DNA of 64,000 nt from a virus. Lineage: Duplodnaviria > Caudoviricetes. The stretch lies in the IMG/VR virus record IMGVR_UViG_3300031555_005762, positions 9,367 through 73,366 of that record. One strand, written 5' to 3'. The notes below the pieces were generated by a model that worked only from the letters and a program-made list of their open reading frames with translations, had not been told where the DNA came from and ran no database searches. The position numbers were made by a program, and so were the translations under genes. Positions 1-64,000 of the stretch are shown here, piece by piece; position 1 is the stretch's first letter; every line of letters begins with the position of its first letter.

Positions 1-122
1 ATAAGAGCGATGGATTATCTTTGGGTTGAGGTGCATTTTGGACAGGAAAATCCTTGCCAAAGTCCCGGTCGGCATACGAATCTCTAAAATGCTAACCGGG
101 AGATTGGCGTGGAAAAGTCTGG

Positions 123-518
123 TTATTCTTCGTCCGGATCCAGATCCTTCAGCATGGCCAGCAGTTCTTCCGGAGACTTGGACTTCAGGGCGTTTTCTTT
201 CTGTTCAGCCAGGGCCTGCAGGATCTTCTTTCTCTGGATCTGCTGTTCTGCCTTTGCCTTGCGGGCTGCCTTTTCGTTCTGTTTCAGTTCGAAGATGGTT
301 TTGACGATTTCGATTTTGGCAGCGAGGATGGTGTCTTCCTTATTGCGGGTGGTCATGAGGCTGTCCTCTTCAGCCTTCTTCTGTTCGGACTTGAGGGACT
401 TATAGATGGCGTCCAGATCAGTTTCGGACAAATCGAAGAGGTCTTCGGTGGTGATTTCGCCCTTGAAATGGTAACGGAATTTGTTTCTGGCGGCGAGTTC
501 AAAGATGTTCTGTTCCAT
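123..518 (-). CDS. Conserved phage coiled-coil protein (131 aa; start moved to MEQNIFELAARNKFRY)
   Basis: AAGGAG RBS before ATG at 518; helical Lys/Glu-rich C-terminus. Confidence 0.8.
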   Translation of the reverse strand: MEQNIFELAARNKFRYHFKGEITTEDLFDLSETDLDAIYKSLKSEQKKAEEDSLMTTRNKEDTILAAKIEIVKTIFELKQNEKAARKAKAEQQIQRKKILQALAEQKENALKSKSPEELLAMLKDLDPDEE

Positions 519-531
519 ATTTGGTTCTCCT

Positions 532-1698
532 TTAATCATAGATATCGTTTCTGGTTCTGCCGTGGGAACTGTAATGTATATTGGCTGCAATATCCAGAAA
601 AGTAGCGTCCATGGGCTTTTCATCCATATGGGTGACTGCAAAATTTGAAGTCATGTTCTCAGAGGAATGACAACGAAGGTCTGATTGTACGGCAATGAGT
701 GTAGAAGCAATAGATAGTTCTCCATACCGCAGACTTCCCTGCCACGGATTGTCCACATTGGTCTGGTCGGCAGGGATACCAAGCTCTTCCCGGCTGGATT
801 CTTTCCACATAGGGCCTGCGCCGTGTCGGGTTTCGTAAGTACGCATGACGTAACACACTTCTGTCGGGATTTTACTTCCTGTTTTTGTTTCCAGGTCGGC
901 AAGCAGTCTGGCTGGTTCCTTCAGTCCTGTGCTGCAGGGGGTTGCATGGTGTTTGTCTTCGGCATAGTCAGGATCCAGACCGAGCCCCTGTCCGTTTTCG
1001 AACACCAGATGGTCGTACCTTGGCAGGATATCGTCCTCGGCCAGTTTTACGTGGTCAAGAAAAAAGTTCACGTCGTCCATGAAAACCTTGTCTATATCTG
1101 CACCCCAGTCGAACAGGAAGATAGAATCCTTCTCCGGGATCGTCATGTCGTATTCTTTGATTCTACGGGGCAGGTACTGTTCCCGTATGGCTTTCATGTA
1201 CAGGAAGTAGGTGCTTCTGGAAAATTCGCGGAGTTTCTGCAGGGTCAGGGGTTCGTCGCTTTTCTTATTTCGTTCGATGGTTTCCCACACGCCACAGCCG
1301 CAAGAGCCGTGACGGTCTTCCCCGCGCATGGTTTCCACGGTCTGGTTGATATAGACGTCATACGGGGTTGTGACGATGCAGGAGGGGTTTACGTACACGG
1401 TAGGGTGTATACCCATCTTTTCCAGTTCTTCCCATTCTTCGCGGAAAATCATAGGACTGACTATAAAGTTTCCTGCGATATAGGTATCTGCTCCGGCGAA
1501 GGTTCCGGATCCGATATGGCGGAACACATGGGTCTGGCCTTCCGGGGTTACTACGGTATGGCCTCTCTGGGCAGCACCGGCGGCGAAGACTGTACAGGTC
1601 TTTTTGCCGCTCTGTACGGCTCTGTGGGCGAAGTAGTCGGTCATGAGTCCTTTTCCTTCGTCACCGTATCTACATCCGATTACAACTTCAGCGGTCAT
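532..1698 (-). CDS. Divergent adenylosuccinate synthetase (PurA)-like ligase
   Basis: GDEGKG, QRGHTV, FENGQG, TYETRHGAGP motifs of the PurA fold; substrate loops diverged. Confidence 0.85.
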   Translation of the reverse strand: MTAEVVIGCRYGDEGKGLMTDYFAHRAVQSGKKTCTVFAAGAAQRGHTVVTPEGQTHVFRHIGSGTFAGADTYIAGNFIVSPMIFREEWEELEKMGIHPTVYVNPSCIVTTPYDVYINQTVETMRGEDRHGSCGCGVWETIERNKKSDEPLTLQKLREFSRSTYFLYMKAIREQYLPRRIKEYDMTIPEKDSIFLFDWGADIDKVFMDDVNFFLDHVKLAEDDILPRYDHLVFENGQGLGLDPDYAEDKHHATPCSTGLKEPARLLADLETKTGSKIPTEVCYVMRTYETRHGAGPMWKESSREELGIPADQTNVDNPWQGSLRYGELSIASTLIAVQSDLRCHSSENMTSNFAVTHMDEKPMDATFLDIAANIHYSSHGRTRNDIYD

Positions 1699-1933
1699 AC
1701 GTGTTCTCACTTTCTGGATTATTTTCTTTTTTCCGATATTTTTCCAATTCGATTTCCAGTTTTACAACGTATCGGTACAGAAGGAGATAACACAGAACGA
1801 CGATGACAATGATGATTCTGGAAATCAAGAAAAACAGAAAATCGGGATTCTGCGGGATCCAAAACAGGTTTATAAAGGATGCGCTAAGGGAACCTGTCAG
1901 CGAGATAAGACAGCATTTCTGATGATTTTTCAT
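1688..1933 (-). CDS. Small membrane protein
   Basis: 81 aa ORF with one hydrophobic helix, packed into the operon. Confidence 0.65.
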   Translation of the reverse strand: MKNHQKCCLISLTGSLSASFINLFWIPQNPDFLFFLISRIIIVIVVLCYLLLYRYVVKLEIELEKYRKKENNPESENTYDR

Positions 1934-1937
1934 AGCA

Positions 1938-2828
1938 TTACCACACGATATATCCGTTTTCGTCGGTCTGGGCGGCGGTGGAGGGTGTGGAGATGAATGC
2001 GGTTCTGGATGCGGCGTTGTCCTTTACGATCTGGATAATGGCGTCGGCCACCTCTTCAGTCTTTACGGTTCTGGCACGTTCGCCAAGATATTCCTGGAAT
2101 GTGGTCAGGCAGTTCTGGAAGTGATCATCGTAATAGGAACTGTTGAGATGGTTGACGTTCAGGTGGTAGATATCAAACTTTTCGGCAACCTTCGGGTACA
2201 GGTCTTTGGTTTCTACGTCGGTCTGGTTTGTGTCTCCTGTAACACGGTTCAGATCTGCACAGGGGAGATAGGGATTCAGGGTTTCGTCGCCCATGGTGAT
2301 GATGATGCCCTTCTGGCCACGCTTCCAGCAGTCCAGATCGGTATGGTACAGGCCGAAATACCATGCGGCGGTATAGGATTCGTACTTATTCCCGCCGCCG
2401 CCGGCTTCGAAATACAGTTTGTCCAGCTGTTCGGAGATGCGGATATCGGATTCAAACTGGCTGGCCTGGATGGGGGCTCTGTCGTATGCCAGATCTCCGA
2501 TGCCCATGGTCAGGAACTGGACATCCTTTACGGAATCGTACAGTTTGGTCATGACTACGTTGAGGGTTTTCGCTACCTCCACGGCTGCCGATCCCATGGA
2601 ACCGGTTACATCCAGAGCCAGGATTACGGGGATGGTTTCCGGGTGTTCTTCGCTGTCACGGCATTCCCGGATGACGCCTTTGGGATCCAGTGCGGGATCC
2701 AGATGCCGGCTTTTATACAGCTCCTGTGCGCTGCCGGAGAAATCCAGAAGACCGTCTGCGGACACAGACATTCCTTTAGCGAGGGAGGTTGTTACGTATG
2801 ATTTGGCGCTCCATGAACCGTATCCCAT
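1938..2828 (-). CDS. von Willebrand factor A (vWA) domain protein
   Basis: ILALDVTGSMG MIDAS motif, GGGGN.ESY, IITMGDE. Confidence 0.85.
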   Translation of the reverse strand: MGYGSWSAKSYVTTSLAKGMSVSADGLLDFSGSAQELYKSRHLDPALDPKGVIRECRDSEEHPETIPVILALDVTGSMGSAAVEVAKTLNVVMTKLYDSVKDVQFLTMGIGDLAYDRAPIQASQFESDIRISEQLDKLYFEAGGGGNKYESYTAAWYFGLYHTDLDCWKRGQKGIIITMGDETLNPYLPCADLNRVTGDTNQTDVETKDLYPKVAEKFDIYHLNVNHLNSSYYDDHFQNCLTTFQEYLGERARTVKTEEVADAIIQIVKDNAASRTAFISTPSTAAQTDENGYIVW

Positions 2829-3418
2829 TATGCTTCCTCCGTTTCTGCTTCGGTTTCTTCTTCGTCATCGAAGTCGAACATACCATCGAACATATCTTCC
2901 ATGTCACCGCCCATCATCATAGACATAACCATCATATTTTTCATGTCTCCGCCGGTGCCGCCGCCTTTCATCATTTCCCCGAGCATCATCATTTTCATGA
3001 TCTTCTTCATGCCCTTTTCGCCCTTCAGGCCGCTGCCGGAGCCGAACATGGAGATGACCTTGCCGTAGAAATAGGTATTGCCCATGAATACATGCCGTTC
3101 GGGAAGGATGGTTTTGACACTGGAATCTTCGTAGTCGATGACGGTGATCTGCTTCTTGCCGGGTTCGATGACGCACTTGGGCTTGCCGCCTACGAGGATG
3201 ATATCGCCGGCTTCTACTTTATTGGTGGGCATGACCATGAAGAATTCGTCCATGGCGTCGCCGCTGAACAGGAAGCCGCTGCAGTTGACGAGATTGCCGG
3301 TCTTGAGGTTATAGGACTTATAACCGGTGCTGGTTTTAACGGCGATATCGCCGTTCATGGAAAGTCTGCACATGCCGGAGCCGAGTTTGCCGCACATGCC
3401 GGATGCGATGTTGAACAT
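2828..3418 (-). CDS. Conserved hypothetical protein (vWA-cluster partner, Met-rich C-terminus)
   Basis: 196 aa, GGAG RBS, translationally coupled to the vWA gene. Confidence 0.8.
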   Translation of the reverse strand: MFNIASGMCGKLGSGMCRLSMNGDIAVKTSTGYKSYNLKTGNLVNCSGFLFSGDAMDEFFMVMPTNKVEAGDIILVGGKPKCVIEPGKKQITVIDYEDSSVKTILPERHVFMGNTYFYGKVISMFGSGSGLKGEKGMKKIMKMMMLGEMMKGGGTGGDMKNMMVMSMMMGGDMEDMFDGMFDFDDEEETEAETEEA

Positions 3419-3433
3419 AGTTTTGTCTCCTTT

Positions 3434-3622
3434 TCAGTTCAGTTTGTCATTTGTTATGAATACGCCGATTGCTGTGATAATGAAACCGGCGATGATCATA
3501 CATACTCTAAGGGAATTTGGATCGTAGGATGGGTTCCTGATGCCACCAACGGCTCCTCCTGCGATCAGGATCAGGACTCCGATGGTGATAATGAGTAGGC
3601 GGATCAGGTTTTGTTTCTGCAT
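3434..3622 (-). CDS. Small two-helix membrane protein
   Basis: Two hydrophobic segments, AGGAG RBS. Confidence 0.7.
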   Translation of the reverse strand: MQKQNLIRLLIITIGVLILIAGGAVGGIRNPSYDPNSLRVCMIIAGFIITAIGVFITNDKLN

Positions 3623-3633
3623 AGGGTTCTCCT

Positions 3634-4041
3634 TTATGCGGAAGCAGATGTAAGGGTTTCAATAATATCCAGTATTGCTTTTTCCGGGAAGTGAATGGCG
3701 GTCAGGATGTCGATGGACTGAACAGATACGACAATACAAGTGATAATGAAAAAGACAATTGCACAAGTAAAGGATACCGCAAAAAATTCGTCCAACATCC
3801 TATTGCCAAATTCATCTTTCTTAACCGAAAAGAACCAAATGACAGTCACGATAGCTATAAGAATGGTAATAACAGCAATGAATATAATCCAGAAGATGGA
3901 TGTTGAGATTTCGTACTGGATCAGGTTCTCACCGAGGGATTGGACATATGGGAGGATATTTTCCTGTGTCCAGTCGATGACGATGCCGAATTTGCCGCAA
4001 AGGTATTCGAGAACTTCGATGATTTCATTACTGACGGTCAT
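3634..4041 (-). CDS. Membrane protein
   Basis: 135 aa, two hydrophobic helices, coupled start. Confidence 0.7.
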   Translation of the reverse strand: MTVSNEIIEVLEYLCGKFGIVIDWTQENILPYVQSLGENLIQYEISTSIFWIIFIAVITILIAIVTVIWFFSVKKDEFGNRMLDEFFAVSFTCAIVFFIITCIVVSVQSIDILTAIHFPEKAILDIIETLTSASA

Positions 4042-4272
4042 TTAGTCTTCCTCTTCCTCTGCGGAATTTCCCTCTTCGTAATCTACGTTTTCGTCTACAT
4101 CTCCGGTGTATACAGTAGCTCCACAATGAGAACAATGGAATGAACAGCAGTTGAATTCGCTGAGGTTTACGGTAACTTCTTCTTTTCCGTTGATTTCCAC
4201 GATGTGGTTGGGTTCACATTCATTGCCGCACACAGGGCAGTCTACAGTAATGCAATAAGACTGGAGTTTCAT
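4042..4272 (-). CDS. Small zinc-ribbon protein
   Basis: CPVC...CSHC cysteine pairs; AAGGA RBS. Confidence 0.7.
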   Translation of the reverse strand: MKLQSYCITVDCPVCGNECEPNHIVEINGKEEVTVNLSEFNCCSFHCSHCGATVYTGDVDENVDYEEGNSAEEEED

Positions 4273-4286
4273 GATAGTATCCTTTC

Positions 4287-6350
4287 TCAGAATTTGATTT
4301 TCAGCATTCTTTCGGTGCTGCCGGTGACCTTTACGACCAGTTCATTTCTCTGGGTTTCGGAAAATCCGAGGCCGGAGAGCTGGTTTTCGTCGGGTTCTGC
4401 CGACATTCTGCTGCCGAGGGCTTCGAAGACTCTGTTATGTTCCAGCAGTTCGTTCTTCAAGTATTCGTTGAAGAAGCCGCTGGGGGAGTCGGGGTTCTGA
4501 CAATCCTTCAGGAGGAAGAAGTAGTGCTTGTTGCCGATACCGGTAGTTTCATTCCAGTAGTTGGGGGAATGGCAGATCAGGGACACGGGGATAAAATTGT
4601 TGGTCTGGATGTTCCATACTTCTTTGGAGGACTGGTCGGAGGGGAGATGGTGAGTGATGGTGAACTGGTTTCCCTTTTTGGTGACAGTGGCTACCTTGAC
4701 GCTTTCGCCAGTGCGAAGTTCATTGGAATGAGAATAGGTATAGATGGTACCGTCGAATTCGATTTCTGCCCGGAAGCTGTTATTACCGGTTCTTCTGGCA
4801 TAACAATGAACCCAGAAGGCATACGTACCGTCGGGCATTCCAGAGCGGCTGGGCCATGTGATGTTCTCAACGGCTGCATTCTTTTCAGGTCTTGTGATGT
4901 CTACATCCAGCTCTCCTGTGCCGATGCGACGATCTGCAAAATAGATATGACCGTTCGGGGCCTTGCAGTGGGCGTCCAGGTCGTCGTTACAGTTGCCCTT
5001 ATCGTTCCACTGGATGCTGAAGCGAAGATCCCCGGTTACGCTGCCGCCGGCTTTTTCCACGTTCTGGCGGATATCAGAGTCGGCGATGTTTCCGGCATAT
5101 GCCCAGCTGAAGGGGTTATCCCACTTGAACATGGAGGGAGCTTCCGGATCCTTGGGAGCGATGAGAGAAACGAGGTTTTTGGTATGCTTCCCTTCCACGT
5201 AGACTTCTACCTTACTCGCGGTAGGCAGGACATCGGCGAGGAATTTTTCGATATGGATTTCTTCCACTCTGTCAAAGGAAAGGGGTTTCTTTTTGGTTTC
5301 GGCGGACATAGCGGCGAAGACATCATTGGTATTGACGTTCTTCATGCGGCTGACTACGCTTCTGTCGGCGAAGAGGACGTTGTTGACGGTAACGTCATCC
5401 AGACGGGCGAATCTTCTGCCGAGGGAGTTCATATAGCCCATTTCTTCCAGCTTTGCCTTTGCGTCGTCCAGCATTTTCTGGGTGAAGATGGCCTTGGGAC
5501 GCTTATAGTTGGTGGGGGCTACGATATTCTCGTACCGCTTGACGGCGGTTTCCAGATTCTCACCGTAACTGATGTCGGTCAGGAGGGTGCCGATGCTGTG
5601 GTTGCGCATATGGGCGATGACCTCGCCGGTCTGCAGGTACCACTTCCAGCATTTCAGGTGTTTTGCTTTTTCAGAGGACTGTCTTTCAAATTCTTCCTTG
5701 AAAGCCCGGAAAGTCTTCAGCTGGTTCTTCCATTCGGCACCGCGGTACAGGGAATCCTGGGCGATGAGTTCCAGAACGGTGTTTACGGATTCCAGTGTGA
5801 TTTCGTTCAGGGAGCGGTAGAACACGGCTTCTCCGGTTTTGGCGTTGCCGCGGGTGGTACCATGCGTTGAAGCGGGTTTGACGTAGGATGCGGGGAGGAG
5901 GGCATGGAGGTGTTCCCACTGTTCGACCTCGCCGTTCTTATTCTGGCCGATGGTTTTATCGGTGCCGATTCTTCGGGTATCGGTCATATACAGGGAATCG
6001 ATGCTGCGGCTCTGGATGAAAGTATCCAGCTTCTTTGTGGTGTTTCCATACTCAGGGTTATCGAAGCCGAAATTCCAGACGGTTTCCATGGAGGGTTCGC
6101 CGGTGACGGGGTCTTCTTTGATAATTACTACACCGCCGAAATTGCGGATGAACTGTTTGCAGGCGTTGCAGTCCAGTTCCCGGCGTTCTCGGAAGAGTTT
6201 GTTATGTTCCGGAGGGAAGCTGTCCAGGTAGAGATTATAGAGGACGGTTCTGTCATCCGGGGTCAGTTCCACTTCAAACAGGGTGGGGGTGGTGGACAGC
6301 ATGGCATTCAGGTGATCGGTGAAATCGGTGAGGAATTTGTTGAAGTTCAT
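4287..6350 (-). CDS. Large conserved phage protein with YfaP/TerD-like beta domain
   Basis: 687 aa; N-terminal CNAC; LRFSIQWN..DDLDAHC..GELDVD..VENITW signature. Confidence 0.75.
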   Translation of the reverse strand: MNFNKFLTDFTDHLNAMLSTTPTLFEVELTPDDRTVLYNLYLDSFPPEHNKLFRERRELDCNACKQFIRNFGGVVIIKEDPVTGEPSMETVWNFGFDNPEYGNTTKKLDTFIQSRSIDSLYMTDTRRIGTDKTIGQNKNGEVEQWEHLHALLPASYVKPASTHGTTRGNAKTGEAVFYRSLNEITLESVNTVLELIAQDSLYRGAEWKNQLKTFRAFKEEFERQSSEKAKHLKCWKWYLQTGEVIAHMRNHSIGTLLTDISYGENLETAVKRYENIVAPTNYKRPKAIFTQKMLDDAKAKLEEMGYMNSLGRRFARLDDVTVNNVLFADRSVVSRMKNVNTNDVFAAMSAETKKKPLSFDRVEEIHIEKFLADVLPTASKVEVYVEGKHTKNLVSLIAPKDPEAPSMFKWDNPFSWAYAGNIADSDIRQNVEKAGGSVTGDLRFSIQWNDKGNCNDDLDAHCKAPNGHIYFADRRIGTGELDVDITRPEKNAAVENITWPSRSGMPDGTYAFWVHCYARRTGNNSFRAEIEFDGTIYTYSHSNELRTGESVKVATVTKKGNQFTITHHLPSDQSSKEVWNIQTNNFIPVSLICHSPNYWNETTGIGNKHYFFLLKDCQNPDSPSGFFNEYLKNELLEHNRVFEALGSRMSAEPDENQLSGLGFSETQRNELVVKVTGSTERMLKIKF

Positions 6351-6361
6351 TCTATATTCTC

Positions 6362-6757
6362 CTATAGGAAAGTATCTTTAAGGGTTTCGTAGAAGATAGT
6401 GAAATCGGAAAAATATTGTTTTGTGATCTGAAAACCTATAGGAAAATGGGTTTCGGGATCCACAACGCAGTACAGGCACGGGTAGGTTTCCGGGGGCAGG
6501 ACTTCCTGCATATCGTTTCTGAACCAGCTGAGGTATTTTTTCAGGAACTGGAAATCAGCCTCGGTATGGAGGATATACACACGGGCTGTTCTGCCGCTGT
6601 CCAGTTCTGCGGGCCATGGGATATGGATATATGGCATTTTTGCGGCTTCTTCGGCAAGTTTTTTGGCCTTTTCGTATCTTTCGCATTTCTCTTTATCGGA
6701 GAACTCGAAGCCGTCGTCGCTATACCAATAGGTTTTTGTGATGGTTTTTTCGATCAT
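6362..6757 (-). CDS. Hypothetical protein
   Basis: 131 aa ORF with GGAG RBS in operon. Confidence 0.7.
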   Translation of the reverse strand: MIEKTITKTYWYSDDGFEFSDKEKCERYEKAKKLAEEAAKMPYIHIPWPAELDSGRTARVYILHTEADFQFLKKYLSWFRNDMQEVLPPETYPCLYCVVDPETHFPIGFQITKQYFSDFTIFYETLKDTFL

Positions 6758-6766
6758 GAGGTCTCC

Positions 6767-7069
6767 TTATATATCTTTGAATCCACCCATTTGGCGGTCG
6801 TCCGGAGGATCCGATGGTGTCAGCCTGCATCTTTTATTCAGCCATTCTTCCGCTGACTCGATGCTGTCATAATAGCATCCGTACAGTCGGAACATGGGAC
6901 AGTCTTCGTCCGCCCCTGTGCTGCTGTCATGGATTACCATATAAGACAAACCAGACCATGGATCTTCAAGGTATTCTTCCTCTTTGGGATTTCCTTCGTC
7001 ATCGCAGAGATGCGCATGGAATTTTCCGCCGCAGAACGGACATGGTTTGGTACGCAGGTTTATGATCAT
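6767..7069 (-). CDS. Lar-like (restriction alleviation-type) zinc-finger protein
   Basis: N-terminal KPCPFCGG motif; GGAGG RBS. Confidence 0.55.
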   Translation of the reverse strand: MIINLRTKPCPFCGGKFHAHLCDDEGNPKEEEYLEDPWSGLSYMVIHDSSTGADEDCPMFRLYGCYYDSIESAEEWLNKRCRLTPSDPPDDRQMGGFKDI

Positions 7070-9309
7070 ACGCCCTCCTTATAGGTGGTAAGGAACTGTT
7101 TTCTGAGGGTACAGATATTGGTGCGGGTCTGGTCGGCGAGGGTCATACTGTCGGCAGGGGACATGGTTTCGTGCAGGTGTTTGCACCAGCCGTAGAAGGC
7201 GTTTTCCATGGGGGTCAGTAGGCTGCCGGTGTATTTGTAACTGCCGGTCTTCAGGGTGGAGACTGCTACGCTTCTGAGGTTCTTCCATTTCTTGTAATAC
7301 GCCAGTTTCATTTTGGTCATGAAGCCGTGGGCGTCTTCCAGAACGAAGCCTTCGATATATTCGCCGTTCCATGTATAGTCTTCCTTCAGCATTTCTTCAA
7401 ACCACGGGACGAAGCTTTGCCAGCTGTCAATGGTATAGGCGATCTTTTTGACCTCCAGTCCGAGGTGGTCTGCCAGATTCCACAGGTCTTCGTAAGAGAA
7501 TTTTTCAAAATTCGGCTGGTTTTTGATGACATCCAGCAGGACAACCTTGGATTTCGGATACTCGATGATATGGGGATCTTTTTCCATATCACAGCATTCG
7601 AACACAAAGGAGACGTTGCCCTGCAGGACATACTCTTCGATGCGGTTCATGGTTTCTTCGCCGTACTGGCGGTACAGGTTTTCCCGGAAGATATCGGCGA
7701 AGGGGCCTCTGGGAGTGGATTTGCTGCAGATAAGCAGGTCATTCGTTGCGGGATCTCTGCCGACGATGCCCAGAAAACCGTTTTCCTTGACATAGGCTTT
7801 TACCGGGAAATGAAGTTTGTAGCGCAGGCTGGAAAGGGAGGTTTCGGGGCGTTCGTTGATAGCGAAGAACTTATCATAGCTTCTGGCTACGATTTCGTAG
7901 GTTTCGTTGTCGATGAACAGACCTCTTGCTTTGGTGGTGATGCTGTCCCATGCTTTGTCGTTGAATGCCTGTCTTGTGAAATTCAAAGAGGAAACTCTGC
8001 CAAAGCGGTTTTCCTTTACGTTCCGGCTGCCCCGCATTTCATGTACCATCTGATACGTAGTCATGTCTACGTTCTCGCCCGGAAGTCTGGCGTTGTCCTC
8101 GGCTTCCTTTTCTTCCTGGGTCTGGAAAACTTCGTTCTTAACGGCAGCGGTGGTGATACCTTCCTTTGTGATCTGCACGGCTCTCAGGAATCCGCCCCGT
8201 TCCACATCTCCTTCCAGATTGTATGTACAGTCTGTAGTCTGGATGGGGGATTTTTCGACGTTGCGGTGACCGTGGATCTGAATGGCATATCCGTTTGTGT
8301 GATTGCAGAAAGATTCGTCCGCAAGGTTTGCTTCGCTGTAGCGGCCGGTACCCCGGATCAGCTGGTCTGTGGCAACGGTAGTAAGCTCAACGGGCATGTT
8401 AGCCAGTCCGCCGTGGGTGATGAGGAAGGTTTTATCATAGTAAGTGAAGTAGGCACACTGGCACAGGCGGCGATAGAATTCACGGATGGCTTTCTTGGAA
8501 ACGCCGGCTTTGTCCAGCTGGGGTTTGGTGACGAACTCGAATTCCCTGCTGTCGGCGATTTCGTCATTAGCGTACTTCCAGAGCCATCGTTCATGATTTC
8601 CTTCCAGAAATATCATGTTCTTGTGACCGGTCTGGGTCAGAAGGAAGTTTACGGTTTCGGCATTTTCGATGCCCCTGTCTACGTAGTCACCGGTAAAAAT
8701 ATATAGCTCGTCCGGTTGGATGCCGCCATCCTCTGCAAAATACTGCTGCAGGACGGTATTGCAGCCGTGGATATCACCGATTACGTGGATTTTCTTCCAG
8801 TCGGACAGGACGGCAGGTCTGTACCAGATCTTGTAGAGTTCGTCCGGCTTCAGAATCTGGATGCCTGCGGGGACTTTTTGGGTTTCGAAGCGGGAGAGCA
8901 TTTTATCGATGACTTCTTCCGGTACCTGCTTCAGGAGGGGGCGGGTCATGTTTCGCTGCAGCAGGGTTTCTCTCGGGACATCGGTCATATCGATGCAGTA
9001 GATCCGGTAGCGGTACTGGTCGGCCAGGTCTCTGTAGCGTTTCATCTCTTCCGTTTTGGAATTGGTGGCGTCGATGACAGTGAATTCGCCATGCTGCATT
9101 CTGGTTTCGAGAATCTGAAACAGGGTTTTCCATACCAGTTTGTCGTTTTCCTGACTGATACGGCAGAAACCGCTTGTGTCCATGGTGGGACTGGCGCACA
9201 TAAGACGGATGTCATCGGCGCAGAGGGAATAGGGTTTCAGGGCGTGTTCTTCGATATATGTGGATTTTCCGCAGCCGGGTGCGCCGCGGAACAGGAGGAG
9301 GACTCTCAC
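7066..9309 (-). CDS. Polynucleotide kinase / metallophosphoesterase / RNA ligase (Rnl1-type) fusion, RNA repair enzyme
   Basis: P-loop GAPGCGKS; GDIHG, GDYVDRG, GNHE phosphoesterase motifs; SYDKFF and KENG ligase motifs. Confidence 0.9.
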   Translation of the reverse strand: MRVLLLFRGAPGCGKSTYIEEHALKPYSLCADDIRLMCASPTMDTSGFCRISQENDKLVWKTLFQILETRMQHGEFTVIDATNSKTEEMKRYRDLADQYRYRIYCIDMTDVPRETLLQRNMTRPLLKQVPEEVIDKMLSRFETQKVPAGIQILKPDELYKIWYRPAVLSDWKKIHVIGDIHGCNTVLQQYFAEDGGIQPDELYIFTGDYVDRGIENAETVNFLLTQTGHKNMIFLEGNHERWLWKYANDEIADSREFEFVTKPQLDKAGVSKKAIREFYRRLCQCAYFTYYDKTFLITHGGLANMPVELTTVATDQLIRGTGRYSEANLADESFCNHTNGYAIQIHGHRNVEKSPIQTTDCTYNLEGDVERGGFLRAVQITKEGITTAAVKNEVFQTQEEKEAEDNARLPGENVDMTTYQMVHEMRGSRNVKENRFGRVSSLNFTRQAFNDKAWDSITTKARGLFIDNETYEIVARSYDKFFAINERPETSLSSLRYKLHFPVKAYVKENGFLGIVGRDPATNDLLICSKSTPRGPFADIFRENLYRQYGEETMNRIEEYVLQGNVSFVFECCDMEKDPHIIEYPKSKVVLLDVIKNQPNFEKFSYEDLWNLADHLGLEVKKIAYTIDSWQSFVPWFEEMLKEDYTWNGEYIEGFVLEDAHGFMTKMKLAYYKKWKNLRSVAVSTLKTGSYKYTGSLLTPMENAFYGWCKHLHETMSPADSMTLADQTRTNICTLRKQFLTTYKEGV

Positions 9310-9503
9310 TTATGGGTATCTCCTTTCTCTTGGGTTTTGGATTTGCGGTTCTGCCATTTTCCTTTTAGATAGTCGATGATGTCGGTTTCTTCGTCGAGAA
9401 ACTGGTAAACAAAAACAAGACCGAAGAATATGGCTACAAGGGTGAAAACGACAATAAGGATAGACATACAAATGAGGAATGTATTCAGAAGGAATGACCA
9501 CAT
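9306..9503 (-). CDS. Small membrane protein
   Basis: 65 aa, N-terminal hydrophobic helix, GTGA overlap with next gene. Confidence 0.65.
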   Translation of the reverse strand: MWSFLLNTFLICMSILIVVFTLVAIFFGLVFVYQFLDEETDIIDYLKGKWQNRKSKTQEKGDTHK

Positions 9504-9504
9504 A

Positions 9505-10239
9505 TTACTTCTCCTCCTTCAGGAACCATTCTCTGGTATACGGGAGGGTCAGGATCCAGTCACAGAAGATGTGCCACTCATTCAACTTATGGTTCTTTCT
9601 GGCATGATACATATTCATCAGGTTTTCGTAGTTCCCTGTCCATGTTCGCATCTGATTATAGCTGGTGGGCAGGAGCTCGATCATCTGGAGCCATGCTCCC
9701 TTATCATACTTCGGATATTCGATGCTGGTTCCGTCAGGCTGACCTACATAGCCGCCTTCGTTGAAGATGGTGCGCCAGAAGTTCAGTTCTTCGATGGTGG
9801 ATTCCAGAACTGCCATAGACCGGGGGACAAGTTTTTCACAGGAAAAGTTGTCTTTAGTGAATTCCTTTGCGTGGATCTTATGCATGGTGCTGCAGGAATT
9901 GGCGGTGGTAGCTACCTTGTAGGTGTCGGCTTCCTTCCACCAGTACAGGGGAGCGGTGATATCAACCGATACGAAAATCTGGCGCAGGAATTTGCGGTCG
10001 TCGCTGCCGCCTGCTATCAGGTTTTTTGCCAGTTTCATATCGTTGGGGCCGATGTGAAATACGTGGGCTGCACCGACAGATGGGCAGTTATTCTGAAACC
10101 AACAAAGATTACGGTTGAAAAGGTTTTCCTTACACACACAATATTCGCTGTCAGATTTGTCCCAGCTGTTCATGGGGTTACGCATACCACGGATAGCGTT
10201 ATCGAGGTTCATGACGGATGTGCGTTCGAGTTTGATCAT
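9505..10239 (-). CDS. thyX: Phage ThyX-like flavin-dependent thymidylate synthase
   Basis: AIRGMRNPMNSWDKSDS, DRKFLRQI, APLYWWKE, NSCSTMH, MYHARKNHKL.EW pattern typical of this phage family. Confidence 0.7.
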   Translation of the reverse strand: MIKLERTSVMNLDNAIRGMRNPMNSWDKSDSEYCVCKENLFNRNLCWFQNNCPSVGAAHVFHIGPNDMKLAKNLIAGGSDDRKFLRQIFVSVDITAPLYWWKEADTYKVATTANSCSTMHKIHAKEFTKDNFSCEKLVPRSMAVLESTIEELNFWRTIFNEGGYVGQPDGTSIEYPKYDKGAWLQMIELLPTSYNQMRTWTGNYENLMNMYHARKNHKLNEWHIFCDWILTLPYTREWFLKEEK

Positions 10240-10272
10240 CTTGTCTCCTTTTAGTTTGATATTCTTATTTGG

Positions 10273-10293
10273 TGGTAACTTCTTCTTTGCTGT
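10273..10293 (-). promoter_or_regulatory. Copy of recurrent motif AAAGAAGWWGTTACCA
   Basis: Minus strand ACAGCAAAGAAGAAGTTACCA; 20/21 identical to the plus-strand copy at 39271. Confidence 0.7.
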
Positions 10294-10299
10294 GGATTG

Positions 10300-10758
10300 T
10301 TATGCGCAGACGATGCTGCGGATTTTGTCTGCTATGCGGGTGGCTGTTTCGGTTTCGGGGGTTACTACGAAGACGGTGTCATATCCGGCGATGGTTCCGA
10401 TAATCTCCGGGTCTTTGGCGTCATCCAGTGCTGTTGCCACGGACTGGGCCATGGCGGGGAAAGTATGTACTACGATCAGGTTTCCGGCGGTAGCTACGGT
10501 TTTGATCTGTTCGCTGAGGTTGGCGCTGTTGATATAGGCTTCGGGTTTTGCGTTGCCTTTATCCGGCAGTTTCCAGACAGGCTGACCATGAAATGTGGGG
10601 ATTTTGACTGCCTGCAGGTCGTTCATGTCGCTCATCAGCTGGTACATCTGCATTTCGGCACCGTTGCTGTTCATTTCTTCCAGAATCTCTTCTCTGGTAT
10701 GGAGCTCTCTGGTTTCCAGCAGAATCCGGAGCAGCTTCAGGCGGTTTTGTTTCTGCAC
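10300..10758 (-). CDS. argR: Arginine repressor (ArgR)-family protein, divergent
   Basis: N-terminal wHTH plus C-terminal VVHTFPAMAQSVA..LD..IIGTIAGYDTVFV; GTG start with GGAGG. Confidence 0.9.
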   Translation of the reverse strand: MQKQNRLKLLRILLETRELHTREEILEEMNSNGAEMQMYQLMSDMNDLQAVKIPTFHGQPVWKLPDKGNAKPEAYINSANLSEQIKTVATAGNLIVVHTFPAMAQSVATALDDAKDPEIIGTIAGYDTVFVVTPETETATRIADKIRSIVCA

Positions 10759-10781
10759 GTTACCTCCATTGCGTTATAATA

Positions 10782-10836
10782 TTGTCATACCCCGGAGACT
10801 CGAACTCCGTACGGCGATTGCCGGCACCTGCTGTAT
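10782..10836 (-). ncRNA. tRNA-like (elbow mimic) element
   Basis: Perfect T-arm CGGAG-TTCGAGT-CTCCG, CATAC/GTATG acceptor-like stem, small hairpin CGGC-AATC-GCCG; no D-stem or anticodon arm. Confidence 0.5.
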
Positions 10837-10850
10837 GATATTGCAAATTA

Positions 10851-10869
10851 TGGTAACAACTGCTTTACG
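10851..10869 (-). promoter_or_regulatory. Copy of recurrent motif
   Basis: CCGTAAAGCAGTTGTTACCA, intergenic. Confidence 0.65.
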
Positions 10870-10911
10870 GTATGTACTGCAAGACGACTTTTCGTCGTCT
10901 GTGCGGTTGAG

Positions 10912-11931
10912 TTACTGAGAATCCCGGGGTTGTTTCTTTGCAAAATATTTTTCGAATTCCGGCTTCCGGCAGTATTCCTCGTACATTTCCCATCGGGCGA
11001 GCCATCTGCGGATACCGTGGACATCCCCTTTGTAGAATTTCGTGAAATACTCCTCAGGAGATTCGATCTGTCCCGATTCCAGTTCTGTTCTGACCTGATA
11101 TAGGATCCCGCTGATATTTGCGGTATCGATGCCGTAGGTGACCTGCTTTTCTTCCGGTCTTCCTTCGTTCAAAATTTTGTTGAAGGACATGATCTCCTTG
11201 AAGACGGCTATGGGTTTTATGGGATTTACCTGTTTCCTTGATGGTCTGGGTTCCATTCTTGGACGGAGATTTTCGCAGAGGAGGAATGGACTGTTTGTGA
11301 TCTTATACTTGATGAGGTAGTCCTGATCCTTGACATCCGGGTTCCGGACTGCATCCGAATTCCGGTACTGGAGAAAGATACTCCGGAAGGGTTCAGGGAC
11401 TTCGATCTTTCTGTCCAGTGCGGTGATAGCAGTGGCGCTTTTGTTCAGGGCTGTTTTCGGCAGGTTTACGGCATCCTTTACAGATACGCCCATCCATTCC
11501 AGCATGAGGGCGAGATGCATAACGGATGGAAATTCGCTTTCATACCGGTTCAGCTCGTCTGCCAGATGCTCAGGGCTTACAAAGAAATGACGGAACTTTT
11601 CTCTGTTGGATTCGTTTTGCTGCTGCAGACTCAGAATATCTTTGTCGGCGATTTTGGCGAGGATTTCAAGCTTCTCCTCAATATCCACAGCGCCTTCCAC
11701 GGTTTCTGCGGCTTTCAGATATGCCACCATGCCGTTCCGGATATTTCTGCCGGCGGCGATGGTTGTCCGGGAAAGCATTGTGGTAACAACTTCCTCAAAC
11801 GACGACAGGGGGCAAGATGCGATCTCTTTAGATGCATCTGAAGAATCCTCCAGATACTTATCGTAAAATTTTCTGAAACGGTCTTCGGTATATCCTTCGT
11901 TCATGTTCTGATACACACGTTTGGTATCCAT
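10912..11931 (-). CDS. Tyrosine-recombinase-fold protein lacking catalytic residues; MrpR-like lytic-cycle repressor candidate
   Basis: LMLEWMGVSVKDAVNL resembles box I with Arg replaced by Ser; box II HxxR absent (DTANISG); size and organisation like SPbeta MrpR. Confidence 0.6.
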   Translation of the reverse strand: MDTKRVYQNMNEGYTEDRFRKFYDKYLEDSSDASKEIASCPLSSFEEVVTTMLSRTTIAAGRNIRNGMVAYLKAAETVEGAVDIEEKLEILAKIADKDILSLQQQNESNREKFRHFFVSPEHLADELNRYESEFPSVMHLALMLEWMGVSVKDAVNLPKTALNKSATAITALDRKIEVPEPFRSIFLQYRNSDAVRNPDVKDQDYLIKYKITNSPFLLCENLRPRMEPRPSRKQVNPIKPIAVFKEIMSFNKILNEGRPEEKQVTYGIDTANISGILYQVRTELESGQIESPEEYFTKFYKGDVHGIRRWLARWEMYEEYCRKPEFEKYFAKKQPRDSQ

Positions 11932-11940
11932 ATTATCACC

Positions 11941-12351
11941 TCATGCGAATTGGCTGATGGGAAACTGTACCCGGAAGGCGGCTCCCAGCTTTACCATGAT
12001 CTCCGGCGGGATGGTTGTAAGGCAGTCCGATACGATCCAGTCTTTGCTGACAGGGGTGAGTTGTTCCACCATGGCAACTGACTCCAGGAGAATGCCGTCT
12101 CCCGGAATCAGTACGTGCATGGGGTAATTTTTGGATTTTTTGGTTCTGCTGGTGGTCAGGGGAATCACCTGAATCGTCGGACTGTACTTATTGTTCTGAT
12201 TATTGGACACGACGATTGCCGGGCGGATTCCGGACTGGACGCTGCATCCGACGCCAGACTCCGGAAAAGCGATGCGGTATACGTCGCCCATGCGGATGAT
12301 GCGTTCTGTGCAGATGGTTTCGGTGCCGTAGATTGTGGGGGTATATTCCAT
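11941..12351 (-). CDS. mazF: PemK/MazF-family endoribonuclease
   Basis: GDVY..QSGIRPAIVVSNN..SPTIQVIPLTT..EQL; AAGGAG RBS before ATG at 12351. Confidence 0.9.
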   Translation of the reverse strand: MEYTPTIYGTETICTERIIRMGDVYRIAFPESGVGCSVQSGIRPAIVVSNNQNNKYSPTIQVIPLTTSRTKKSKNYPMHVLIPGDGILLESVAMVEQLTPVSKDWIVSDCLTTIPPEIMVKLGAAFRVQFPISQFA

Positions 12352-12399
12352 AGGGGTTTTAGCTTCTCCTTTTCTGGCATCTCTGCCTTTGATGGTCTC

Positions 12400-12440
12400 A
12401 TTATAACACAGAGACTTCGGGTTTGTCAATGGGTGGTAAC
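12400..12440 (-). promoter_or_regulatory. Sigma-A promoter of the mazF operon with a partial motif copy abutting -35
   Basis: TTGACA-N18-TATAAT with extended TG; TTTGTTACCAC immediately upstream. Confidence 0.8.
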
Positions 12441-12481
12441 AAATTATTTTTGAACGAATTGTAAATGCTTTAAGTAAAATG

Positions 12482-13102
12482 TCAGAACAGAGGGGTTCGT
12501 TTCCGGAGATAGCCGCTGTCCGGCTGGATGTAACTGAACGGGATTACGGTGGTTCTGGTTTCGCCTTTATCGTCGTTCTGAGACATGGACATGATGACTG
12601 TACCGTCCGCAGCCCGATACCATGCAGCATTATAAGATGGTTTTGTAGTTCCGTCAGGCATTTTCATTTTTGGATCATAAGCATCACCGATCAGAGCAAA
12701 GTCCTTATATCCCCCTTCTCTGAGCGAATAATTGATATAGGCTCTGTTGTAGTCAGTGAGCATAGGATGAGGGTGCCAGATGGCGAGATAGCGAATGCAG
12801 TCTTTACGGAGTCTGGCGAGATTTTCTGCATAATCGTAATCGGGGTCGGGCTCAATCACCAGATCGGTCATAGAGTACAGAGACATTTTGTGGAATTTTT
12901 CGGCCATGTTCTCAAAATACTCCTCGTCTATGTACCGGAGATAACTGGCCAGCCAGAAGCACTCTGTTTCTGCGTCTTCCAGCAGATCCACTGTGTCCTC
13001 TTCGTCCATCACGTTCAGAAGCTGTTCCATACGTTCATATGCCACGAGGACTGTTTCGGGTTTTACGCATTCTTCTTCAATTTCTGTCAGCAGCCGGATC
13101 AT
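12482..13102 (-). CDS. Hypothetical protein
   Basis: 206 aa, GGAGG RBS. Confidence 0.7.
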   Translation of the reverse strand: MIRLLTEIEEECVKPETVLVAYERMEQLLNVMDEEDTVDLLEDAETECFWLASYLRYIDEEYFENMAEKFHKMSLYSMTDLVIEPDPDYDYAENLARLRKDCIRYLAIWHPHPMLTDYNRAYINYSLREGGYKDFALIGDAYDPKMKMPDGTTKPSYNAAWYRAADGTVIMSMSQNDDKGETRTTVIPFSYIQPDSGYLRKRTPLF

Positions 13103-13133
13103 TCAAACACCTCCAATATTTTTGTCTTCATAT

Positions 13134-13697
13134 TCAAGCCTGCCATCTCCATATTTCGTCTCTGTGCCGCTTATAGGCACTGGCAAATCCCATGCCGCAC
13201 CGGTCTGTGATGGTCACCGGGATAAATCCCCGGCGCAGGCACTCCACTTCCAGTGTGGTATATCCCATATTCTGCAGTTCCTGCATCAGCCCGTCCCGGT
13301 AGGTTTCGCTGTGCTGAAGCTGTCTTTCTACTTCCTTCGTTTTGATCCGCAGGTCTACTTCGTCGTGCATGAGCCGGTAGCCCTTGGACATGAGCCAGAT
13401 GATTTCGATATACTGTTCCGGCGGGGCGGTTTTGAAATTGCCGGACAGGGCGTACACCAGAAATGTGATTCCGGCGACGCTGATATAGCTGCTCAGGTAA
13501 GCGATCAGGAGGGCGGTGAAAAACGGGGTCCCGCCTTCCAGGGTTCCCCCTACGGCTGCCATACAGATGAAGGTACACGCAAGGGTTATGGGATGGTACA
13601 AGAGTTTGACAGCAACTACACCTGCCACTTCCCTGTTGTCTTTTGCGATCTTTTCGGTGGTCTGGCGGTAGAAATCAGGGTCAATCCGGAAGTTCAT
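13134..13697 (-). CDS. Membrane protein
   Basis: Start at MNFRIDP after AAGGAGG; two hydrophobic helices. Confidence 0.7.
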   Translation of the reverse strand: MNFRIDPDFYRQTTEKIAKDNREVAGVVAVKLLYHPITLACTFICMAAVGGTLEGGTPFFTALLIAYLSSYISVAGITFLVYALSGNFKTAPPEQYIEIIWLMSKGYRLMHDEVDLRIKTKEVERQLQHSETYRDGLMQELQNMGYTTLEVECLRRGFIPVTITDRCGMGFASAYKRHRDEIWRWQA

Positions 13698-14200
13698 CGT
13701 TTGCCTCCTTTCCGCTCTCTGGCAGAACGCATAATGAAATAGGTATCCAGAGTGTCCTGAAGTTCCGGATATCTGCGGTGGCTGAAACGTGTATCTCCGC
13801 CGAGGTCGCAGAGGAAATAGCTTTCTGCAAAATGGGAAAACAGATTTCCGGCTTCGGTTAGGCACTTTGCGGCTTCCGGGTCTGTTGTGGGACTGACATA
13901 AGCAATTCCCTTTCCGAGATACACAGCGCCGCTTGTGACGGTGTGGTGTTCTTTCAGGGGATCAGGGTCAGGCTTGTCCAGCCAGAACCAGAAGCAATAT
14001 GCGGCTCCGGGGCAGACGGCGTTATAGTTTCCGGAGGCGGCGTTCAGCTGGAATTCCGCTCCTTCTTCCGTAAGCCTTGTATAAATCCTTGTATAGGTTT
14101 TTATCTTCTCCGCATCGGGTTTCGCGTTTTTGAGAGCGTCTGTTTCCGAAATCAGCGCAGCCATTTGCTGCAGGGTTTCCAGACTTGTGTTCTCTTGCAT
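13694..14200 (-). CDS. Hypothetical protein
   Basis: 168 aa directly behind the promoter at 14228. Confidence 0.7.
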   Translation of the reverse strand: MQENTSLETLQQMAALISETDALKNAKPDAEKIKTYTRIYTRLTEEGAEFQLNAASGNYNAVCPGAAYCFWFWLDKPDPDPLKEHHTVTSGAVYLGKGIAYVSPTTDPEAAKCLTEAGNLFSHFAESYFLCDLGGDTRFSHRRYPELQDTLDTYFIMRSARERKGGKR

Positions 14201-14227
14201 CGAACGTGTGTTCCTTTCTGTGATGGT

Positions 14228-14256
14228 ATTATAGCATACGAACGGATGTTTGTCAA
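14228..14256 (-). promoter_or_regulatory. Sigma-A promoter
   Basis: TTGACA-N17-TATAAT, extended TG. Confidence 0.85.
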
Positions 14257-14281
14257 TGGGGTATGGGAAAATTTGTTCGGG

Positions 14282-14635
14282 TTATTCTGCGGCTGCTTCC
14301 AGGGCATCTACGGCGTCGGTGCAGTCGGACAGAATGGAACGGAGACCTTCCAATACGGTATCCTCCAAGGTTTCCCGAAGTTCGGAGAGATCTTCGGTAT
14401 CGAGGTATCCTTCTGCGTCCTGCAGGCTGGATACGGCTTCTTCCATGGCTTCACCCTTTTCGCTCATCTGGAAAGATTCCGGCAGGTTATCGTATGCGTC
14501 CTGTTCATCGGATTCGATTTCCTCGATTTCGCCGAGGGTTTCTGTGAGAATATTTTCCGCTTCTTCCAGAAGTTCTATGGCGGACTGGGTCTTCTCGATG
14601 GCGGTCTCAATCTGTTTCCGTCGTTTTCTGTTCAT
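14282..14635 (-). CDS. Acidic coiled-coil protein
   Basis: MNRKRRKQ start, AAGGA RBS, very Glu/Asp-rich. Confidence 0.75.
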   Translation of the reverse strand: MNRKRRKQIETAIEKTQSAIELLEEAENILTETLGEIEEIESDEQDAYDNLPESFQMSEKGEAMEEAVSSLQDAEGYLDTEDLSELRETLEDTVLEGLRSILSDCTDAVDALEAAAE

Positions 14636-14719
14636 AATCTGGTTCCTTTCTGTTACAATGTCTGTATTATACTGGGTTTTCTGGAATCTGTCAACGAGCA
14701 AATATTGGAAGTGCTTACA

Positions 14720-15097
14720 TCATGCGGAAATGGCGTTTTCGGTCATGTAGTCTTCGATCCACGCTTTGGCTTCTTCTCTGGTTCTGGTGACATAATCGGG
14801 GTACAGGCACATATAGGTTTCGAAGATGCATTCGGCGGCGATCCGGAAGGTTTCTTCTCCGTACAGTTTCTCAAGTTCCACCCAGCTGTCATAACCGTAC
14901 ATACCGAGGGTGATGCGGAGTTCTTCCTGGGCTTCCTTGTTGCTGAAGTAGTCCATGATGTCTACGATGCCGGTATAAATGTAGTGTTCTTCCTGAAAGG
15001 ATTCCACCTGGACGAATTCGTATTCGGTATCGGTCAGGCGGCGGCAGTGCTGATTGGTATTGGGGTCGGTGCAGATCCAGTTGGTTGTGGTTGTCAT
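14720..15097 (-). CDS. Hypothetical protein
   Basis: 125 aa, AAGGAG RBS. Confidence 0.75.
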   Translation of the reverse strand: MTTTTNWICTDPNTNQHCRRLTDTEYEFVQVESFQEEHYIYTGIVDIMDYFSNKEAQEELRITLGMYGYDSWVELEKLYGEETFRIAAECIFETYMCLYPDYVTRTREEAKAWIEDYMTENAISA

Positions 15098-15110
15098 GGT
15101 ATGTACTCCT

Positions 15111-15506
15111 TTATTCGATAGGTGTTGTGAGATTTTCTTTCAGCATGATTTCATAGATGGTTTCGAGGGATTCGGGGGAGATTTTCAGATCCCAACTATA
15201 CGAACGGAATGCCAGCAGAAGGTTTTCCCGGATCTTTTTATGATGGAGATATTCCTGCAGGGTATTCCAGTTTTCAAACAGGACATAATTGGAATTTTCG
15301 TCGTCTGTGGGGGTGGGGGCGTATCTGAAGGTTTCCTTATCGAAGCGGAAGGTTCGGGCGGTGCCACAGGTACAGTAGAAATATTTCCGGCCGATTTTGG
15401 AGATGGTCATTTCGATGGGGTCGTTATTGTACCTTGCGGCGTTGCCGCCGGGGATGGCGTATACGAGTTGGCCTTCGGTTATAGAGAATGGGGTGGTGTT
15501 TTGCAT
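15111..15506 (-). CDS. Hypothetical protein
   Basis: 131 aa, AAGGAG RBS. Confidence 0.75.
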   Translation of the reverse strand: MQNTTPFSITEGQLVYAIPGGNAARYNNDPIEMTISKIGRKYFYCTCGTARTFRFDKETFRYAPTPTDDENSNYVLFENWNTLQEYLHHKKIRENLLLAFRSYSWDLKISPESLETIYEIMLKENLTTPIE

Positions 15507-15521
15507 AGGTGGCTCCTTCGA

Positions 15522-16025
15522 TTATTTTATAAACAGAAGTTTTTCTGCAGAGAGTTTGGTTTCGCTGCACAGCTCTTTTTCGGCAGCTCTGTATGTTTCG
15601 CCGAGCTGGCGCAGGTCATTGATTCTGTCGGAGTCATAGGGCAGCACTTTTGTGGGGGCAACTCTGCCGAGTAGTTCATATCCTTCAATGGTTACGGTGC
15701 CGTCGTTATACCAGTTTTTGATTTTGCCAGCGATGTAATACGGCGGGTTGTCATAATTCCAGATGGCCATGAGGGGCTGTTCGGGATGGGATTCTATAGA
15801 ATCACAAGCCGTTTTTGATGCTTCGATGATGATTCTGCCGTTGGACAAGGTGATATAAGTGATATACATATCCAGAACGGCATCGGACGGTTCGCTGTCA
15901 AGAATGGCTGTACTGAATACAGGAGATGCATCATGCCATGATATTCCGGATTCTGTGCAGTCGAAAATGTCGTAGTTGCAGTTGCAGTCAAAGGTGGGGT
16001 TATTGATCAGGTCTCTGACTTTCAT
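15522..16025 (-). CDS. Hypothetical protein
   Basis: 167 aa, AAGGA RBS. Confidence 0.7.
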   Translation of the reverse strand: MKVRDLINNPTFDCNCNYDIFDCTESGISWHDASPVFSTAILDSEPSDAVLDMYITYITLSNGRIIIEASKTACDSIESHPEQPLMAIWNYDNPPYYIAGKIKNWYNDGTVTIEGYELLGRVAPTKVLPYDSDRINDLRQLGETYRAAEKELCSETKLSAEKLLFIK

Positions 16026-16053
16026 ATGTACTGTCCTTTCTGTTTCTTTTGGT

Positions 16054-16281
16054 TTATACCTCTATGTTGTGACACTGAATTTTGACAATATCGCCGGACT
16101 CTGTGGTGGTTGGGAGGAAACCCCATTCGTCGGATTTAACCGGACGGTCGGCCAGTCTCGGCGGGATATGGAACAGGTCTTCGCAGTCAATCCAGCAGGC
16201 GGCAACAATCCATCCGTCCTCGCGGATGATGCAGAGTTCTCTTGTATTGGTTTGGGTTCGCAGGAATTCTCTGAGAGACAT
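16054..16281 (-). CDS. Hypothetical protein
   Basis: MSLREFL start after AAGGAGG. Confidence 0.7.
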   Translation of the reverse strand: MSLREFLRTQTNTRELCIIREDGWIVAACWIDCEDLFHIPPRLADRPVKSDEWGFLPTTTESGDIVKIQCHNIEV

Positions 16282-16309
16282 AGGTTGATTCCTCCTTGAA
16301 ATCGTCGTC

Positions 16310-16531
16310 TTAAAACCAATTCCCTTGACTATCCTGCATAATCTCTTTACCACAATGTTTACAAACGCAATGTGTAGAGCAACCATCCGACCACTGCGGA
16401 GAATTGTCTGGTTGATGCCATCCGAGAACATCGTGATATAATTTCTTAAATAAACCTGTCTTTAAATAAATAGCAGATGCAACTATAAAAATTATTCCAA
16501 CTGCAAGAAATACCTTTAATACATAAATCAT
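16310..16531 (-). CDS. Small membrane-anchored Cys/His protein (AT-rich)
   Basis: N-terminal hydrophobic helix, C..HC.CKHC. Confidence 0.65.
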   Translation of the reverse strand: MIYVLKVFLAVGIIFIVASAIYLKTGLFKKLYHDVLGWHQPDNSPQWSDGCSTHCVCKHCGKEIMQDSQGNWF

Positions 16532-16548
16532 AATTTCACCTCATAAAA

Positions 16549-16734
16549 TCACTTTTTCAGTTTCTTAATGCACTCTATGGAATCGAGTTTATAATTTCCG
16601 CCCTGGCCATATTCAGAATGGCTCTTGCAGTATTCTCTTGCTTTAGCAGCAGCATCCTTCTTGTTTTCTGCTTCAATCTCAAACTGTTTCCAGCCAGAAA
16701 AATAGGCCTCGATTCTCATGAGATATTTATTCAT
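16549..16734 (-). CDS. Hypothetical protein (AT-rich)
   Basis: 61 aa; FEIEAENKKDA DpnD/PcfM-like pattern. Confidence 0.65.
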   Translation of the reverse strand: MNKYLMRIEAYFSGWKQFEIEAENKKDAAAKAREYCKSHSEYGQGGNYKLDSIECIKKLKK

Positions 16735-16867
16735 CTTCGCATGCCTTTCTGTTTTTGATATACTTTATGATTTCAAATATAAACATTACAATCCTAAGCA
16801 CGAGAACTATTGACCACAATACGATTGCTATACAGCACAAAACACTTACAATATCAAATCCAAACAT
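16727..16867 (-). CDS. 46 aa membrane peptide (not in ORF track)
   Basis: MFGFDIVSVLCCIAIVLWSIVLV... read by hand, fills the gap. Confidence 0.5.
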   Translation of the reverse strand: MFGFDIVSVLCCIAIVLWSIVLVLRIVMFIFEIIKYIKNRKACEDE

Positions 16868-16874
16868 AATAAAC

Positions 16875-17186
16875 TTATTCGTATTCGATGTCCCGGCAGA
16901 TATCCAGGATGGTGTCTGTCAGGTTCGGGATGGAATCGATGCCGTATCCGGTACATATTCCCATCATGTCTCCGGCCTGTTCGTCCACGATCTCGCAGCG
17001 GTGGCACCACAGTTCGTCAAAGGTATCATAATACAGACTGATATCCAGTCTGTCATATTTTGATATGGAGCATTCCCACACTCTTGTATCGAATGTGGGC
17101 GGTTTGTCCCCTTCGCCGTTCCAGAAATCGGGGTTCATTTCTTCGAAGAATGTTGCGGCGATTTCGCAGGCTTTTCCTCTTGTCAT
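16875..17186 (-). CDS. Hypothetical protein
   Basis: 103 aa, AAGGAGG RBS. Confidence 0.7.
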   Translation of the reverse strand: MTRGKACEIAATFFEEMNPDFWNGEGDKPPTFDTRVWECSISKYDRLDISLYYDTFDELWCHRCEIVDEQAGDMMGICTGYGIDSIPNLTDTILDICRDIEYE

Positions 17187-17198
17187 ATGTGTCCTCCT

Positions 17199-17855
17199 TT
17201 ACCATAGATCGTGGACATCTTTATTCAGATCCAGTGCGGTCAGCGGATAAATGTCTGTGATGTCTTTCGACATTTCCACGCCACGCTGCAGGGAGAGTTT
17301 GGTGCGGGCTTCCTCTTCGGTTTCGGCAATGACAAAGCCGCCAGAAATACCGTCCTGAATTTCAAAAATCCAGATTTTTGTGATATCCATGCATCCTCTT
17401 TTGGAGTCATCATATAACGCAAGGATGGCGGCTTTGACTCGCTCTCGCTTGACATTGATTCTATGATCCAGAATTCGGGCGTACTCTTCGTCGGTTACAT
17501 CAAATTTGAGGTTGATCACATTCGGTGCTGCCCGGAAAAGAAACTCGGTGCCGTCGTAGTTGCCATAGATATTTTCTTCGACATATTCATCGTTAGATGC
17601 TTCGCTGTTCCGCAGGGAGTTCAGGAAATTATCAATGCATGTATGCCACGTTTCGACCATGGAATCCCGATGGGTGTGAATGTTTTCCCGCAGGAATCTA
17701 CAGACTTCTTCCACATCCTCTATGGCTTTGGCTCTGTCGGTGTATGTTCTCTCGAACTTAAACCAGTCACAGCTTTCCTGCGTCATGCCTCTCGGGACAA
17801 ACTGGAAACCAAAATCGCCGTCGGTCTGAATGTTGATTGTGAATATGTATTTCAT
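17199..17855 (-). CDS. Hypothetical protein
   Basis: MKYIFTI start after AAGGAGG. Confidence 0.7.
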   Translation of the reverse strand: MKYIFTINIQTDGDFGFQFVPRGMTQESCDWFKFERTYTDRAKAIEDVEEVCRFLRENIHTHRDSMVETWHTCIDNFLNSLRNSEASNDEYVEENIYGNYDGTEFLFRAAPNVINLKFDVTDEEYARILDHRINVKRERVKAAILALYDDSKRGCMDITKIWIFEIQDGISGGFVIAETEEEARTKLSLQRGVEMSKDITDIYPLTALDLNKDVHDLW

Positions 17856-17866
17856 ATGCTCCTCCT

Positions 17867-18184
17867 TTACTGCAGGTGGGTTTTGACCCAATCGGGGTCC
17901 AATGTGGGGCGGCCGGTACCGTGGCACTGGAGGACTACCTCGTCCCAGCAGTGCAGTATGCCGCAATAGTTCAGGGGAGCATTCAAGAGAATGGCGGGGA
18001 TTTTTCCATAGAAATCGTCGTTCTGATATTTTTCTTTATCTTCCGGAGTTACCCATCCCCAGACACCCTCACCGTTTTCGGAATGGATATTATTTTCGGC
18101 AGGGATATTGAATTTGATAAGGCCGGCATCGAGCTGGTCTTGGGAGAGCGCATCGATAAATGCGATCTTGTTTTCGATTTTCAT
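17867..18184 (-). CDS. Hypothetical protein
   Basis: 105 aa, AAGGA RBS. Confidence 0.7.
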   Translation of the reverse strand: MKIENKIAFIDALSQDQLDAGLIKFNIPAENNIHSENGEGVWGWVTPEDKEKYQNDDFYGKIPAILLNAPLNYCGILHCWDEVVLQCHGTGRPTLDPDWVKTHLQ

Positions 18185-18199
18185 ATTGTGATTCCTTTC

Positions 18200-18451
18200 T
18201 TAATACAGATCGTACGGATATGGGGCAATCTCTCCGTACATTGCAATGATTTCTTCATCTGTCTTTTTCAGTACGTCGAATATGTATCTGACTTCTTCGC
18301 AGCCATCCTGAAGACATTTTGCGATATGGATCATGCCGTCCTCTGTAAGATTGTCGCAGGACGGCGAGCAAGGCATGGACAAATCCAGCATACATTTTGC
18401 GCATTTCTTCATGCAGCCGCATTCGCCGCCGCAGTATCCTTTAATTGCCAT
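18200..18451 (-). CDS. Cys-rich small protein
   Basis: CGGECGCMKKCAKC..C.PSC; AAGGAG RBS. Confidence 0.7.
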   Translation of the reverse strand: MAIKGYCGGECGCMKKCAKCMLDLSMPCSPSCDNLTEDGMIHIAKCLQDGCEEVRYIFDVLKKTDEEIIAMYGEIAPYPYDLY

Positions 18452-18461
18452 ATTTTTCTCC

Positions 18462-18698
18462 TTAATGAACAATGTGTTCTTCTACGTACCAGTCGTAACT
18501 GATGCCTGTATCCGGTACGAAAATGAGCCAGTGGTCTTCGCCTTTTCCGGCGTACAATCCGGGGTAGTTTTCCTTTTCCAGCTCGCTGTAGATATACTCG
18601 AATTGTTCGTCCGCGGCGGCTATGGCTTTTTCGGGGGTATCATACAGGGTGATTGTGGAATCTTCGCCGCAGTCACATCTTACGGAATAGACAGTCAT
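18462..18698 (-). CDS. Hypothetical protein
   Basis: 78 aa in tightly packed run. Confidence 0.65.
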   Translation of the reverse strand: MTVYSVRCDCGEDSTITLYDTPEKAIAAADEQFEYIYSELEKENYPGLYAGKGEDHWLIFVPDTGISYDWYVEEHIVH

Positions 18699-18701
18699 AG
18701 T

Positions 18702-18929
18702 TCACTTCCCTCCCCGCAGGCAGAAAGGCTTGACCACATAGTATACAGGAGATGTGGAGTATTCTTCTTCCATTCTATTCGCATCTTCATTCAGGTCTTT
18801 TGCGATGGAATCTGCCATTTCCTTTTCGGCACAGACGCTGATAAGTTCACTGGTTGTTGGCGTTTCACCATATTCATCCACATAAGACGACAGATCGCGG
18901 ATTTCGATTACGGCATACACTACAGTCAT
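18702..18929 (-). CDS. Hypothetical protein
   Basis: 75 aa, coupled start. Confidence 0.65.
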   Translation of the reverse strand: MTVVYAVIEIRDLSSYVDEYGETPTTSELISVCAEKEMADSIAKDLNEDANRMEEEYSTSPVYYVVKPFCLRGGK

Positions 18930-19135
18930 GCGGGCACCTCCTCGTTCCAGGCGATACAGAAGGGGTAGACTTCCTCGAACAGGTCGGGGTCGGCAGGATC
19001 TTCGATTGTCTTTTCTGCCAGATAGTCCGGACGGCTTCTGCCTTTACTGGCGTACAGGACGCCGCCGTGGGATTTCCGGAAGAATTTTGCTTCTTCAAGG
19101 GTCTGGAAAAACTTTCTTTTATGGGCGATTCTCAT
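18926..19135 (-). CDS. Hypothetical protein
   Basis: 69 aa, ATGA overlaps on both sides. Confidence 0.65.
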   Translation of the reverse strand: MRIAHKRKFFQTLEEAKFFRKSHGGVLYASKGRSRPDYLAEKTIEDPADPDLFEEVYPFCIAWNEEVPA

Positions 19136-19374
19136 GTGGTTTCCTCCTGTTCGTATGTATCTTCCAGAATGTCGGTCAGCAGGATTCCCATATTGGTGAT
19201 CTCTGCCGAGGTGCTTCTATATGTCTTAATGGTGTTCGTGGCGTAGGGTTCTTCGGCTTCGGTTTCCTTTGCCAGTTCCTCAAACATATCGGACAGGAAA
19301 CCGCAGATGTCCTCTACCTCACATTCCAGAAGGACATATTCGCGCAGTTTTTCTTTGATTTTAGCCTTGGTCAT
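19132..19374 (-). CDS. Hypothetical protein
   Basis: GAGGAGG RBS. Confidence 0.65.
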   Translation of the reverse strand: MTKAKIKEKLREYVLLECEVEDICGFLSDMFEELAKETEAEEPYATNTIKTYRSTSAEITNMGILLTDILEDTYEQEETT

Positions 19375-19885
19375 CTTCGATTTCCTCCTCAAGATCCAGC
19401 AGATATTCGTAACCGAAGTATCGGATTTCAGCTTCGGTCAGGCCGTCGTTTTTCAGGCGCTGCAAGTGGTTGCTGCCGGAGATGTTGTTATAGTCTTCTG
19501 CGATACCGGAGAGCAGGTTATTTACAATGCTGAGAAGACGTTTATACGGGATGGGTGCTTTGTCATCGTAGACATCGGGCGGGGCCAGAAAGAAGACACC
19601 TTCGTAGGCCATGTACAGGGTGAGATTTGAGGGGTGAAGATCCTTCATTTCTTCGGCGCAGCACAGGACGGCTTCGATGAAGGCTGCGTTTTCAACAGGG
19701 ATGCCGATATTCTCCTGATACTTATGGATCCGTTCGGTATCGGCCAACAGTTTTTTGACATTGCGGGAACCTTCTTCGAACAGGGTGTACACAGCGCTGC
19801 GGAAAATCATATCACCGGCGCTGGTATATTTGGTGCGGATTTCGTTCAGCCTTTTGGCGGTTTCTTTGTATGTACTGTAGGTCAT
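19361..19885 (-). CDS. Hypothetical protein
   Basis: 174 aa, AAGGAGG RBS. Confidence 0.7.
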   Translation of the reverse strand: MTYSTYKETAKRLNEIRTKYTSAGDMIFRSAVYTLFEEGSRNVKKLLADTERIHKYQENIGIPVENAAFIEAVLCCAEEMKDLHPSNLTLYMAYEGVFFLAPPDVYDDKAPIPYKRLLSIVNNLLSGIAEDYNNISGSNHLQRLKNDGLTEAEIRYFGYEYLLDLEEEIEDDQG

Positions 19886-20157
19886 GCGGACTTTTCCTCC
19901 TTGAAATAGGATTCGATGGACAGGATGATGGCGGTGGTGGGGTTGTACTCCTTCATGTGGATCAGGCGCATGGCGGATTTGGTGACTGCCTTGACTGCTT
20001 TCTGTTTTTCGGGGAACGGCAGGTGCAGGAAGGCGGGGTATTCCTTGATGCGGTCTTCTACGTCATGGAGCATAAACAGAAGCTGCTGTTCTTCGTAGGC
20101 ACGGAACAGTTCCTCTTTGGTGAGGGTGATTCGCTGGTCATTTCTGGTGATTGTCAT
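19882..20157 (-). CDS. Hypothetical protein
   Basis: 91 aa, GGAGG RBS. Confidence 0.7.
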   Translation of the reverse strand: MTITRNDQRITLTKEELFRAYEEQQLLFMLHDVEDRIKEYPAFLHLPFPEKQKAVKAVTKSAMRLIHMKEYNPTTAIILSIESYFKEEKSA

Positions 20158-20602
20158 TTTGTTCCTCCGGGTATTTTTCGTGAACGAGGGAATTCAGGAT
20201 TCCGATCTGTTTTTCGCGGACGGCTTTTACGTAAGCAGCAACGTTGGTTTCAATTTCTTCCAGTGTGCCTACGACGCCTCCGTAGCCGTCGCCTTCAACC
20301 TGAAGACAAACCCATCTTGGATACGGTTTAGGATCGTAAGTTTCATCGGCGCAGTCGCTGTTCAGGTAAAACTTCTGCATGGCTGCCAGTTCTTCGTAAC
20401 TGCGGACATAAAGCCACATATAATCGGAAGAGTCTCCTCCGGCTATAGAACAATAGTGCTCAAAACGAGGGGTATTATATCCAACGGTTCTTTCATATTC
20501 GACACAAGCTTCTTCGGAGTTGAATTCGGTGCCGTCTTCTGCCAAATAGGCATTCACGGATTTGTATGTTGTTACAGGAATGCTTTTCGTAATTCTTCTC
20601 AT
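20138..20602 (-). CDS. Hypothetical protein
   Basis: 154 aa, AAGGAGG RBS. Confidence 0.7.
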   Translation of the reverse strand: MRRITKSIPVTTYKSVNAYLAEDGTEFNSEEACVEYERTVGYNTPRFEHYCSIAGGDSSDYMWLYVRSYEELAAMQKFYLNSDCADETYDPKPYPRWVCLQVEGDGYGGVVGTLEEIETNVAAYVKAVREKQIGILNSLVHEKYPEEQNDNHQK

Positions 20603-20605
20603 AAT

Positions 20606-21223
20606 TTATCCTTCCTTTATGATTTTGAAGTTTTCGGGGATGGTGGCGGAGTAGATTCTGCCGTTTTTGAACCACTTGAGTTTGCCGTTATAGTGGCAGC
20701 GTAGCAGTCGGATTTGTTCTCCGGCTTTGGTGCCGTCTGTGAGGTCGTATTTTGCCGGGAACTCGATGACACTTCCCTCTTTCAGTCTTGCCAGTGTGTT
20801 TTTCCATTTCCGCTTTGCTTCGCAGCGGTTCCGCCAATTTTCAGCGTACTCTGTGGTGGGCGGAGGGAGAAGATCGAGGATCTTTTTGGGGCAGTCACAC
20901 TCGGCAGGGCCCATGGATTCGTCGATGGATTTATGCCAGAAGGTATCTCCGGTGATTCTTGTGAGCTCGACCATACCGAAGACCCGTTTTTCGGTCAGCT
21001 CTGGGTGATCGGTTACGGATACGTGCTGTTCAACGGCCCCGTACCATGTGGCACCGACCATAGAAGAAGCAAGGGGTTTGGAAATGCAGATTTTCGTTTC
21101 CATTTTGCCGTTTACATCGATACAGGTTTTGGATGTGAAATTCCAGATGGCGTCGCATTCGGCTTTGCGGTCGCATTTTCCTTCGGAAGTATAATATGTA
21201 ATGGTGTCGCCGTACCAGCCCAT
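20606..21223 (-). CDS. Conserved hypothetical protein
   Basis: 205 aa; K.IDESMGP.E.DCPKKILDLL motif seen in Firmicute mobile elements. Confidence 0.75.
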   Translation of the reverse strand: MGWYGDTITYYTSEGKCDRKAECDAIWNFTSKTCIDVNGKMETKICISKPLASSMVGATWYGAVEQHVSVTDHPELTEKRVFGMVELTRITGDTFWHKSIDESMGPAECDCPKKILDLLPPPTTEYAENWRNRCEAKRKWKNTLARLKEGSVIEFPAKYDLTDGTKAGEQIRLLRCHYNGKLKWFKNGRIYSATIPENFKIIKEG

Positions 21224-21243
21224 ATGGGTTCCTCCTTTTGTTG

Positions 21244-21485
21244 TTAAAGTTTAATCCACCAGTCCGGGGCAATATACCAGGTGTTATCCTGCTTATCTCT
21301 GGCAAGGCCGATCCCTTTGAAGAAATCGGCGCTGTCCAGAGTCAGAACCTGATTGTTGCCGTTTTCAGATGGATCCGAAAGGGTTCGGATTCGTAATCTA
21401 TCACCTTGGTTGTATAGGTGCCGTCTGTGATATAGACGATTTCGCCGCGCTGCAGGGCTTCTTCCAATATTTGTAGCCAGTACAT
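21244..21485 (-). pseudogene. Small gene apparently split by a 1-nt frameshift
   Basis: MYWLQ...RIHL in one frame continues as ENGNNQ...WIKL* in the -1 frame; span 242 nt. Confidence 0.5.
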
Positions 21486-21494
21486 ACGCTCACC

Positions 21495-21743
21495 TCAATC
21501 CGGGACACACTGGATGTACAGATTCACAAAGTTGGCAGCGGCGTAGTTCTTTTCTGCGGCGTGGAATTTGCAATCCGGGATATCTTCGATGATTTCCCAG
21601 TCAAGGTCTTTTGCCAGAGCCTTTTCGGTTTCAAGAGCTTCACGATAGGTATCGATGGCTTCCGGCATGGTATGTTTTACAGCCAGAATGTCGGTGGCTC
21701 CGGCACATTCTTCGGCCCATTCCATGATGATCAGGTAATGCAT
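21495..21743 (-). CDS. Hypothetical protein
   Basis: 82 aa, AAGGAGG RBS. Confidence 0.7.
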   Translation of the reverse strand: MHYLIIMEWAEECAGATDILAVKHTMPEAIDTYREALETEKALAKDLDWEIIEDIPDCKFHAAEKNYAAANFVNLYIQCVPD

Positions 21744-21754
21744 TCAGTCCTCCT

Positions 21755-22024
21755 TTAAGGGATATAATCGAATTCTGCGGGGCCTCCGGAATCCTGTACA
21801 TATTGTATACAGGATTCTACGGTAAACTCCGTTCCGTATTCCGGCCACTGCTCAAAGGTATCCGGGGAATCGAAATAGGACAGGATCATCGAAACAAGAT
21901 GCTCGATAGATGTTTTGGGTGTATATCCGATTTCAGTGATCCAGTCTGCTATGCGGTCACAGTCACATTTTTTCTGTTCGGCGGTATCTGGAATATATGT
22001 CCATCTGCCATAGGTATCGACCAT
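21755..22024 (-). CDS. Hypothetical protein
   Basis: 89 aa, GGAGG RBS. Confidence 0.7.
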   Translation of the reverse strand: MVDTYGRWTYIPDTAEQKKCDCDRIADWITEIGYTPKTSIEHLVSMILSYFDSPDTFEQWPEYGTEFTVESCIQYVQDSGGPAEFDYIP

Positions 22025-22026
22025 AG

Positions 22027-22851
22027 TTAGTCCTCCGTTTCGATTTTGTCTGCCATAACGGCGTAGCGGCGGTAGTCCTGTCCGCAGCCCCAGCTGATCT
22101 GGTTATAATATTCGTGTTCTGCGGTTTCGTCATTCTGGTCGTAGGAGGATTCCATGAGGCTGCCGTACAGGGGGTATCTGGTGGTTGCGCCGGGGTTGAA
22201 GCGGGCGAGTTCTTCCTTCATGTCGATCCGGAAATTTTCCATATAGGTTCTGGCTTCCCGTTCGGCTTCTTCGGCGGTTCTGCAGATCTGGCGGATGCGG
22301 TAGATATATTCGTGGGTATCGGCGTTTTCGTACAAGGTGGATACGGTGTACAGCGTTTTGGGGATGGCGGTCGGCTTGGGTTCGGGAGTAATGAATTTTT
22401 CAAAATCCCGATATACATTTTCTTCGAACATTTTGATCAGGTCATTCTTAATCTCCCGTTTTTCGTATGGGATCATCAAAATGATCTCATGGCCGAAAGC
22501 GTCTGTGTCCTTACCGTACAGAATCTCACAGCCGGGACAGGTTAAAGTTTCGGCGTAGTTTCTCAGGTTGTTTTCCCGTTCCGGCTCGATTATATCCGGC
22601 ATCACATCTTCCAGATAGTTGTAATCGAACAGAGCGACGTATGCGGTATAAGCTTTGTAGTTCCAGGAAACGACATATTCGGGTCTGTCATTACGCTTTG
22701 CCATGTACAATTCCTGTTCCCGGAGAGGCATAACGGTAATATCCTGAGCAGGGTTATAACTGTCTACGGCGTATGGATTGATGAGTTCACCCTCCGCATT
22801 ACACCAGTATTGAAACGACTGATTTTCGTAGATTTCATTCAGGTCTTTCAT
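22027..22851 (-). CDS. Hypothetical protein, paralog of 23404-24240
   Basis: Shared Y.CN..GEL..PY and L.IPY..R motifs. Confidence 0.7.
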   Translation of the reverse strand: MKDLNEIYENQSFQYWCNAEGELINPYAVDSYNPAQDITVMPLREQELYMAKRNDRPEYVVSWNYKAYTAYVALFDYNYLEDVMPDIIEPERENNLRNYAETLTCPGCEILYGKDTDAFGHEIILMIPYEKREIKNDLIKMFEENVYRDFEKFITPEPKPTAIPKTLYTVSTLYENADTHEYIYRIRQICRTAEEAEREARTYMENFRIDMKEELARFNPGATTRYPLYGSLMESSYDQNDETAEHEYYNQISWGCGQDYRRYAVMADKIETED

Positions 22852-23389
22852 CCTGTACCTCCTTGATATAATCATAGATGGCGTCCTCGATGGTGCGCCA
22901 GTATGCGTCGTTGTAGGTGAAGTCTCCGGACTGGCGGGTTTCTGCCAGATCCAGGATTTCGTAGAAGTCGGGGCCTATATCTTCTGGGATTTCGCCGTCG
23001 GCGGTCATTTCTTCCCATTTCTGCTCCACATCGGACTTCATGCCTTCTTTCAGGAATTCGGTTTTCAGATTGTATGCTTCGAGGTCGGTCAGTTCGATGA
23101 TTCTGGTGCCGAGGTCGTATTTGGTACTGGGGATGACTTCGGCGATTTTACGGAATCGGATGTATTCTCCCAGTTCACTTTGAGACCATCCGTCGTAGCC
23201 GTACAGATATTTCGTATCGGTATACAGAGGGACGATACCAAGCTGTTCTATCATCAACTCCCAATCCCGGATATCTGTAACGGATACAGAGATAAATCCG
23301 GATTCCTGCAGGATGGTTTTATAGGATCCATGGTTCTTTTGTATGTATACATGAGTGATTCCGGGATTTTTATATAATTCGATTACCAT
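22835..23389 (-). CDS. Hypothetical protein
   Basis: 184 aa, AAGGAGG RBS. Confidence 0.7.
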   Translation of the reverse strand: MVIELYKNPGITHVYIQKNHGSYKTILQESGFISVSVTDIRDWELMIEQLGIVPLYTDTKYLYGYDGWSQSELGEYIRFRKIAEVIPSTKYDLGTRIIELTDLEAYNLKTEFLKEGMKSDVEQKWEEMTADGEIPEDIGPDFYEILDLAETRQSGDFTYNDAYWRTIEDAIYDYIKEVQDERPE

Positions 23390-23403
23390 GCGGGTTCCTC
23401 CTT

Positions 23404-24240
23404 TTACAGGTGATTTGTCAGCTTGGACAGAAATTTTGCGACGTCGAGGATAACATCTTCGTCAATGAGATAAGTGGTGCAGTAATATTCTCTGCCCAGG
23501 CACAGAACGGTTTTTGGGAATGTGGTATCACTGAAAACTACATCCGGAAGCTCGGCATAGTCCCCATCAAATTTTGTGTCCAGAACTTCCTTCTGGTACC
23601 ATTCTGCCTGTTCTCTGTTTTGGAAGGTGACCAGTTTAGAGAAATCCGGTTCGGTGTCCCAACTCACATAAGGAACATAGATATCTGTTTCCTCCGGAGG
23701 AGTGATTTTCGACTTACCGAATTTGTCTGTGAATTCTTCCCCGAATGATTTATCTGCCACCTTTATCAGATTGGCCCACTCATGGATCTTGCCACGATTT
23801 TTATACGGGATCAGCAGAAGGAATTCCGCTTTATCAGTCATGTCGGATCTACTCATTGACCAGAAGTCCAGATAACATTCAGCGTCGGGCCCGAGCAGAA
23901 TTTCCAGATTGGTGAAGAAATCGATCATCCATTTCTGCCAGTCTTCCGGGATATTTCTGACGCTGTAATCCACTTCGCCAGACAGCAGTTCATGCAGACA
24001 GTCGCCGTCGTATTCCATGGCCAGAATCATATAAGCCATGCCGTCTCTGGTTGCCACATAGGCATACGTAGGCTGGTCGAGGTATGCTTCGTACAGATCC
24101 CGTTCTGCCGGAGAAAGGAATGACGGGTCGTCGTAGTTCGTCGGGTTATAGGGGTCGGCCAGTTCGCCGCCGCTGTTGCAGCGATAGGTAAGGTTGTCGA
24201 GGTGGGTTTTGTAGTCCTGTTCGGTATAGATAACTTTCAT
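23404..24240 (-). CDS. Hypothetical protein, paralog of 22027-22851
   Basis: AAGGAGGAACCAAATG start; shared motifs. Confidence 0.7.
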   Translation of the reverse strand: MKVIYTEQDYKTHLDNLTYRCNSGGELADPYNPTNYDDPSFLSPAERDLYEAYLDQPTYAYVATRDGMAYMILAMEYDGDCLHELLSGEVDYSVRNIPEDWQKWMIDFFTNLEILLGPDAECYLDFWSMSRSDMTDKAEFLLLIPYKNRGKIHEWANLIKVADKSFGEEFTDKFGKSKITPPEETDIYVPYVSWDTEPDFSKLVTFQNREQAEWYQKEVLDTKFDGDYAELPDVVFSDTTFPKTVLCLGREYYCTTYLIDEDVILDVAKFLSKLTNHL

Positions 24241-24251
24241 TTGGTTCCTCC

Positions 24252-24719
24252 TTAACCATAAATTCTGTTTTCGACCGGCAGATCCCAGCACTCTATAAAG
24301 ATTTCTTCGTCGCCAGGACCCATACAGCAATCAGTAACCAGATCCTCTCCGTCGTACACCCAATACCACATTCCGACGCCGGAAAAATCATGGTTTTCGT
24401 CGAGATCGTTCATGCGCTTCTGCCAGTCCTTCAGGAATTCTTCCGGGGAGTCATACGTACAGAAAGTGTGTACAGTTGTGTCCATCAGATCGTATGTAAA
24501 ATTCACATACCGGTCAATCTCATTACCATTGGAGTCGAATTCTTCATCGGGAGGATCTGTGATTGCCATGATGATCCTGCCTTTCGGCACATCGATATCG
24601 AATGAGCCACCGCATTCTGGACAGGATACATGCCAGCCGAGTTCATCAATAGAAACCCACTTGCTGTAGAATTGGTGTTCGCAGTGGGGACAGATGAAGT
24701 TTTTATCGAGAGTTTTCAT
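24252..24719 (-). CDS. Zinc-ribbon protein
   Basis: CPHC...CPEC; AAGGAGG RBS. Confidence 0.7.
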   Translation of the reverse strand: MKTLDKNFICPHCEHQFYSKWVSIDELGWHVSCPECGGSFDIDVPKGRIIMAITDPPDEEFDSNGNEIDRYVNFTYDLMDTTVHTFCTYDSPEEFLKDWQKRMNDLDENHDFSGVGMWYWVYDGEDLVTDCCMGPGDEEIFIECWDLPVENRIYG

Positions 24720-24741
24720 TTGGTTCCTCCTTTTGATTAGA

Positions 24742-25389
24742 TTACCACGGGAATTCATCTTTGTTTTCGTTCTGTCTGTGCTCCGCCAGCTTCTGCTCGA
24801 ATTCTTCTTCGTTCAGGAGCCACCAGTCTTCATGCCGCCAGAAGCTGAGGTACATTTCGTCAAAGCGATCCCCGATGCCCTGCTGTTCGAAGCTCTCGCC
24901 CCAACCGTCGGAGAGCTGACCGGTTATGTAGTCTTTTAGCTCGGATTCTTCTTCCGGGGTCAGGGGATCTATGAGAGAGACGGTGATAGCACCATAGAGA
25001 CCGACGTTCAGACAATATTTTACGCCGATATTAATGTAGTAGATTTTTCGCAAGGTCTGAAAAGGAGCATCAAAGTATTCTGTGAGATCACAGGGAGCAT
25101 TGTGCTTGTACAGCTCGATGCCCTTTTGTATATCATAAACATGTTTGGAAATTTCCCACGGGTCGATGATTTTTGCTCCATTCCGGCGCAAGGTAAGCGG
25201 GCAATAGAAGGTTTGGAAAATCATATCTTCTGTGGAAATATTGTCATATCCGGCGTTCCTGATGCTGTCTGCGAGGGTATTCATGTAGGAAAACATATCA
25301 TTTTCGGAAACACGGCATTCGAACGCATCCGGAGCATTATCGAGAATTTCAAGCAGTTCATTGTACAGGTGTTCAATGCGTCTTAACAT
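24742..25389 (-). CDS. Conserved Firmicute mobile-element hypothetical protein
   Basis: L.DYITGQLSDGWGESFEQ motif. Confidence 0.75.
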   Translation of the reverse strand: MLRRIEHLYNELLEILDNAPDAFECRVSENDMFSYMNTLADSIRNAGYDNISTEDMIFQTFYCPLTLRRNGAKIIDPWEISKHVYDIQKGIELYKHNAPCDLTEYFDAPFQTLRKIYYINIGVKYCLNVGLYGAITVSLIDPLTPEEESELKDYITGQLSDGWGESFEQQGIGDRFDEMYLSFWRHEDWWLLNEEEFEQKLAEHRQNENKDEFPW

Positions 25390-25598
25390 TTGGTTCCTCC
25401 TGAAATTTTATAATATGTATCGGCGTCTACGTGGTACAGGTACTTGCCGGCCTGAACGCACAGAACTTCTTTTGCGCCGTAAATCCCGCCGCCCCAGATG
25501 CGTTTCATACCGGCTACATTGGGATAGGGGCCGGCGTTGGGAAAACGGGAAAGGTTCAGACGTTCGGCTTCTTCTCTGGATATACGAAGGGTTTTCAT
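25383..25598 (-). CDS. Hypothetical protein
   Basis: 71 aa, coupled. Confidence 0.65.
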   Translation of the reverse strand: MKTLRISREEAERLNLSRFPNAGPYPNVAGMKRIWGGGIYGAKEVLCVQAGKYLYHVDADTYYKISGGTKC

Positions 25599-25888
25599 TT
25601 CTTACCTCTCAGATTCGTGATATGGTCGGGATATACTGCCATGAGTTCGCCCTTCGTAAAGAACCATGTATCCTTGTGTGTAAGCTGCTCTGTTACCCGG
25701 ATCTGGGTGTACAGAATACTGTGGGGAGACCATGGAAATTTTGTGAGGGTTCCTTTTACAGTAATCTTATCACCGTCAGAGCATTCTATAAATACAGTTA
25801 CTTCTGCTCCTGGTATCATATCTTCGATACGGATACCGTAACTGTTTCTGCCTCCATTTCTGTCAAAATCTGCTTTATAATACAACAT
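25595..25888 (-). CDS. Hypothetical protein
   Basis: 97 aa, AT-richer, coupled. Confidence 0.6.
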   Translation of the reverse strand: MLYYKADFDRNGGRNSYGIRIEDMIPGAEVTVFIECSDGDKITVKGTLTKFPWSPHSILYTQIRVTEQLTHKDTWFFTKGELMAVYPDHITNLRGKK

Positions 25889-25891
25889 AAT

Positions 25892-26509
25892 TCAATGCTG
25901 ATGAAACCATACGGCTTCTCCCTTCTTCAGTTTCCAGCAGCTTGCGTCTGTTCTGACACAGTCTCCGCAGTGGCCGCTGCATTCTCTGGCGTGGGCTGGG
26001 ATATTGCTTGGGGTTTCGTCCGACTTGAACTTCACCCAGCTTTCGGGGAAGTTATGGGGATTCGGGCATGGAAAATCCCCCCATCTGGAATATACAATCC
26101 GCAGATTGGAGGGAATGATGTGTTTTTCGGCTATGTAGTTGTTGATCATCTCATACTTCTTAGTAAAACATAAGAAGCTTGTCTCTCTGTGGGCTCTGGC
26201 GAGCCGGCACATTCTCCGCAGGAAATCTTCGTCCGGGATGTCGCCGGAGCTGAACCATCGGAAGAATCTATAGGGGATATCCTTCAGGTACAGGTCGATT
26301 TCCGTGAAGAAGCGGTCGGGGTCGGCGTTCCAGAGGTCGAGATTCCGCTGCAGGCAGTCCTTGACGTTTCTGAAGACGAAGCGGCCGTGGGTGGCGTAGC
26401 AGAGCTTCTTACAGGGGGCGTCTTCCCGGCAGGTCTGGATGGGCGGCAGGTTTACGGCGGGGATTCTGTCGCCGAGTTTGGAAATGCCGTTGGTTATATG
26501 CACTGGCAC
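25892..26509 (-). CDS. Gp88-like protein (radical-SAM-like cysteine cluster)
   Basis: LPPIQTC..APCKKLCYA..G, FFRWFSSGDIPD, CFTK. Confidence 0.7.
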   Translation of the reverse strand: MPVHITNGISKLGDRIPAVNLPPIQTCREDAPCKKLCYATHGRFVFRNVKDCLQRNLDLWNADPDRFFTEIDLYLKDIPYRFFRWFSSGDIPDEDFLRRMCRLARAHRETSFLCFTKKYEMINNYIAEKHIIPSNLRIVYSRWGDFPCPNPHNFPESWVKFKSDETPSNIPAHARECSGHCGDCVRTDASCWKLKKGEAVWFHQH

Positions 26510-26546
26510 TTTTGTTCCCTCCAATCTATTTGGTTGTGAATGAGCT

Positions 26547-26771
26547 TTAGGGTTCTATGACTTCGTAATTCAGAATTTTTCCTTTAATGAATTTGTTTTG
26601 GAATTCTTCGACCATTTTCGACTCGAACTCCGCTTCTGTCATACGAAGAACAGCGAAATCAATCTGGAGATCTAAGTTTAAGTATGGCCTGCACAAATAG
26701 GCTGCGTGAACATCATAGATTTTTTCAACGTCCGGTTCTGCCCACCATATATATTTGATTTTCATAGGCAC
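26547..26771 (-). CDS. Hypothetical protein
   Basis: 74 aa, GAGG RBS. Confidence 0.6.
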   Translation of the reverse strand: MPMKIKYIWWAEPDVEKIYDVHAAYLCRPYLNLDLQIDFAVLRMTEAEFESKMVEEFQNKFIKGKILNYEVIEP

Positions 26772-26772
26772 C

Positions 26773-27708
26773 TCACAGACCTACCCTTTCCATGACCTTC
26801 TGAGTGAAGGTATCCAGAACCGGGTGGCCGTCCATCAGTTTGCCCCAGTTGTTTTCCCGGTAGTTTGCAGTCTGGCGTTTGGGAGCGTTATGGGTGACCA
26901 TATCGGACATGGCGTTGATGGCACCCCATGCGGTTCCCACGAACTTGGCGATATCCGGGGCGAAGTAGCAGACCATGTACTCGTCCTTGGTGCGCTTTAC
27001 GGTTTCCTTGCGGCGGTCGGAGTCGTCTTCCTGTACCGGCCACATTTCGTTCAGGATTTCATCGAGGGTTTGTCTTGTGATTGCGGCGTTGGCAAGGTCG
27101 TCGGCTTTCTTATCGAGGTTGTACATATACTCTTCGCTGAAGGCCAGAACTTCTCTTGCTTCCTGCATTTTCTCGTTCAGGTCGCCGACGTGTTTGGTTG
27201 CCCAGTGGCGCTTGGCTTCACGGAGAGCGATGGTCAGGGTGTTATTGCAGACCACACGGATGGGGGTTACACAGGCTCTGATGGCTCCGGAACCGTCGTG
27301 GGTATTGGTGAAACAGAGGTAGGGATCTACCTCGTCACCAGCTACCTTTGTCTGGGGGAGCTTGGCAAGGAGCCAGACGGTTTTTCCGTCTCTCAGGCTG
27401 CCTGCGGTTTCGTATCTGACATCTCCGCCAATGAGGTTATCTGTAAAACTAAATGCTTCTGTGTTCTGGCAGATTCTGTAGCGGTCGGTGACTATTCCCA
27501 GAACGTTGTTGTCTTTGGACCTGGTATTGGCTTTCCAGCCAGGGATTTCGATTCCGGCTTCGGTGTAGATGGGTTCGGAGGTTACCTCCCAGTCCAGACC
27601 AGCGAGACGGAGGGCTTCGGCGCTGGTGGGGGCGGTTTCGACTCTTGTTCCAAAACCGTACCACGGAACTTCTCTTACGTACATTACGCTTTCAACCATG
27701 TGTGCCAT
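26773..27708 (-). CDS. DUF932 (phage/plasmid TIGR03299-like) protein
   Basis: MAH.VESVMYVREVPW.G.G, AGLDWEV, YETAGSL..GK.VWLLAKLP, TPIRVVCNNTL. Confidence 0.9.
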   Translation of the reverse strand: MAHMVESVMYVREVPWYGFGTRVETAPTSAEALRLAGLDWEVTSEPIYTEAGIEIPGWKANTRSKDNNVLGIVTDRYRICQNTEAFSFTDNLIGGDVRYETAGSLRDGKTVWLLAKLPQTKVAGDEVDPYLCFTNTHDGSGAIRACVTPIRVVCNNTLTIALREAKRHWATKHVGDLNEKMQEAREVLAFSEEYMYNLDKKADDLANAAITRQTLDEILNEMWPVQEDDSDRRKETVKRTKDEYMVCYFAPDIAKFVGTAWGAINAMSDMVTHNAPKRQTANYRENNWGKLMDGHPVLDTFTQKVMERVGL

Positions 27709-27723
27709 ATTGTTATCTCCTTT

Positions 27724-28233
27724 TTATTTAACATGTTTCCATCGTTCTCTTTTCACGATGCGTCTGATATTGTTGGGTGTGTCATCGAACATTTTTGCAA
27801 GCTGCGAGACGGTATAAATCTTATAGTCATACATATCCCGGATAAAATGTATATCATAATTCTCATGTTTGGCGTTATAATTATTTTCGCCGACATTCCT
27901 TTTAAGAACTTCAGAAGCATGCTTGGCTTGTTCTTTGAATGTAGCCCATTCAAGATTCGCTACGGAATTATCTCTTCGGTCTCCGCTGATATGATTGACT
28001 GTTTTCTTTCCTTCCGGATTTGGTATGAATGTTTCGGCAACGGCTTTATGTACTCGCATCCATCCGTGATAGTGTTGTCCGTCATGGACATAGTCGTATC
28101 CGAACTTCAGATAATGACCGTCGTATGATTGTGCCTTGATATGCCCATTCTTTGCATTCCGAATTCTTCCGAGGGTGCTTGCCTCGTATCTACCATGCAG
28201 GCTCTCAATGGGCTTCCACAATTCTTCTGTCAA
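27724..28233 (-). CDS. Free-standing NUMOD4-HNH homing endonuclease
   Basis: WKPI...YEASTLGRIR (NUMOD4); VHKAVAETFI..VNHISGDRRDNSVANLEW (HNH); AT-rich. Confidence 0.9.
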   Translation of the reverse strand: MTEELWKPIESLHGRYEASTLGRIRNAKNGHIKAQSYDGHYLKFGYDYVHDGQHYHGWMRVHKAVAETFIPNPEGKKTVNHISGDRRDNSVANLEWATFKEQAKHASEVLKRNVGENNYNAKHENYDIHFIRDMYDYKIYTVSQLAKMFDDTPNNIRRIVKRERWKHVK

Positions 28234-28255
28234 TTTTCAGGTTCTCCTTTATGTA

Positions 28256-28321
28256 TCAAAATGTTAAGTCCGGGTCTTCCGGCGGGGATTCGTATTCTAC
28301 GGTTACTTTGATTTTGCTCAT
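28256..28321 (-). CDS. 21 aa mini-ORF, possible truncated gene
   Basis: ATGA-coupled to upstream gene, ends just before the HNH RBS. Confidence 0.35.
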   Translation of the reverse strand: MSKIKVTVEYESPPEDPDLTF

Positions 28322-28605
28322 TGGTACATCTCCTCTCTGAATTTGATCATTGCCATGCGTTTTCTTTCTATGGTGGATTTGGTCAGGATGCCATCTTCGG
28401 CGAACTGGATGATTTCGTCAAAGGTGATTTCGGGGATCATCTTATCGAGGAAGGTTACGAACATATCCTTACTGACATGATAGTTCTTATGGGCGTGGTC
28501 GAGGATGTTGTCGATCAGCTCTCTGGTGAAGGAACACCGCATAGGCTCCGGGAACTGGTCGATCAGGTATTCCTTGAATGCGGTTTCGTTGAAGCCGTCA
28601 CGCAT
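28318..28605 (-). CDS. Hypothetical protein
   Basis: AAGGAG RBS before MRDGF. Confidence 0.7.
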   Translation of the reverse strand: MRDGFNETAFKEYLIDQFPEPMRCSFTRELIDNILDHAHKNYHVSKDMFVTFLDKMIPEITFDEIIQFAEDGILTKSTIERKRMAMIKFREEMYQ

Positions 28606-28606
28606 A

Positions 28607-28900
28607 TTAACAACTCCTTCCGTATGTGACAAGAAACTCTTCGATTGGGCCGTCTACATCCAGGCAAAGCCAGTCACATCCGTGTGCAAAGGAAAGTCCC
28701 ATCAGCAGGAAGAGATCTTCCGGAACATTTTTGCGGAATGCATCGATATCATCATAGTAATTGCGCGTAAAAATCCAGAAACCGTAGCCTTCCTTTTCAT
28801 AGCATACAACTTCGCCAGATTCTACGGCTTCTTCCAGAAACCGTATGGTTTTTTCTGATATATGATCGAGAGACAAGGTCATCATTTTGCAGATTTCCAT
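28607..28900 (-). CDS. Hypothetical protein
   Basis: LSLDHIS..T, GFWI, VPEDL, CDWLCLD.DG pattern. Confidence 0.7.
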   Translation of the reverse strand: MEICKMMTLSLDHISEKTIRFLEEAVESGEVVCYEKEGYGFWIFTRNYYDDIDAFRKNVPEDLFLLMGLSFAHGCDWLCLDVDGPIEEFLVTYGRSC

Positions 28901-29250
28901 CAGTTCACCGTTCCCTTTCCGTCGTATGGCAGATAGGTATAGTCTTCGGGTCTGCCGCTGTAGCGGATCTGGAGAATTCTGTCATCCTCCACGGTTTCGG
29001 TGCCCCTGCTGTTCATGATCATGCTGCAGATGTCGCCCGGGAGCCAGTCTTCGATGGGGGTTTCATATGTGAACACATGGCCGGTTGCTGTCATCAGGGT
29101 CAGTAGGTTCTGAGATTCGTTGGTATTGACGACTATGGCCGTCTCAGGGTACAGGTTTTTTGGTTTGGGTATGGATGTAGCAATCGCGCCTGTTATGACT
29201 GATAGAATCAGGGCAATGGCAAAAATGGCGGCTTTGTCTTTTAATTTCAT
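28900..29250 (-). CDS. Secreted or membrane-anchored protein
   Basis: N-terminal hydrophobic helix, GGAGG RBS. Confidence 0.7.
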   Translation of the reverse strand: MKLKDKAAIFAIALILSVITGAIATSIPKPKNLYPETAIVVNTNESQNLLTLMTATGHVFTYETPIEDWLPGDICSMIMNSRGTETVEDDRILQIRYSGRPEDYTYLPYDGKGTVN

Positions 29251-29813
29251 GCGTTCCTCCTGTATCCTCTCTGGTTGATTTTCCAGCCGTATACTGCGGC
29301 GATTCTGTCTCCCAGACGGTATGTATAGTGGCTTCTCTGCCACCCGGTAAACTTATCTTCCATCAAGTTTCCGCAAAGGGCCTGCAGGCGGTCTTCGGTT
29401 TCGCCGGATTTATCTGGGCGAACGCCACGATATGTATAATAGTTGGTGCCATCATGATGGGCTTCTCTGCAGCACAGGTCCCCGTGTTCGTCCAGATACC
29501 AGTGGCAGGTGCTGTCACAGTCCATCAGTGAGCTCAGGCAGTCGGCGACGTTGCCGCTCCGGATAATTTTTACGGCGGTATGTCTGCCATCCCATCTGCC
29601 CATATCGGCGATGCAGAGGATGGGGGTGCCGAGGTTTATATTTAAGTTTGTGCGTTCGTCATCCAGATACTGGTCATTCAACTCAACGGCCAAATTGTAT
29701 GCTTCGTAATCTTCCAGTAACTCTTCCCTGCTTTTGTCCGGAAATTCTTCTTCGAGAAAATCCAGCCAGTCTTCGATCTGGATTTCTGCATTCCAGATGG
29801 TGTGCTTTATCAT
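29247..29813 (-). CDS. Hypothetical protein
   Basis: 188 aa, GAGG RBS. Confidence 0.75.
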   Translation of the reverse strand: MIKHTIWNAEIQIEDWLDFLEEEFPDKSREELLEDYEAYNLAVELNDQYLDDERTNLNINLGTPILCIADMGRWDGRHTAVKIIRSGNVADCLSSLMDCDSTCHWYLDEHGDLCCREAHHDGTNYYTYRGVRPDKSGETEDRLQALCGNLMEDKFTGWQRSHYTYRLGDRIAAVYGWKINQRGYRRNA

Positions 29814-29815
29814 GT

Positions 29816-29992
29816 TTACCTCACTTTCGAAACGGTCTTTCCGTTATGCTTGATGATGATTCGCTCGGCGCACTTATACTTGACGGCTTCCCGGGAGAAT
29901 TTCACCATGGTGTCCAGTTCGTACTCCGAATCCGGGAAATCCCGGATATCGAAGCACTGGCCGTTCTTATTTATATACAACAATGTGAACAC
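29816..29992 (-). CDS. 58 aa protein (not in ORF track)
   Basis: GTG start just after the motif array; VFTLLYINKNGQCFD...KVR*. Confidence 0.5.
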   Translation of the reverse strand: MFTLLYINKNGQCFDIRDFPDSEYELDTMVKFSREAVKYKCAERIIIKHNGKTVSKVR

Positions 29993-29996
29993 TGAG

Positions 29997-30117
29997 TGGT
30001 AACAACTTCCTTTCGGTTGGTATTTATATGAGAAGCAGGAAACGCTGTGGTAACTGCTTCTTTACGGGTCAGATTTAAAAACGAAGATGTTCAAAATTTA
30101 TGGTAACAACTTCTTTC
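29997..30117 (-). repeat. Three-copy array of motif AAAGRAGYWGTTACCA, period 51-53 bp
   Basis: GGTAAC cores at 29998, 30049, 30102 with unrelated ~35 nt spacers. Confidence 0.85.
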
Positions 30118-30122
30118 CATGG

Positions 30123-30151
30123 AGTATAGCACAAGAACACCTGTTTGTCAA
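30123..30151 (-). promoter_or_regulatory. Sigma-A promoter reading into the motif array
   Basis: TTGACA-N17-TATACT, extended TG. Confidence 0.85.
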
Positions 30152-31065
30152 GCGGTTTTTGTATTTTTGTTTCCGGGAATTTCTTCCTTGGCTTTTTCAG
30201 CCAGTTCAGACAGGTCAAACTTGCCGTCGTGGACCTTATGCATGAGTTCGTACACAGCCATATGCTCTGTGCAGTGTGGGCTCATAGCCTTGGCGGCGGA
30301 GACGAACTGTTCCAGGGGCATTCCATTGATCACTTCTGCCACATCCAATACGTCTTCGGTGGGATCTTCGTGGCCGGATTTGATGTACAGCTTCCGCCAG
30401 AGGGTCATGATGGGGCGGATACAATAGCTGCTGAAGGCGTTCAGGTCGGTGTGCCAGCCGGCCAGCTCAATGAACTGGAAGATGGCTTCGGCTACGGCGG
30501 CTCCCCAGTGTTCGATGATGCTCTCCATACCGGATACATCCTTAAGGAGAGGGATGTCGAACTCGCCTGTCTTGAACAGGAACACGCCGTGGCGGTCACA
30601 GAGCTCTTTCAGGATGGTGGCACCGGTTTCGCCCACGGTGAGTTTGGCTCTCAGCATATCTCTTGGGCGGAGTCTTCTGTTGTTGTCGTTCTGCTGGTAG
30701 AAGAGTTTTGCTTCTTCTTCCTCTGACAGACCCTTGAACACTCTGCAGGGGAGCATTTCGACGTTTTTCAGTTTGGCGGCCATATAGCGGTGCTGTCCGT
30801 CGATGATCAGGAAGGTGCCGTCCTCCTTCCAGCTGACGGTCAGGGGCTGGCATTTGGTGATGTCCCATTCTTCGGCGATTTTGCGGTAGTGGTCGGCCAG
30901 GTCGCGCTGGATTCTGGGATGCACCTGCAGCATGGCGGTGGGAAGATCCTTATAATAGATGCCGCATACCTTTGGGACATTTGCCATCATGGCGTTTGCA
31001 AGGGATACGTTCGACATGGTTTCGGTCATGGATGCGTTTACGGATGTGTTGATAATGGTAGGCAT
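30148..31065 (-). CDS. ParB/Srx-like domain protein (DUF6551-like)
   Basis: IQRDL..PLTVS..FLIIDGQHR..AA motif. Confidence 0.8.
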   Translation of the reverse strand: MPTIINTSVNASMTETMSNVSLANAMMANVPKVCGIYYKDLPTAMLQVHPRIQRDLADHYRKIAEEWDITKCQPLTVSWKEDGTFLIIDGQHRYMAAKLKNVEMLPCRVFKGLSEEEEAKLFYQQNDNNRRLRPRDMLRAKLTVGETGATILKELCDRHGVFLFKTGEFDIPLLKDVSGMESIIEHWGAAVAEAIFQFIELAGWHTDLNAFSSYCIRPIMTLWRKLYIKSGHEDPTEDVLDVAEVINGMPLEQFVSAAKAMSPHCTEHMAVYELMHKVHDGKFDLSELAEKAKEEIPGNKNTKTA

Positions 31066-31109
31066 AATTGATTCTCCTTTTATGTAAAAATTTTAATGGA
31101 TAGTATAAG

Positions 31110-31133
31110 AAAAAGAGCCTTATTTCGGCTCTT
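31110..31133 (-). terminator. Intrinsic terminator
   Basis: AAGAGCC-GAAATAA-GGCTCTT followed by T-run. Confidence 0.8.
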
Positions 31134-31188
31134 GTGGAATTTTGTATGTAGTTAGTAGGGGTTGATTATAGCTTTATTGAGCTGTCAC

Positions 31189-31410
31189 CTAATATGATAT
31201 ATAAATATCCATATCGGCAGTATACTGCAGAGTATAAAGGCGGTTATCATCGATGCCTTTTACGCATTGCATCCAGCGCCCGTCTTCATCCAGTTCTGGT
31301 TCGCCGCAAAGGATCAGATCATCTTCGCCGCGGTCAGACATAAAATCCTGCACCATGATCTCGAATGTGTTCTTATCGAGGCCGCTGGCATCCTTTTTCG
31401 GAAGTTCCAT
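31189..31410 (-). CDS. Hypothetical protein
   Basis: 73 aa, GAGGTG RBS. Confidence 0.7.
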   Translation of the reverse strand: MELPKKDASGLDKNTFEIMVQDFMSDRGEDDLILCGEPELDEDGRWMQCVKGIDDNRLYTLQYTADMDIYISY

Positions 31411-31479
31411 TTTCTCACCTCATTCGGTTTTGATTGAAATTTACTGTGTCATATGCCGATGCATTTCAACCTCTTGAAT

Positions 31480-31566
31480 TAAAATACACCACAGCGGACT
31501 CGCTAAACAAGTCTTGCGACTTATTACACGGTTCATCCCCACACAGTGGGGCAATGCTGTGGTGTA
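31480..31566 (-). ncRNA. Candidate structured small RNA or leader
   Basis: 11-bp closing stem TACACCACAGC/GCTGTGGTGTA, inner hairpins CCCCAC/GTGGGG and AAGTC-GCAA-GACTT; begins at the predicted +1. Confidence 0.6.
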
Positions 31567-31571
31567 CTTAT

Positions 31572-31600
31572 ATTATAGCATATCAGCGGCTTCTTGTCAA
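31572..31600 (-). promoter_or_regulatory. Sigma-A promoter
   Basis: TTGACA-N17-TATAAT, extended TG. Confidence 0.85.
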
Positions 31601-31605
31601 GGGGA

Positions 31606-31899
31606 TTATCTGCCGAAAATGTTATCCAGAATAGGGTCCCCGGTCTGGCTGGTTCTGCCGGGGGCTTCGATAAAGATAACGTCCACGCAGTCTCTCGGGG
31701 CGGACTGGAATCTGATTTCGCCCTTGGGTCTGGTGAAGGAGCGGGGGACACGGACGCTCCCCAGCTCCGGCATGATGCAGGACAGGACATGGCTCAGGGC
31801 GTCGTTGGCTTTCTGCAGGCGTTCGATTTCGGTCTGCAGTTTGATGTTTTCGTCACGGATCCGGAGGTTTTCGGATAGGAGGAAGTTATTGTCAAACAT
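31606..31899 (-). CDS. Hypothetical protein
   Basis: 97 aa, AAGGAG RBS, coiled coil. Confidence 0.7.
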   Translation of the reverse strand: MFDNNFLLSENLRIRDENIKLQTEIERLQKANDALSHVLSCIMPELGSVRVPRSFTRPKGEIRFQSAPRDCVDVIFIEAPGRTSQTGDPILDNIFGR

Positions 31900-31913
31900 A
31901 TATATATTCTCCT

Positions 31914-32315
31914 TTACAGGTCGTAGGTTGTGAGGTTCCAGCTGTGACCCATTTCGTAATAACAGCCGTGTCGGGCGAAGATTTTGCGAAATTCTTCTTC
32001 CAGTTTCGCCCAGCCGGGGGTATAGGCGTTGAGAACGTGGTTTAGGCTGCCTTCAAAGGACATGGAAAGTCCATCGGGGTTGACGTACTCGAAGTAGTCA
32101 CGAGGATTTTTGTCCTTAAAATAGTAGAGCATTGCGCCGGGGTCGGGACAAAGAAGGGCGTTTGCTTTTTCACTGCCCCACTGGATGCAGTTAGTGATGG
32201 CGTGGCCGTTAAAATAGATGATGTTGTCGCCCCAGAGGTCGTTCTTGACGCACCACCGATAGATATCCCATGCCAGTTTGCCGAATCGGGTTTCAAAAAG
32301 GGCTTTGGTATTCAT
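31914..32315 (-). CDS. Hypothetical protein
   Basis: GAGG RBS, ATGA-coupled. Confidence 0.75.
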   Translation of the reverse strand: MNTKALFETRFGKLAWDIYRWCVKNDLWGDNIIYFNGHAITNCIQWGSEKANALLCPDPGAMLYYFKDKNPRDYFEYVNPDGLSMSFEGSLNHVLNAYTPGWAKLEEEFRKIFARHGCYYEMGHSWNLTTYDL

Positions 32316-32617
32316 TCCTCTACCTCCCCGAAGATTTCTTCGTATTCGTCGCCGTCGAGGTGTTTTTCTACCCATCTTTTCGCCTCGACTTCGGTCATGG
32401 GGATGATTTTTTCTCCGCCGCCGGTCATATTTCCGTAGGACTGGGAATACTTGGACATGGGGCCGCCGCTGCCGTACAGGAAATATTCACCGGTACGTTT
32501 GCGGTACAGGATTTCTCTGCAGTTAGAAAAATCTCTGATAGAAAGCCCGTTCCACCATGAACCAACTTCTGTAGCGGTTTTTGTGTCGTATTTTTTACCG
32601 TTTATGATCTGTTTCAT
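32312..32617 (-). CDS. Conserved phage protein
   Basis: MKQIINGKKYDT.TA..LYRKRTGEYFLYG.GG. Confidence 0.8.
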   Translation of the reverse strand: MKQIINGKKYDTKTATEVGSWWNGLSIRDFSNCREILYRKRTGEYFLYGSGGPMSKYSQSYGNMTGGGEKIIPMTEVEAKRWVEKHLDGDEYEEIFGEVEE

Positions 32618-32628
32618 TTTGATTCTCC

Positions 32629-32841
32629 TTATGCTGCTTTGGACGGACACTTCAGTTTGCGGACATAGTACCAGCCGAGGGGGAGTTTCCACTCTACCCG
32701 GTATATGGTTGCGTTCATGAATTTTCGGGCGTGTTCTCTGGCACCTGTTATGGTATCAAATTCGCTGGTGTGCTTTTCTTTGACGTATACTCTGCCGGTG
32801 CGGTCATCCAGCAGGGGGTGAAAAACGACAACGTATTTCAT
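32629..32841 (-). CDS. Hypothetical protein
   Basis: 70 aa, coupled. Confidence 0.65.
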   Translation of the reverse strand: MKYVVVFHPLLDDRTGRVYVKEKHTSEFDTITGAREHARKFMNATIYRVEWKLPLGWYYVRKLKCPSKAA

Positions 32842-33491
32842 TTTGATTCCTCCATTTCTACTTCGTAGCCGGGCAGCAGGACTCCGCCTACCATGAAGCC
32901 GCTCTGGTAGCCGTTTATGATTTTCGGCTGTAGTTCGGCGAAGTATTTATTATACTTCTTGAAGCGGCCTGCCAGATATTTTTCGGCGGATTCCAGATCC
33001 TTATAGGTTTTATGATGCTGACCGTCAATGGCTTCTGGATACGGTGCCGCCGGGGACTGGGCGTAAAATGACCAGCTTATATCATACCCGGTAATTGTTT
33101 TTTCGCCTTTCACATAACTGGTATTTTCACGCAGGCATTCCCAGAATTCGTAGGTCTTATTGGAGATGGTGCGTTCAGTATACCATTCTTTCCGTTCTGT
33201 CCACTGGTTACCGGAATGATCCCGGGTCTTTGTCTGCTGATACTTAGATGCCATTTTTAAGATTGTGGTTTCGCCAGCCTGCTCTGCCCACTCATCCAGA
33301 ATGGCTTTAGCTCTCTGGTACAGTTCCCTTTCCCGGTATTCGGAACTGCCGATAGCCTGTTCCAGTTCAGTGGGGTTTTTGTCGATGTATGGAACAATGT
33401 TGTCTATTTTGGAATTGTAATGGACGGTACGTTCCAGTGTGGCTTTCTCGCCGGATACGAGACGGTCGGCGTAATCGTAAATATCAGGCAT
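32838..33491 (-). CDS. Hypothetical protein
   Basis: 217 aa, AAGGAGG RBS. Confidence 0.75.
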   Translation of the reverse strand: MPDIYDYADRLVSGEKATLERTVHYNSKIDNIVPYIDKNPTELEQAIGSSEYRERELYQRAKAILDEWAEQAGETTILKMASKYQQTKTRDHSGNQWTERKEWYTERTISNKTYEFWECLRENTSYVKGEKTITGYDISWSFYAQSPAAPYPEAIDGQHHKTYKDLESAEKYLAGRFKKYNKYFAELQPKIINGYQSGFMVGGVLLPGYEVEMEESK

Positions 33492-33648
33492 GGTCTTCCT
33501 CCTTTATGCGGATCAGCTTTGCGGCGAATCCGTTTTTCTTTAGCTCACAGTAATACCCATTTGCAAGCTGCTCATTCTTGAAGTCTTTTTTGCGCACATG
33601 ACGGCGGTCTTTATTATAGCTTACAACACGATACACAGTGCGGATCAT
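33484..33648 (-). CDS. 54 aa basic protein (not in ORF track)
   Basis: GGAGG RBS; MIRTVYRVVSY...EDHA*. Confidence 0.6.
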   Translation of the reverse strand: MIRTVYRVVSYNKDRRHVRKKDFKNEQLANGYYCELKKNGFAAKLIRIKEEDHA

Positions 33649-33657
33649 ATTTCCTCC

Positions 33658-34089
33658 TCAGCTTGCGTAGCAGCCAAATTTTTTATAGATGTAGTCAAGA
33701 AAATCCCACCAGTTTCCAATGTATTCCTCCCTCCCGGACGGATACAGTCGCTCGAAATAACAGGACTCCTCGCACCCATTTTCATAGACAAACTCACGGA
33801 TGGCGGCGATCTGTGCCTCGGTGGGCTTTCGCATAAACTCGAAGCCATTGGATTCCGGGGAGGTTCTGATATGCCCACGGGACAACATTCCCTCTACGCC
33901 ATACCAACCGGAGCCAGAATGATAACGGGATTTTGTCGTGTTGAACACGGTAGAGATTCTGCGGTGGTCATCTCCGGTACAACGAATATCCACATTTGTT
34001 CCGTCTGCCATTAGGTATCCGCCAAGATAGGAGTGATTCTGGGAACACGGAAATGTTTTCCGGATCCGTTCTTCGATTGTGATATTCAT
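33658..34089 (-). CDS. Hypothetical protein
   Basis: GGAGG RBS, MNITIEER start. Confidence 0.7.
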   Translation of the reverse strand: MNITIEERIRKTFPCSQNHSYLGGYLMADGTNVDIRCTGDDHRRISTVFNTTKSRYHSGSGWYGVEGMLSRGHIRTSPESNGFEFMRKPTEAQIAAIREFVYENGCEESCYFERLYPSGREEYIGNWWDFLDYIYKKFGCYAS

Positions 34090-34154
34090 TTTACTTCCTC
34101 CGATACGATGTCGTCGCAGTCCCATGTGATGGTGTAGTGGTAGCGTTTTTCCAT
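34086..34154 (-). CDS. 22 aa mini-protein
   Basis: AAGGAGG RBS, ATGA-coupled to the next gene. Confidence 0.45.
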   Translation of the reverse strand: MEKRYHYTITWDCDDIVSEEVK

Positions 34155-34166
34155 TGTGGTTCCTCC

Positions 34167-34400
34167 TTATTTGCAGAGCTGTTCCAGAATTTCCTTGAAG
34201 CAGGCTTTTCTCGCCATATTATCATCAATTCCGTTCTGGTAGTATTCAATATTAGCATTAGGGTCTTCTTGCAGAACATTATTGATCCGTTCGTTGGCAT
34301 ACTCGATTTCCAGATCGCAGTTTTTGATCTGAGAATCGATATATTCGCATATGGTTTCGATAGATTCCGCCTTGATTCTTTTCTTCTTGTAGATAGTCAT
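34167..34400 (-). CDS. Hypothetical protein
   Basis: 77 aa, AAGGAG RBS. Confidence 0.7.
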   Translation of the reverse strand: MTIYKKKRIKAESIETICEYIDSQIKNCDLEIEYANERINNVLQEDPNANIEYYQNGIDDNMARKACFKEILEQLCK

Positions 34401-34439
34401 GATTTGGTTCTCCTTTATATATAATAATTTTTGGGCATA

Positions 34440-34503
34440 GAAAAAGAGCCTTGGACTTTTGGCGTCTCGGCTCTTTGGGGAATTCAGTTTTCGGCTTGGT
34501 TAT
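34440..34503 (-). repeat. Early-region intergenic repeat/terminator module, copy A
   Basis: TAACCAAGCCGA.. then AAAGAGCC-GAGACGCCAAAAGTCCAA-GGCTCTTTTT. Confidence 0.75.
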
Positions 34504-34717
34504 GATCCCGCTCTGCGGCTTCGGCGATTCTGACAGCGGCCAGCTCGGGACTGAACAGCAGCTGTCCTGCAGCAAAACGGTATTTCAGCCACAGCTCAGC
34601 GAATTTTTCGGGAATGTTTTCCGGGTATTCGGCTTCCGCCAGTGCCAGATCAAGAACATGATGGGCGAGGGCGGCAGTAAACTCCTTTGTGTCGTTTTTC
34701 ATGGTGTTTTCCTCCAT
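34484..34717 (-). CDS. Hypothetical protein
   Basis: Behind the promoter at 34732; start may be the second Met (GGAGG). Confidence 0.65.
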   Translation of the reverse strand: MEENTMKNDTKEFTAALAHHVLDLALAEAEYPENIPEKFAELWLKYRFAAGQLLFSPELAAVRIAEAAERDHNQAEN

Positions 34718-34725
34718 GTTTGTTT

Positions 34726-34760
34726 GGGTATAGTATACCCTATTCCGCCGGATTTGTCAA
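34726..34760 (-). promoter_or_regulatory. Sigma-A promoter with a palindrome over -10
   Basis: TTGACA-N17-TATACT; GGGTATA-G-TATACCC at 34726-34740. Confidence 0.8.
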
Positions 34761-35068
34761 GTCAGGCGGACGGCGGCGACTCTGTCTCCGTAGATCAGCT
34801 GGGCGGCTCGCTTCGGCTGGGTGGATCTGGGCAGGTAGACAGTAGCGAAGGTATTGGTTTTTCGTCTGCCGCTGGCGGTGAGGATGCCGGTATACTCTGC
34901 TACGCGGTAGGCGAGGAGTTTTGCGGCTTCGTCGTGGGACAGGATTTCGATGCCGGATTCGGTCAGTCTGCCGTTCTGGAAGACGGAGAAGGCGAACTGG
35001 TAAGTGCCCTCATAGTTATTTGAGGGGGCGGGTTTCGCGAGGATGGATTTTGCGGTGTAGATTTTCAT
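34757..35068 (-). CDS. Hypothetical protein
   Basis: AAGGAG RBS, MKIYTAKS start. Confidence 0.7.
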   Translation of the reverse strand: MKIYTAKSILAKPAPSNNYEGTYQFAFSVFQNGRLTESGIEILSHDEAAKLLAYRVAEYTGILTASGRRKTNTFATVYLPRSTQPKRAAQLIYGDRVAAVRLT

Positions 35069-35084
35069 GGTTTGCTCCTTTCGG

Positions 35085-35187
35085 GTATTTTTTGGTTGGG
35101 TGGGGACTGATACGCTCATATCCCCGAGAAGCGTAGGGTTTTGGGAGGTTGGCGGTTCTGGAAAATTGAAAATCAGCTTAGTTATAT
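35085..35187 (-). repeat. Early-region intergenic repeat module, copy B (chimeric; contains GGGGA..TCCCC hairpin)
   Basis: Left part matches 35385-35449, right part matches 36165-36253. Confidence 0.75.
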
Positions 35188-35364
35188 CACGCAGCCGACT
35201 GCACATAGCAACCCAATGACGGCAAGCCACGGGCGCAGGGCTTCCGTGGGGATTGCTGCTTCTTCTTGGGATACGCGGGGACGGGCGGCAGTTCTGCCGA
35301 GGTAGTAGGATATCCCGGCGGTTGTCAGAACGAAGAAAATGGAGAGAGTGGTGGTGTATGTCAT
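35182..35364 (-). CDS. Small two-helix membrane protein
   Basis: AAGGAG RBS, two hydrophobic segments. Confidence 0.65.
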   Translation of the reverse strand: MTYTTTLSIFFVLTTAGISYYLGRTAARPRVSQEEAAIPTEALRPWLAVIGLLCAVGCVI

Positions 35365-35384
35365 GATGTACTCCTTTCGGTATA

Positions 35385-35449
35385 GAAAAAGCCGTAGAGT
35401 TTTGGGCACTCCCGGCTTTTTGAAAATTGAAATTCGGCTTGGGTTATAT
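35385..35449 (-). repeat. Early-region intergenic repeat/terminator module, copy C
   Basis: TAACCCAAGCCGAATTTCAATTTTC then AAAAGCCG-GGAGTGCCCAAAACTCTA-CGGCTTTTT. Confidence 0.75.
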
Positions 35450-35453
35450 GAAA

Positions 35454-35639
35454 TTATTCGCAGTCGGCCTCATCGTCCTGCCATGCGAAATTGATTCGCT
35501 CTTTGAGTTCGTGGATTTCGATATCGAGATCCATTATCTCGGCTTCCGTTTCGGGAGTCAGAGGCAGGGCGGCTCGGCGGGACTGGAGTTCCTTCAGGCG
35601 TTCTTCCAGTGTGTGAGGGTTTTCGTATTGGCGGTACAT
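35454..35639 (-). CDS. Hypothetical protein
   Basis: 61 aa, GGAGGTG RBS. Confidence 0.7.
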   Translation of the reverse strand: MYRQYENPHTLEERLKELQSRRAALPLTPETEAEIMDLDIEIHELKERINFAWQDDEADCE

Positions 35640-36154
35640 CAGTGCACCTCCATCCAGCGGGCGAAATAGTCCGCTTCCGGTTCGTATGTAATGGTGCTGG
35701 GATCGTCCATATAATCCTCTCTGTGGTGGTAGATGTCGGACATATCGCAGAGGATGTCATGAATCTGGCGGTCTGAGTCGCTGGGGTTCAGGTGTTCCCG
35801 GATCAGGCGGGTAAGCTCAGCAACGTGGACACCTGCCATATTGGCGTAATAGAGGTCGTCCATCATCTCTCTGTACTGCTGGCGTGTGAGACCGGCGGCA
35901 GGAGTATCCTGTATAAGCAGATCTATGTGCCGGGACAGGTTGTAGGTATACTCTCCGATCAGTTCCACATAGGGCGGCATGAATTCAAGGAAAATATAGT
36001 CGATGACTCTGGACACTTCGGATTCGGGGATGTCGATCCAAACGAAGGTATTGAAATCAATGGGTTCAAGACCACCGGCGTTCAAGAGAGCAGCTTTTTG
36101 CAGTTCCCGGCGGGTAGGAATGGATGCGGTGGGGAAACGGATGTCGTACAGCAT
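35639..36154 (-). CDS. Hypothetical protein
   Basis: AAGGA RBS, MLYDIRFP start. Confidence 0.7.
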   Translation of the reverse strand: MLYDIRFPTASIPTRRELQKAALLNAGGLEPIDFNTFVWIDIPESEVSRVIDYIFLEFMPPYVELIGEYTYNLSRHIDLLIQDTPAAGLTRQQYREMMDDLYYANMAGVHVAELTRLIREHLNPSDSDRQIHDILCDMSDIYHHREDYMDDPSTITYEPEADYFARWMEVH

Positions 36155-36164
36155 GATGGTGTGT

Positions 36165-36253
36165 CCTTTCTGTTGTATTTGTAGTTGGTTGGGGATTGAT
36201 GTGCTCAAGTCCCCGAAAGGCAATAAAAAAGAACCGCTGGCGTGGCGGTTCTG
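36165..36253 (-). repeat. Intergenic module, copy D: terminator plus GGGGA..TCCCC hairpin
   Basis: AGAACCGC-CACGCCA-GCGGTTCT-TTTTT then GGGGACTTGAGCACATCAATCCCC. Confidence 0.75.
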
Positions 36254-36261
36254 GGTGGTGG

Positions 36262-36456
36262 TTATTTGCGCTTTCTTTTCAGATTCAATCCATATGTGCG
36301 GTTCAAGGCGTTAATAATTAACTCTGAAACTGTCATTTCATATTCTTCTGCAGTTGATTTCAATTTGTCCATATCCTCACGAAGAATTTTAACGGATACA
36401 TTTGAATAAGTTTTCGCCTGATATTCTTTGCTATATTGCTTTTCATCAAATGCCAA
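36262..36456 (-). CDS. Ribbon-helix-helix (CopG/Arc-like) DNA-binding protein
   Basis: SNVSVKI (beta strand), ..KLKSTAEEY.MTVSELIINAL; own promoter and terminator. Confidence 0.7.
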   Translation of the reverse strand: MAFDEKQYSKEYQAKTYSNVSVKILREDMDKLKSTAEEYEMTVSELIINALNRTYGLNLKRKRK

Positions 36457-36492
36457 ACAAAAAACCCCTTTCGTTCGTGGCTATGTAACTGC

Positions 36493-36521
36493 ATTATACC
36501 ACAAAACGATTGGGGTGTCAA
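36493..36521 (-). promoter_or_regulatory. Sigma-A promoter
   Basis: TTGACA-N17-TATAAT, extended TG. Confidence 0.85.
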
Positions 36522-36524
36522 GAT

Positions 36525-36932
36525 TTATCGAGTTGCTCTGTGTTGTTCCTCTATAAGAACCTGTGTAGTGGATTTGCAGAAGAATTTGCATTTTGCATCA
36601 TATGCAGGTTTGGGAACTTCTGCCATTCGAGTATAATTCCGGTAAGTTTCCGGATACCTCTTTCGTGATTCTGCCGTGGCAGCGTTCTGTTCTGCTGTAA
36701 TGCGGCGAAATTCGCGGTTCAAGTCTTTCGTAAAGGAAGAATTTTCTTCAAATTTTTCCCATTTTCCGCCTATAAGTTTGAAGACGCGCGTGGTGTCCAT
36801 TGCCGGGCTTTTGTACCCGGTAGAAATAAACGGGTATTTTTTACAAAATCCATAGAAACAGCCCGTTGGTACGGTTATACCGTAAAATCTGACTGTCTCC
36901 ATTTGATCGGCGTACTTTATATATCCTTGCAT
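36525..36932 (-). CDS. Hypothetical early protein
   Basis: GGAAGGGA RBS, MQGYIKY start. Confidence 0.65.
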   Translation of the reverse strand: MQGYIKYADQMETVRFYGITVPTGCFYGFCKKYPFISTGYKSPAMDTTRVFKLIGGKWEKFEENSSFTKDLNREFRRITAEQNAATAESRKRYPETYRNYTRMAEVPKPAYDAKCKFFCKSTTQVLIEEQHRATR

Positions 36933-36983
36933 AGTATTTCCCTTCCTGGTGTGGCGGCACTGAACAAATGTTTTTTTAGTGGG

Positions 36984-37013
36984 CAAAAAGAAAAACGCCC
37001 TTTTGGGCGTTCT
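36984..37013 (-). terminator. Intrinsic terminator
   Basis: AACGCCC-AAAA-GGGCGTT then TTTCTTTTT. Confidence 0.8.
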
Positions 37014-37015
37014 CT

Positions 37016-37681
37016 TTATGCGGCTTTTTCTGCCTTTGCATTTTCCGCGGCTACAATCGCGGCGGCTTCAGATGTGGCGCTGTTTTCAGCTTCCTTTTTC
37101 TTTGCGGCGGCTTCCTGTTTTGCTTTTTGGGCGGCTTTCTGTGCTTCCTTGCGTGCGGCTTTTGCGGCGGCTTTTTCGGCGGCGTATTGTTCTGCGGTCT
37201 TGCCAACTTTCCCCATCTGTCTATCATACAGATAACGTTCAACTTCCCGCCGTGCCGTTTGTTCCCCCTTGATGCAATCGAAAACATCAACAGCATTTCC
37301 GTTTTCGTCTTTTTCCGCCTTTGTTGCGGTCAAACGGATTGCAAGCAATTCCGGCTCGTTCTCCCCGTTCGGGAAGGTGAAGCCGGCAAAACTGCGGATA
37401 TCTGCAAGCGCAGAATAAATACCGGAAACAGCGGCTTTTTTTGCGGCGGCGGCGTCTTCTTGCAAAATTTTTTCGCCCATAATGGCGGCGTTGCTATCTG
37501 CCTGCATTGCAGATACATAACCGGAAACGGCGGAAACCAGTGCGGAAACGTACGCTTTCCATGCGGTCATAGTTGCGGAGTCCATTCCGGTTGCTTTTGC
37601 GTTGATAGCCTTACGCATGGGTGCGGCGGCGATGATTGCAGCCAGTACAGAAGTGTTTCTAACGATGGTCTTGTTTTCCAT
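37016..37681 (-). CDS. First gene of the left arm; Ala/Lys-rich protein
   Basis: GGAG RBS; C-terminal AAKA/KAAQK repeats. Confidence 0.75.
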   Translation of the reverse strand: MENKTIVRNTSVLAAIIAAAPMRKAINAKATGMDSATMTAWKAYVSALVSAVSGYVSAMQADSNAAIMGEKILQEDAAAAKKAAVSGIYSALADIRSFAGFTFPNGENEPELLAIRLTATKAEKDENGNAVDVFDCIKGEQTARREVERYLYDRQMGKVGKTAEQYAAEKAAAKAARKEAQKAAQKAKQEAAAKKKEAENSATSEAAAIVAAENAKAEKAA

Positions 37682-37730
37682 GGTAAATTCTCCATTTCTA
37701 AAATATAAAATATATGCTTTACGCATTCCC

Positions 37731-37755
37731 CCCGGTACAATAAACTTGTACCGGG
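37731..37755. other. Perfect 10-bp hairpin in the leader of the first left-arm gene
   Basis: CCCGGTACAA-TAAAC-TTGTACCGGG. Confidence 0.75.
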
Positions 37756-38003
37756 TAGAACGTGCAATGCACGTATTTTATGTACGGTTTGCGGCTGTCA
37801 TTCTTGCGGCGTGTTACCTATCGGGCACGTCCCTGCCGTGTGTGTGCGGCGGTACTGACAGCAATTAGTATACAGTTGTCAACGAACGCTCACGTTCTAC
37901 AATGTTACAACGCAAGTTAATGCTACATTGATAGAGCTTTGTCGGATGGGCGGCGTCTGCGGCGGCGTGTCGGCTTTATCCGGTACAGGCGGCAGCAGTC
38001 GGA

Positions 38004-38057
38004 ACATGGTAGTACCATGTACGATTGTATTATAACACATGGTAATACCATTGTCAA
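38004..38057 (-). promoter_or_regulatory. Main leftward sigma-A promoter with two palindromic operators
   Basis: TTGACA-N17-TATAAT (38057-38029); ATGGTA-A-TACCAT in the spacer (38039-38051) and ACATGGTA-G-TACCATGT (38004-38020). Confidence 0.9.
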
Positions 38058-38059
38058 TA

Positions 38060-39225
38060 GGTTTTTGAAAATTTTTTTTAGATTTTTTTGGCGACCTGTA
38101 CCCTTCCCCATGAGATACCCTGACACGCTGCCGACACTGCTATATACTTTTGTTTATAGTCTGCCTGGCTGTAATCCTATCAAACATCCCCTGACCATGT
38201 CACACGGACAGAAGACGAACAATTGTTCTATTCTGCGGTCAGACTGGACCATTACTATATACATATGTCTATAGGTTGTTTTCTGTATATAATAATGAAG
38301 GAAACTATACAGCAGGATAGATATATACTATTGTATACAGTCTACCCGTCCGGGGGAATCCGCCTGTATACTCCTGTATATAGTACAGCCATACTGTAAA
38401 TCCTATTGGAATTGTAGGTATTGTATATTTCCTATTGGTGCAGTAGGAGAAAAGAGGATTGGTTAATTCATAGGGGAATGATAGGGATCGATGTACAAAT
38501 GGAGAGAAAAGTGTGAGACAATTGTAAGCGGTCTATAGAAATAGACCACTTTTCGACGTATGCAAAATATCCGAAAATAGTTTACCGCTAAACTGTTATC
38601 CCCAATAAAATATTTCCGTCAATTGCAACAAATTCTGGTTTATCCGGTAATAACTCATTTATGACTTTTGACTTTATGTAGATAGAACCGTTTCAAACAG
38701 CCTGTAAAGCCCCACGGGGGAGGATAACATAAAACACTGTCCAATATATCCCCGTCCCTCTGGTTAGCTGTTCCCTCTCGATCTTCCTACCCTTTAAAAC
38801 TTTTCCATCCTACACTCTTCCACCCTCTCCTAAACCAGTATTTCGGCTATATTCTAATTTAGGATGTATAAAACCTATGTATAATTAAAATCCTGTAAAA
38901 GAAAAATATTTAATTAGATATATATCTAAAAATATAGAAATACTTTGATTCTGTAGAGGAAACTATAGTTTTTCATGGCCCGGGGAGGGCCTTTACATAA
39001 GAATGAATAAGGACTACTTCCCTTCTGTTGGACGGCTTACAGTTACAGAAAATCAATACTGATCTTTATTTTTGTACAGGAAGCTGACAGAACTGGAGTG
39101 TAACTATCCTGTAAAAAGAAAAAGAGCCCCCACCGGGCTCAAATAGTAGTATAGGCAGCTGACAGACCGTTTGTTCTACTTCACTTAAAGTATTTACAAT
39201 TAGTTCATAAATAAGCGGTTATCAG
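38060..39225. other. ORF-free divergent region with iterated CTGTA/TACAG words; candidate origin, pac or genome end
   Basis: No credible CDS; about 16 CTGTA/TACAG in 38096-39113; inverted repeats; purine- and pyrimidine-skewed patches. Confidence 0.55.
39112..39140 (-). terminator. Intrinsic terminator on the minus strand
   Basis: GAGCCC-GGTGG-GGGCTC then TTTTTCTTTTT. Confidence 0.7.
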
Positions 39226-39228
39226 CTA

Positions 39229-39291
39229 TTGCAAAACCAAAAGAACTGTGGTATAATACAATCACAGCAAACAGCAAAGAAGTAGTTACCA
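39229..39291 (+). promoter_or_regulatory. Main rightward sigma-A promoter followed by a motif copy
   Basis: TTGCAA-N17-TATAAT; ACAGCAAAGAAGTAGTTACCA at 39271-39291. Confidence 0.8.
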
Positions 39292-39647
39292 ATGTTTTAT
39301 TGTCCAATCTTTTGCACAGGAACTCTTCCGGAGAGCTGCGAAGCTGCTCGGAGGAATTCAATAAAATAAGGGTACCTTATTATCGTTTCTCTTTTAAGGC
39401 TTCGGGTTTTTCGACCCCTCGTTTGGATAGAGGGAATCTACCTATTCTTCGGGTGCCAATTTTCATTTTACACCAACTTCTGGCGTAGAATTGGAGCTGG
39501 TTGTCATCTTTGGGGAGATTCCGATTGACAGTTCGGTCAGGTATACTCTGACTAAAGTGCCAATCCAAAGATTCCTTCTACAGACACTAAATTTTACACC
39601 AGGTCGGCAGATTTTACACCAGTAGATTTCAACAACAGGAGGTACAT

Positions 39648-40907
39648 ATGACACAACCAGAGGTTCTGGTATGCGACGTCATGATGGGCGGCGGCAAAAC
39701 GTCAGCGGCCATAGAATACATGAAGGAGGTGGTCAACCACGAGCGGATAGTATACGCCACTCCGTTACTGGATGAAGGAGACCGGATTGTCAGCGGCAGC
39801 CCAGTTAGTAAGTTCATTACGCCGACGGATGAAATACATTCCGCCAAACATGTTCACCTTGCTTATCTCTTATCCGAGAAGAAAAACGTAGCGATCAGCC
39901 ACAAGCTTTTTGATTACTTTACCCCGGATATAGATCGTCGTGTACAGGAAGGTGAGTATACCCTACTTATAGATGAGGCTATGAATGGACTGGTAGAAGT
40001 CAGGAACGTCCACAACGATTATGACGCATCTGACCTACAGGAGGCAGAACGGATAGGTTATCTGACCCGCCGTGAGGACGGAACTACGGCGTGGGCAGAT
40101 GACAAGTATGTTGGATCATACTATTCAAATCTGCGGCAGGCATGTGATACCGGTAAGCTTGACATGGAAGACGGTACCTACATATATGAGTATGACCCGG
40201 CACACTTCTTATCCTTTCGCAAGATCATCATCATGACGTATATGTTTGAGTTTCAGCCGATGAGATACTACTTCGATATGAACAACATCAATTATACTTA
40301 CATCGGTGTGAAGAATGATAACGGAAAGTATCGATTCTGTAACTCTTTCGTAAACATTCCAAGTGCGTCAAATTTGCGCGACCGTATAACGATTGAAAAA
40401 GGCAAGATCAACAATATCGGTATGGAACCGAGTGCATTATCCTATAGCTGGTGTGAGAAAAATAGGAATGACGAAGAGGTGATGAAGCAGCTCTATAGAA
40501 ACATTTACAATTTTCACCGAAATCGATGTAATGCCGGTGCCGACCAAATGATTTGGACTTCGTACAAGTTGCTGAAAGAACAGCTCGAAAACAGGCACTA
40601 CAGGGATGGGTTCGTTCCGTGTACAGCAAAAGCTACGAATAAGTATATTAAGTATCCGTATGCGGCATATTGCGTGAATCGGTATATGAATCCCGTGCTG
40701 TTAAACTACTATACCTCACGCGGTTGTGAAGTGAATGCCGACGGATACGCCTTATCCGAGATGGTGCAGTGGGTCTGGCGGTCGGCTATTCGAGACGGAG
40801 AGAGCAGCATCCGGCTGTATGTGCCGTCGAGCAGAATGCGAAGACTGTTTACAGGATGGCTTGAAGATTTAGCAGCCGGTGGTCACGGCGGAGAATGTTG
40901 TAAATAA
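39648..40907 (+). CDS. YonV-like SF2 helicase-type P-loop protein
   Basis: DVMMGGGKTS Walker A, LLIDEA Walker B, MVQWVWRSAIRDG motif VI; AGGAGG RBS. Confidence 0.75.
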   Translation: MTQPEVLVCDVMMGGGKTSAAIEYMKEVVNHERIVYATPLLDEGDRIVSGSPVSKFITPTDEIHSAKHVHLAYLLSEKKNVAISHKLFDYFTPDIDRRVQEGEYTLLIDEAMNGLVEVRNVHNDYDASDLQEAERIGYLTRREDGTTAWADDKYVGSYYSNLRQACDTGKLDMEDGTYIYEYDPAHFLSFRKIIIMTYMFEFQPMRYYFDMNNINYTYIGVKNDNGKYRFCNSFVNIPSASNLRDRITIEKGKINNIGMEPSALSYSWCEKNRNDEEVMKQLYRNIYNFHRNRCNAGADQMIWTSYKLLKEQLENRHYRDGFVPCTAKATNKYIKYPYAAYCVNRYMNPVLLNYYTSRGCEVNADGYALSEMVQWVWRSAIRDGESSIRLYVPSSRMRRLFTGWLEDLAAGGHGGECCK

Positions 40908-40914
40908 GGAGTAT

Positions 40915-41907
40915 ATGATGAACAAAATTACATTGCATCTCACAGAAGAGGAAAGCAGGATTTATGGTTATGGTCTCGTTCCATACAGGGAAATGATTCA
41001 TCCAAGCGGAGAATTTCTTCTGGATCCGCCGGAACAATGGACTCTTAGAGGGCAGCTTATAGAACAGTATGAAGCTAAGATCTGCTGGGAGACGCTGGAC
41101 AGTCTGCTGACAGACGATTCATATCGGTTCGACGGAACGGATCTGGTTATTGATCCGATAGTAGCATTGTTCATGTTGCTGAAGCTGTTTGATGCTTATT
41201 ACACAATGGCATTTACATACGACGTAAAGCAAGTGCAGAAGGAAACCCGAGCAGATTTGAAAAAGAACTATGAGTCAAATGACCCTAATGCGGACTGGTA
41301 TTTAGAAAGAGCTATGAGTTCCAGGACTTCCTTGCAGGACTATGCTTGTGTGTTGTATGACAGATTAAGCAATGGGTATCATGCCGTACTGCGTGGTGCC
41401 GTTGAAGAGATCGATGAGTATGCTTTAGGAAAGGCCATATTCTCTACGCCAGAAGAATTAAGCGTAGAAGCACCTCTGTATGAGTTTAGAGAAGTTCATG
41501 CACTTATATATGAGTTAAATCCAGTGATGCGCCTATTAGATAAATTTATTCATGACGATTTATCTATCGATGGTGCGGTAGAGGAAGGAACTCTTACGTA
41601 CTTGTATCTAGCAACAAAGTGGGAACTCATGGATAAATACCTGGAACATATTCTGGATTGTAGAGAAGCGGTTGATGTCATGACTCACTTCTACTTTACA
41701 AAAGAATCCCGTCGGATGGAGTATGGCGATCTTTACGCTGATCCTATTGAATTTCAGGCAGAATGGGAAGATTATCGCCGGCGGCTGGAGGAAATGATGG
41801 ATGATGTAAAGCCGATGCGATTGGAATACGAGAAGCAGGTTCTGGATTCTATATACGACAAGTTGGCTGCAGCGATCGATGATGCGCTTGGAGAATCACA
41901 TTCATGA
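40915..41907 (+). CDS. Hypothetical acidic protein
   Basis: AAGGAG RBS; about 330 aa. Confidence 0.75.
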   Translation: MMNKITLHLTEEESRIYGYGLVPYREMIHPSGEFLLDPPEQWTLRGQLIEQYEAKICWETLDSLLTDDSYRFDGTDLVIDPIVALFMLLKLFDAYYTMAFTYDVKQVQKETRADLKKNYESNDPNADWYLERAMSSRTSLQDYACVLYDRLSNGYHAVLRGAVEEIDEYALGKAIFSTPEELSVEAPLYEFREVHALIYELNPVMRLLDKFIHDDLSIDGAVEEGTLTYLYLATKWELMDKYLEHILDCREAVDVMTHFYFTKESRRMEYGDLYADPIEFQAEWEDYRRRLEEMMDDVKPMRLEYEKQVLDSIYDKLAAAIDDALGESHS

Positions 41908-41962
41908 AGGGTATCGGTCTTCCGGACTGATTTATCCTATATATAAGAAAGAAAGGGACAAT

Positions 41963-42706
41963 ATGGAAACTATTGTAGTAAACATCTTTGGTGTCCCCGG
42001 GGCTGGTAAATCCACCGGGGCTGCCTATGTATTCGCTGCACTGAAGATGCAGGGAGTCAATGCCGAACTGGTGACGGAGTATGCGAAGGACAAGGTTTGG
42101 GAAGAAAACAATGAAGCTTTTAAGAATCAGGCGTTTCTGTTCGGAAAGCAGTCATATCGTATGAGCCGGTGCGCCGGTAAGGTAGATGTGATTGTAACGG
42201 ACTCGCCGCTGCCGCTGAGTATCCTGTACAACAATGATCCGCGACTGACGGAGAATTTTAACCGGTCGGTCATGGATGTGTTTAACTCTTACCGGAATAT
42301 GAATTTCTTCCTGAACAGAACGAAACCGTATAATCCTGCCGGGCGGCTGCAGACAGAAGAGGAGTCTGATGCTCTGGCTGAACCGTTACAGAATCTTCTG
42401 AGTAACCGGGGAATACTTTACAAAGAAGCTCCTGGTGACAAGCAAGGGTATGACTGGATCGTACAGGAAGTGATTGAGGCTATGAAGCCTGTTGTAAAGA
42501 TGCCGGAGATCTCGGCGGAAGATGTTCTGTATTTACGTGGCAAGATCTGCCAAGCGATGGATTGTGACTCTTGTCCTCTTGAGGAAGGAATGGATTGTGA
42601 TGACGTTCTGGTAAATGAACCTCCTATGGCGGTACAAAGACTTGTGCGTTGGGGGCTTGATCGTGGAATTCTGCAAGAGTGCGATGGCAAGGTGTTCAGA
42701 TTATGA
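41963..42706 (+). CDS. AAA/NadR-like P-loop kinase/ATPase
   Basis: FGVPGAGKST, ELVTEYAKD, VTDSPL, Y.P.GR.Q. Confidence 0.85.
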   Translation: METIVVNIFGVPGAGKSTGAAYVFAALKMQGVNAELVTEYAKDKVWEENNEAFKNQAFLFGKQSYRMSRCAGKVDVIVTDSPLPLSILYNNDPRLTENFNRSVMDVFNSYRNMNFFLNRTKPYNPAGRLQTEEESDALAEPLQNLLSNRGILYKEAPGDKQGYDWIVQEVIEAMKPVVKMPEISAEDVLYLRGKICQAMDCDSCPLEEGMDCDDVLVNEPPMAVQRLVRWGLDRGILQECDGKVFRL

Positions 42707-42906
42707 GAGCTAAAAATATAACGTGGGATCATGTTACCAAAGAATATGTCGGCCTGCCGTTGTTCCAAAGATGGTGTAATTTGAACTCCTGCTGTGAGGA
42801 ATGCGATGCTAAGGTTCGGTTCTGGTGCAGAGTGAAGAGCAAGATAACGGAACATCAGGAAAAGCTGATCCGGCGGATTTTAAACAAACGGGCTATTAAG
42901 AAATGA
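42703..42906 (+). CDS. Hypothetical protein
   Basis: ATGA-coupled, Cys-rich. Confidence 0.6.
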   Translation: MRAKNITWDHVTKEYVGLPLFQRWCNLNSCCEECDAKVRFWCRVKSKITEHQEKLIRRILNKRAIKK

Positions 42907-42915
42907 GGGACTGCA

Positions 42916-43149
42916 ATGACAAAGAAAGAATACATATTGATGATGACAGAAGATGGCACTGTCGGCGGGAGAGATATTGCTACCCGGCGGGTACAGTGTG
43001 ACTTTTTACCTCTCGTTGGAGAAAAGATAAAGGTAACCAAAGGGAGTGTGGTCTGTGTCGGAGAGGTGACGAGAATTGTTCATTCTATTGATGAAGACAA
43101 CATTGCCGACGTTTTTGTAATCTGTAAATTTGTTGGAACGAGGTTATAA
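42916..43149 (+). CDS. Hypothetical protein
   Basis: 77 aa, GAGG RBS. Confidence 0.65.
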   Translation: MTKKEYILMMTEDGTVGGRDIATRRVQCDFLPLVGEKIKVTKGSVVCVGEVTRIVHSIDEDNIADVFVICKFVGTRL

Positions 43150-43150
43150 T

Positions 43151-43540
43151 ATGAAGAGCGAAGGAATCAAGAAAGGTTTTGTACCGGAACATAAAGAAGC
43201 GAGTAGTTTCGGGGAATATATGTGTGACTTCTGGAATACAGAGCTTGGCTGCGGTAAAATCTATAACGGAACTGTTGAAGAAGCCAGCTATTCTCTGCCA
43301 GGAAGGGTTGTACATATCTGGATTTATGGAGACAGTTTGTCTATTACCCGTCTGATGGGGGATGGGTATTACATGGAATGGGTCAATGATGACGAGATGG
43401 CTCTGGAAAATACAGAATGGATGAAGACACTTGATCTGATGCAGGTGCTGCGGTCATTCCCTGCTGATCCGTTTTCCGACATGGTCAAAAAGAAAACGGC
43501 AAAGATCCTGATTGCCGCCGGTGTTTTAAATGAGTGTTGA
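43151..43540 (+). CDS. Hypothetical protein
   Basis: GAGG RBS. Confidence 0.7.
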   Translation: MKSEGIKKGFVPEHKEASSFGEYMCDFWNTELGCGKIYNGTVEEASYSLPGRVVHIWIYGDSLSITRLMGDGYYMEWVNDDEMALENTEWMKTLDLMQVLRSFPADPFSDMVKKKTAKILIAAGVLNEC

Positions 43541-44249
43541 CAAAGCGATTCAGAAGTTCGGGAAGATCCGGGATGCTTTTGACCGGACGGTGAAGGTATT
43601 GGAGCTGCTCCGGGCAGCAGACTATCTGTACGAAAAAGACAAAGATTTTCTTGACAAAAAGCTGGATGATCTGAAGGTACGGGCGGAAGAAATTCGTATA
43701 GAAGAACTGAAAAAACCGCAATATACTCCGCCGCCAACGAAGCTCAGCAGTGATAAAGCTGATAATCTTGCTTTCGGTGCTGCTTTGGACGACAGTCGGG
43801 ATGAGCTTCGTAAGGGTATAGAATCTATGTACCGTAGCTCCCCAGGGCTTACGGTTGCCCTTAAGTCCGTATTGTCTGAATTGGATTCGGTCTCCAGTCA
43901 CGTTACAGATGCACGGATATATGCGAATGATGGAATGTGTCTTCATGCAGAGGGGCTGAATCCGCTGAGGGAGGTAAAGACTGCGGAACCGGCTACATCT
44001 TCTTCTCATGATTTTCTCGGCGATTATTGGTGGTATGACTTAAAACCCGGAGATATCGTTCATTGCGTGGACGAGCAGCGTAATTATCACACATTGTCTG
44101 TTATCAGAAATGATAGGGATGAGATGTGTTTGAGAGATCATTATAGCGGAATATCTTCATTGTGGAGAGTCGGAGCTATAATGTCGTATCTCGCACCGAA
44201 GAGAGAAATGCTGAAAGACAAACATCCTGTCGATATGAGATTTTTGTAA
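43530..44249 (+). CDS. Hypothetical protein
   Basis: 239 aa, overlapping start. Confidence 0.7.
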   Translation: MSVDKAIQKFGKIRDAFDRTVKVLELLRAADYLYEKDKDFLDKKLDDLKVRAEEIRIEELKKPQYTPPPTKLSSDKADNLAFGAALDDSRDELRKGIESMYRSSPGLTVALKSVLSELDSVSSHVTDARIYANDGMCLHAEGLNPLREVKTAEPATSSSHDFLGDYWWYDLKPGDIVHCVDEQRNYHTLSVIRNDRDEMCLRDHYSGISSLWRVGAIMSYLAPKREMLKDKHPVDMRFL

Positions 44250-44253
44250 GGAA

Positions 44254-44766
44254 GTGGTTGAAATGAATCTGGATAAGATTGCTTTTGTACTGGAAAACTG
44301 TGACGTTATTGAAATTCCCGGCAAGTATGTTGGGGAGTGCTGGGCGGAAATTACGAAGACAAGAATAGGACGGATAGCCAGTAATGCATATGGCGAAGAA
44401 CAGATCTGTGAATCATTTGTTCTTGAGCTTTATCGCGGCGCTGAACGGGTACGACATCCATTCGACGATCCGAGCATTTTAAAGACGCATACTGTATTTG
44501 AGCGTTTATCTTTCGGCGACATCACATCTATTTGCATGACTGTAGACGGTGTAGAAAAACGATTCACTGTTCCTTGGCGTTCTGATGACGGTGTAGAGAA
44601 TCGATATCAAACATCCAAGGTTGGTAAAAGCGGTCATCTTTACATAACGATTTCCGAGAAGTCGATTTTTGACGAAGTTTTCCCGACGGATATTATTGAT
44701 GATCTTGCAGCTAATGATCTTTTGATGCGGCTGTATGGCAGAGGCAAGGAATTTCAGGAGGATTAA
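44254..44766 (+). CDS. Hypothetical protein
   Basis: 170 aa; FVLENC..I.I pattern of SPbeta-like phage proteins. Confidence 0.7.
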   Translation: MVEMNLDKIAFVLENCDVIEIPGKYVGECWAEITKTRIGRIASNAYGEEQICESFVLELYRGAERVRHPFDDPSILKTHTVFERLSFGDITSICMTVDGVEKRFTVPWRSDDGVENRYQTSKVGKSGHLYITISEKSIFDEVFPTDIIDDLAANDLLMRLYGRGKEFQED

Positions 44767-45137
44767 TGGGCGACAAGAATTTTGAAGTGCAGTTTGTCAG
44801 TGGACTTACTGCCTATAACGAAGCTACCGGAGAAGAGGTGTTTCATATTCCCGGGGAGATATCACTGTCGGATGTTTATGTGGAGGATCCGGTGCCGAAG
44901 GAAGTTATTCGGTTTGAGCCACACGTAGAGATTTCCTTTACGGGAACCATGAAATGGTATCCAAAGGGGCTGTGTAAATCTGGTGCCTTTAAGGATGTCG
45001 CAATCAGCATGGTACAGGCTTATCTGCAGAATGGCGGGTCCCGGCGGGTTGCTCATCTCGCGCTATATGCCAGACGGTATCATGACCGTGTGAAGAATCT
45101 GACACGGGTTTATCGGTGCAATATGGGCGAAATTTAA
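44766..45137 (+). CDS. Hypothetical protein
   Basis: 123 aa, AGGAGG RBS. Confidence 0.7.
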   Translation: MGDKNFEVQFVSGLTAYNEATGEEVFHIPGEISLSDVYVEDPVPKEVIRFEPHVEISFTGTMKWYPKGLCKSGAFKDVAISMVQAYLQNGGSRRVAHLALYARRYHDRVKNLTRVYRCNMGEI

Positions 45138-45206
45138 CGCTGAACCGGCGTAGGTTTTATTTTTTGCGCCTGTTTGTAAATTACAAAAGTAGAAAGTGGT
45201 GATTTT

Positions 45207-45440
45207 TTGGTGTACTTATATCGTGATAACGAAGATGACGATCTTTTGGTGTCACAAAGCCGAGAATATGAATGGGAAGAAGAACTCCCTGAAGGTGTGT
45301 TCTCATATAGCTTTCTCGGAGAATTTAGTTCTCGTGACGAACTGTCGGAATTCTTGGAGTGTCTGCGAGGGGTCATTCCTGATAGACGTATCGATGCTGC
45401 CATGATGATTGCAGATTATATGAATGCCTGGGAGGTTTGA
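45207..45440 (+). CDS. Hypothetical protein
   Basis: 77 aa acidic ORF. Confidence 0.6.
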   Translation: MVYLYRDNEDDDLLVSQSREYEWEEELPEGVFSYSFLGEFSSRDELSEFLECLRGVIPDRRIDAAMMIADYMNAWEV

Positions 45441-45916
45441 TGGATACAAGAAAAATCGAAGCGGATCTGGCCGACCTGTATAAATACAAGAACCTGCCGG
45501 ATTATCTGTCGCAGTTTTACAGAGAGCTGTATAGGAAAAACATACCTCATTTCCTCGTTTCAAGAGACGGCCCTATTTATCTGCATACATCACGCGGCAC
45601 GATATTCTCTGAGGATTTCGATAGGATTGTTGTAGGAGACTATGGAGCGTTCATTGAGTTCTCTGCTCCGGCGGAACCAGATCTGTTCATTACACAGCCC
45701 GGGCAAGAATACAGAGAGAAGGAACCGTACAGGAAGAATGTCAAGTATCTCTGGCTGACCGTAGACGACGGCAGCGGGATCAAGATTTACAAGCAGCTTC
45801 GCGGCGTGACATATGCGGATTATGTACCGGGAAAATATTATGTTAGCGTTCATGAGGTTCTTGGAACAAACATCAAGGAGGGTATAAATGATTCAGATTC
45901 GAAGAGGAGTCTTTGA
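45437..45916 (+). CDS. Conserved phage hypothetical protein
   Basis: RIVVGDYGAFIEF..KYLWL..IYKQ...V.YADY.PGKYY. Confidence 0.75.
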   Translation: MMDTRKIEADLADLYKYKNLPDYLSQFYRELYRKNIPHFLVSRDGPIYLHTSRGTIFSEDFDRIVVGDYGAFIEFSAPAEPDLFITQPGQEYREKEPYRKNVKYLWLTVDDGSGIKIYKQLRGVTYADYVPGKYYVSVHEVLGTNIKEGINDSDSKRSL

Positions 45917-46433
45917 GACGAACTCCAGCAGTACACACAGTATTTGTATTTCCAGAGGAGGATACAAGATTCCGGAGATGACGTATTTCCGGATTGATGA
46001 ATGGGGGTGGGAGATCGGTATTGAGTATGATACAGCATCGTATTTGTATACGGCGATCATTACCTGTTTTGAGGAAAAGGAAACGGATATGCTCCTTGCG
46101 TCCCTGAAGGATACGTTGGATGGTCTTGGAATCCGGTACGAAATGGAAGATCCGGAGTGGAAAATGTACAGCTGGGGGCGAGATACAGAAAAAGGCGGCA
46201 TTGACCATGGCAGTGAACTGTTGGAATTTGTAGAAGCGGTTCTGAATGATTCTGATCTGCTCCTGCGGTATCTTTATGGAGATAGCTTTATTGCTACCGG
46301 CAATGACAACAATGATCGGCATGATATGTCGGATGCAGCCTTTTCGACGATTTATGACTTTGAAACTCGTGAATACGTTGGCAATCCGCATCACGATGAA
46401 GAACATTATGAGTATTTTTACAAAGGAAACTGA
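45888..46433 (+). CDS. FETNSSS-motif protein 1
   Basis: MIQIRRGVFETNSSSTHS; G.IDH. Confidence 0.85.
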   Translation: MIQIRRGVFETNSSSTHSICISRGGYKIPEMTYFRIDEWGWEIGIEYDTASYLYTAIITCFEEKETDMLLASLKDTLDGLGIRYEMEDPEWKMYSWGRDTEKGGIDHGSELLEFVEAVLNDSDLLLRYLYGDSFIATGNDNNDRHDMSDAAFSTIYDFETREYVGNPHHDEEHYEYFYKGN

Positions 46434-46442
46434 GGTGATTTA

Positions 46443-46955
46443 ATGCTGCAAATCAGACAGGGCGTGTTTGAAACCAATTCCAGCTCGTCCCATAGTCTTG
46501 TGATCAAGAAACAGGGCGGCAAGTACACACACGAAGAGCTTATGGAGAATTTCGGGTGGTGTCTTGATGTTCCTGGCCGGGAAGGATACTGGCAGCCGTG
46601 GTCAGATGATCTTTATTTCGGTCGGTCACCGTTTCAGGTGCTGGACGGATTCAGAGAGAAACTTGCTTATGCGTATGCCAATACTGCTCCGGCCAAATGG
46701 GATGATGTAACGGCTGTAGCACATGAGATTATGCCGGAATATCTGGGGATGAAAACTATAGGCGATGATATGTGGTGCGGTACAGACGATATGGCATTAT
46801 ACGACTGGCTTGATAAGGCTGGTGTAAGCCTGAGAGAATTTTTGGAAGACAGCCGATATGTGGTCATCTGTGACGGTGATGAATACTGCGTATGGGACAG
46901 CCTGAAACAGTCCGGACTGGTAGACAAGCTTGTTATCGACAAGGAAATTGTATAA
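46443..46955 (+). CDS. FETNSSS-motif protein 2
   Basis: MLQIRQGVFETNSSSSHS. Confidence 0.85.
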   Translation: MLQIRQGVFETNSSSSHSLVIKKQGGKYTHEELMENFGWCLDVPGREGYWQPWSDDLYFGRSPFQVLDGFREKLAYAYANTAPAKWDDVTAVAHEIMPEYLGMKTIGDDMWCGTDDMALYDWLDKAGVSLREFLEDSRYVVICDGDEYCVWDSLKQSGLVDKLVIDKEIV

Positions 46956-46964
46956 GGAGAATGT

Positions 46965-47324
46965 ATGAAGCAGATCAGAAGAAGCGTTTTTGAAACGAAC
47001 AGCAGCAGTACGCACAGCATTACGATGTGTTTGAAATCAGAGTATGACCGCTGGGAAGCCGGTGAGTTTTACTGGAGCCGCTGGGATTGTGAGTTGGTAC
47101 CGGTAAATAAAGCTGACAAAGAGGTTCTCGACGGTATCGGAGCATCTGGTGAGATGTATTCCAAGGATGAAATCGATAAAATCCGGCGAGGTGACTACGG
47201 ATTCTATACATACGATGAATTCTGGAACGGCGGATACATTGAATATGAAGACTATTGTGAGTCTTTCTTGATACCGGGTGGCGAAAAGGTGATCGCCTTT
47301 GGTTATTACGGACAGGATTATTGA
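46965..47324 (+). CDS. FETNSSS-motif protein 3
   Basis: MKQIRRSVFETNSSSTHS; C-terminal AFGYYG.D. Confidence 0.85.
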   Translation: MKQIRRSVFETNSSSTHSITMCLKSEYDRWEAGEFYWSRWDCELVPVNKADKEVLDGIGASGEMYSKDEIDKIRRGDYGFYTYDEFWNGGYIEYEDYCESFLIPGGEKVIAFGYYGQDY

Positions 47325-47331
47325 GGTGGCG

Positions 47332-48219
47332 ATGAAGATACTTGGCATTTATACGAATAACGACTATCAGGTTGCCATCTTTGAAGACGGGACCAAAATC
47401 CGGTACAACAAACTGGAATCATTTCATCCTGTGAAGCCGGAGTGTATTGATCTGAAAATTACCAATCGCTGTACCGGTACCGGCTGTGCCTACTGCCATG
47501 AGGATTCTTCTCCCGACGGACAGCACGGAGACATTCTGAATCTTCCCTTTTTGGATTCTTTACTGCCGTACACAGAACTTGCCATCGGCGGTGGGAATCC
47601 TTTGGAACATCCGGATCTGACTGCGTTTCTGGCTGAGTGCCGCAAGCGGAAGATTATTGCCAACATGACAGTGAACCAGAAGCATTTTGTGGACAACTGG
47701 ATGCAGATAGATTCTATGCTTACTTTTCAGGAAATTTACGGGCTCGGTGTATCTGTGACCCGGGTGGACGAAGAGTTTCTAAATTTCGTTCGGTACATGA
47801 ACGGAATGAATATTGTGTTTCATGTGATCAATGGCGTGATTGAACCGACAGAGCTGGAGAAGCTGTACGGAATGGGATACAAGATTCTGATTCTTGGGTA
47901 CAAGCAGTTCCGGCGTGGTGAGAAGTTCTATTCCCCTGCTGTACAGGCCAGAATGGATATGATGTCTGCGAAACTGCCGGAGATTCTGACGCAGTTTAAT
48001 GTGGTTAGCTTTGACAATTTGGCGCTGAAACAGCTTCCGGTAAAAGAACAGATGTCATACGAGGAATGGGAAAAGTTCTATATGGGCGATGACGGTCAGT
48101 TTACCATGTACATAGACGCTGTGAAGCAGGAGTTCGCGAAGAGCTCGACTTCAACGGAACGCTGGCCGATTACCGGCGATATTGCAAAAATGTTTGGGGT
48201 GGTGAGAAATCAGTTTTGA
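47332..48219 (+). CDS. Radical SAM enzyme
   Basis: ITNRCTGTGCAYCHE (CX4CX2C), ELAIGGGNPL, NMTVNQ; GAGGTG RBS. Confidence 0.85.
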   Translation: MKILGIYTNNDYQVAIFEDGTKIRYNKLESFHPVKPECIDLKITNRCTGTGCAYCHEDSSPDGQHGDILNLPFLDSLLPYTELAIGGGNPLEHPDLTAFLAECRKRKIIANMTVNQKHFVDNWMQIDSMLTFQEIYGLGVSVTRVDEEFLNFVRYMNGMNIVFHVINGVIEPTELEKLYGMGYKILILGYKQFRRGEKFYSPAVQARMDMMSAKLPEILTQFNVVSFDNLALKQLPVKEQMSYEEWEKFYMGDDGQFTMYIDAVKQEFAKSSTSTERWPITGDIAKMFGVVRNQF

Positions 48220-49196
48220 AAAATGTGTCACGAGGTGTGAATGATTTTAGTTCCATATTTCCTCAGTATATGCCATATTTGAAGGATAAAGATGATGGAT
48301 ATAAGCACACACCTCATTCTAATAAGTCTGTGTGGTGGAAATGTCCCGATTGTGGACATGAATTCAAACAATCTTTTAACAAATTTGTTTCCAAGCTAAA
48401 TAAATGTCCAGCCTGTTCTGATACAGCGAGCTATGCGGTTAAATTCTTATGTTGTGTATTTAACCAGCTTAGTGTTCCGTTCCAGATGGAAAAGAGCTTT
48501 GACTGGCTACCGCGGCGCAGGTATGATTTTTGGCTCCCTGAACAAGATGTAATTATCGAGATACATGGCAAACAGCATTATTCTATCGGTGATCCTTGGA
48601 ACTCTGACGGCAAGCAAAAATACATAGATTTGATGAAGGAAGAAAAGGCTTACGAAAATGGATATACAGGAAGGTACATTGTTTTAATGTATGATGTGTC
48701 CGGAGACGGAAGTCGTTTTGTTACACAAATACTTGGCAGTAATCTACAGACTATGTTTTCGATGGAAAATGTAGACTGGTCTGCCTGTAACCAATATGCT
48801 ATTTTAAGCAATTCAGTTAAAGAGGTATGTGACATTTATAATTCTGGAGTCGTAGATCTAACTCAAATCTGCCGCATGACGCATTATTCTTCTCTGAACA
48901 CGATTCGTGAAAAGTTGAAGAAAGGCGCTTTATTGGGGTGGTGTGATTACTCTGCCGCTGTGGCATTGCAGAATGCTCACCGTAAGAGCGGAGATCATGT
49001 TTTAGCGACTATGTGTAATTCCGTAGTGTGTTTTGACCTGGACGGGAATAAATTATGTACCTATCCAAGTCTACAGGAAGCTCAGCGAAGATGCGGTATA
49101 TCTCACATTTGGGAATGTTGTGTTGGGAAAAGGGAGACTGCGGGAGGTTTTCGCTGGATGTATGAAAAAGATTGTATAGTGAGAGGTGAATGTTGA
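48216..49196 (+). CDS. Free-standing putative homing endonuclease (zinc ribbon + DUF559/Vsr-like nuclease + NUMOD1)
   Basis: WWKCPDCGHEF..CPAC; RYDFWLPEQDVIIEIHGKQHY; C-terminal YPSLQEA..IWECC.GKR.TAGGFRWMY; AT-rich. Confidence 0.75.
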   Translation: MKNVSRGVNDFSSIFPQYMPYLKDKDDGYKHTPHSNKSVWWKCPDCGHEFKQSFNKFVSKLNKCPACSDTASYAVKFLCCVFNQLSVPFQMEKSFDWLPRRRYDFWLPEQDVIIEIHGKQHYSIGDPWNSDGKQKYIDLMKEEKAYENGYTGRYIVLMYDVSGDGSRFVTQILGSNLQTMFSMENVDWSACNQYAILSNSVKEVCDIYNSGVVDLTQICRMTHYSSLNTIREKLKKGALLGWCDYSAAVALQNAHRKSGDHVLATMCNSVVCFDLDGNKLCTYPSLQEAQRRCGISHIWECCVGKRETAGGFRWMYEKDCIVRGEC

Positions 49197-49537
49197 TGAA
49201 GAAAGATACGTTTATTAAGATCATGGATGCTCTTATGGAATACTGGGATAAGGTGCAGCTTCTGGAAAATGTGTTCGGATGTTATTTTGAGGACAGTTTT
49301 CTGATGAAGATTATGGACGGTGTTCTGGATGCTGTTTATGACGAAATGGAAGGAAACTGTCCGGAAACATGGGAACCTTTGGTTTTTGACTTTGCGTTCA
49401 ATCACAACTGGGGGCGGGATGATGCGTTGGTTGTGTGGATCGGAGAGAAAGAATATGCTGCGTCTACTGCCGGTGAGTTGTATGATCTGATTCTTCTGAT
49501 GCAGCCGTTATACGATAAGGAGGGTAAAAATGGATAA
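49190..49537 (+). CDS. Hypothetical protein
   Basis: 115 aa. Confidence 0.7.
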   Translation: MLMKKDTFIKIMDALMEYWDKVQLLENVFGCYFEDSFLMKIMDGVLDAVYDEMEGNCPETWEPLVFDFAFNHNWGRDDALVVWIGEKEYAASTAGELYDLILLMQPLYDKEGKNG

Positions 49538-49751
49538 TAAAAGCAGCGGCGGACTCGGTTTATGCGGAGTTCTAACGATTGTGTTTGTCGTGTTGAAGTT
49601 GACCGGTGTGATCAGCTGGTCTTGGTGGTGGGTTCTCTCGCCTGTCTGGATTGATCTTTTGCTTGCCGGTGTGGTGCTGCTACTTATAGCAGTGATTAAT
49701 CGATATGAAGAACGCAGACTTTACGGAAGGAGTAAAAGATGGAAGCACTGA
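49530..49751 (+). CDS. Small phage membrane protein
   Basis: SGGLGL..LTIVFVVLKLTGVISWSWWWVLSP family signature. Confidence 0.8.
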   Translation: MDNKSSGGLGLCGVLTIVFVVLKLTGVISWSWWWVLSPVWIDLLLAGVVLLLIAVINRYEERRLYGRSKRWKH

Positions 49752-49924
49752 ACCAGATGATCCGTGAATGGCGTGATATGGAACTTTGGCTAATGACAGA
49801 GACTACACTTCATGATCTAAAAATGGACAGGCAGGGACGTAAGGTTTGGCGATGGCTTGGCCGGTACAGAAAACTTCTTATGAGACTGTGCCGGTTCTAT
49901 GGGAGAAGTACATATGACTTGTAA
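49739..49924 (+). CDS. Hypothetical protein
   Basis: 61 aa, AAGGAG RBS. Confidence 0.6.
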   Translation: MEALNQMIREWRDMELWLMTETTLHDLKMDRQGRKVWRWLGRYRKLLMRLCRFYGRSTYDL

Positions 49925-50126
49925 GAAATGCAGCTGGAGCGGAATTACCATCCGCCCTGACGGGATACACGAATTAGACGCTTGCCTATTTCAATTGAAG
50001 CAGAAACTGCGGAACGTAACGATAGAGATTCTGGAGTGCCCGGTCTGCGGTGATGTTTCTATTGGTTGGTATAAGCAGGACAATACAGAAGATATAACGG
50101 AGAATGAAGATGGTAGAAATTCGTGA
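49914..50126 (+). CDS. Small zinc-binding protein
   Basis: CKKC..C..CPVCG. Confidence 0.7.
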   Translation: MTCKKCSWSGITIRPDGIHELDACLFQLKQKLRNVTIEILECPVCGDVSIGWYKQDNTEDITENEDGRNS

Positions 50127-50400
50127 AACCTGTTATGACCATGATGCCGATTTTGACTATGGATGCGTAACTACGAATGAAGGCGTATGGATCCGTAAGA
50201 TTATCAAGCTGTCTGAAGAATATCCTGATCAGGTTTTAATTACCAAAAGGCCTGAGGACAATCAATCTTATCTTATGGCACGGGTTCCTAAATCTTGGTT
50301 TGTGATCCGCCCGCCGAAGAAGATGAATCTGAGCGAGGAGCAGAAGGATGCTCTCAGAGACAGAATGGCGAAAGCCAGAGAAAAAAGAAAGGAAAACTGA
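50104..50400 (+). CDS. Hypothetical protein
   Basis: 98 aa; C-terminal IRPPKKMNLSEEQK..RDRMAKAR. Confidence 0.75.
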   Translation: MKMVEIRETCYDHDADFDYGCVTTNEGVWIRKIIKLSEEYPDQVLITKRPEDNQSYLMARVPKSWFVIRPPKKMNLSEEQKDALRDRMAKAREKRKEN

Positions 50401-50630
50401 TGGCGTTTAATATTTGCGTGATAATTGGTATTGTAATACAAGGCATAATCATCATCTGGCTGGCTAAGCAATGTGTGGCGCATAATTTTGCTCTTGCGGC
50501 AATGCTTGCCTACTTTCAGGCATTAGCAACAGACCTTGGCTACCCGAAGATTATCGAAAACGATGATGTTGATTCCGATGAGCTTCGGAAATGGGTTCAC
50601 GCTAAAAAGGAAACAAACGGAGATACCTGA
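50400..50630 (+). CDS. Small membrane protein
   Basis: TGATG-coupled start, hydrophobic N-terminus. Confidence 0.6.
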   Translation: MAFNICVIIGIVIQGIIIIWLAKQCVAHNFALAAMLAYFQALATDLGYPKIIENDDVDSDELRKWVHAKKETNGDT

Positions 50631-50631
50631 T

Positions 50632-50811
50632 ATGAAAAAGCAAAATTGCAAAGGTTGCATCTGGTTAGACACTTGTCTTAACAAGACAGAAACAGATGAG
50701 GCTTGTGAAGATTATTTCACGGACGAAGAAGACAATCTTGTTAGGCACCTGACTAACCAAAGAAGAGAATATCAAAAGGAATGGGACATTTACGTACAAG
50801 ATGCAGACTGA
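50632..50811 (+). CDS. Small Cys-motif protein
   Basis: CKGC...C...CEDY. Confidence 0.65.
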   Translation: MKKQNCKGCIWLDTCLNKTETDEACEDYFTDEEDNLVRHLTNQRREYQKEWDIYVQDAD

Positions 50812-50822
50812 GAGGTTAGATC

Positions 50823-52478
50823 TTGACAAGCAGACCTTTATATACATATAAGTTCAAGTCTTCCAGATTGAAGGAAGCTAAATATGATCTGAATATATCT
50901 TTCAAGGAAGCAAAAAAGAGAAATGAAGTAATCTCGCTCGCTGATTCTCAGATTCTGCGAAGCATCCGGTACATACAGGGGCGAGAGATCGATTACGAGG
51001 AACTGGAACGGCTGATCTCCAGAAGAGATTATCTCCGGCGGCAGAAGGGTGCTCGAAGAGAGTATACTGAGTTACAGGAAACGCAGGATAAGATTAATGA
51101 TATGCTGATGGTTCCTGAATATGTGACGGTTTTTATAGAGGAAAGCTCACATTATGAGTATATTTTCAGAAACGGCATTCGCCTAAATGGAAAGACATAC
51201 AAACGCCTATCTTGTTCTGCCGGTCAGGCAAGAAACTCGACAGTGGTTCTATGTGATACTGAAATCATAGACAGGCTCAAAGAGATCTTAAACAATGGGC
51301 GTGATATGTCGAAGCCGCTGGCCCCCAGTAAGTTCAATGCATATTTTGGACTCGCTGGATCATCAACTCATATTGTGTCCGAACCAAAGTTTATTGTTAT
51401 CCGGGACTATGAAAACACAACGTCATTCATGGCGAACTATCTTACGGAAAATCCGGACTGGGACAGAGACGACACGCTGGATGTACGGATGATCGAAGAT
51501 ATGCCCATGAACCGCACGGACGGCATGGGATTGATTTCTCCGGAACTGTCCGAGAAATGGGCCAAGGAACTGGGTCTTGATTACATACCGGCGCAGTGGT
51601 GTATCCGTCAGTCCTTTATCAAAGGAATGGTTTGCACCTTCCCTATCCATCAGTTCTGCGAAGAAGTGGCTGGCGGGAATTATATGGTGGAAACGATCTA
51701 CAAAGACGAAGCCGGTAATCCGATTGTGGCTGACCTGCGGGATTACGATATGATTCTGACGGAGTCTCAGTTTAAGCTGTGGGACAGCTACCCTTCTCTG
51801 GATGTGTACATAGAAAATTATCATAAGAATCACCTGTACTGGGGCGTCAGCCAGTTTACACCGAAACAGGCCAAAGATACACTTACACTGAATTATCAGT
51901 TTATACAGACGCTTGATCTGGATGAGGAAGGTGTAAGAGAACTGTGCGGGCAGTTTGTTGACTGGATCAGCGGTGTGTCCTGTGACAATTATTCGTATAT
52001 GCTTCTTTATCTGATGGGTGTTGGAGACGACGAGGACAAGTTGCGAAACTGGATGCGAAGCAGCGACAACTGGTGGCTGAAGTCTCTGATGATGTGTCCA
52101 GACCTGATGAATGATAAGTACACACGGGCAAAAATCCGGGATCTGATACGGAACCGGATTCAGAACGGCTGCATGGGTGAGATTTGTGTAGATGGAAACT
52201 TCCAGGTGATGGTATCGGATCCGTATGGGTTTATGCAGCATGCCTGCGGTCTTCCGGTGACGGGGCTTCTGGGCAAGGACGAATTCTATTGCAGCTACTG
52301 GAATGAGCGTGGTGTTACGCAGGTGGATTCCATGCGATCGCCTCTTACATATCGCAGTGAGCACGTTATTGCGAATCTGGTGAAGAATGAAGAAACGGAG
52401 AAGTGGTATCGGTATTGTTATCTTGGGTTTATTCTGAATTATCATGGACATGATACAGTGATGTACGCCGGGTCGGAT
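50823..52478 (+). CDS. yonO: YonO-like single-subunit RNA polymerase, exon 1 (552 aa)
   Basis: YKRL..SAGQAR, DGMGLISP, QWCIRQ.F.KG, TESQFK, RSPL, ends ..YAGSD; full spliced product predicted at 925 aa. Confidence 0.85.
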
Positions 52479-53586
52479 CAATCGGGTTCTGCCTTATGGC
52501 ATAACATGGTGAACCAGCAGAGCTGGGTGTCTGCATACGCAGGCTAACGGGGGACAGCTACGGGCGCAAGCCTATGCCAATCCCGTGCGAAATTTGGTGT
52601 TATATCAGAGAATGGGAGGTTAATGGAATATAGAGAAATCCCTTTTTTAAGAGGGTATAAGATCAGTGAATACGGAGATGTTTTATCCAAACGGAATGGG
52701 AAACCATTAAGAATCTATGCAAAACCATTAGGTGACGATAGATGTTGTATCCGTGAAACGTATTATCTCATATCAGAGCTTGTTGCATCAACTTATCTTG
52801 GTGAAATGGATTTGGATGTTTATTGTGTATGTCATAAAGATGGAAATCAACATAATAACCATGTATCCAATCTTGAGTGGCATAAACGAAAGAAAGATTT
52901 GATATATAAACCTATACCAGGATATCCTAATTATGAGATATCTGAGCTGGGCGATGTATATAATCTTGTGTATCGAAAGCATATGGGAGCCCATCCCGAT
53001 CAGGACGGTTACTATAAAGTTCATATATCTAATAATGGTAAGACAGACACTTGGTTCGTACACCGTCTTGTAGCTCTTACATATTTAGAGAAGCCGGAAG
53101 GTTGCAATGTTGTAAATCATTTAGATTCTGATAGGAAGAACAATGATTACAGGAACTTGGAATGGACTACTGCTCAAGGGAATTATGAGCATGGTATGCT
53201 TTATGGTTATAATCAGCCGCAAGGTGAAAATAATCCTCGTAGTAAATTAACAGAAGATCAAGTAAAAGACATCCGTTATTTATTTTCGAATGGGTACCGT
53301 GTAGCTGATATCCAAAAGAAATATGATTTTGTACGTTGGGAAGAAATAAAGAATATTGTGACTTATAGAGCGTGGAAAAACGTAAACTGATCTAACACCA
53401 ATAAACGTGTAACGACTATCCCTTGGCTCCCCGGCTAATAAATGGAGCAATAGGAGTACGGCGGCCGCGAGGTCGTGGGTGAGAACCCCTTAAATGGAAG
53501 TGCCATGCCTCAACAATGTTGAGTGAAGATATAGTCTACTCCGTGGGTATGTACCCAGAAATATCCCGAAAGGGACGGTATAAAGG
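52479..53586 (+). mobile_element. Group I intron 1 (1108 nt) carrying an HNH gene
   Basis: U|exon end, terminal G; Q CAATCCCGTGC, R GTGTAACGACTA, S GAAGATATAGTC; intron AUCGG complementary to the 3' exon UCGAU (P10). Confidence 0.9.
52623..53390 (+). CDS. Intron-encoded tandem NUMOD4-HNH homing endonuclease
   Basis: Two NUMOD4-HNH units (CHKDGNQHNNHVSNLEW; NHLDSDRKNNDYRNLEW); GGGAGG RBS; AT-rich. Confidence 0.9.
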   Translation: MEYREIPFLRGYKISEYGDVLSKRNGKPLRIYAKPLGDDRCCIRETYYLISELVASTYLGEMDLDVYCVCHKDGNQHNNHVSNLEWHKRKKDLIYKPIPGYPNYEISELGDVYNLVYRKHMGAHPDQDGYYKVHISNNGKTDTWFVHRLVALTYLEKPEGCNVVNHLDSDRKNNDYRNLEWTTAQGNYEHGMLYGYNQPQGENNPRSKLTEDQVKDIRYLFSNGYRVADIQKKYDFVRWEEIKNIVTYRAWKNVN

Positions 53587-53592
53587 TTCGAT
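53587..53592 (+). CDS. yonO: RNA polymerase micro-exon 2 (TTCGAT = Phe-Asp)
   Basis: Lies between intron 1 terminal G and intron 2 start; restores GSD-FD-YD. Confidence 0.85.
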
Positions 53593-53929
53593 CAAATGGT
53601 CGCGCTGCGTAGCGATGCGCAGATGAAAATGTGGTGAACCTGTAAATACAGGGTGTCGCCGGGACGGTTAGGAACCGCAGGAAATGGCGGTTTATCCGGC
53701 GGCTGACAGGGGAGGCTGAATGAAGTATGCTAATCCTGTGGCAAGCGTGGAAACACGAAGCTCAAACGACTAACCCTTGGCCAGATGGCAATAGGTGTAC
53801 GGCCCCGGTGAAATTCCGGGGCGGGTGAAATTCCCTTAATTGGAAGTGCCACACACCTCTCAGAGGTGATGATATAGTCTAATCCCGATGGAAACATCAT
53901 GAAATACGGCGAAAGCCGGGGTTCAATTG
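53593..53929 (+). mobile_element. Group I intron 2 (337 nt, no ORF)
   Basis: IGS GUCG pairs CGAU; R AAACGACTA, S GATGATATAGTC; terminal G. Confidence 0.9.
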
Positions 53930-54226
53930 TATGATATAGTAGCCAGTACATCAAACAAAACCATGATTAACGGCGTATACCGGAATGAACTTCCTGTTGT
54001 ATACGATCCTCCTAAACCCAAGAAGATACTCTTTACTGATGAAGACCTGTATCGGGCAGACACATTCGGTTTCGGGTCTATTATCGGGAGTATTACCAAC
54101 AAGAGTTCTATTGCCTATTCCCTGCTCCCTCTCATTGAACGGGACTATGGGAAAGACAGTGAGGAATACAAGCTGACTGTGTCGAGATTACAGCAGTGCT
54201 GTGCGGCACAGTCGAGACAGATCGAT
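53930..54226 (+). CDS. yonO: RNA polymerase exon 3 (99 aa, YDIVASTSN...QSRQID)
   Basis: In-frame continuation completing DFDYD; IG.ITN and QID motifs. Confidence 0.85.
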
Positions 54227-54568
54227 AAAATTTTGTCGCTTTACGCAGCGATGCGTATCGAACAATGTGGTGAACCTGCAGATGCAGGGTGTCCGCTTTA
54301 CGTATAGGATCAACAGGAAATGGTTGATAAAAAGCGGGCTGACCGGGGAAACCGTAGCGGGTCGTGCCGTCGGCAATCCGGTGCTTGAAAACAAGTCCAA
54401 CGATCATCCCTTTGGCCGTGGAATTCGGCAACAGGAGTAGGGCTGTCAGGCATGGCAGCGGGTGAGAGTCCCTTAAATCGAAGCGCCACACAACTCTTTG
54501 AGTTGATGATATGATCTACACCCTGCCCCGTCCGGGGGCGAAATACCGGGAAACCGGGGGTATTCAGG
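54227..54568 (+). mobile_element. Group I intron 3 (342 nt, no ORF)
   Basis: Strong similarity to intron 2; compensatory P7 GAUCA/UGAUC; IGS UUUU-GUCG pairs both exons. Confidence 0.9.
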
Positions 54569-55387
54569 AAAACGAAGATCGGACAGGTTGTCAAGGGTAT
54601 TCCGAAGGTTTGGATTGAAAAGCAGGACGATGAGTTCTACAACCGGATCCTTCTGAATAAGTATCCGTACTTCTTTAAGTACCGGTACAAAGGTGCTCAT
54701 GATGACTACAAAAAATATGAGGAGGAATGCAACTCCGAATGCAAGTACAGATTCCGGATGCAGCTTGCGGATCTCCTGAGGATGGAGAAGTACACGCCGG
54801 ATCAGGAGGAATTCCTGAAGAACTACTATAAATATATGCCGGTGATTTACAGCGATTCGCCGATGAATCTTCTGTGCCGTCATATTGAGGGGATAGACTT
54901 CGGAATCCGGGAAAAGATCCGTGGGGACGGGAAATTTGATTATCATATACTGATCGACAAAGACCATCCTTACACGGAAGAAGAATATACTGCCGTTGTA
55001 AAGATTTTCGGAGAATACAACGTGATTGCCAAGGCTATGGCGATCCGCAAGGAGGGGGTTTCTCAGGACGATCCGGATTTCTGGGCATACAGCAGATACA
55101 GAGTGTTCTGCGAATCCTGTCTGGACGAAATGGCTGCCAGTCTTTGCGACATGATTCTGGTGACCAACTGTCTTGTCCGTTATTTCTACGAAGATAAACC
55201 GCGATCCAACAAGGAGCTCCTTTGGTCAGTTGCAGGTTCCTATCTTTATGGAAACGTCTGCAAAAATGTTGGGAAGCGAACAGTTTTTTATCCGTTTGTG
55301 GATCCGGATGGGGATATTACATATTTGAATAAGCGTTATACCATGCGGGAGGTGACACTCGATGATCCAGAATCGGTACAAGTATGA
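54569..55387 (+). CDS. yonO: RNA polymerase exon 4 (KTKIGQ...; 272 aa)
   Basis: Open frame from 54569 is in frame with the listed ORF 54758-55387; contains KYPYFFKY. Confidence 0.85.
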   Translation, partial: KTKIGQVVKGIPKVWIEKQDDEFYNRILLNKYPYFFKYRYKGAHDDYKKYEEECNSECKYRFRMQLADLLRMEKYTPDQEEFLKNYYKYMPVIYSDSPMNLLCRHIEGIDFGIREKIRGDGKFDYHILIDKDHPYTEEEYTAVVKIFGEYNVIAKAMAIRKEGVSQDDPDFWAYSRYRVFCESCLDEMAASLCDMILVTNCLVRYFYEDKPRSNKELLWSVAGSYLYGNVCKNVGKRTVFYPFVDPDGDITYLNKRYTMREVTLDDPESVQV

Positions 55388-56183
55388 TGAGATCGGATAC
55401 GCGGAAGAGATTTTACGGTGCGGTTTCATAACGAGTCATGTATACACAGAAATGTGCATCCTCGTTTTGTATTACCGGGATTTTATGGGGTACAAGCCGA
55501 AACAGTGTAAAGAAGCGCTTGTGAAATTTTGTGAAGAACGGTGGCCGGATTATGAACCCGAGACACATTATGTGACTATCAACCGGGCGATTCGGGCGGC
55601 AGAAAAACATATGCGTCTTGTGACGGTCGGGTATGTAAATGTATTCCGTGAGGACTTTGAGGCAATTGACAGCTACGATGTGAGCTATGATCACAAAAAG
55701 CTGATGTTCACAATTCTTGTGAGTCTTCGGTTGGACAGGTATTACCGGATGCTGAAATTTGACCGGGAATATAAGAGTAACATCTTCTATGGGACAGATT
55801 CTGTGATGCGGAACATTAAGAAGCTGGCCTGTATTCCGAAGGCAGGAGATCTGAACATGACGATGATCCCGGATCTTATTGCGGCAGGAGCTATTACCCC
55901 TCTGCATCGCGGACGGCTGTATTTGGATTTTTTGGATAAGTGCAGCCAGTCCGGAGAATGTGTCATGGAGGTTACCTGCTATGATGATATCGGTTTATAT
56001 TACGATTTATATAACAAGCAGAAAAATGTGACGCTTTGTGAAGTATGTAGTAAGCCTTTTCGGAAGAACAGCAATCGTCAAATGCGGTGTACAGACTGTC
56101 GAGTAAAGGTGAACCGGGAGAGGAAGAATCAGTATATGCTCGAATACATGAGACAATACCGTACGAATCGGCAGGTAAATTAG
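55362..56183 (+). CDS. Conserved protein with C-terminal zinc ribbon, coupled to the RNA polymerase
   Basis: CEVC..F...NRQ.RC.DC; overlaps the polymerase stop. Confidence 0.75.
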   Translation: MIQNRYKYDEIGYAEEILRCGFITSHVYTEMCILVLYYRDFMGYKPKQCKEALVKFCEERWPDYEPETHYVTINRAIRAAEKHMRLVTVGYVNVFREDFEAIDSYDVSYDHKKLMFTILVSLRLDRYYRMLKFDREYKSNIFYGTDSVMRNIKKLACIPKAGDLNMTMIPDLIAAGAITPLHRGRLYLDFLDKCSQSGECVMEVTCYDDIGLYYDLYNKQKNVTLCEVCSKPFRKNSNRQMRCTDCRVKVNRERKNQYMLEYMRQYRTNRQVN

Positions 56184-56228
56184 ACATTTAGAGAACATAT
56201 GGTTTGGTATGGTTTTCCCTGTCCAAAC

Positions 56229-56301
56229 TCAAGATTGGCATGTAATCACTTACTGATGAGTGGGAGGGAGTGGATTTTCCATTCCCTTCTGCCAATTTTG
56301 A
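56229..56301 (+). ncRNA. Candidate three-way-junction RNA element before the late genes
   Basis: 12-bp outer stem TCAAGATTGGCA/TGCCAATTTTGA enclosing two hairpins. Confidence 0.45.
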
Positions 56302-56318
56302 ATACAAGGAGTTTTTGA

Positions 56319-56480
56319 ATGAAAGTAATCAGTGCTGGGCAGGCGGAGTTCCTGCGGAAGAAGTATCCGGAGGTTTATGTAACGGAGATCTGCCGGCAGA
56401 AGAAGGCGAAGCGGAAGAAGTATTTTGTAGAAGAAACTACATTTGCGCTTCGTGTGCTCAAGGAATATGAAGGAGTGTGA
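56319..56480 (+). CDS. 53 aa basic protein (not in ORF track)
   Basis: AAGGAG RBS; MKVISAGQAEFLRKK... Confidence 0.65.
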   Translation: MKVISAGQAEFLRKKYPEVYVTEICRQKKAKRKKYFVEETTFALRVLKEYEGV

Positions 56481-56485
56481 CAGAG

Positions 56486-56653
56486 ATGATTAACAATCAT
56501 AAGTGCCTGAATTGCGACAAGGCTGCGGTTTGTAAGATTGCAGACATTATCGCCAAGTTCTCTGAAGAGGCAAAAAATCCGCTGGGTGTAGATATTACGA
56601 TGGACAAGTGTCTGAACTATCAGCCCGACGAAGATGACGAGGATGACGAATGA
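56486..56653 (+). CDS. 55 aa Cys-motif protein (not in ORF track)
   Basis: AAGGAG RBS; C.NC....VC..C; acidic tail. Confidence 0.65.
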   Translation: MINNHKCLNCDKAAVCKIADIIAKFSEEAKNPLGVDITMDKCLNYQPDEDDEDDE

Positions 56654-57846
56654 TCGAATGGAACAAACGTCCGGACGAGATGGAAGAAGAATACATATAT
56701 CGTATCGGACTCATAAAGGATCAGATCGGTTCCTGGCAGGATGTTGCTGATCTTTTGAACGATCAGCTTGGTCATGAGTATACGGAGTCCAAGTATCGGA
56801 AGCAATTTCAGACATTCCAGAAGATGCTGGCGGCGAACCAAAGAACAGTTGATACCAGCTGTTTTGTGGATGACCTTACAGAAATGACGGTAGAATATGA
56901 AAAGGCTGCCCAGAAATACAGAGATCAGAGAAATGCGTATACGGCGCATTTAAGAAACGAAGCACGGCTGGAGAACATCTATGATCAGCTTCTCAAATCG
57001 GCAAACAGTCTTGCTGATCAGCGGCCTCTGATCGCACTGGTCAAGAATGAAGTTTTGAACAATGATGAGTTGGTGGTTGTTCTTGCTGACTGGCATTATG
57101 GAATGAAAACTGAAAACATCTGGAACCGGTATAATAAAGTTGTATTTTGGAATCGGGTAAGCAAGCTGCTTGGCGAGACAGAATGTATTATCGACACTGT
57201 TCGTCCGGTAGCACTTCATGTGATTTTGCTTGGTGATATGTGTCATGGTGCTATTCATACGTCAGCAAGAGTGGAATCGGATGAGTATGTTAGTGACCAG
57301 CTGATGACGGTTTCTGAATACTTGGCAGAATTTATTGCCCATATAGCAAACAAAGTTTCATATACCAATGTGTACTGTACATACGGGAATCATATGCGGA
57401 CTGTACAGAACAAAAAGGATAGTGTTCATGGTGATAATTTTGAAAAGATTATTCCTTGGTGGCTGTCTGCAAGACTTTCTGATAGGAACGACATACACAT
57501 CATAAATGATCCGGATAATTATGAATTTATCATGTTCGATGCCTGCGGCAGAAAATTCTGTGCAACGCACGGTGATCTGGATTCTGTAAAAGGTTCCGGC
57601 AAGGTACTGAACACTCTGGTTGCGAAAAAGTTTGGCAGTTCTATTGATTATCTGATTCTGGGAGACAAACATCACGATGACAGTCTCTCTGATACCGGGA
57701 TTCGCACAATTGGTGTTGGCAGTCTCTGCGGGACAGATGATTATGGGAATACGAGCAGGCTTTACGATATCCCCAGCCAGACGGTCTTCCATTTGAAACC
57801 GGGCAAGGGGATCTATGCTACATATAATATTGAATTGAACGATTAA
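56650..57846 (+). CDS. YonJ-like metallophosphoesterase with N-terminal HTH
   Basis: LADWHYG, LGDMCHG, YGNH, HGD, GDKHH. Confidence 0.85.
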   Translation: MIEWNKRPDEMEEEYIYRIGLIKDQIGSWQDVADLLNDQLGHEYTESKYRKQFQTFQKMLAANQRTVDTSCFVDDLTEMTVEYEKAAQKYRDQRNAYTAHLRNEARLENIYDQLLKSANSLADQRPLIALVKNEVLNNDELVVVLADWHYGMKTENIWNRYNKVVFWNRVSKLLGETECIIDTVRPVALHVILLGDMCHGAIHTSARVESDEYVSDQLMTVSEYLAEFIAHIANKVSYTNVYCTYGNHMRTVQNKKDSVHGDNFEKIIPWWLSARLSDRNDIHIINDPDNYEFIMFDACGRKFCATHGDLDSVKGSGKVLNTLVAKKFGSSIDYLILGDKHHDDSLSDTGIRTIGVGSLCGTDDYGNTSRLYDIPSQTVFHLKPGKGIYATYNIELND

Positions 57847-57865
57847 AAGGAAAGAAGGAAAACAT

Positions 57866-58168
57866 ATGACTTACAACGAATGGACCCGCTCTTATGCGGC
57901 CTTTGAAAATATTACGATCACAGAAGCTAAGCGCAGACTGGATGCTCTGCAGGATTTTATCATTGGTACACTGGACTCCGGGGAAGACATTCAGGTTCCC
58001 GGGTTTGCCCATATGTATCTGGAAGTGCTGCCGCCTCAGACATTTATCAACCCCAAGACCGGTGAATCTGTTCCGAAGGGGGAACGCCTGAACCTGAAGT
58101 GTGATCTGTCCAAGGTACTGAAGCAGCGCTACAAGGATGCTGACTTCAAGGTTTCCAAGGGTGAATAA
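57866..58168 (+). CDS. HU/IHF-family DNA-binding protein
   Basis: GEDIQVPGF..INPKTGE. Confidence 0.85.
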   Translation: MTYNEWTRSYAAFENITITEAKRRLDALQDFIIGTLDSGEDIQVPGFAHMYLEVLPPQTFINPKTGESVPKGERLNLKCDLSKVLKQRYKDADFKVSKGE

Positions 58169-58170
58169 GT

Positions 58171-59253
58171 ATGCCTACAGGCGGCAAGAAACGGCCTGTT
58201 CTGCAGGCTGCCGCCATACAATCTGCTGACATATATAGATGCTGCAAATGCGGCAAAAAGACTGAGACCCCGAAAGGGGTCTTTCCTTTTATAGCGAAGT
58301 CTACTATCTATGCGTACAATCAGGGGTATGCACATATATGTCTGGATTGTGTAGCGGAGATGACGACAGAGCTTGAGTCGAAATATCATGATCAGAAAAC
58401 GGCATATATTGTGATGTGTCATTATCTGGATGTGTATTTTGATGAAGTCAAATATGAAGAAATGAAGTTCAACAAGGACTTCTCTTTCAAGAGTTATTTC
58501 TCAGCCCTGAACCGTGGTACCGGTACCAAAACATTTCTAGACAATCTGGAAGGTATGGTGCTGACCGGTGCGTTTACCAAATCCGAGGCGGAACTGGAAG
58601 AAGCACAGGAAGCAAAATGGAGCTCCGGAGATAACCGAAACAAGAACTACGTGATTTCAACGGTTGGGTATGATCCGTTCCGGGACACCAATTTGTCACA
58701 GTTTGACCAGCGGTATTTATACAATACTTGCGTGGACTATCTGACTGGGGATGTAGTAGAAGATCCTCACCGCATACAGTGCATTCTGGAACTGGTGAAT
58801 TCTCTGCTGCAGCAGGATAAGATCAATCGGATGATCATGGAGGAACACGCTAAGGCCAGACCAGATCCGAAACGGCTGAAGGATTTGGTGGACATTAAGC
58901 GAGACTATTCCAATGTGGTATCCACCATCGCCAATGAGAACGGGATTTCCCTGAAGGGCTCCGGTAAGAGCCAGAAGGGTTCGAATACACTGACCAAGAT
59001 CATGAAGGATATGGCTGATAAAGACTACGAGGAATGTAAGGCAAATTTCCTTACTGCAAAGATGACGGATTCCTATCAAGAAATTGCTGCCATCAATCTT
59101 CGAGCGATTCAGGATGAACTGAATTTACAGTCTGATGAATATGCTTCTATGGTTTCTGAACAAGCTGTTATGATATCAGGATTTCAGACGGAAATCGACA
59201 AGCTGAAGGAGGAAAACCGTCTTCTGCGGATCGAACTTGCAGGAGGTAAATGA
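58171..59253 (+). CDS. Putative terminase small subunit or packaging accessory (YonG-like position)
   Basis: Zinc-finger CCKCG..HICLDC; immediately upstream of and overlapping terL. Confidence 0.5.
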   Translation: MPTGGKKRPVLQAAAIQSADIYRCCKCGKKTETPKGVFPFIAKSTIYAYNQGYAHICLDCVAEMTTELESKYHDQKTAYIVMCHYLDVYFDEVKYEEMKFNKDFSFKSYFSALNRGTGTKTFLDNLEGMVLTGAFTKSEAELEEAQEAKWSSGDNRNKNYVISTVGYDPFRDTNLSQFDQRYLYNTCVDYLTGDVVEDPHRIQCILELVNSLLQQDKINRMIMEEHAKARPDPKRLKDLVDIKRDYSNVVSTIANENGISLKGSGKSQKGSNTLTKIMKDMADKDYEECKANFLTAKMTDSYQEIAAINLRAIQDELNLQSDEYASMVSEQAVMISGFQTEIDKLKEENRLLRIELAGGK

Positions 59254-61097
59254 TGGGTGCTTATGTATTTGTTAAGCCTTCTGAAAAGGAGCTGTCCCAA
59301 AGGGAGATGGAGACGTTTGATCGATATTGTAAAATCATCCAGTGGGGCCGTGCGCATCCGATAGAGTTCGGTAGACGGTTTTGTGGATTTGATTATTATG
59401 ATTACCAATCGTATCAGATCTATAACACATGGTACTCCATGTTTGCCCTTTGGCTTGTATGTCGAGACGGAGCGAAGACTTATGATATGTCCATGTATAT
59501 CATGCTTCGTTCTATGCTTTTCCCGTATCATGTATCTTATTTTCTTGGAAACACAGGGGAACAGGCAAAAGAAGTCTTTAAGAAGATGGAGAAAATTGCC
59601 AAGAAGGAGATTGCTTCCGCTAAAGGGCTTACAGATGTGTTTATCAATGAGCTGGATAAAAGTGGATCTACCAGTGACGGGTTTATTCACAATCCGGCCA
59701 GCTTCACAACCAGGTTATTTAACGGTTCGGAGATTAACACACTGAATTCAGACATTATCAATATTAAAGGGAAGCGAGCGAATTTTGTTGGTTTCGACGA
59801 AGCAGGTTGGATGTCTGATGAACTTTTTTTACAGGCTGGGCACTTCACTGACCAAAGCGAAGAAGCTATTCTTGGCGAAGGCGTGAATCTTGAACTTGAA
59901 CCGGCTTCGTTTCCCAGACAAATTTTGTATGCTTCTTCTGCTTCTGATACAGATAGTGAATTTTACAAGAAGTTTAAGGATATCTCCCGCCGGATGATGA
60001 TGGGCGACCGGCGGTACTGGGCGTGTAATTTTACCATCGATACGATTTTAACTGCAAAAAGGAACGGCGAACCATATGCTTCGCTGATCTCTAAAGATAA
60101 AGTGGATCATGCTATGCAGAATCCCGAAAAAGGGATGCGCGAACTTTATAATAAGTTTACATCTGATACCCATGAAGGGCAGATCGTGACTCGGCGGAAC
60201 CTGATGAATGTAACTCGTCCGAAGGTACCGGAACTGGCGTATGAGAAAGGCAAACAATACATTATTGCATGGGACTCTGCGCGGTTGAACGACAACTCTA
60301 CCGTTGGGATTGCATCGGTTTACGAGGATCCGGAAACTGGCTGGAATATGGATATTGTCAACTGCGTGAACTTTGTCGATGTTAAGACGAAAAATAAAAC
60401 TCCGATGCGTATGCCGGATCAGGTAGAAGCGTTTAAGACTCTGTTATTGGATTACAACGGCACAGAGTTTGGTGCGCTCGACTATGAAAATATCAAAGCG
60501 GTCATTTGTGACTCCGGGGCCGGGGGACAGATGATTGGTGGTATCAGTGACTATCTGCTGCAGGACTGGGAAGATAAAAAAGGCCACAAGCATCGTGGGA
60601 TTATTGATCCGGATCACAAAGCAAATGAGACAGCAGTTCTGGAATTCCCGGATGCGGTTGAAATTATGAATCTGGTGGATCCGAAGAAATACCGGAACGA
60701 GATCTTTGATGCAGCTGAAAAGATGACAAAACTTGGCGTTGTGCATTTTCCGGCGGAATACGAAGGAAAAGACTTCTTTACATTGATTGATGATAATGAT
60801 GGTAAGGAAGAAACCGTCCAGCTGTCATTTGATGAACAGAACGCTATGGTACAGATTTCCCGAATGAAGGACGAGCTTGTGTTGATGTGCAAGTATTCCA
60901 ACGGCGGGAATGTGACATACAATTTTCCTCCGGACAAGCGAAATAAAGAGCATGATGACCGGGCGTTTACCTATTCTTTGCTCTGCTGGTACCTGGCGAA
61001 ACTTCGTCGGAATGATCAGCGCAGTAATCAGTCGGTAGATGAAAACGATGTGGCTTCCATGATACTGACGCGGAAGCCCTCATATCTTAAAAAATAA
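59250..61097 (+). CDS. terL: Terminase large subunit
   Basis: CRDGAKT Walker A variant, VGFDEAG Walker B, IIAWDSAR and HDDRA nuclease motifs. Confidence 0.9.
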   Translation: MMGAYVFVKPSEKELSQREMETFDRYCKIIQWGRAHPIEFGRRFCGFDYYDYQSYQIYNTWYSMFALWLVCRDGAKTYDMSMYIMLRSMLFPYHVSYFLGNTGEQAKEVFKKMEKIAKKEIASAKGLTDVFINELDKSGSTSDGFIHNPASFTTRLFNGSEINTLNSDIINIKGKRANFVGFDEAGWMSDELFLQAGHFTDQSEEAILGEGVNLELEPASFPRQILYASSASDTDSEFYKKFKDISRRMMMGDRRYWACNFTIDTILTAKRNGEPYASLISKDKVDHAMQNPEKGMRELYNKFTSDTHEGQIVTRRNLMNVTRPKVPELAYEKGKQYIIAWDSARLNDNSTVGIASVYEDPETGWNMDIVNCVNFVDVKTKNKTPMRMPDQVEAFKTLLLDYNGTEFGALDYENIKAVICDSGAGGQMIGGISDYLLQDWEDKKGHKHRGIIDPDHKANETAVLEFPDAVEIMNLVDPKKYRNEIFDAAEKMTKLGVVHFPAEYEGKDFFTLIDDNDGKEETVQLSFDEQNAMVQISRMKDELVLMCKYSNGGNVTYNFPPDKRNKEHDDRAFTYSLLCWYLAKLRRNDQRSNQSVDENDVASMILTRKPSYLKK

Positions 61098-61117
61098 CAG
61101 GAAAGGAGTAGAGCCCG

Positions 61118-62668
61118 ATGGCAAATTTGATTCCCTACAGCGAGGAATACATCGAATCGCTGCAGGAAGCAGAAGAATTTGACATGGATGCGGTACAGGC
61201 ATTTACGGAAGCGTACCATAATACACTGCGGTTTGCGAAGAATGCCCGTAATACGATCCGTGATGCGAATTCTAATGTAAACAAGACCATGTCTCTGAGC
61301 CGGTATACGAAATCCAGCGTGAATACGTATCTGGAAAATCCGGAGACGAATGAAAAACAGCTCCGGGATCTTTCCCGGTACCTGTACAATACAAGTTCTC
61401 AGTACAGACGTCTTCTGCAGTATTTTTCGCAGATGCTTGTCTGGTCGTACATCATGTATCCGATGAATGTGGATGTGATGACGGCAGATCCTGAGGCGAT
61501 CCGAAAGGCATATCTGAAAGCTTTGAAATCCATGAGCGTGATCAATGCGCCCCATGAATTTGGCAAGGCCATGGAAATTTCCATCAAGGAAGGTGTCTTT
61601 TATGGTTTTGTGAATGAGACCAAAGACAGTTTTCAATTTTTGCAGCTTGACCCGGATTATTGCCGGATCAATGCGGTGGAAGACGGTTGCTATACGTACC
61701 AGTTTGACCTGAGCTATTTTGATATGTATGCGGATGAACTGGAACTGTACCCTACAGATTTTCAGTCGGCATACAATTCATATAAGGCGGGTTCTGATAC
61801 GGTGCTTCGTTGGCATGAATTTGACGCCAAGAAGACGGCTTGTTTCAAAGCGGATGAAAGTGTAAACTTCCCTATTCCGCCCTTCGTGTCTCTTTTCTCT
61901 CCTCTGGCTGATATCGAGGATTACAAGAGCATTTCCAAGGATGCTTCTGAATCCAGCAACTACAAGGTTGTTTATCTCAAGATGCCGGTGGATGAAAAGG
62001 GACATCTGAAGGTGCCGAAGCCGCTGTGTATGCAGGCTTACAATGCTTTGCTGTCAATCCTGCCGGATGGTGTAGGGGCGTTCCTGACACCTTTGGATGT
62101 AGATTTTGTTAACTTCAAGCAGAACACGGTGCTTCAGGACACGACACTGGTTGTGGAAGCAGAGAATACATATTGGCGGGCTGCCGGTGTAAATGCGTTG
62201 ATGTTTGGAGCAGGAGACGATCCTTCTTCTTATGCACTGGAAACCAGTATTCACTCTGATGAGTCTGTGTGTTTCCGATTCTTGCGGCAGGTTGAACGGT
62301 GGTGTAACCGTCGGCTGAAACAGATTTCTGGAACGCAGAAATTTGCTGTACAGTTCCTGGATGTGACCCGGTACAACTACAAACAGATGAATGAGTTGTA
62401 TATGAAAATGGGTCAATACGGACGGCCGGTACGTCAGGCAATTGACGCTACACTGTCGTTTACTCCCGATATGACTGCCGGGCTTTCGTTCCTTGAAAAT
62501 ACGGTACTTGCTATGTACAACAATGAAGTACCTATGCAGAGCTCCAACACGATGAGCAGTGATGACGAAGGCGGCAGACCTACCAACGATTCCAAGGGTG
62601 AGGGATTGTCTGAGGCTGGAGAACAGACTGCGGATTCCGGTGGAAATCAGAACCGGGTGACGGAATAA
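61118..62668 (+). CDS. Portal protein
   Basis: 516 aa after terL; LRDLSRYLY..S.QYRRL, IPPF pattern of SPbeta-like portals. Confidence 0.8.
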   Translation: MANLIPYSEEYIESLQEAEEFDMDAVQAFTEAYHNTLRFAKNARNTIRDANSNVNKTMSLSRYTKSSVNTYLENPETNEKQLRDLSRYLYNTSSQYRRLLQYFSQMLVWSYIMYPMNVDVMTADPEAIRKAYLKALKSMSVINAPHEFGKAMEISIKEGVFYGFVNETKDSFQFLQLDPDYCRINAVEDGCYTYQFDLSYFDMYADELELYPTDFQSAYNSYKAGSDTVLRWHEFDAKKTACFKADESVNFPIPPFVSLFSPLADIEDYKSISKDASESSNYKVVYLKMPVDEKGHLKVPKPLCMQAYNALLSILPDGVGAFLTPLDVDFVNFKQNTVLQDTTLVVEAENTYWRAAGVNALMFGAGDDPSSYALETSIHSDESVCFRFLRQVERWCNRRLKQISGTQKFAVQFLDVTRYNYKQMNELYMKMGQYGRPVRQAIDATLSFTPDMTAGLSFLENTVLAMYNNEVPMQSSNTMSSDDEGGRPTNDSKGEGLSEAGEQTADSGGNQNRVTE

Positions 62669-62683
62669 AAAGGAGACTGAACT

Positions 62684-62869
62684 ATGAAGTTTATCTATGT
62701 AAAAGATGAAAAGGTAGAAAAGCAGCTTCGTGCGCAGGGTGTTCCTTTTATTTGTAAATCCGGGCAGTTCTGGGTCTTTGAGAATAATGGAAATATCCAA
62801 CTGAATTTTGAGCACGAAAAGGGCTCTTTTTTCTTTTCGGACAAATTGACATTCAGTGGGGTATTTTGA
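62684..62869 (+). CDS. Small hypothetical protein
   Basis: 61 aa, AGGAG RBS. Confidence 0.7.
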   Translation: MKFIYVKDEKVEKQLRAQGVPFICKSGQFWVFENNGNIQLNFEHEKGSFFFSDKLTFSGVF

Positions 62870-62870
62870 T

Positions 62871-64000
62871 ATGGAAAGAAAATTTATGAGCATTCCCGTG
62901 GAGTACACACTGGCGGATATTGTTGACATTAACGATGATCTGGCCGGCGGCAGTCTGCGGGTTGCGTATACAGGTGATAATCGGAATGGGTCAGTTATTG
63001 AGCAGATTGCTTTTGAAAAAGCGATCCCTACGCTGGCATACAAGCCGGTTGTTGCACATCTGATTGATGAGAAAAATGATTTTGGCGGGCATGATGGTGA
63101 AGTAGAAGAAACGGAAGACGGAGATGTTCGGTATGTGAATATTACGGAACCGGTCGGCGTTGTTCCTGAGCGGACACCATGGAAGTTTGAAGTGGTGGAA
63201 GAAGAAAGTGGAATTCATAATTATTTTACGATCAATGTGATTCTTTGGAAACGCCAGAAATCATTTGATATCATACAAAAGAAGAAGTTTACCAAACACA
63301 GCATGGAAATTGAAGTTCTGGATGGGTATTCAGACAATGAAGGGTATCACATCAATGATTTTAAGTTCCTTGCTTTTTGTTTGTTGGGGGACGATGTGGA
63401 GCCGTGTTTTGAAGGCTCCCGGCTGGAGCTGTTTACTGTGGACAAGTTCAAGGAAGAACTGGAATCGTTCATTGCTGCACTCCAGAATTACAGTGAAACT
63501 CAGCTGCCCTTGGCAGTAGAGTCTTCTGCCGGTAACGGTGGAAATACAGAAAATCAAAGAAAGGAGGACTCGGGAGCATTGAACAGAATTGAGGAATTTA
63601 CCAAAATCGGTTTTGATCCCGAAACTCTGGGACTTGATCTCGATGCGATGTCCGACGAGGATGTAACTGCCAAGGTATTTGAGCTGACCAGCAATCTGAT
63701 GGAGCAGATTCGCGAATGCATGGCGGAACAGACCTTCGACACGGAATGGGGCAAGATCCAGAGATACTGGATGGTGGACACCAATCTTGAAACCAAGGAA
63801 CTGTATTGTTATGACGAACAGGATGGAAAGCTGTATGGCTTCTCCTATTCTATGTCCGGCGATGCTGTAACAGTTGATTGGGAATCCAAGAAGCGGATGA
63901 AGTTTACCATTGTTGAATTTGTAGACGGCGAAGAAGCACATCAGGCCACCTTTGCTGCGGAAGTGATTGCGGCAAGAGACGCTGCGATGACTGCGAAGTA
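62871..64000 (+). CDS. Prohead protease/scaffold (YonD-like), runs off the window end
   Basis: Hand translation MERKFMSIPV..TGDNRNGS..KPVV..FGGH..HSMEI..AFCLLG.DVEPCFEG; no stop before 64000. Confidence 0.75.
   Translation, partial: MERKFMSIPVEYTLADIVDINDDLAGGSLRVAYTGDNRNGSVIEQIAFEKAIPTLAYKPVVAHLIDEKNDFGGHDGEVEETEDGDVRYVNITEPVGVVPERTPWKFEVVEEESGIHNYFTINVILWKRQKSFDIIQKKKFTKHSMEIEVLDGYSDNEGYHINDFKFLAFCLLGDDVEPCFEGSRLELFTVDKFKEELESFIAALQNYSETQLPLAVESSAGNGGNTENQRKEDSGALNRIEEFTKIGFDPETLGLDLDAMSDEDVTAKVFELTSNLMEQIRECMAEQTFDTEWGKIQRYWMVDTNLETKELYCYDEQDGKLYGFSYSMSGDAVTVDWESKKRMKFTIVEFVDGEEAHQATFAAEVIAARDAAMTAK

Follow-up and report, generated by a model that had tools for sequence, protein, structure and literature searches.

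Positions 50823 to 55387 of the window, i.e. the whole stretch of 64,000 nucleotides analysed here, in all probability (around 0.87) constitute a single gene for a 925-aa YonO-type single-chain two-barrel RNA polymerase, cut by three putatively self-splicing group I introns of one family that the phage appears to have accumulated as three site-specific lineages. The window stems from an IMG/VR metagenome contig estimated to cover 43% of a genome, and the phage carrying the gene is SPbeta-like. The exon–intron anatomy, the homology to YonO, the covariation in the RNA structures and the presence/absence polymorphism of the introns among relatives are demonstrated, while self-splicing of all three introns is predicted from their sequences.

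All features of the gene lie on the + strand. Exon 1 (50823..52478; aa 1–552), recognised by the ORF list and by matches to Pfam RdRP and phrog_8308, ends with ...GGGTCGGAT, the last codon of which, GAT, encodes the first catalytic Asp (..YAGSD). It is followed by intron 1 at site 1 (52479..53586; 1108 nt), delimited by its P1 helix, terminal G and same-site orthologs, and by exon 2, a micro-exon of 6 nt (53587..53592; TTCGAT for Phe-Asp), located by alignment with the protein of Bacillus phage BUCT082 and by comparison with relatives. Intron 2 at site 2 (53593..53929; 337 nt) carries no ORF and was placed by a sub-cut-off Rfam match, folds and covariation. Exon 3 (53930..54226; aa 555–653) starts with Tyr-Asp, which contributes the third catalytic Asp, and ends with ..QSRQID (...ATCGAT at the DNA level), whereupon intron 3 at site 3 (54227..54568; 342 nt), also without an ORF, is defined by folds, covariation and an ortholog in the related locus L108. 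Exon 4 (54569..55387) encodes aa 654–925 plus the stop codon; it matches phrog_8308 at positions 647–845 and, like exon 3, is backed by both phrog_8308 and the BUCT082 alignment.

Removal of the three introns yields a 2778-nt joined frame of 925 aa plus stop, free of internal stops, and the joined protein reads ..YAGSD/FD/YDIVAST.. and ..QSRQID/KTKIG.. (slashes mark splice sites), both exactly as given in the initial annotation. The rule proposed there for the junctions also holds, i.e. a T ends every 5' exon and a G ends every intron (53586, 53929 and 54568), with GGGTCGGAT/TTCGAT/TATGAT and ATCGAT/AAAACG as the predicted ligated junctions. Alignment to intronless homologs had been suggested as a check, and the spliced protein indeed shows no gap at any of the three junctions when aligned to the uninterrupted 924-aa BUCT082 protein (segments AGSDFDYDI.. 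and QS.QIDK.KIG), the exons showing 53% identity to the BUCT082 CDS. In addition, phrog_8308 matches the exons in colinear order (exon 1, E 5e-117). Considering the gap-free BUCT082 junctions and these colinear matches, the exon–intron layout lies far beyond chance. An intronless relative, L116, is 79% identical over the full length with its sites empty; around site 3, its DNA hardly differs from the exon junction of the window.

The assignment to the YonO-type polymerases was borne out by tblastn against SPBc2 yonO (E 4e-27), with exon 1 being 26% identical to YonO, and by a match of exon 1 to Pfam RdRP PF05183 (45.2 bits versus a cut-off of 23.8; E 7e-12). As initially annotated, introns 1 and 2 both fall within the DxDxD triad, and DFDYD exists only after splicing, its counterparts in the alignment being DFDYD in BUCT082 and DNDGD in YonO. 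In SPbeta YonO, the triad is essential (PMC5467207). On the sole precedent of that enzyme (PMC5467207), the polymerase would perform DNA-dependent RNA synthesis and transcribe late genes, and late transcription would then depend on splicing.

The three inserts are related group I introns (51–63% identity between inserts), each located after a GAT codon as originally described, and they share the sequence blocks that had been named for them. Introns 1 and 2 are 62% identical overall and have identical P7 strands (GACUA paired with UAGUC); in intron 3, P7 consists of GAUCA paired with UGAUC, which amounts to two compensatory pair changes, again as claimed. Each guide sequence pairs with the four bases that end the preceding exon (GGAU or CGAU), so that the 5' splice site is marked by a U.G pair, i.e. 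P1 is formed by ggau/C with GGUUC in intron 1, cgau/CA with UGGUCG in intron 2 and cgau/AAA with UUUGUCG in intron 3. The U.G pair at the 5' splice site, the terminal G and a guide covarying with the exon were found in 13 of 13 introns, the exon and guide pairs being GGAU with GUUC, AGAU with GUCU, CGAU with GUCG and GGAU with GUCC, and columns 8/21 of the alignment read UG in all nine rows.

Domain-by-domain folding gave the same architecture for all three introns with every core helix intact, including two helices and a small hairpin between P7 and P3'. The P3/P7 pseudoknot, P4–P6, P7.1/7.2, P8 and P9 are all backed by covariation. Scored against a structure that was itself derived from intron 2, nine ORF-less family members had 88.7% of cells paired, versus 70.4% after shuffling, with none of 500 shuffles reaching the observed value, and 37–45% after sliding; compensatory changes were seen in 65 of the 95 pairs, and the paired cells amounted to 97% in P3, 87% in P4, 96% in P6, 100% in P7 and 96% in P8. 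Moreover, in all 44 distinct cores the outer two P3 pairs are Watson–Crick (shuffled mean, ~17.5), and each of these pairs occurs in four pair types.

The textbook group I core lacks hairpins between P3 and P4, and this family has two conserved ones there which, to our knowledge, do not occur in IA2 models. The family core may be described as IA2-like with P7.1/P7.2, plus the two extra P3–P4 hairpins, and it is possibly these hairpins that keep the Rfam scores low. No intron of the window reached the gathering threshold of RF00028 (50 bits), the gathering scan of the window giving no match. A permissive scan with the same model matched intron 2 over the full model length (positions 1–253; 35.8 bits, E 6.9e-7) and the 3' half of intron 1 (12.4 bits), leaving intron 3 unmatched, and the family members in 11 related loci also scored below the RF00028 threshold. 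Such scores, together with short P1 helices containing just four exon base pairs and the lack of an endonuclease in introns 2 and 3, might be taken as signs of a decaying gene, in which at least one insert no longer splices and the locus yields no functional YonO-type polymerase. This is very unlikely, since the four exons are stop-free and conserved over their full length (the above 53% to BUCT082 and 79% to L116), the core helices of all three introns are intact, and these introns have persisted at identical sites in phages that have diverged, acquiring compensatory changes, which implies selection on RNA structure.

The 6-nt exon is real. TTCGAT encodes the central Asp of the DFDYD triad and is required to restore SDFDYD as found in BUCT082. 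One could argue that 52479–53929 is instead a single composite insert (a twintron or one large intron) or an assembly artefact, with TTCGAT being no exon at all, given that the two introns are adjacent and related and that the source is a metagenome assembly. However, without TTCGAT the protein would read SD-YD and lose the Asp triad conserved in BUCT082, L004, c-st and YonO, and intron 1 ends and intron 2 starts exactly as in orthologs at single sites (L106 and L107 for site 1; L004 and c-st for site 2). An artefact is further opposed by an identical TTCGAT micro-exon between two introns in contigs from three other samples (L110 and L112/L113), and by the divergence of the introns (51–63% identity), which is too high for a repeat mis-join. 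We therefore regard a composite or artefactual origin as extremely improbable. Since the tandem layout is also present in two other phage lineages at 62–64% protein identity, and thus recurs in three diverged lineages in all, it must be viable.

With TTCGAT as a genuine exon, each intron would be removed after transcription by guanosine-initiated two-step transesterification, and the ligated mRNA (..GSD-FD-YD..) would restore the Mg-binding Asp triad, the central Asp being contributed by the 6-nt exon. This exon would also supply all exon bases for P1 of intron 2, so that the flanking introns could in principle splice independently, provided that the micro-exon is not docked by both of them at the same moment. 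In fact, the CGAU bases would be needed both for P10 of intron 1 and for P1 of intron 2, making interference between the introns or skipping of the micro-exon possible. It is tempting to speculate that the tandem introns act as a ribozyme switch. Ligation straight from the 5' splice site of intron 1 to the one at the 3' end of intron 2 would skip the exon and give a full-length but dead polymerase without the central Asp, possibly dominant-negative; how often the exon is included rather than skipped, or an imposed order of splicing, would then tune the onset of late transcription. The exon comprises exactly two codons, so skipping would keep the frame; competition for CGAU, the identical P7 strands and 62% identity of introns 1 and 2, and the recurrence of the layout in three lineages also fit, and tandem group I introns are known to skip an exon of 23 nt in Twort orf142 and one of 34 nt in Coxiella 23S rRNA (PMC10136302). 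On the other hand, the guides differ (GGUUC versus GGUCG), and distinct splice-site recognition suppresses skipping (PMC10136302); crossing the P3 strands between introns 1 and 2 leaves two of the seven pairs mismatched; and L116, BUCT082, L007 and L106–L109 lack one or both introns, showing that a regulatory role is not required. A switch is therefore unlikely, and simple restoration of the triad by splicing is the preferred reading.

Intron 1 would move by means of its own endonuclease. The ORF (52623..53390, +; 255 aa; matched by Pfam and PHROG) lies within the P6 loop, inside a stem formed by UUGGUGUUA and UAACACCAA, with a ribosome-binding site GGGAGG 3 nt upstream of its ATG. It matches HNH_3 in two stretches (44.2 bits versus a cut-off of 24.8; E 1.4e-11) and NUMOD4 (36.5 bits versus 23.4; E 5.7e-9), giving two NUMOD4/HNH_3-like modules, and PHROG HNH endonuclease families match residues 3–47, 61–91 and 94–199 separately. 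These domains mark the product as a putative HNH homing endonuclease. Introns 2 and 3, which encode no endonuclease, presumably spread by co-conversion or with endonucleases acting in trans.

Among 120 homolog clusters, 71 are uninterrupted, and the first stop falls at site 1 (..GSD/) in ~18, at site 2 (..DFD/) in ~12 and at site 3 (..QID/) in ~16. Relatives vary in their combination of empty and occupied sites: only site 1 is occupied in L106, L107 and L109, only site 2 in L004–L006 and c-st, and only site 3 in L108, while L115 has introns at sites 1 and 3 and L110 and L112/L113 at sites 1 and 2; site 2 is also occupied in L038 and L043. The same-site orthologs of intron 1 in L106 and L107 are 83% and 73% identical to it, and that of intron 3 in L108 is 78% identical and has the same P7 variant. 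The introns of the window are 62–64% identical to each other, i.e. less close than these orthologs, and the expansion within one gene put forward in the initial annotation therefore did not take place in this genome. Instead, the varying occupancy suggests that the window accumulated three mobile site-specific lineages, with no private burst of intron copying, and the introns are, on this comparative evidence, mobile at the DNA level. The accompanying notion of an intron family specialised on GAT sites stands at the family level, as 56 of the 95 IMG/VR loci with the P3'-P8-P7' signature of the family lie inside YonO-like genes on the same strand and sites 1–3 recur in many relatives. GAT, however, is not obligatory, one site-3 relative having AAT and a fourth site ending in CAT. 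A remote possibility is that the family passes between GAU sites of this gene through reverse splicing, with four bases as the only guide.

That phage genes contain group I introns, even three to a gene, is well known. For Staphylococcus phage Twort, three have been described in orf142 (Landthaler & Shub 1999, as cited in PMC10136302), and the window gene resembles orf142 in having three introns (self-splicing in Twort, predicted to be so here), two of them closely related (IA2-type in Twort, IA2-like here) and flanking a short exon, with a P7.1/P7.2 core. It differs in the host gene, in its internal exon, which has 6 nt and encodes a catalytic residue as opposed to 23 nt in Twort, and in the two extra P3–P4 hairpins of a family below the Rfam cut-off; exon skipping, shown for Twort, is here a proposed possibility. 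Among jumbo phages, an HNH endonuclease from a group I intron in a multisubunit RNA polymerase gene of PhiPA3 nicks the PhiKZ gene (work cited in PMC11878797), and 201phi2-1 has a group I intron in a multisubunit RNA polymerase gene, gp273/274 (PMC2919709). As in these phages, a mobile group I intron with an HNH endonuclease lies inside a phage two-barrel RNA polymerase gene and, by analogy, may serve in competition against intron-less relatives; in contrast to their single introns in genes for beta/beta'-like subunits, the single-chain YonO-type gene has three, two of which lie inside the Asp triad. In SPbeta-like phages, the ribonucleotide reductase genes bnrdE/bnrdF, likewise essential and conserved, contain group I introns (Lazarevic 1998 and 2001, cited in PMC8270828), a likeness drawn by description and between different host genes. 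Our literature search found no paper on introns in yonO-like genes.

SPbeta, c-st and Goe11 share the polymerase family and its neighbourhood, with a HU-like gene downstream. Such a HU-like gene also lies downstream of the polymerase gene of the window, and in relatives YonJ/YonG-like genes follow the polymerase gene as in the SPbeta yonO region. Unlike the gene of the window, SPbeta yonO is uninterrupted, while the c-st gene (CST179/178/177) is interrupted at the same site 2 (DMD/GD) by an intron of the same family. The records of c-st and vB_BsuS-Goe11 (yonO_1/yonO_2) list the N- and C-terminal parts as separate ORFs, with no intron annotated. Owing to intron interruptions, gene calls truncate about four in ten of the nearest homolog clusters, so databases systematically mis-annotate YonO-type polymerases as N- or C-terminal fragments, and a dedicated RNA model for the family would recover many more copies.

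The shortest exons between self-splicing introns named for bacteria and phages in PMC10136302 have 23 and 34 nt, compared with 6 nt here, where one ribozyme has the six bases as its 3' exon and the following one has them as its entire P1 substrate, and where they also encode the central catalytic Asp. The TTCGAT layout thus offers a natural case in which to study how tandem ribozymes keep from mis-splicing. If exon skipping did act as a switch, it would be an RNA-level timer or dose control on a late-gene polymerase, set by the relative folding and splicing rates of the flanking introns. Genes for YonO-type polymerases are a hot spot of a single intron family, which inserts into them at four or more sites.

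On the plus strand, an ORF from 50823 stops at 52547, and its homology to other proteins ends earlier, at 52478 (..YAGSD). Joining the four stretches 50823-52478, 53587-53592, 53930-54226 and 54569-55387 as exons gives 2778 nt, i.e. 925 codons plus stop without internal stops, reading ..GSD/FD/YDIVAST.. and ..QSRQID/KTKIG.. across the junctions (slashes); the predicted spliced DNA is GGGTCGGAT/TTCGAT/TATGAT and CAGATCGAT/AAAACGAAG. The initial annotation, which had proposed a YonO-like RNA polymerase gene (50823-55387) interrupted by three related group I introns (52479-53586, 53593-53929 and 54227-54568), thus had its coordinates exactly right. Exon 1 matched the Pfam RdRP family PF05183 (45.2 bits, cut-off 23.8), phrog_8308 matched the exons colinearly (positions 61-538, 554-626 and 647-845), and tblastn recovered SPBc2 yonO (26 % identity, E 4e-27). 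The closest phage match was an uninterrupted CDS of 924 aa in Bacillus phage BUCT082, with 53 % identity over exon 1; neither megablast of 50000-56000 against phage genomes nor an exon 1 sequence search of PDB gave a match. Aligned jointly with BUCT082 and YonO, the spliced protein ran along intronless BUCT082 without gaps at every junction (AGSDFDYDIVASTS vs AGSDFDYDIIATTS; at junction 3, QSRQIDKTKIG vs QSAQIDKAKIG), as the proposed splicing would have it, and its DFDYD aligned on the DNDGD of YonO, the DxDxD motif being rebuilt at the junctions as annotated. In YonO, this Asp triad is indispensable for catalysis, and the enzyme transcribes the late operon of SPbeta (PMC5467207).

The window, most of a 73,366-base IMG/VR virus record with a completeness estimate of ~43 %, carries an HU-like gene downstream of the polymerase gene, and the same place in relatives holds YonJ_N and YonG_N genes, resembling the yonO-yonN neighbourhood of SPbeta. 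An ORF of 273 aa (55362-56183) has a 26-nt overlap with the end of the polymerase gene and is kept directly downstream in BUCT082 and in four related contigs (L106, L107, L108 and L116). At its C-terminus, a CxxC...CxxC segment is similar to residues 780-819 of YonO, the C-terminal tail (pairwise E 0.003), and the ORF may encode a polymerase partner or a C-terminal module that was split off.

The three inserts are mutually 51-63 % identical, and a family profile search of the 64 kb window found no further copy. At the gathering cut-off, Rfam gave no match anywhere in the window. In a permissive scan, the covariance-model check proposed by the initial annotation, the Rfam group I model aligned with intron 2 over its full length (E 6.9e-7, 35.8 bits), the 3' half of intron 1 scored 12.4 bits and intron 3 was unreported, so that all three stayed below the cut-off. 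Since the best score of 35.8 bits lies below the 50-bit cut-off, the inserts fall outside group I by Rfam's own criterion, and the case for this class is based on anatomy. Domain-by-domain folding gave one common architecture in introns 1, 2 and 3, i.e. from 5' to 3': P1 with a U.G pair at the splice site, P2, the P3 5' strand, two hairpins, P4-P5-P6, the P7 5' strand, P7.1, P7.2, a small hairpin, the P3 3' strand, P8, the P7 3' strand, P9 and P9.1 with GAAA loops, and a terminal G. Blocks such as AAUCCNGUG, AACGACUA and GAUAUAGUC are similar to classical P, Q, R and S elements. The guide sequences match their exons: GGUUC pairs with ggau in intron 1, GGUCG with cgau in intron 2 and UGUCG with cgau in intron 3, and relatives have GUCU for agau or GUCC for ggau. 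GAT ends all three 5' exons, G ends all three inserts, and 13 of 13 introns have both the U.G pair and the final G, in keeping with the annotated rule of a U before and a G at the end of each intron.

Covariation support for this structure is strong. Scored in nine aligned family members without an ORF, the structure derived from intron 2 pairs in 88.7 % of cells, vs 70.4 % after shuffling (0 of 500 as high) and 37-45 % in slid registers; 65 of 95 pairs changed on both sides, and P3, both extra hairpins, P6, P7, P8 and P9.1 were 96-100 % paired. As an independent line, the outer two pairs of P3 were Watson-Crick in all 44 distinct IMG/VR cores, with four pair types each (shuffled mean ~17.5). 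P7 reads GACUA/UAGUC in introns 1 and 2 and GAUCA/UGAUC in intron 3 and its L108 ortholog, which is the compensatory change already recognized in the initial annotation. The finding is judged real, and its reading as a YonO-like RNA polymerase gene with three related group I introns correct.

The two hairpins separating the P3 5' strand from P4 (53639-53703 in intron 2 and the corresponding places in the other two introns) comprise one with a 5-bp stem and a 3-4 nt loop, immediately 3' of GGUGAA, and one with closing pairs GUC../..GGC; each pairs at 100 %, and compensatory changes are numerous in the family. We know of no such insertion in textbook group I or IA2 structures, and it may explain the low Rfam scores.

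Sites 1, 2 and 3, i.e. the positions of the three introns, are variably occupied in relatives. Of the 120 best clusters matching exon 1, sorted by gene-call length, 71 were uninterrupted (~890-945 aa), ~30 were ~550-585 aa long (roughly 18 ending in ..G[SA]D and roughly 12 in ..DFD at the junction), and ~16 were ~650-685 aa long and ended in ..QID. Contig DNA confirmed every site combination (percentages giving protein identity to the window): site 1 alone in L106 (80 %; same 255-aa HNH ORF at the same place), L107 (73 %; without ORF) and L109 (59 %; HNH ORF), site 3 in L108 (80 %), sites 1 and 3 in L115 (58 %), and site 2 in L004-L006 (57 %; DFD/GD, HNH ORF) and Clostridium phage c-st (34 %; DMD/GD), whose deposited record splits the YonO homolog into N-ter and C-ter entries. 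All sites are empty in L007 (54 %), BUCT082 (53 %) and L116 (79 %); the intron-less sequence of the L116 type includes GGCAGCGATTATGACTATGAT. Another contig, P0001, is 99 % identical. In vB_BsuS-Goe11 the gene is split and annotated as yonO_1, hypothetical and yonO_2. Two other readings of the interrupted gene were rejected: for inteins, the inserts contain in-frame stops and lack lengths in multiples of 3 allowing read-through; for split subunits, a piece of two codons is too small to be one, and credible starts are lacking in exons 3 and 4.

We searched IMG/VR for the family signature P3'-P8-P7' (GGAAGTGCCA, 12-35 bases, GATATAGTC) and found it at 95 loci. Since 56 of these are flanked by a same-strand YonO-like ORF, the family has a strong but not exclusive association with yonO-like genes; the 56 include distant homologs (22-31 % identity) and further site-2 and site-3 examples. 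One site-3 relative follows ATTAAT instead of GAT. Distant YonO homologs (22-30 % identity) in L014 and ~25 loci like it (IMG/VR sample 3300045988) have a fourth site of the same family, between the equivalents of residues ~654 and 739; here the exon ends in ..GCCAT, and the intron's 3' tail after P7' is very short. The annotated specialization on GAT sites consequently holds in part, GAT being common but, given the ATTAAT and ..GCCAT exons, not obligatory. More canonical group I introns above the Rfam cut-off occur at L043:5042-5308 (91.7 bits), in the same YonO-like gene near residue 509 and ~180 nt upstream of the site-2 intron, and at L108:8742-9067 (80.1 bits), in a gene downstream of the polymerase. 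In the 57 % relative L004, a drum RNA (88.5 bits) directly followed by a DUF3800-XI RNA (62.5 bits; both Rfam) lies at 13485-13638, ~3 kb downstream of the polymerase gene.

The intron 1 ORF (52623-53390), located within the P6 stem UUGGUGUUA/UAACACCAA, encodes 255 aa with HNH_3 and NUMOD4 domains behind a GGGAGG ribosome-binding site. In residues 1-91 and again in 94-199, an HNH motif comes after a NUMOD4-like segment, and the endonuclease looks like a tandem duplication. The site-2 intron of L112 and L113 (L112:6084-6935) carries a LAGLIDADG ORF and those of L004-L006 an HNH ORF; therefore, the same intron lineage was invaded by different endonuclease families.

As to how the three copies arose, intron 1 shares 83 % identity with the site-1 intron of L106 and 73 % with that of L107, and intron 3 shares 78 % with the L108 intron at site 3, vs 62-64 % among the window introns in this comparison. 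In a maximum-likelihood tree of 17 cores, intron 1 grouped with L106 and L107 (support 97/96) and intron 3 with L108 (98/97), and site labels required 4 changes vs 7.7 when shuffled (0 of 200 as low). All three window introns fell in a clade of eight (92/97); with intron 2 unplaced, deeper branches open and base composition heterogeneous, the tree gives no firm grouping of the three as mutual closest relatives. Because same-site orthologs are closer than the window's own introns and site clades are supported, the introns are site-specific lineages older than the window phage, with one or several site switches.

An essential gene's most conserved motif is where homing elements usually insert. 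Exon 2, a micro-exon of six bases (53587-53592, TTCGAT), encodes Phe and the central Asp of the triad, and it recurs in three relatives: L110 (64 % identity; Logan contig, run ERR4096287), reading ..GGTGCAGAT, a 466-nt intron, TTCGAT, a 395-nt intron and TATGAT.., and L112 and L113 (62 %; two ENA samples), reading ..TCAGAT, an intron with HNH, TTCGAT, an intron with LAGLIDADG and TTTGAT... These tandem cases come from ENA and Logan contigs; a strict pattern in IMG/VR (site-1 intron 3' end, TTYGAT, NAAA) had no matches. On the exon side, P1 of the downstream intron spans 4, 6 and 6 bases in three tandem cases, never exceeding the micro-exon, and up to 8 in site-2 introns without an upstream intron, which, in this small sample, fits adaptation to the micro-exon. 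In the micro-exon, CGAU is the P1 substrate of intron 2, and for P10 of intron 1 (AUCG, 52481-52484) no other partner is plausible; the two dockings are mutually exclusive, and either splicing order is conceivable.

As judged from sequence, each intron would self-splice and the ligated mRNA would regain the Asp triad. Exon skipping is documented in Twort, for an exon of 23 nt, and in Coxiella, for one of 34 nt, and is suppressed where splice-site recognition sequences differ (PMC10136302). Here, joining the 5' splice site of intron 1 to the 3' splice site of intron 2 would remove the micro-exon in frame and yield an Asp-deficient enzyme; that this serves as a regulatory device is of low probability, because close relatives manage without these introns.

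Our literature search on introns in yonO-like genes found no paper; phage multisubunit RNA polymerase genes carry introns in PhiPA3, as mentioned in PMC11878797, and in 201phi2-1 (PMC2919709). The value of the finding lies in a recurrent 6-nt exon within a catalytic triad, in yonO-like genes as an intron hot spot and in an intron family that escapes Rfam's model.

Follow-up and report, generated by a model that had tools for sequence, protein, structure and literature searches.

Why should a phage RNA polymerase gene hold one of its catalytic residues on an exon of six nucleotides, wedged between two group I introns, and is such an exon a device kept by selection or a by-product of where mobile introns insert? 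The question arises from a window of 64,000 nucleotides, the whole stretch analyzed, which covers positions 9,367 to 73,366 of the Caudoviricetes record IMGVR_UViG_3300031555_005762. A single gene in it is divided as follows.

50823..52478, + strand: first exon (552 codons) of the gene for the YonO-like RNA polymerase; it closes with ..VMYAGSD, which holds the first catalytic Asp
52479..53586, + strand: group I intron 1 (site 1), 1108 nt, following the codon of the first Asp, with an HNH ORF inside and a final G
52623..53390, + strand: predicted HNH homing-endonuclease ORF in intron 1, 255 aa, with GGGAGG just before it
53587..53592, + strand: micro-exon TTCGAT, encoding Phe-Asp with the central Asp of the DxDxD triad; intron 1 ends just before it in its omega-G, and intron 2 begins directly after it
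53593..53929, + strand: group I intron 2 (site 2), 337 nt, ORF-less, following the codon of the second Asp and ending in G
53930..54226, + strand: exon 3, 99 codons, YDIVASTSNK...SRQID, opening TAT GAT, where GAT encodes the third catalytic Asp
54227..54568, + strand: group I intron 3 (site 3), 342 nt, ORF-less, separating D628 from K629, both invariant, in the QIDK motif
54569..55387, + strand: exon 4, 272 codons plus stop, KTKIGQVVKG...

Judged by its sequence, the host gene of the three introns is a YonO-like single-chain RNA polymerase of a gut phage. Exon 1, recognized as an ORF and from its translation, matches the Pfam family PF05183 (RdRP) at E 8e-12, with a score of 45 bits against a cutoff of 23.8, and phrog_8308 at E 3e-117. 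The translations of exons 3 and 4 match successive positions of phrog_8308 (554-650 and 647-845), in order after exon 1, and the same profile gave control matches in B. subtilis. In tblastn with protein P0013, the match to residues 2-527 stops at 52478, the last base of exon 1 (..GGG TCG GAT), and residues 530-629 and 629-897 fall on exons 3 and 4, respectively. A tblastn comparison with SPbeta yonO gave 26% identity at E 5e-21, relatives sharing the gene order have YonJ, YonG, and HU-like neighbor genes, and the polymerase gene of YonO type is present as a single copy in the record.

Joining the four exons, with all three introns out, gives a frame of 2778 nt and 925 aa whose sole stop is terminal, and no exon contains an internal stop. 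Residues 1-925 of this product are colinear with residues 1-924 of P0007, an uninterrupted homolog of 924 aa, at 79% identity with one gap. Across the first two junctions it reads GSD-FD-YD, and the DxDxD metal-binding triad appears in the window only once introns 1 and 2 are removed. All three aspartates of the motif G-[SA]-D-x-D-x-D (D527, D529, and D531) are invariant in 31 full-length homologs, and the motif of the nearest uninterrupted homologs is YAGSDFDYDIVASTSNK. The first-pass annotation had claimed that only TTCGAT separates introns 1 and 2 and that these bases carry the central catalytic Asp, and both statements held: the six bases lie at 53587-53592, inside the interval 53581-53600 flagged at the time, and their Phe-Asp restores the triad. 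The catalytic aspartates of a viral RNA polymerase are thus spread one per exon over three exons, one of which is just two codons long. Gene callers and GenBank records break these polymerase genes into several "hypothetical proteins," and any standard pipeline would miss a two-codon exon.

No relative of the polymerase turned up among solved structures in a profile search, which leaves work with YonO (PMC5467207) as the basis for assigning the triad its catalytic role. In that study, YonO with its three triad aspartates changed to Asn was catalytically dead and still formed stable elongation complexes, and the wild-type enzyme transcribed the late operon. By analogy with SPbeta YonO only, the polymerase in the window would carry out DNA-dependent RNA synthesis and late-gene transcription.

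The intervening sequences have the architecture of group I ribozymes. Eight related introns were placed in an alignment (A2), with the fold taken from RNAalifold and P1 and P7 added manually. Its 57 pairs are formed in 96.2% of cells, compared to 35 to 42% when partners are slid, and compensatory changes occur at 38 of the 57; values as high were reached in 0 of 500 shuffles. The conserved core comprises a P3/P7 pseudoknot, a P4-P6 domain, P8, and R/S-type elements (..ACGACUA / GAUAUAGUC), with two extra hairpins between P3 and P4. Helix 1 of the alignment, P1, is paired in 96.7% of cells, with an invariant U.G and compensatory changes at 2 of 5 pairs. As group I splice sites require, the last U of the 5' exon pairs with a guide G in P1, and the intron ends in G. 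Two core strands of intron 2 are located as follows.

53630..53636, + strand: 5' strand of intron 2 P3, UGUGGUG, partner 53847-53853
53768..53772, + strand: 5' strand of intron 2 P7, GACUA, partner UAGUC at 53875-53879, forming the pseudoknot with P3

All cells (100%) are paired in both helices; four of the seven P3 pairs have changes on both sides, and in P7 intron 3 of the window shows the compensatory swap GAUCA/UGAUC. At the Rfam gathering threshold (50 bits), no match was found in the whole window. A permissive search recovered intron 2 over the full RF00028 model at 35.8 bits (E 1.8e-6), under the gathering score, and all three introns of L133, a relative with the same arrangement, gave full-length sub-threshold RF00028 matches (21.7 to 27.7 bits). 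Intron 3 alone had no Rfam match at E<=0.01, although it is part of A2 and fits its fold. The search program cmscan puts the P4 pairing on one of the extra hairpins, which lowers the Rfam score. Against annotated phages, blastn matched only short stretches of the core, in introns from phages of Vibrio, Staphylococcus, and Enterocloster. Taken with this fold, the introns of the window would be expected to self-splice in vivo.

The core of intron 1 shares 76 to 87% identity with its ORF-less counterparts at site 1 in L133 and L002, both compatible with the covarying fold, and its ortholog in L001 has equal length and the same 3' splice site. Its ORF matches Pfam HNH_3 (E 1.4e-11) and NUMOD4 (E 5.7e-9) as well as phrog_959 and phrog_59, both HNH endonuclease families (E 1e-50), and sits in a loop closed by UUGGUGUUA..UAACACCAA, where intron 1 of L133 has a short hairpin instead. 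A nuclease domain plus a DNA-binding module in a peripheral loop points to an intron-borne HNH homing endonuclease. Site 3 is also occupied in L069, L073, L090, L133, and L187-L190. Introns 2 and 3 of the window both follow TCGAT and share 5' sequence, which raised the idea that intron 3 had recently been copied to give intron 2; this was rejected, as the two are 72.4% identical, compared to 68 to 72% between unrelated pairs of the family.

Presence/absence polymorphism in relatives is the strongest evidence for both predicted boundaries of the micro-exon. All four occupancy states exist. Neither site 1 nor site 2 is occupied in 76 of the 91 loci first surveyed, which are mostly IMG/VR records; site 1 alone is occupied in L001, L002, and L187-L189; site 2 alone is occupied in L003-L005, L132, L135, L190, and the cultured Enterocloster phage CB457P1; and both are occupied in the window and in L133/L134, a second lineage from two different samples, around the same TTCGAT. 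Relatives missing either intron, or both, carry TTCGAT as plain exon sequence. With intron 1 alone (L001), the 3' junction is ..TATATAGG / TTCGATTACGATATT, also given as ..AGG / TTCGATTACGAT, and with intron 2 alone (L132) the junction is GCGGATTTCGAT / CAAAGTGGTCGCG, its 3' side being CAAAG... For the three introns of the window and in all relatives examined, U is the last base of the 5' exon and G the last base of the intron, and since the bases flanking the junctions differ on either side, the boundaries cannot slide. The correct join would read GGGTCGGATTTCGATTATGATATAG and the TTCGAT-containing junction GGATTTCGATTATGAT; half-spliced intermediates would read GGGTCGGATTTCGATCAAATGG if intron 1 leaves first and AAAGGTTCGATTATGATATAG if intron 2 leaves first.

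These comparisons also bear on whether the arrangement is real. The virus record that contains the window was derived from a metagenome, with an estimated completeness of 43%, and a chimeric assembly could have placed side by side two introns that adjoin in no genome. Such an artifact is extremely improbable, given that another lineage shows the same architecture in two assemblies made independently (ENA ERZ28436053 and Logan ERR3393567), that one more sample (SRR29277929) contains intron 2 and its 3' junction without any difference, and that the protein clusters for exon 1 with read-through and for exon 3 have 23 and 20 member sequences. Phages of this kind are also present in sample SRR24752793. 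The six-base exon between phage group I introns is real, and rare for a phage.

In a different reading, a single excision would remove both introns along with the micro-exon between them, as a tandem "zombie" twintron in a functionally dead gene. Tandem group I modules are spliced as composite units in fungal mitochondria (PMC12308204), the intron 2 guide could cross-pair with the first 5' splice site, and three TAG codons lie in frame within exon 1 of L133/L134. The gene of that lineage may be decaying rather than TAG-recoded, and if so, it is weaker evidence that the double-intron arrangement permits function. Against excision as a unit, the six bases encode exactly the F-D needed to restore the invariant motif, introns 1 and 2 are each found alone with the same boundary, the exons in the window are free of stops and match an intact homolog at 79% identity, and the record has no other YonO-type polymerase gene. 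We regard composite excision as very improbable.

If both introns are removed separately, the next matter is how each finds its 5' splice site, and whether one removal constrains the other. The pairings concerned lie close together (hyphens mark splice sites).

52475..52489, + strand: intron 1 P1 hairpin, GGAU-C (52475-52479) with GGUUC (52485-52489), a U.G wobble at the splice site, loop AAUCG
52481..52485, + strand: candidate P10 strand of intron 1, AUCGG, partner UCGAU at 53588-53592
53589..53602, + strand: intron 2 P1 hairpin, CGAU-C (53589-53593) with GGUCG (53598-53602), loop AAAU

The intron 1 P1, read from the sequence, has an RNAfold energy of -2.8 kcal/mol, and in L133 the corresponding GGAU-C pairs with GGUCU, so that pairing is preserved via changed bases. 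The intron 2 P1 (-4.1 kcal/mol) is built on the micro-exon, as had been proposed, and uses four of its six bases. The P10 proposed for intron 1, AUCGG/UCGAU, fared less well. It can pair (-3.1 kcal/mol in the window and -4.5 after intron 2 removal), but it leaves the first exon base, U53587, unpaired and is one base out of register. An AUC/GAU-type P10 pairing is retained in L001, L002, L187, and L189 and lost in L188 and in L133 (AAAAC, +0.5 kcal/mol), so that in the second double-intron lineage the supposed conserved competitor of P1 is absent. Intron 2 is essentially without a P10. Out of register in intron 1, absent in the second lineage, and essentially missing from intron 2, P10 looks dispensable in this intron family.

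The first-pass annotation had argued that the intron 1 P10 and the intron 2 P1 are mutually exclusive and that splicing must therefore be ordered. The two helices indeed cannot coexist at one moment, but an obligatory order does not follow: either order leads to the same mRNA, and the second lineage has lost the intron 1 P10. Another consequence drawn at the time, that skipping the micro-exon would keep the frame and yield a full-length but dead GSD-YD polymerase, survives better. Joining exon 1 straight to exon 3 would read GGGTCGGATTATGATATAG and encode 923 aa (..YAGSDYDIVAS..), and the inactive YonO triple Asp-to-Asn mutant (PMC5467207) supports the loss of activity. The precedent invoked, exon skipping by tandem phage group I introns, is likewise on record for Twort (cited in PMC3073962) and SIOphi (PMC11878797).

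Could skipping then be regulated and serve as the timing device or rheostat that the first-pass annotation suggested? In that scenario, exon 1 would be joined to exon 3 in a controlled fraction of transcripts, through the intron 1 ribozyme using the intron 2 3' splice site or the intron 2 guide acting on the first 5' site, and the resulting DNA-binding, catalysis-dead protein would delay or tune late transcription. The YonO triad mutant that is inactive yet forms stable elongation complexes, in an enzyme that transcribes the late operon (PMC5467207), speaks for this reading, and PMC11878797 puts skipping at ~47% of transcripts of one SIOphi gene. All three 5' splice sites in the window end in GAU, and the intron 2 guide pairs with each of them (-3.2, -4.1, and -3.2 kcal/mol, in order); its nearly equal pairing with the intron 1 site makes mis-splicing possible. 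The cognate P1 helices, however, are local hairpins with loops of 4 to 5 nt, and cross-pairing would have to bridge 320 to 1100 nt. One of the introns, or both, are missing from close relatives, which makes the arrangement dispensable for this type of phage, and the proposed P10 competition is not kept in the second lineage. Among the best 120 protein matches, 18 clusters end just past the first Asp and 11 just past the second, and double occupancy is about as rare as independent insertion predicts (roughly 15% times 9% of clusters). We consider regulated skipping improbable; if true, it would amount to a dominant-negative switch that is operated by a ribozyme and placed within the active site of a viral polymerase, with the proportion of the GSD-YD protein shifting during infection.

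The evidence instead leads us to conclude, with considerable confidence, that two independent mobile group I introns occupy adjacent conserved sites, and that the micro-exon is a by-product of their accumulation and not a selected device. The exon boundaries, the ribozyme fold, the independence of introns 1 and 2, and the reconstituted frame come directly from the analysis, and the events that produced them may be pictured as follows. The gene's most conserved stretch, the metal-binding G-S-D-F-D-Y-D, would have been invaded by two mobile introns of one family, intron 1 after the first GAT with an HNH endonuclease and intron 2 after the second GAT without an ORF, while a third related intron would have entered after the GAT of the invariant QID-K motif. 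Because the first two insertion sites are two codons apart, a 6-nt exon remains whenever both are occupied. Each ribozyme would find its own 5' splice site by a local P1, GGAU-C/GGUUC for intron 1 and CGAU-C/GGUCG for intron 2, and the 5'-exon recognition of intron 2 would be contained wholly in the micro-exon. An active enzyme would need precise excision of both introns, with the same mRNA expected from either order. Homing was probably driven by the HNH endonuclease, and for the ORF-less intron 2, co-conversion and reverse splicing are possible routes of movement. The four occupancy states among relatives, and the frequency with which each site is occupied alone, fit two mobile elements meeting by chance better than they fit a selected device.

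Sequence divergence is consistent with mobility. Between the window and L133, intron 2 shows 89.6% identity, compared to 63 to 70% for the exons of these two lineages, and in L193 it is 100% identical over the 230 bases present next to an exon 3 that is 94.3% identical. No clear co-conversion tract was seen between the window and L133 exons, which are 68 to 75% identical near the junctions versus 66 to 71% farther away. Double occupancy was found in two lineages only: pattern scans for ACGGTANANAGGTTYGAY and GGTTYGAYCAAAN{0,1}TGGTCGCG in IMG/VR, JGI metagenomes, and GTDB genomes returned no further double-intron loci, their matches being chance hits in unrelated genes and taxa according to a script check. 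A related-locus search of genome contigs that used P0013 as its only query gave no matches. Conserved positions are the preferred targets of group I introns (PMC2814812), and this arrangement is an extreme case of self-splicing introns aimed at the most conserved part of an essential gene. It indicates that group I exon recognition can fit in four to five bases and that two ribozyme cores of ~300 nt tethered six bases apart can apparently work where translation is coupled to transcription. The four occupancy states form a natural set, ready for studies of neighboring-ribozyme interference and exon skipping, and the site 2 intron is available in cultured phages of Enterocloster bolteae (CB457P1 and CB473P3).

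Several systems already described resemble this locus in part. Staphylococcus phage Twort orf142 has three related group I introns in one gene and exon skipping, according to the passages that refer to it in PMC3073962 and PMC11878797; it resembles our locus in having paralogous introns with similar 5' exon ends and possible guide cross-pairing, but, as described there, its host gene encodes a structural protein rather than an RNA polymerase, and skipping in our locus is possible only in principle. PMC11878797 describes phage genes likewise split by two or three group I introns, with a small exon found only via cDNA reads and a skipped internal exon as a major product; those genes encode DNA polymerase, terminase, and ribonucleotide reductase in other phage families, and the exon in our locus has six bases and carries a catalytic residue. 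In fungal and other mitochondrial genes, mini-exons of less than about four codons are described as a regular feature between self-splicing introns, spotted by conserved residues absent from gene models (PMC10352661). Those are organellar and spliced with maturase and host-factor help, in contrast to a phage gene with coupled translation. In PhiPA3, a group I intron with an HNH gene (gp210) lies in the RNA polymerase beta-subunit gene right after conserved Asp residues, and it has been suggested that cleavage of the competitors' intron-less allele may bring an advantage (PMC11620839). Both cases place an HNH-carrying intron immediately past a conserved Asp of a phage RNA polymerase, although PhiPA3 is a jumbo phage with a multisubunit polymerase, a single intron, and no micro-exon. 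SPbeta YonO (PMC5467207) belongs to the same single-chain two-barrel RNA polymerase family and shares the catalytic Asp triad, and relatives of the window have SPbeta-like neighbors; it differs in being ~26% identical, with the motif reading DFDYD in the window, and PMC5467207 reports no intron in SPbeta yonO. Separately, a 98%-identical protein, P0005, was observed.

One YonO-like RNA polymerase gene, the single copy of its type in the whole 73-kb IMG/VR virus record, lies in four pieces on the + strand at 50823-55387 of the window (^ marks a junction):

50823-52478, +, exon 1: Pfam PF05183 (RdRP), 45 bits (cutoff, 23.8); phrog_8308, E 3e-117
52479-53586, intron 1 (site 1, after the first Asp codon): ORF with HNH_3 and NUMOD4 domains (phrog_959), set in a peripheral loop; the ORF-less orthologue has a short hairpin there
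53587-53592, +, micro-exon TTCGAT: next in-frame coding bases fitting the family after exon 1
53593-53929, intron 2 (site 2, after the second Asp codon)
53930-54226, +, exon 3: next phrog_8308 profile positions, in order after exon 1
54227-54568, intron 3 (site 3): a further group I intron of this family, without an ORF, splitting the invariant QID^K (D628^K629 of the homologous protein P0013)
54569-55387, +, exon 4: phrog_8308 positions following exon 3, in order

Exon 1 ends at 52478 with ..ATG TAC GCC GGG TCG GAT, and family-fitting coding resumes after TTCGAT with TAT GAT.. from 53930. Joined, the four pieces form one reading frame of 2778 nt (925 aa) with a single terminal stop, which aligns over its full length, at 79% identity and with one gap, to P0007, an uninterrupted 924-aa homologue. 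Residues G525, D527, D529, and D531 are invariant across an alignment of 31 full-length homologues, the motif of the closest uninterrupted relatives, YAGSDFDYDIVASTSNK, is exactly that predicted by splicing, and the boundaries are fixed, with no sliding, because the bases flanking each junction differ. At the level of sequence, the first-pass annotation is thus confirmed in its observation that only TTCGAT, with the central catalytic Asp aboard, separates introns 1 and 2, and the structural part of its interpretation was right. SPbeta yonO is linked to the family by tblastn (26% identity, E 5e-21), and YonJ, YonG, and HU-like neighbors accompany the gene in relatives sharing the gene order. 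In SPbeta, YonO is the RNA polymerase responsible for late-operon transcription, and changing its three catalytic Asp residues to Asn abolishes catalysis with complex formation retained (PMC5467207).

Among the 120 best protein matches, 18 clusters end, with intron read-through, directly behind the first Asp and another 11 directly behind the second, and all occupancy combinations are present in the DNA of the surveyed loci. Both sites are empty in 76 of the 91 loci surveyed at first (IMG/VR records for the most part). Site 1 alone is filled in loci L001, L002, and L187-L189, and L001 (junction ..TATATAGG^TTCGATTACGATATT) carries the same 1108-nt HNH-bearing intron as the window. Site 2 alone is filled in L003-L005, L132, L135, L190, and the cultured Enterocloster phage CB457P1, with junctions NGSDFD^TAATTG.. 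and ..AAAG^GGAGAT in CB457P1 and GCGGATTTCGAT^CAAAGTGGTCGCG in L132, which belongs to the lineage of L133 but has no intron 1. Both introns together were seen in just two lineages, the window and L133/L134, the latter being independent assemblies of one lineage (ENA ERZ28436053 and Logan ERR3393567) with the layout GCGGAT, 317-nt intron, TTCGAT, 337-nt intron, TACGAT and exons only 63-70% identical to those of the window. Because each occupancy combination exists among relatives, introns 1 and 2 are, judged from sequence, mobile elements independent of each other; filling both sites leaves the 6-nt exon between them.

Intron 2 is 89.6% identical between lineages, well above the host gene, and in L193, from a third sample, intron 2 and its 3' junction match the window at 230 of 230 bases, compared with 94.3% identity in exon 3. 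Such conservation beyond the host gene, and identity where exons differ, fit a recent horizontal spread of intron 2; no clear co-conversion tract is visible. A recent origin of intron 2 as a copy of intron 3 was rejected (72% identity). Group I introns are known to favor conserved sites (PMC2814812), and in PhiPA3 an HNH intron, whose nuclease harms a competitor, likewise sits beside conserved Asp residues of a phage polymerase gene (PMC11620839).

The P1 first proposed for intron 2 holds: it is a local hairpin of CGAU^C (53589-53593) with GGUCG (53598-53602) at -4.1 kcal/mol, kept in L133, so that four of the six micro-exon bases form intron 2's 5'-exon recognition site. Intron 1 pairs GGAU^C with GGUUC as its P1. 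Its candidate P10, AUCGG with UCGAU, can form as claimed (-3.1 kcal/mol, or -4.5 after intron 2 removal), but it leaves the first micro-exon base unpaired, one base off the usual register, and is lost in L133 (+0.5) and L188; an AUC/GAU-type pairing is present in L001, L002, L187, and L189. Since P10 is off register, lost in these two loci, and without counterpart in intron 2, which has no meaningful P10, it looks dispensable in this intron family. The two pairings indeed cannot coexist at the same instant, but the conclusion once drawn, that splicing must be ordered, does not follow, because the same mRNA results whichever intron leaves first.

Skipping of the micro-exon would, as had been claimed, preserve the frame and give a GSD-YD product (..YAGSDYDIVAS..), proposed as a timing device or rheostat. 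Each of the three 5' exons has GAU at its end, and the intron 2 guide sequence can pair with all of them (-3.2, -4.1, and -3.2 kcal/mol), making cross-reactions chemically conceivable; exon skipping has a precedent in Twort, as cited in PMC3073962. That regulated skipping of the 6-nt exon is a selected device is nevertheless very improbable, given that the cognate P1s are local hairpins whereas cross-pairing would span 0.3-1.1 kb, that one or both introns are missing from close relatives, and that co-occupancy occurs at about the rate predicted from independent insertion. Some unregulated skipping is the likelier of the two.

Against Rfam, intron 2 gives a whole-model match below the gathering score of 50 (35.8 bits, E 1.8e-6), all three L133 introns give full-length but subthreshold matches, and the window's intron 3 has no match. 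From alignment A2 of eight ORF-less introns from three sites (mean column identity, 62%), RNAalifold recovered P2, P3, P4, P6, P6a, P8, and a P9 hairpin, to which P1 and the P7 pseudoknot were added before pairs were scored. The 57 pairs are 96.2% paired, versus 35-42% with partners slid, 38 of them have changes on both sides, and 0 of 500 shuffles reach the observed values; in intron 3, P7 carries a clean swap, with GAUCA/UGAUC in place of GACUA/UAGUC. The P3-P4 junction, only 3 nt in standard group I introns, here holds two extra covarying hairpins (intron 2, window 53639-53703; A2 columns 59-123), one of 5 bp (CCUGU..ACAGG) and the other a long stem (GUCGCCGG..CCGGCGGC). They are the probable cause of the low Rfam score: in the cmscan alignment, P4 is pushed onto one of the two.

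Early in-frame intron stops are thought to exclude ribosomes from bacterial intron cores. In the window, the first part of intron 1 (52479-52547) has an in-frame TAA 23 codons after the 5' splice site, within conserved GCUAAC, and that of intron 2 (53593-53640) has a TGA after 15 codons, where P3 carries its invariant GGUGAAC.

Site 3 is filled in many relatives (L069, L073, L090, L133, and L187-L190), sometimes with an HNH ORF (L187). The L1 loop of intron 3, UUUU, pairs with AAAA, the opening four bases of exon 4, and does so in exact register, a textbook P10.

In the second lineage, exon 1 of the yonO-like gene contains in-frame TAG codons:

L133:3314-4972, exon 1: TAG at codons 18, 131, and 216
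L134:541-2199, exon 1: TAG at codons 18, 131, and 216
L132:787-2457, exon 1: TAG at codons 18 and 131, CAG (Gln) at 216

None of the three has another type of in-frame stop in this exon. Some gut phages read TAG as Gln, and the replacement of one TAG by CAG in L132, within a frame that is otherwise well conserved, suggests that this phage may do so as well; no tRNA genes lie on these short contigs. The alternative is that the gene is in early decay.

Phage genes with multiple introns were already known. In mitochondria, mini-exons are a regular occurrence between group I introns (PMC10352661, PMC12308204). A limited literature search, in which absence is weak evidence, turned up neither introns in a YonO-like polymerase gene nor a 6-nt phage exon.

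The yonO-like gene of cultured Enterocloster bolteae phages contains a site-2 group I intron that the records leave unannotated, the gene being entered as several separate "hypothetical proteins" (CB457P1, L191, OP172753.1, 1745-2310; also OP172757.1). In the Enterocloster phage OP172755.1 the match breaks near residue 595, and the interruption seems to be elsewhere. Two-piece yonO-like matches, stretched over more DNA than the protein requires, occur in Clostridium phage c-st (AP008983.1, 164535-167467) and in MT835481.1 (510-4175), both of which may likewise hold an intron in this gene.
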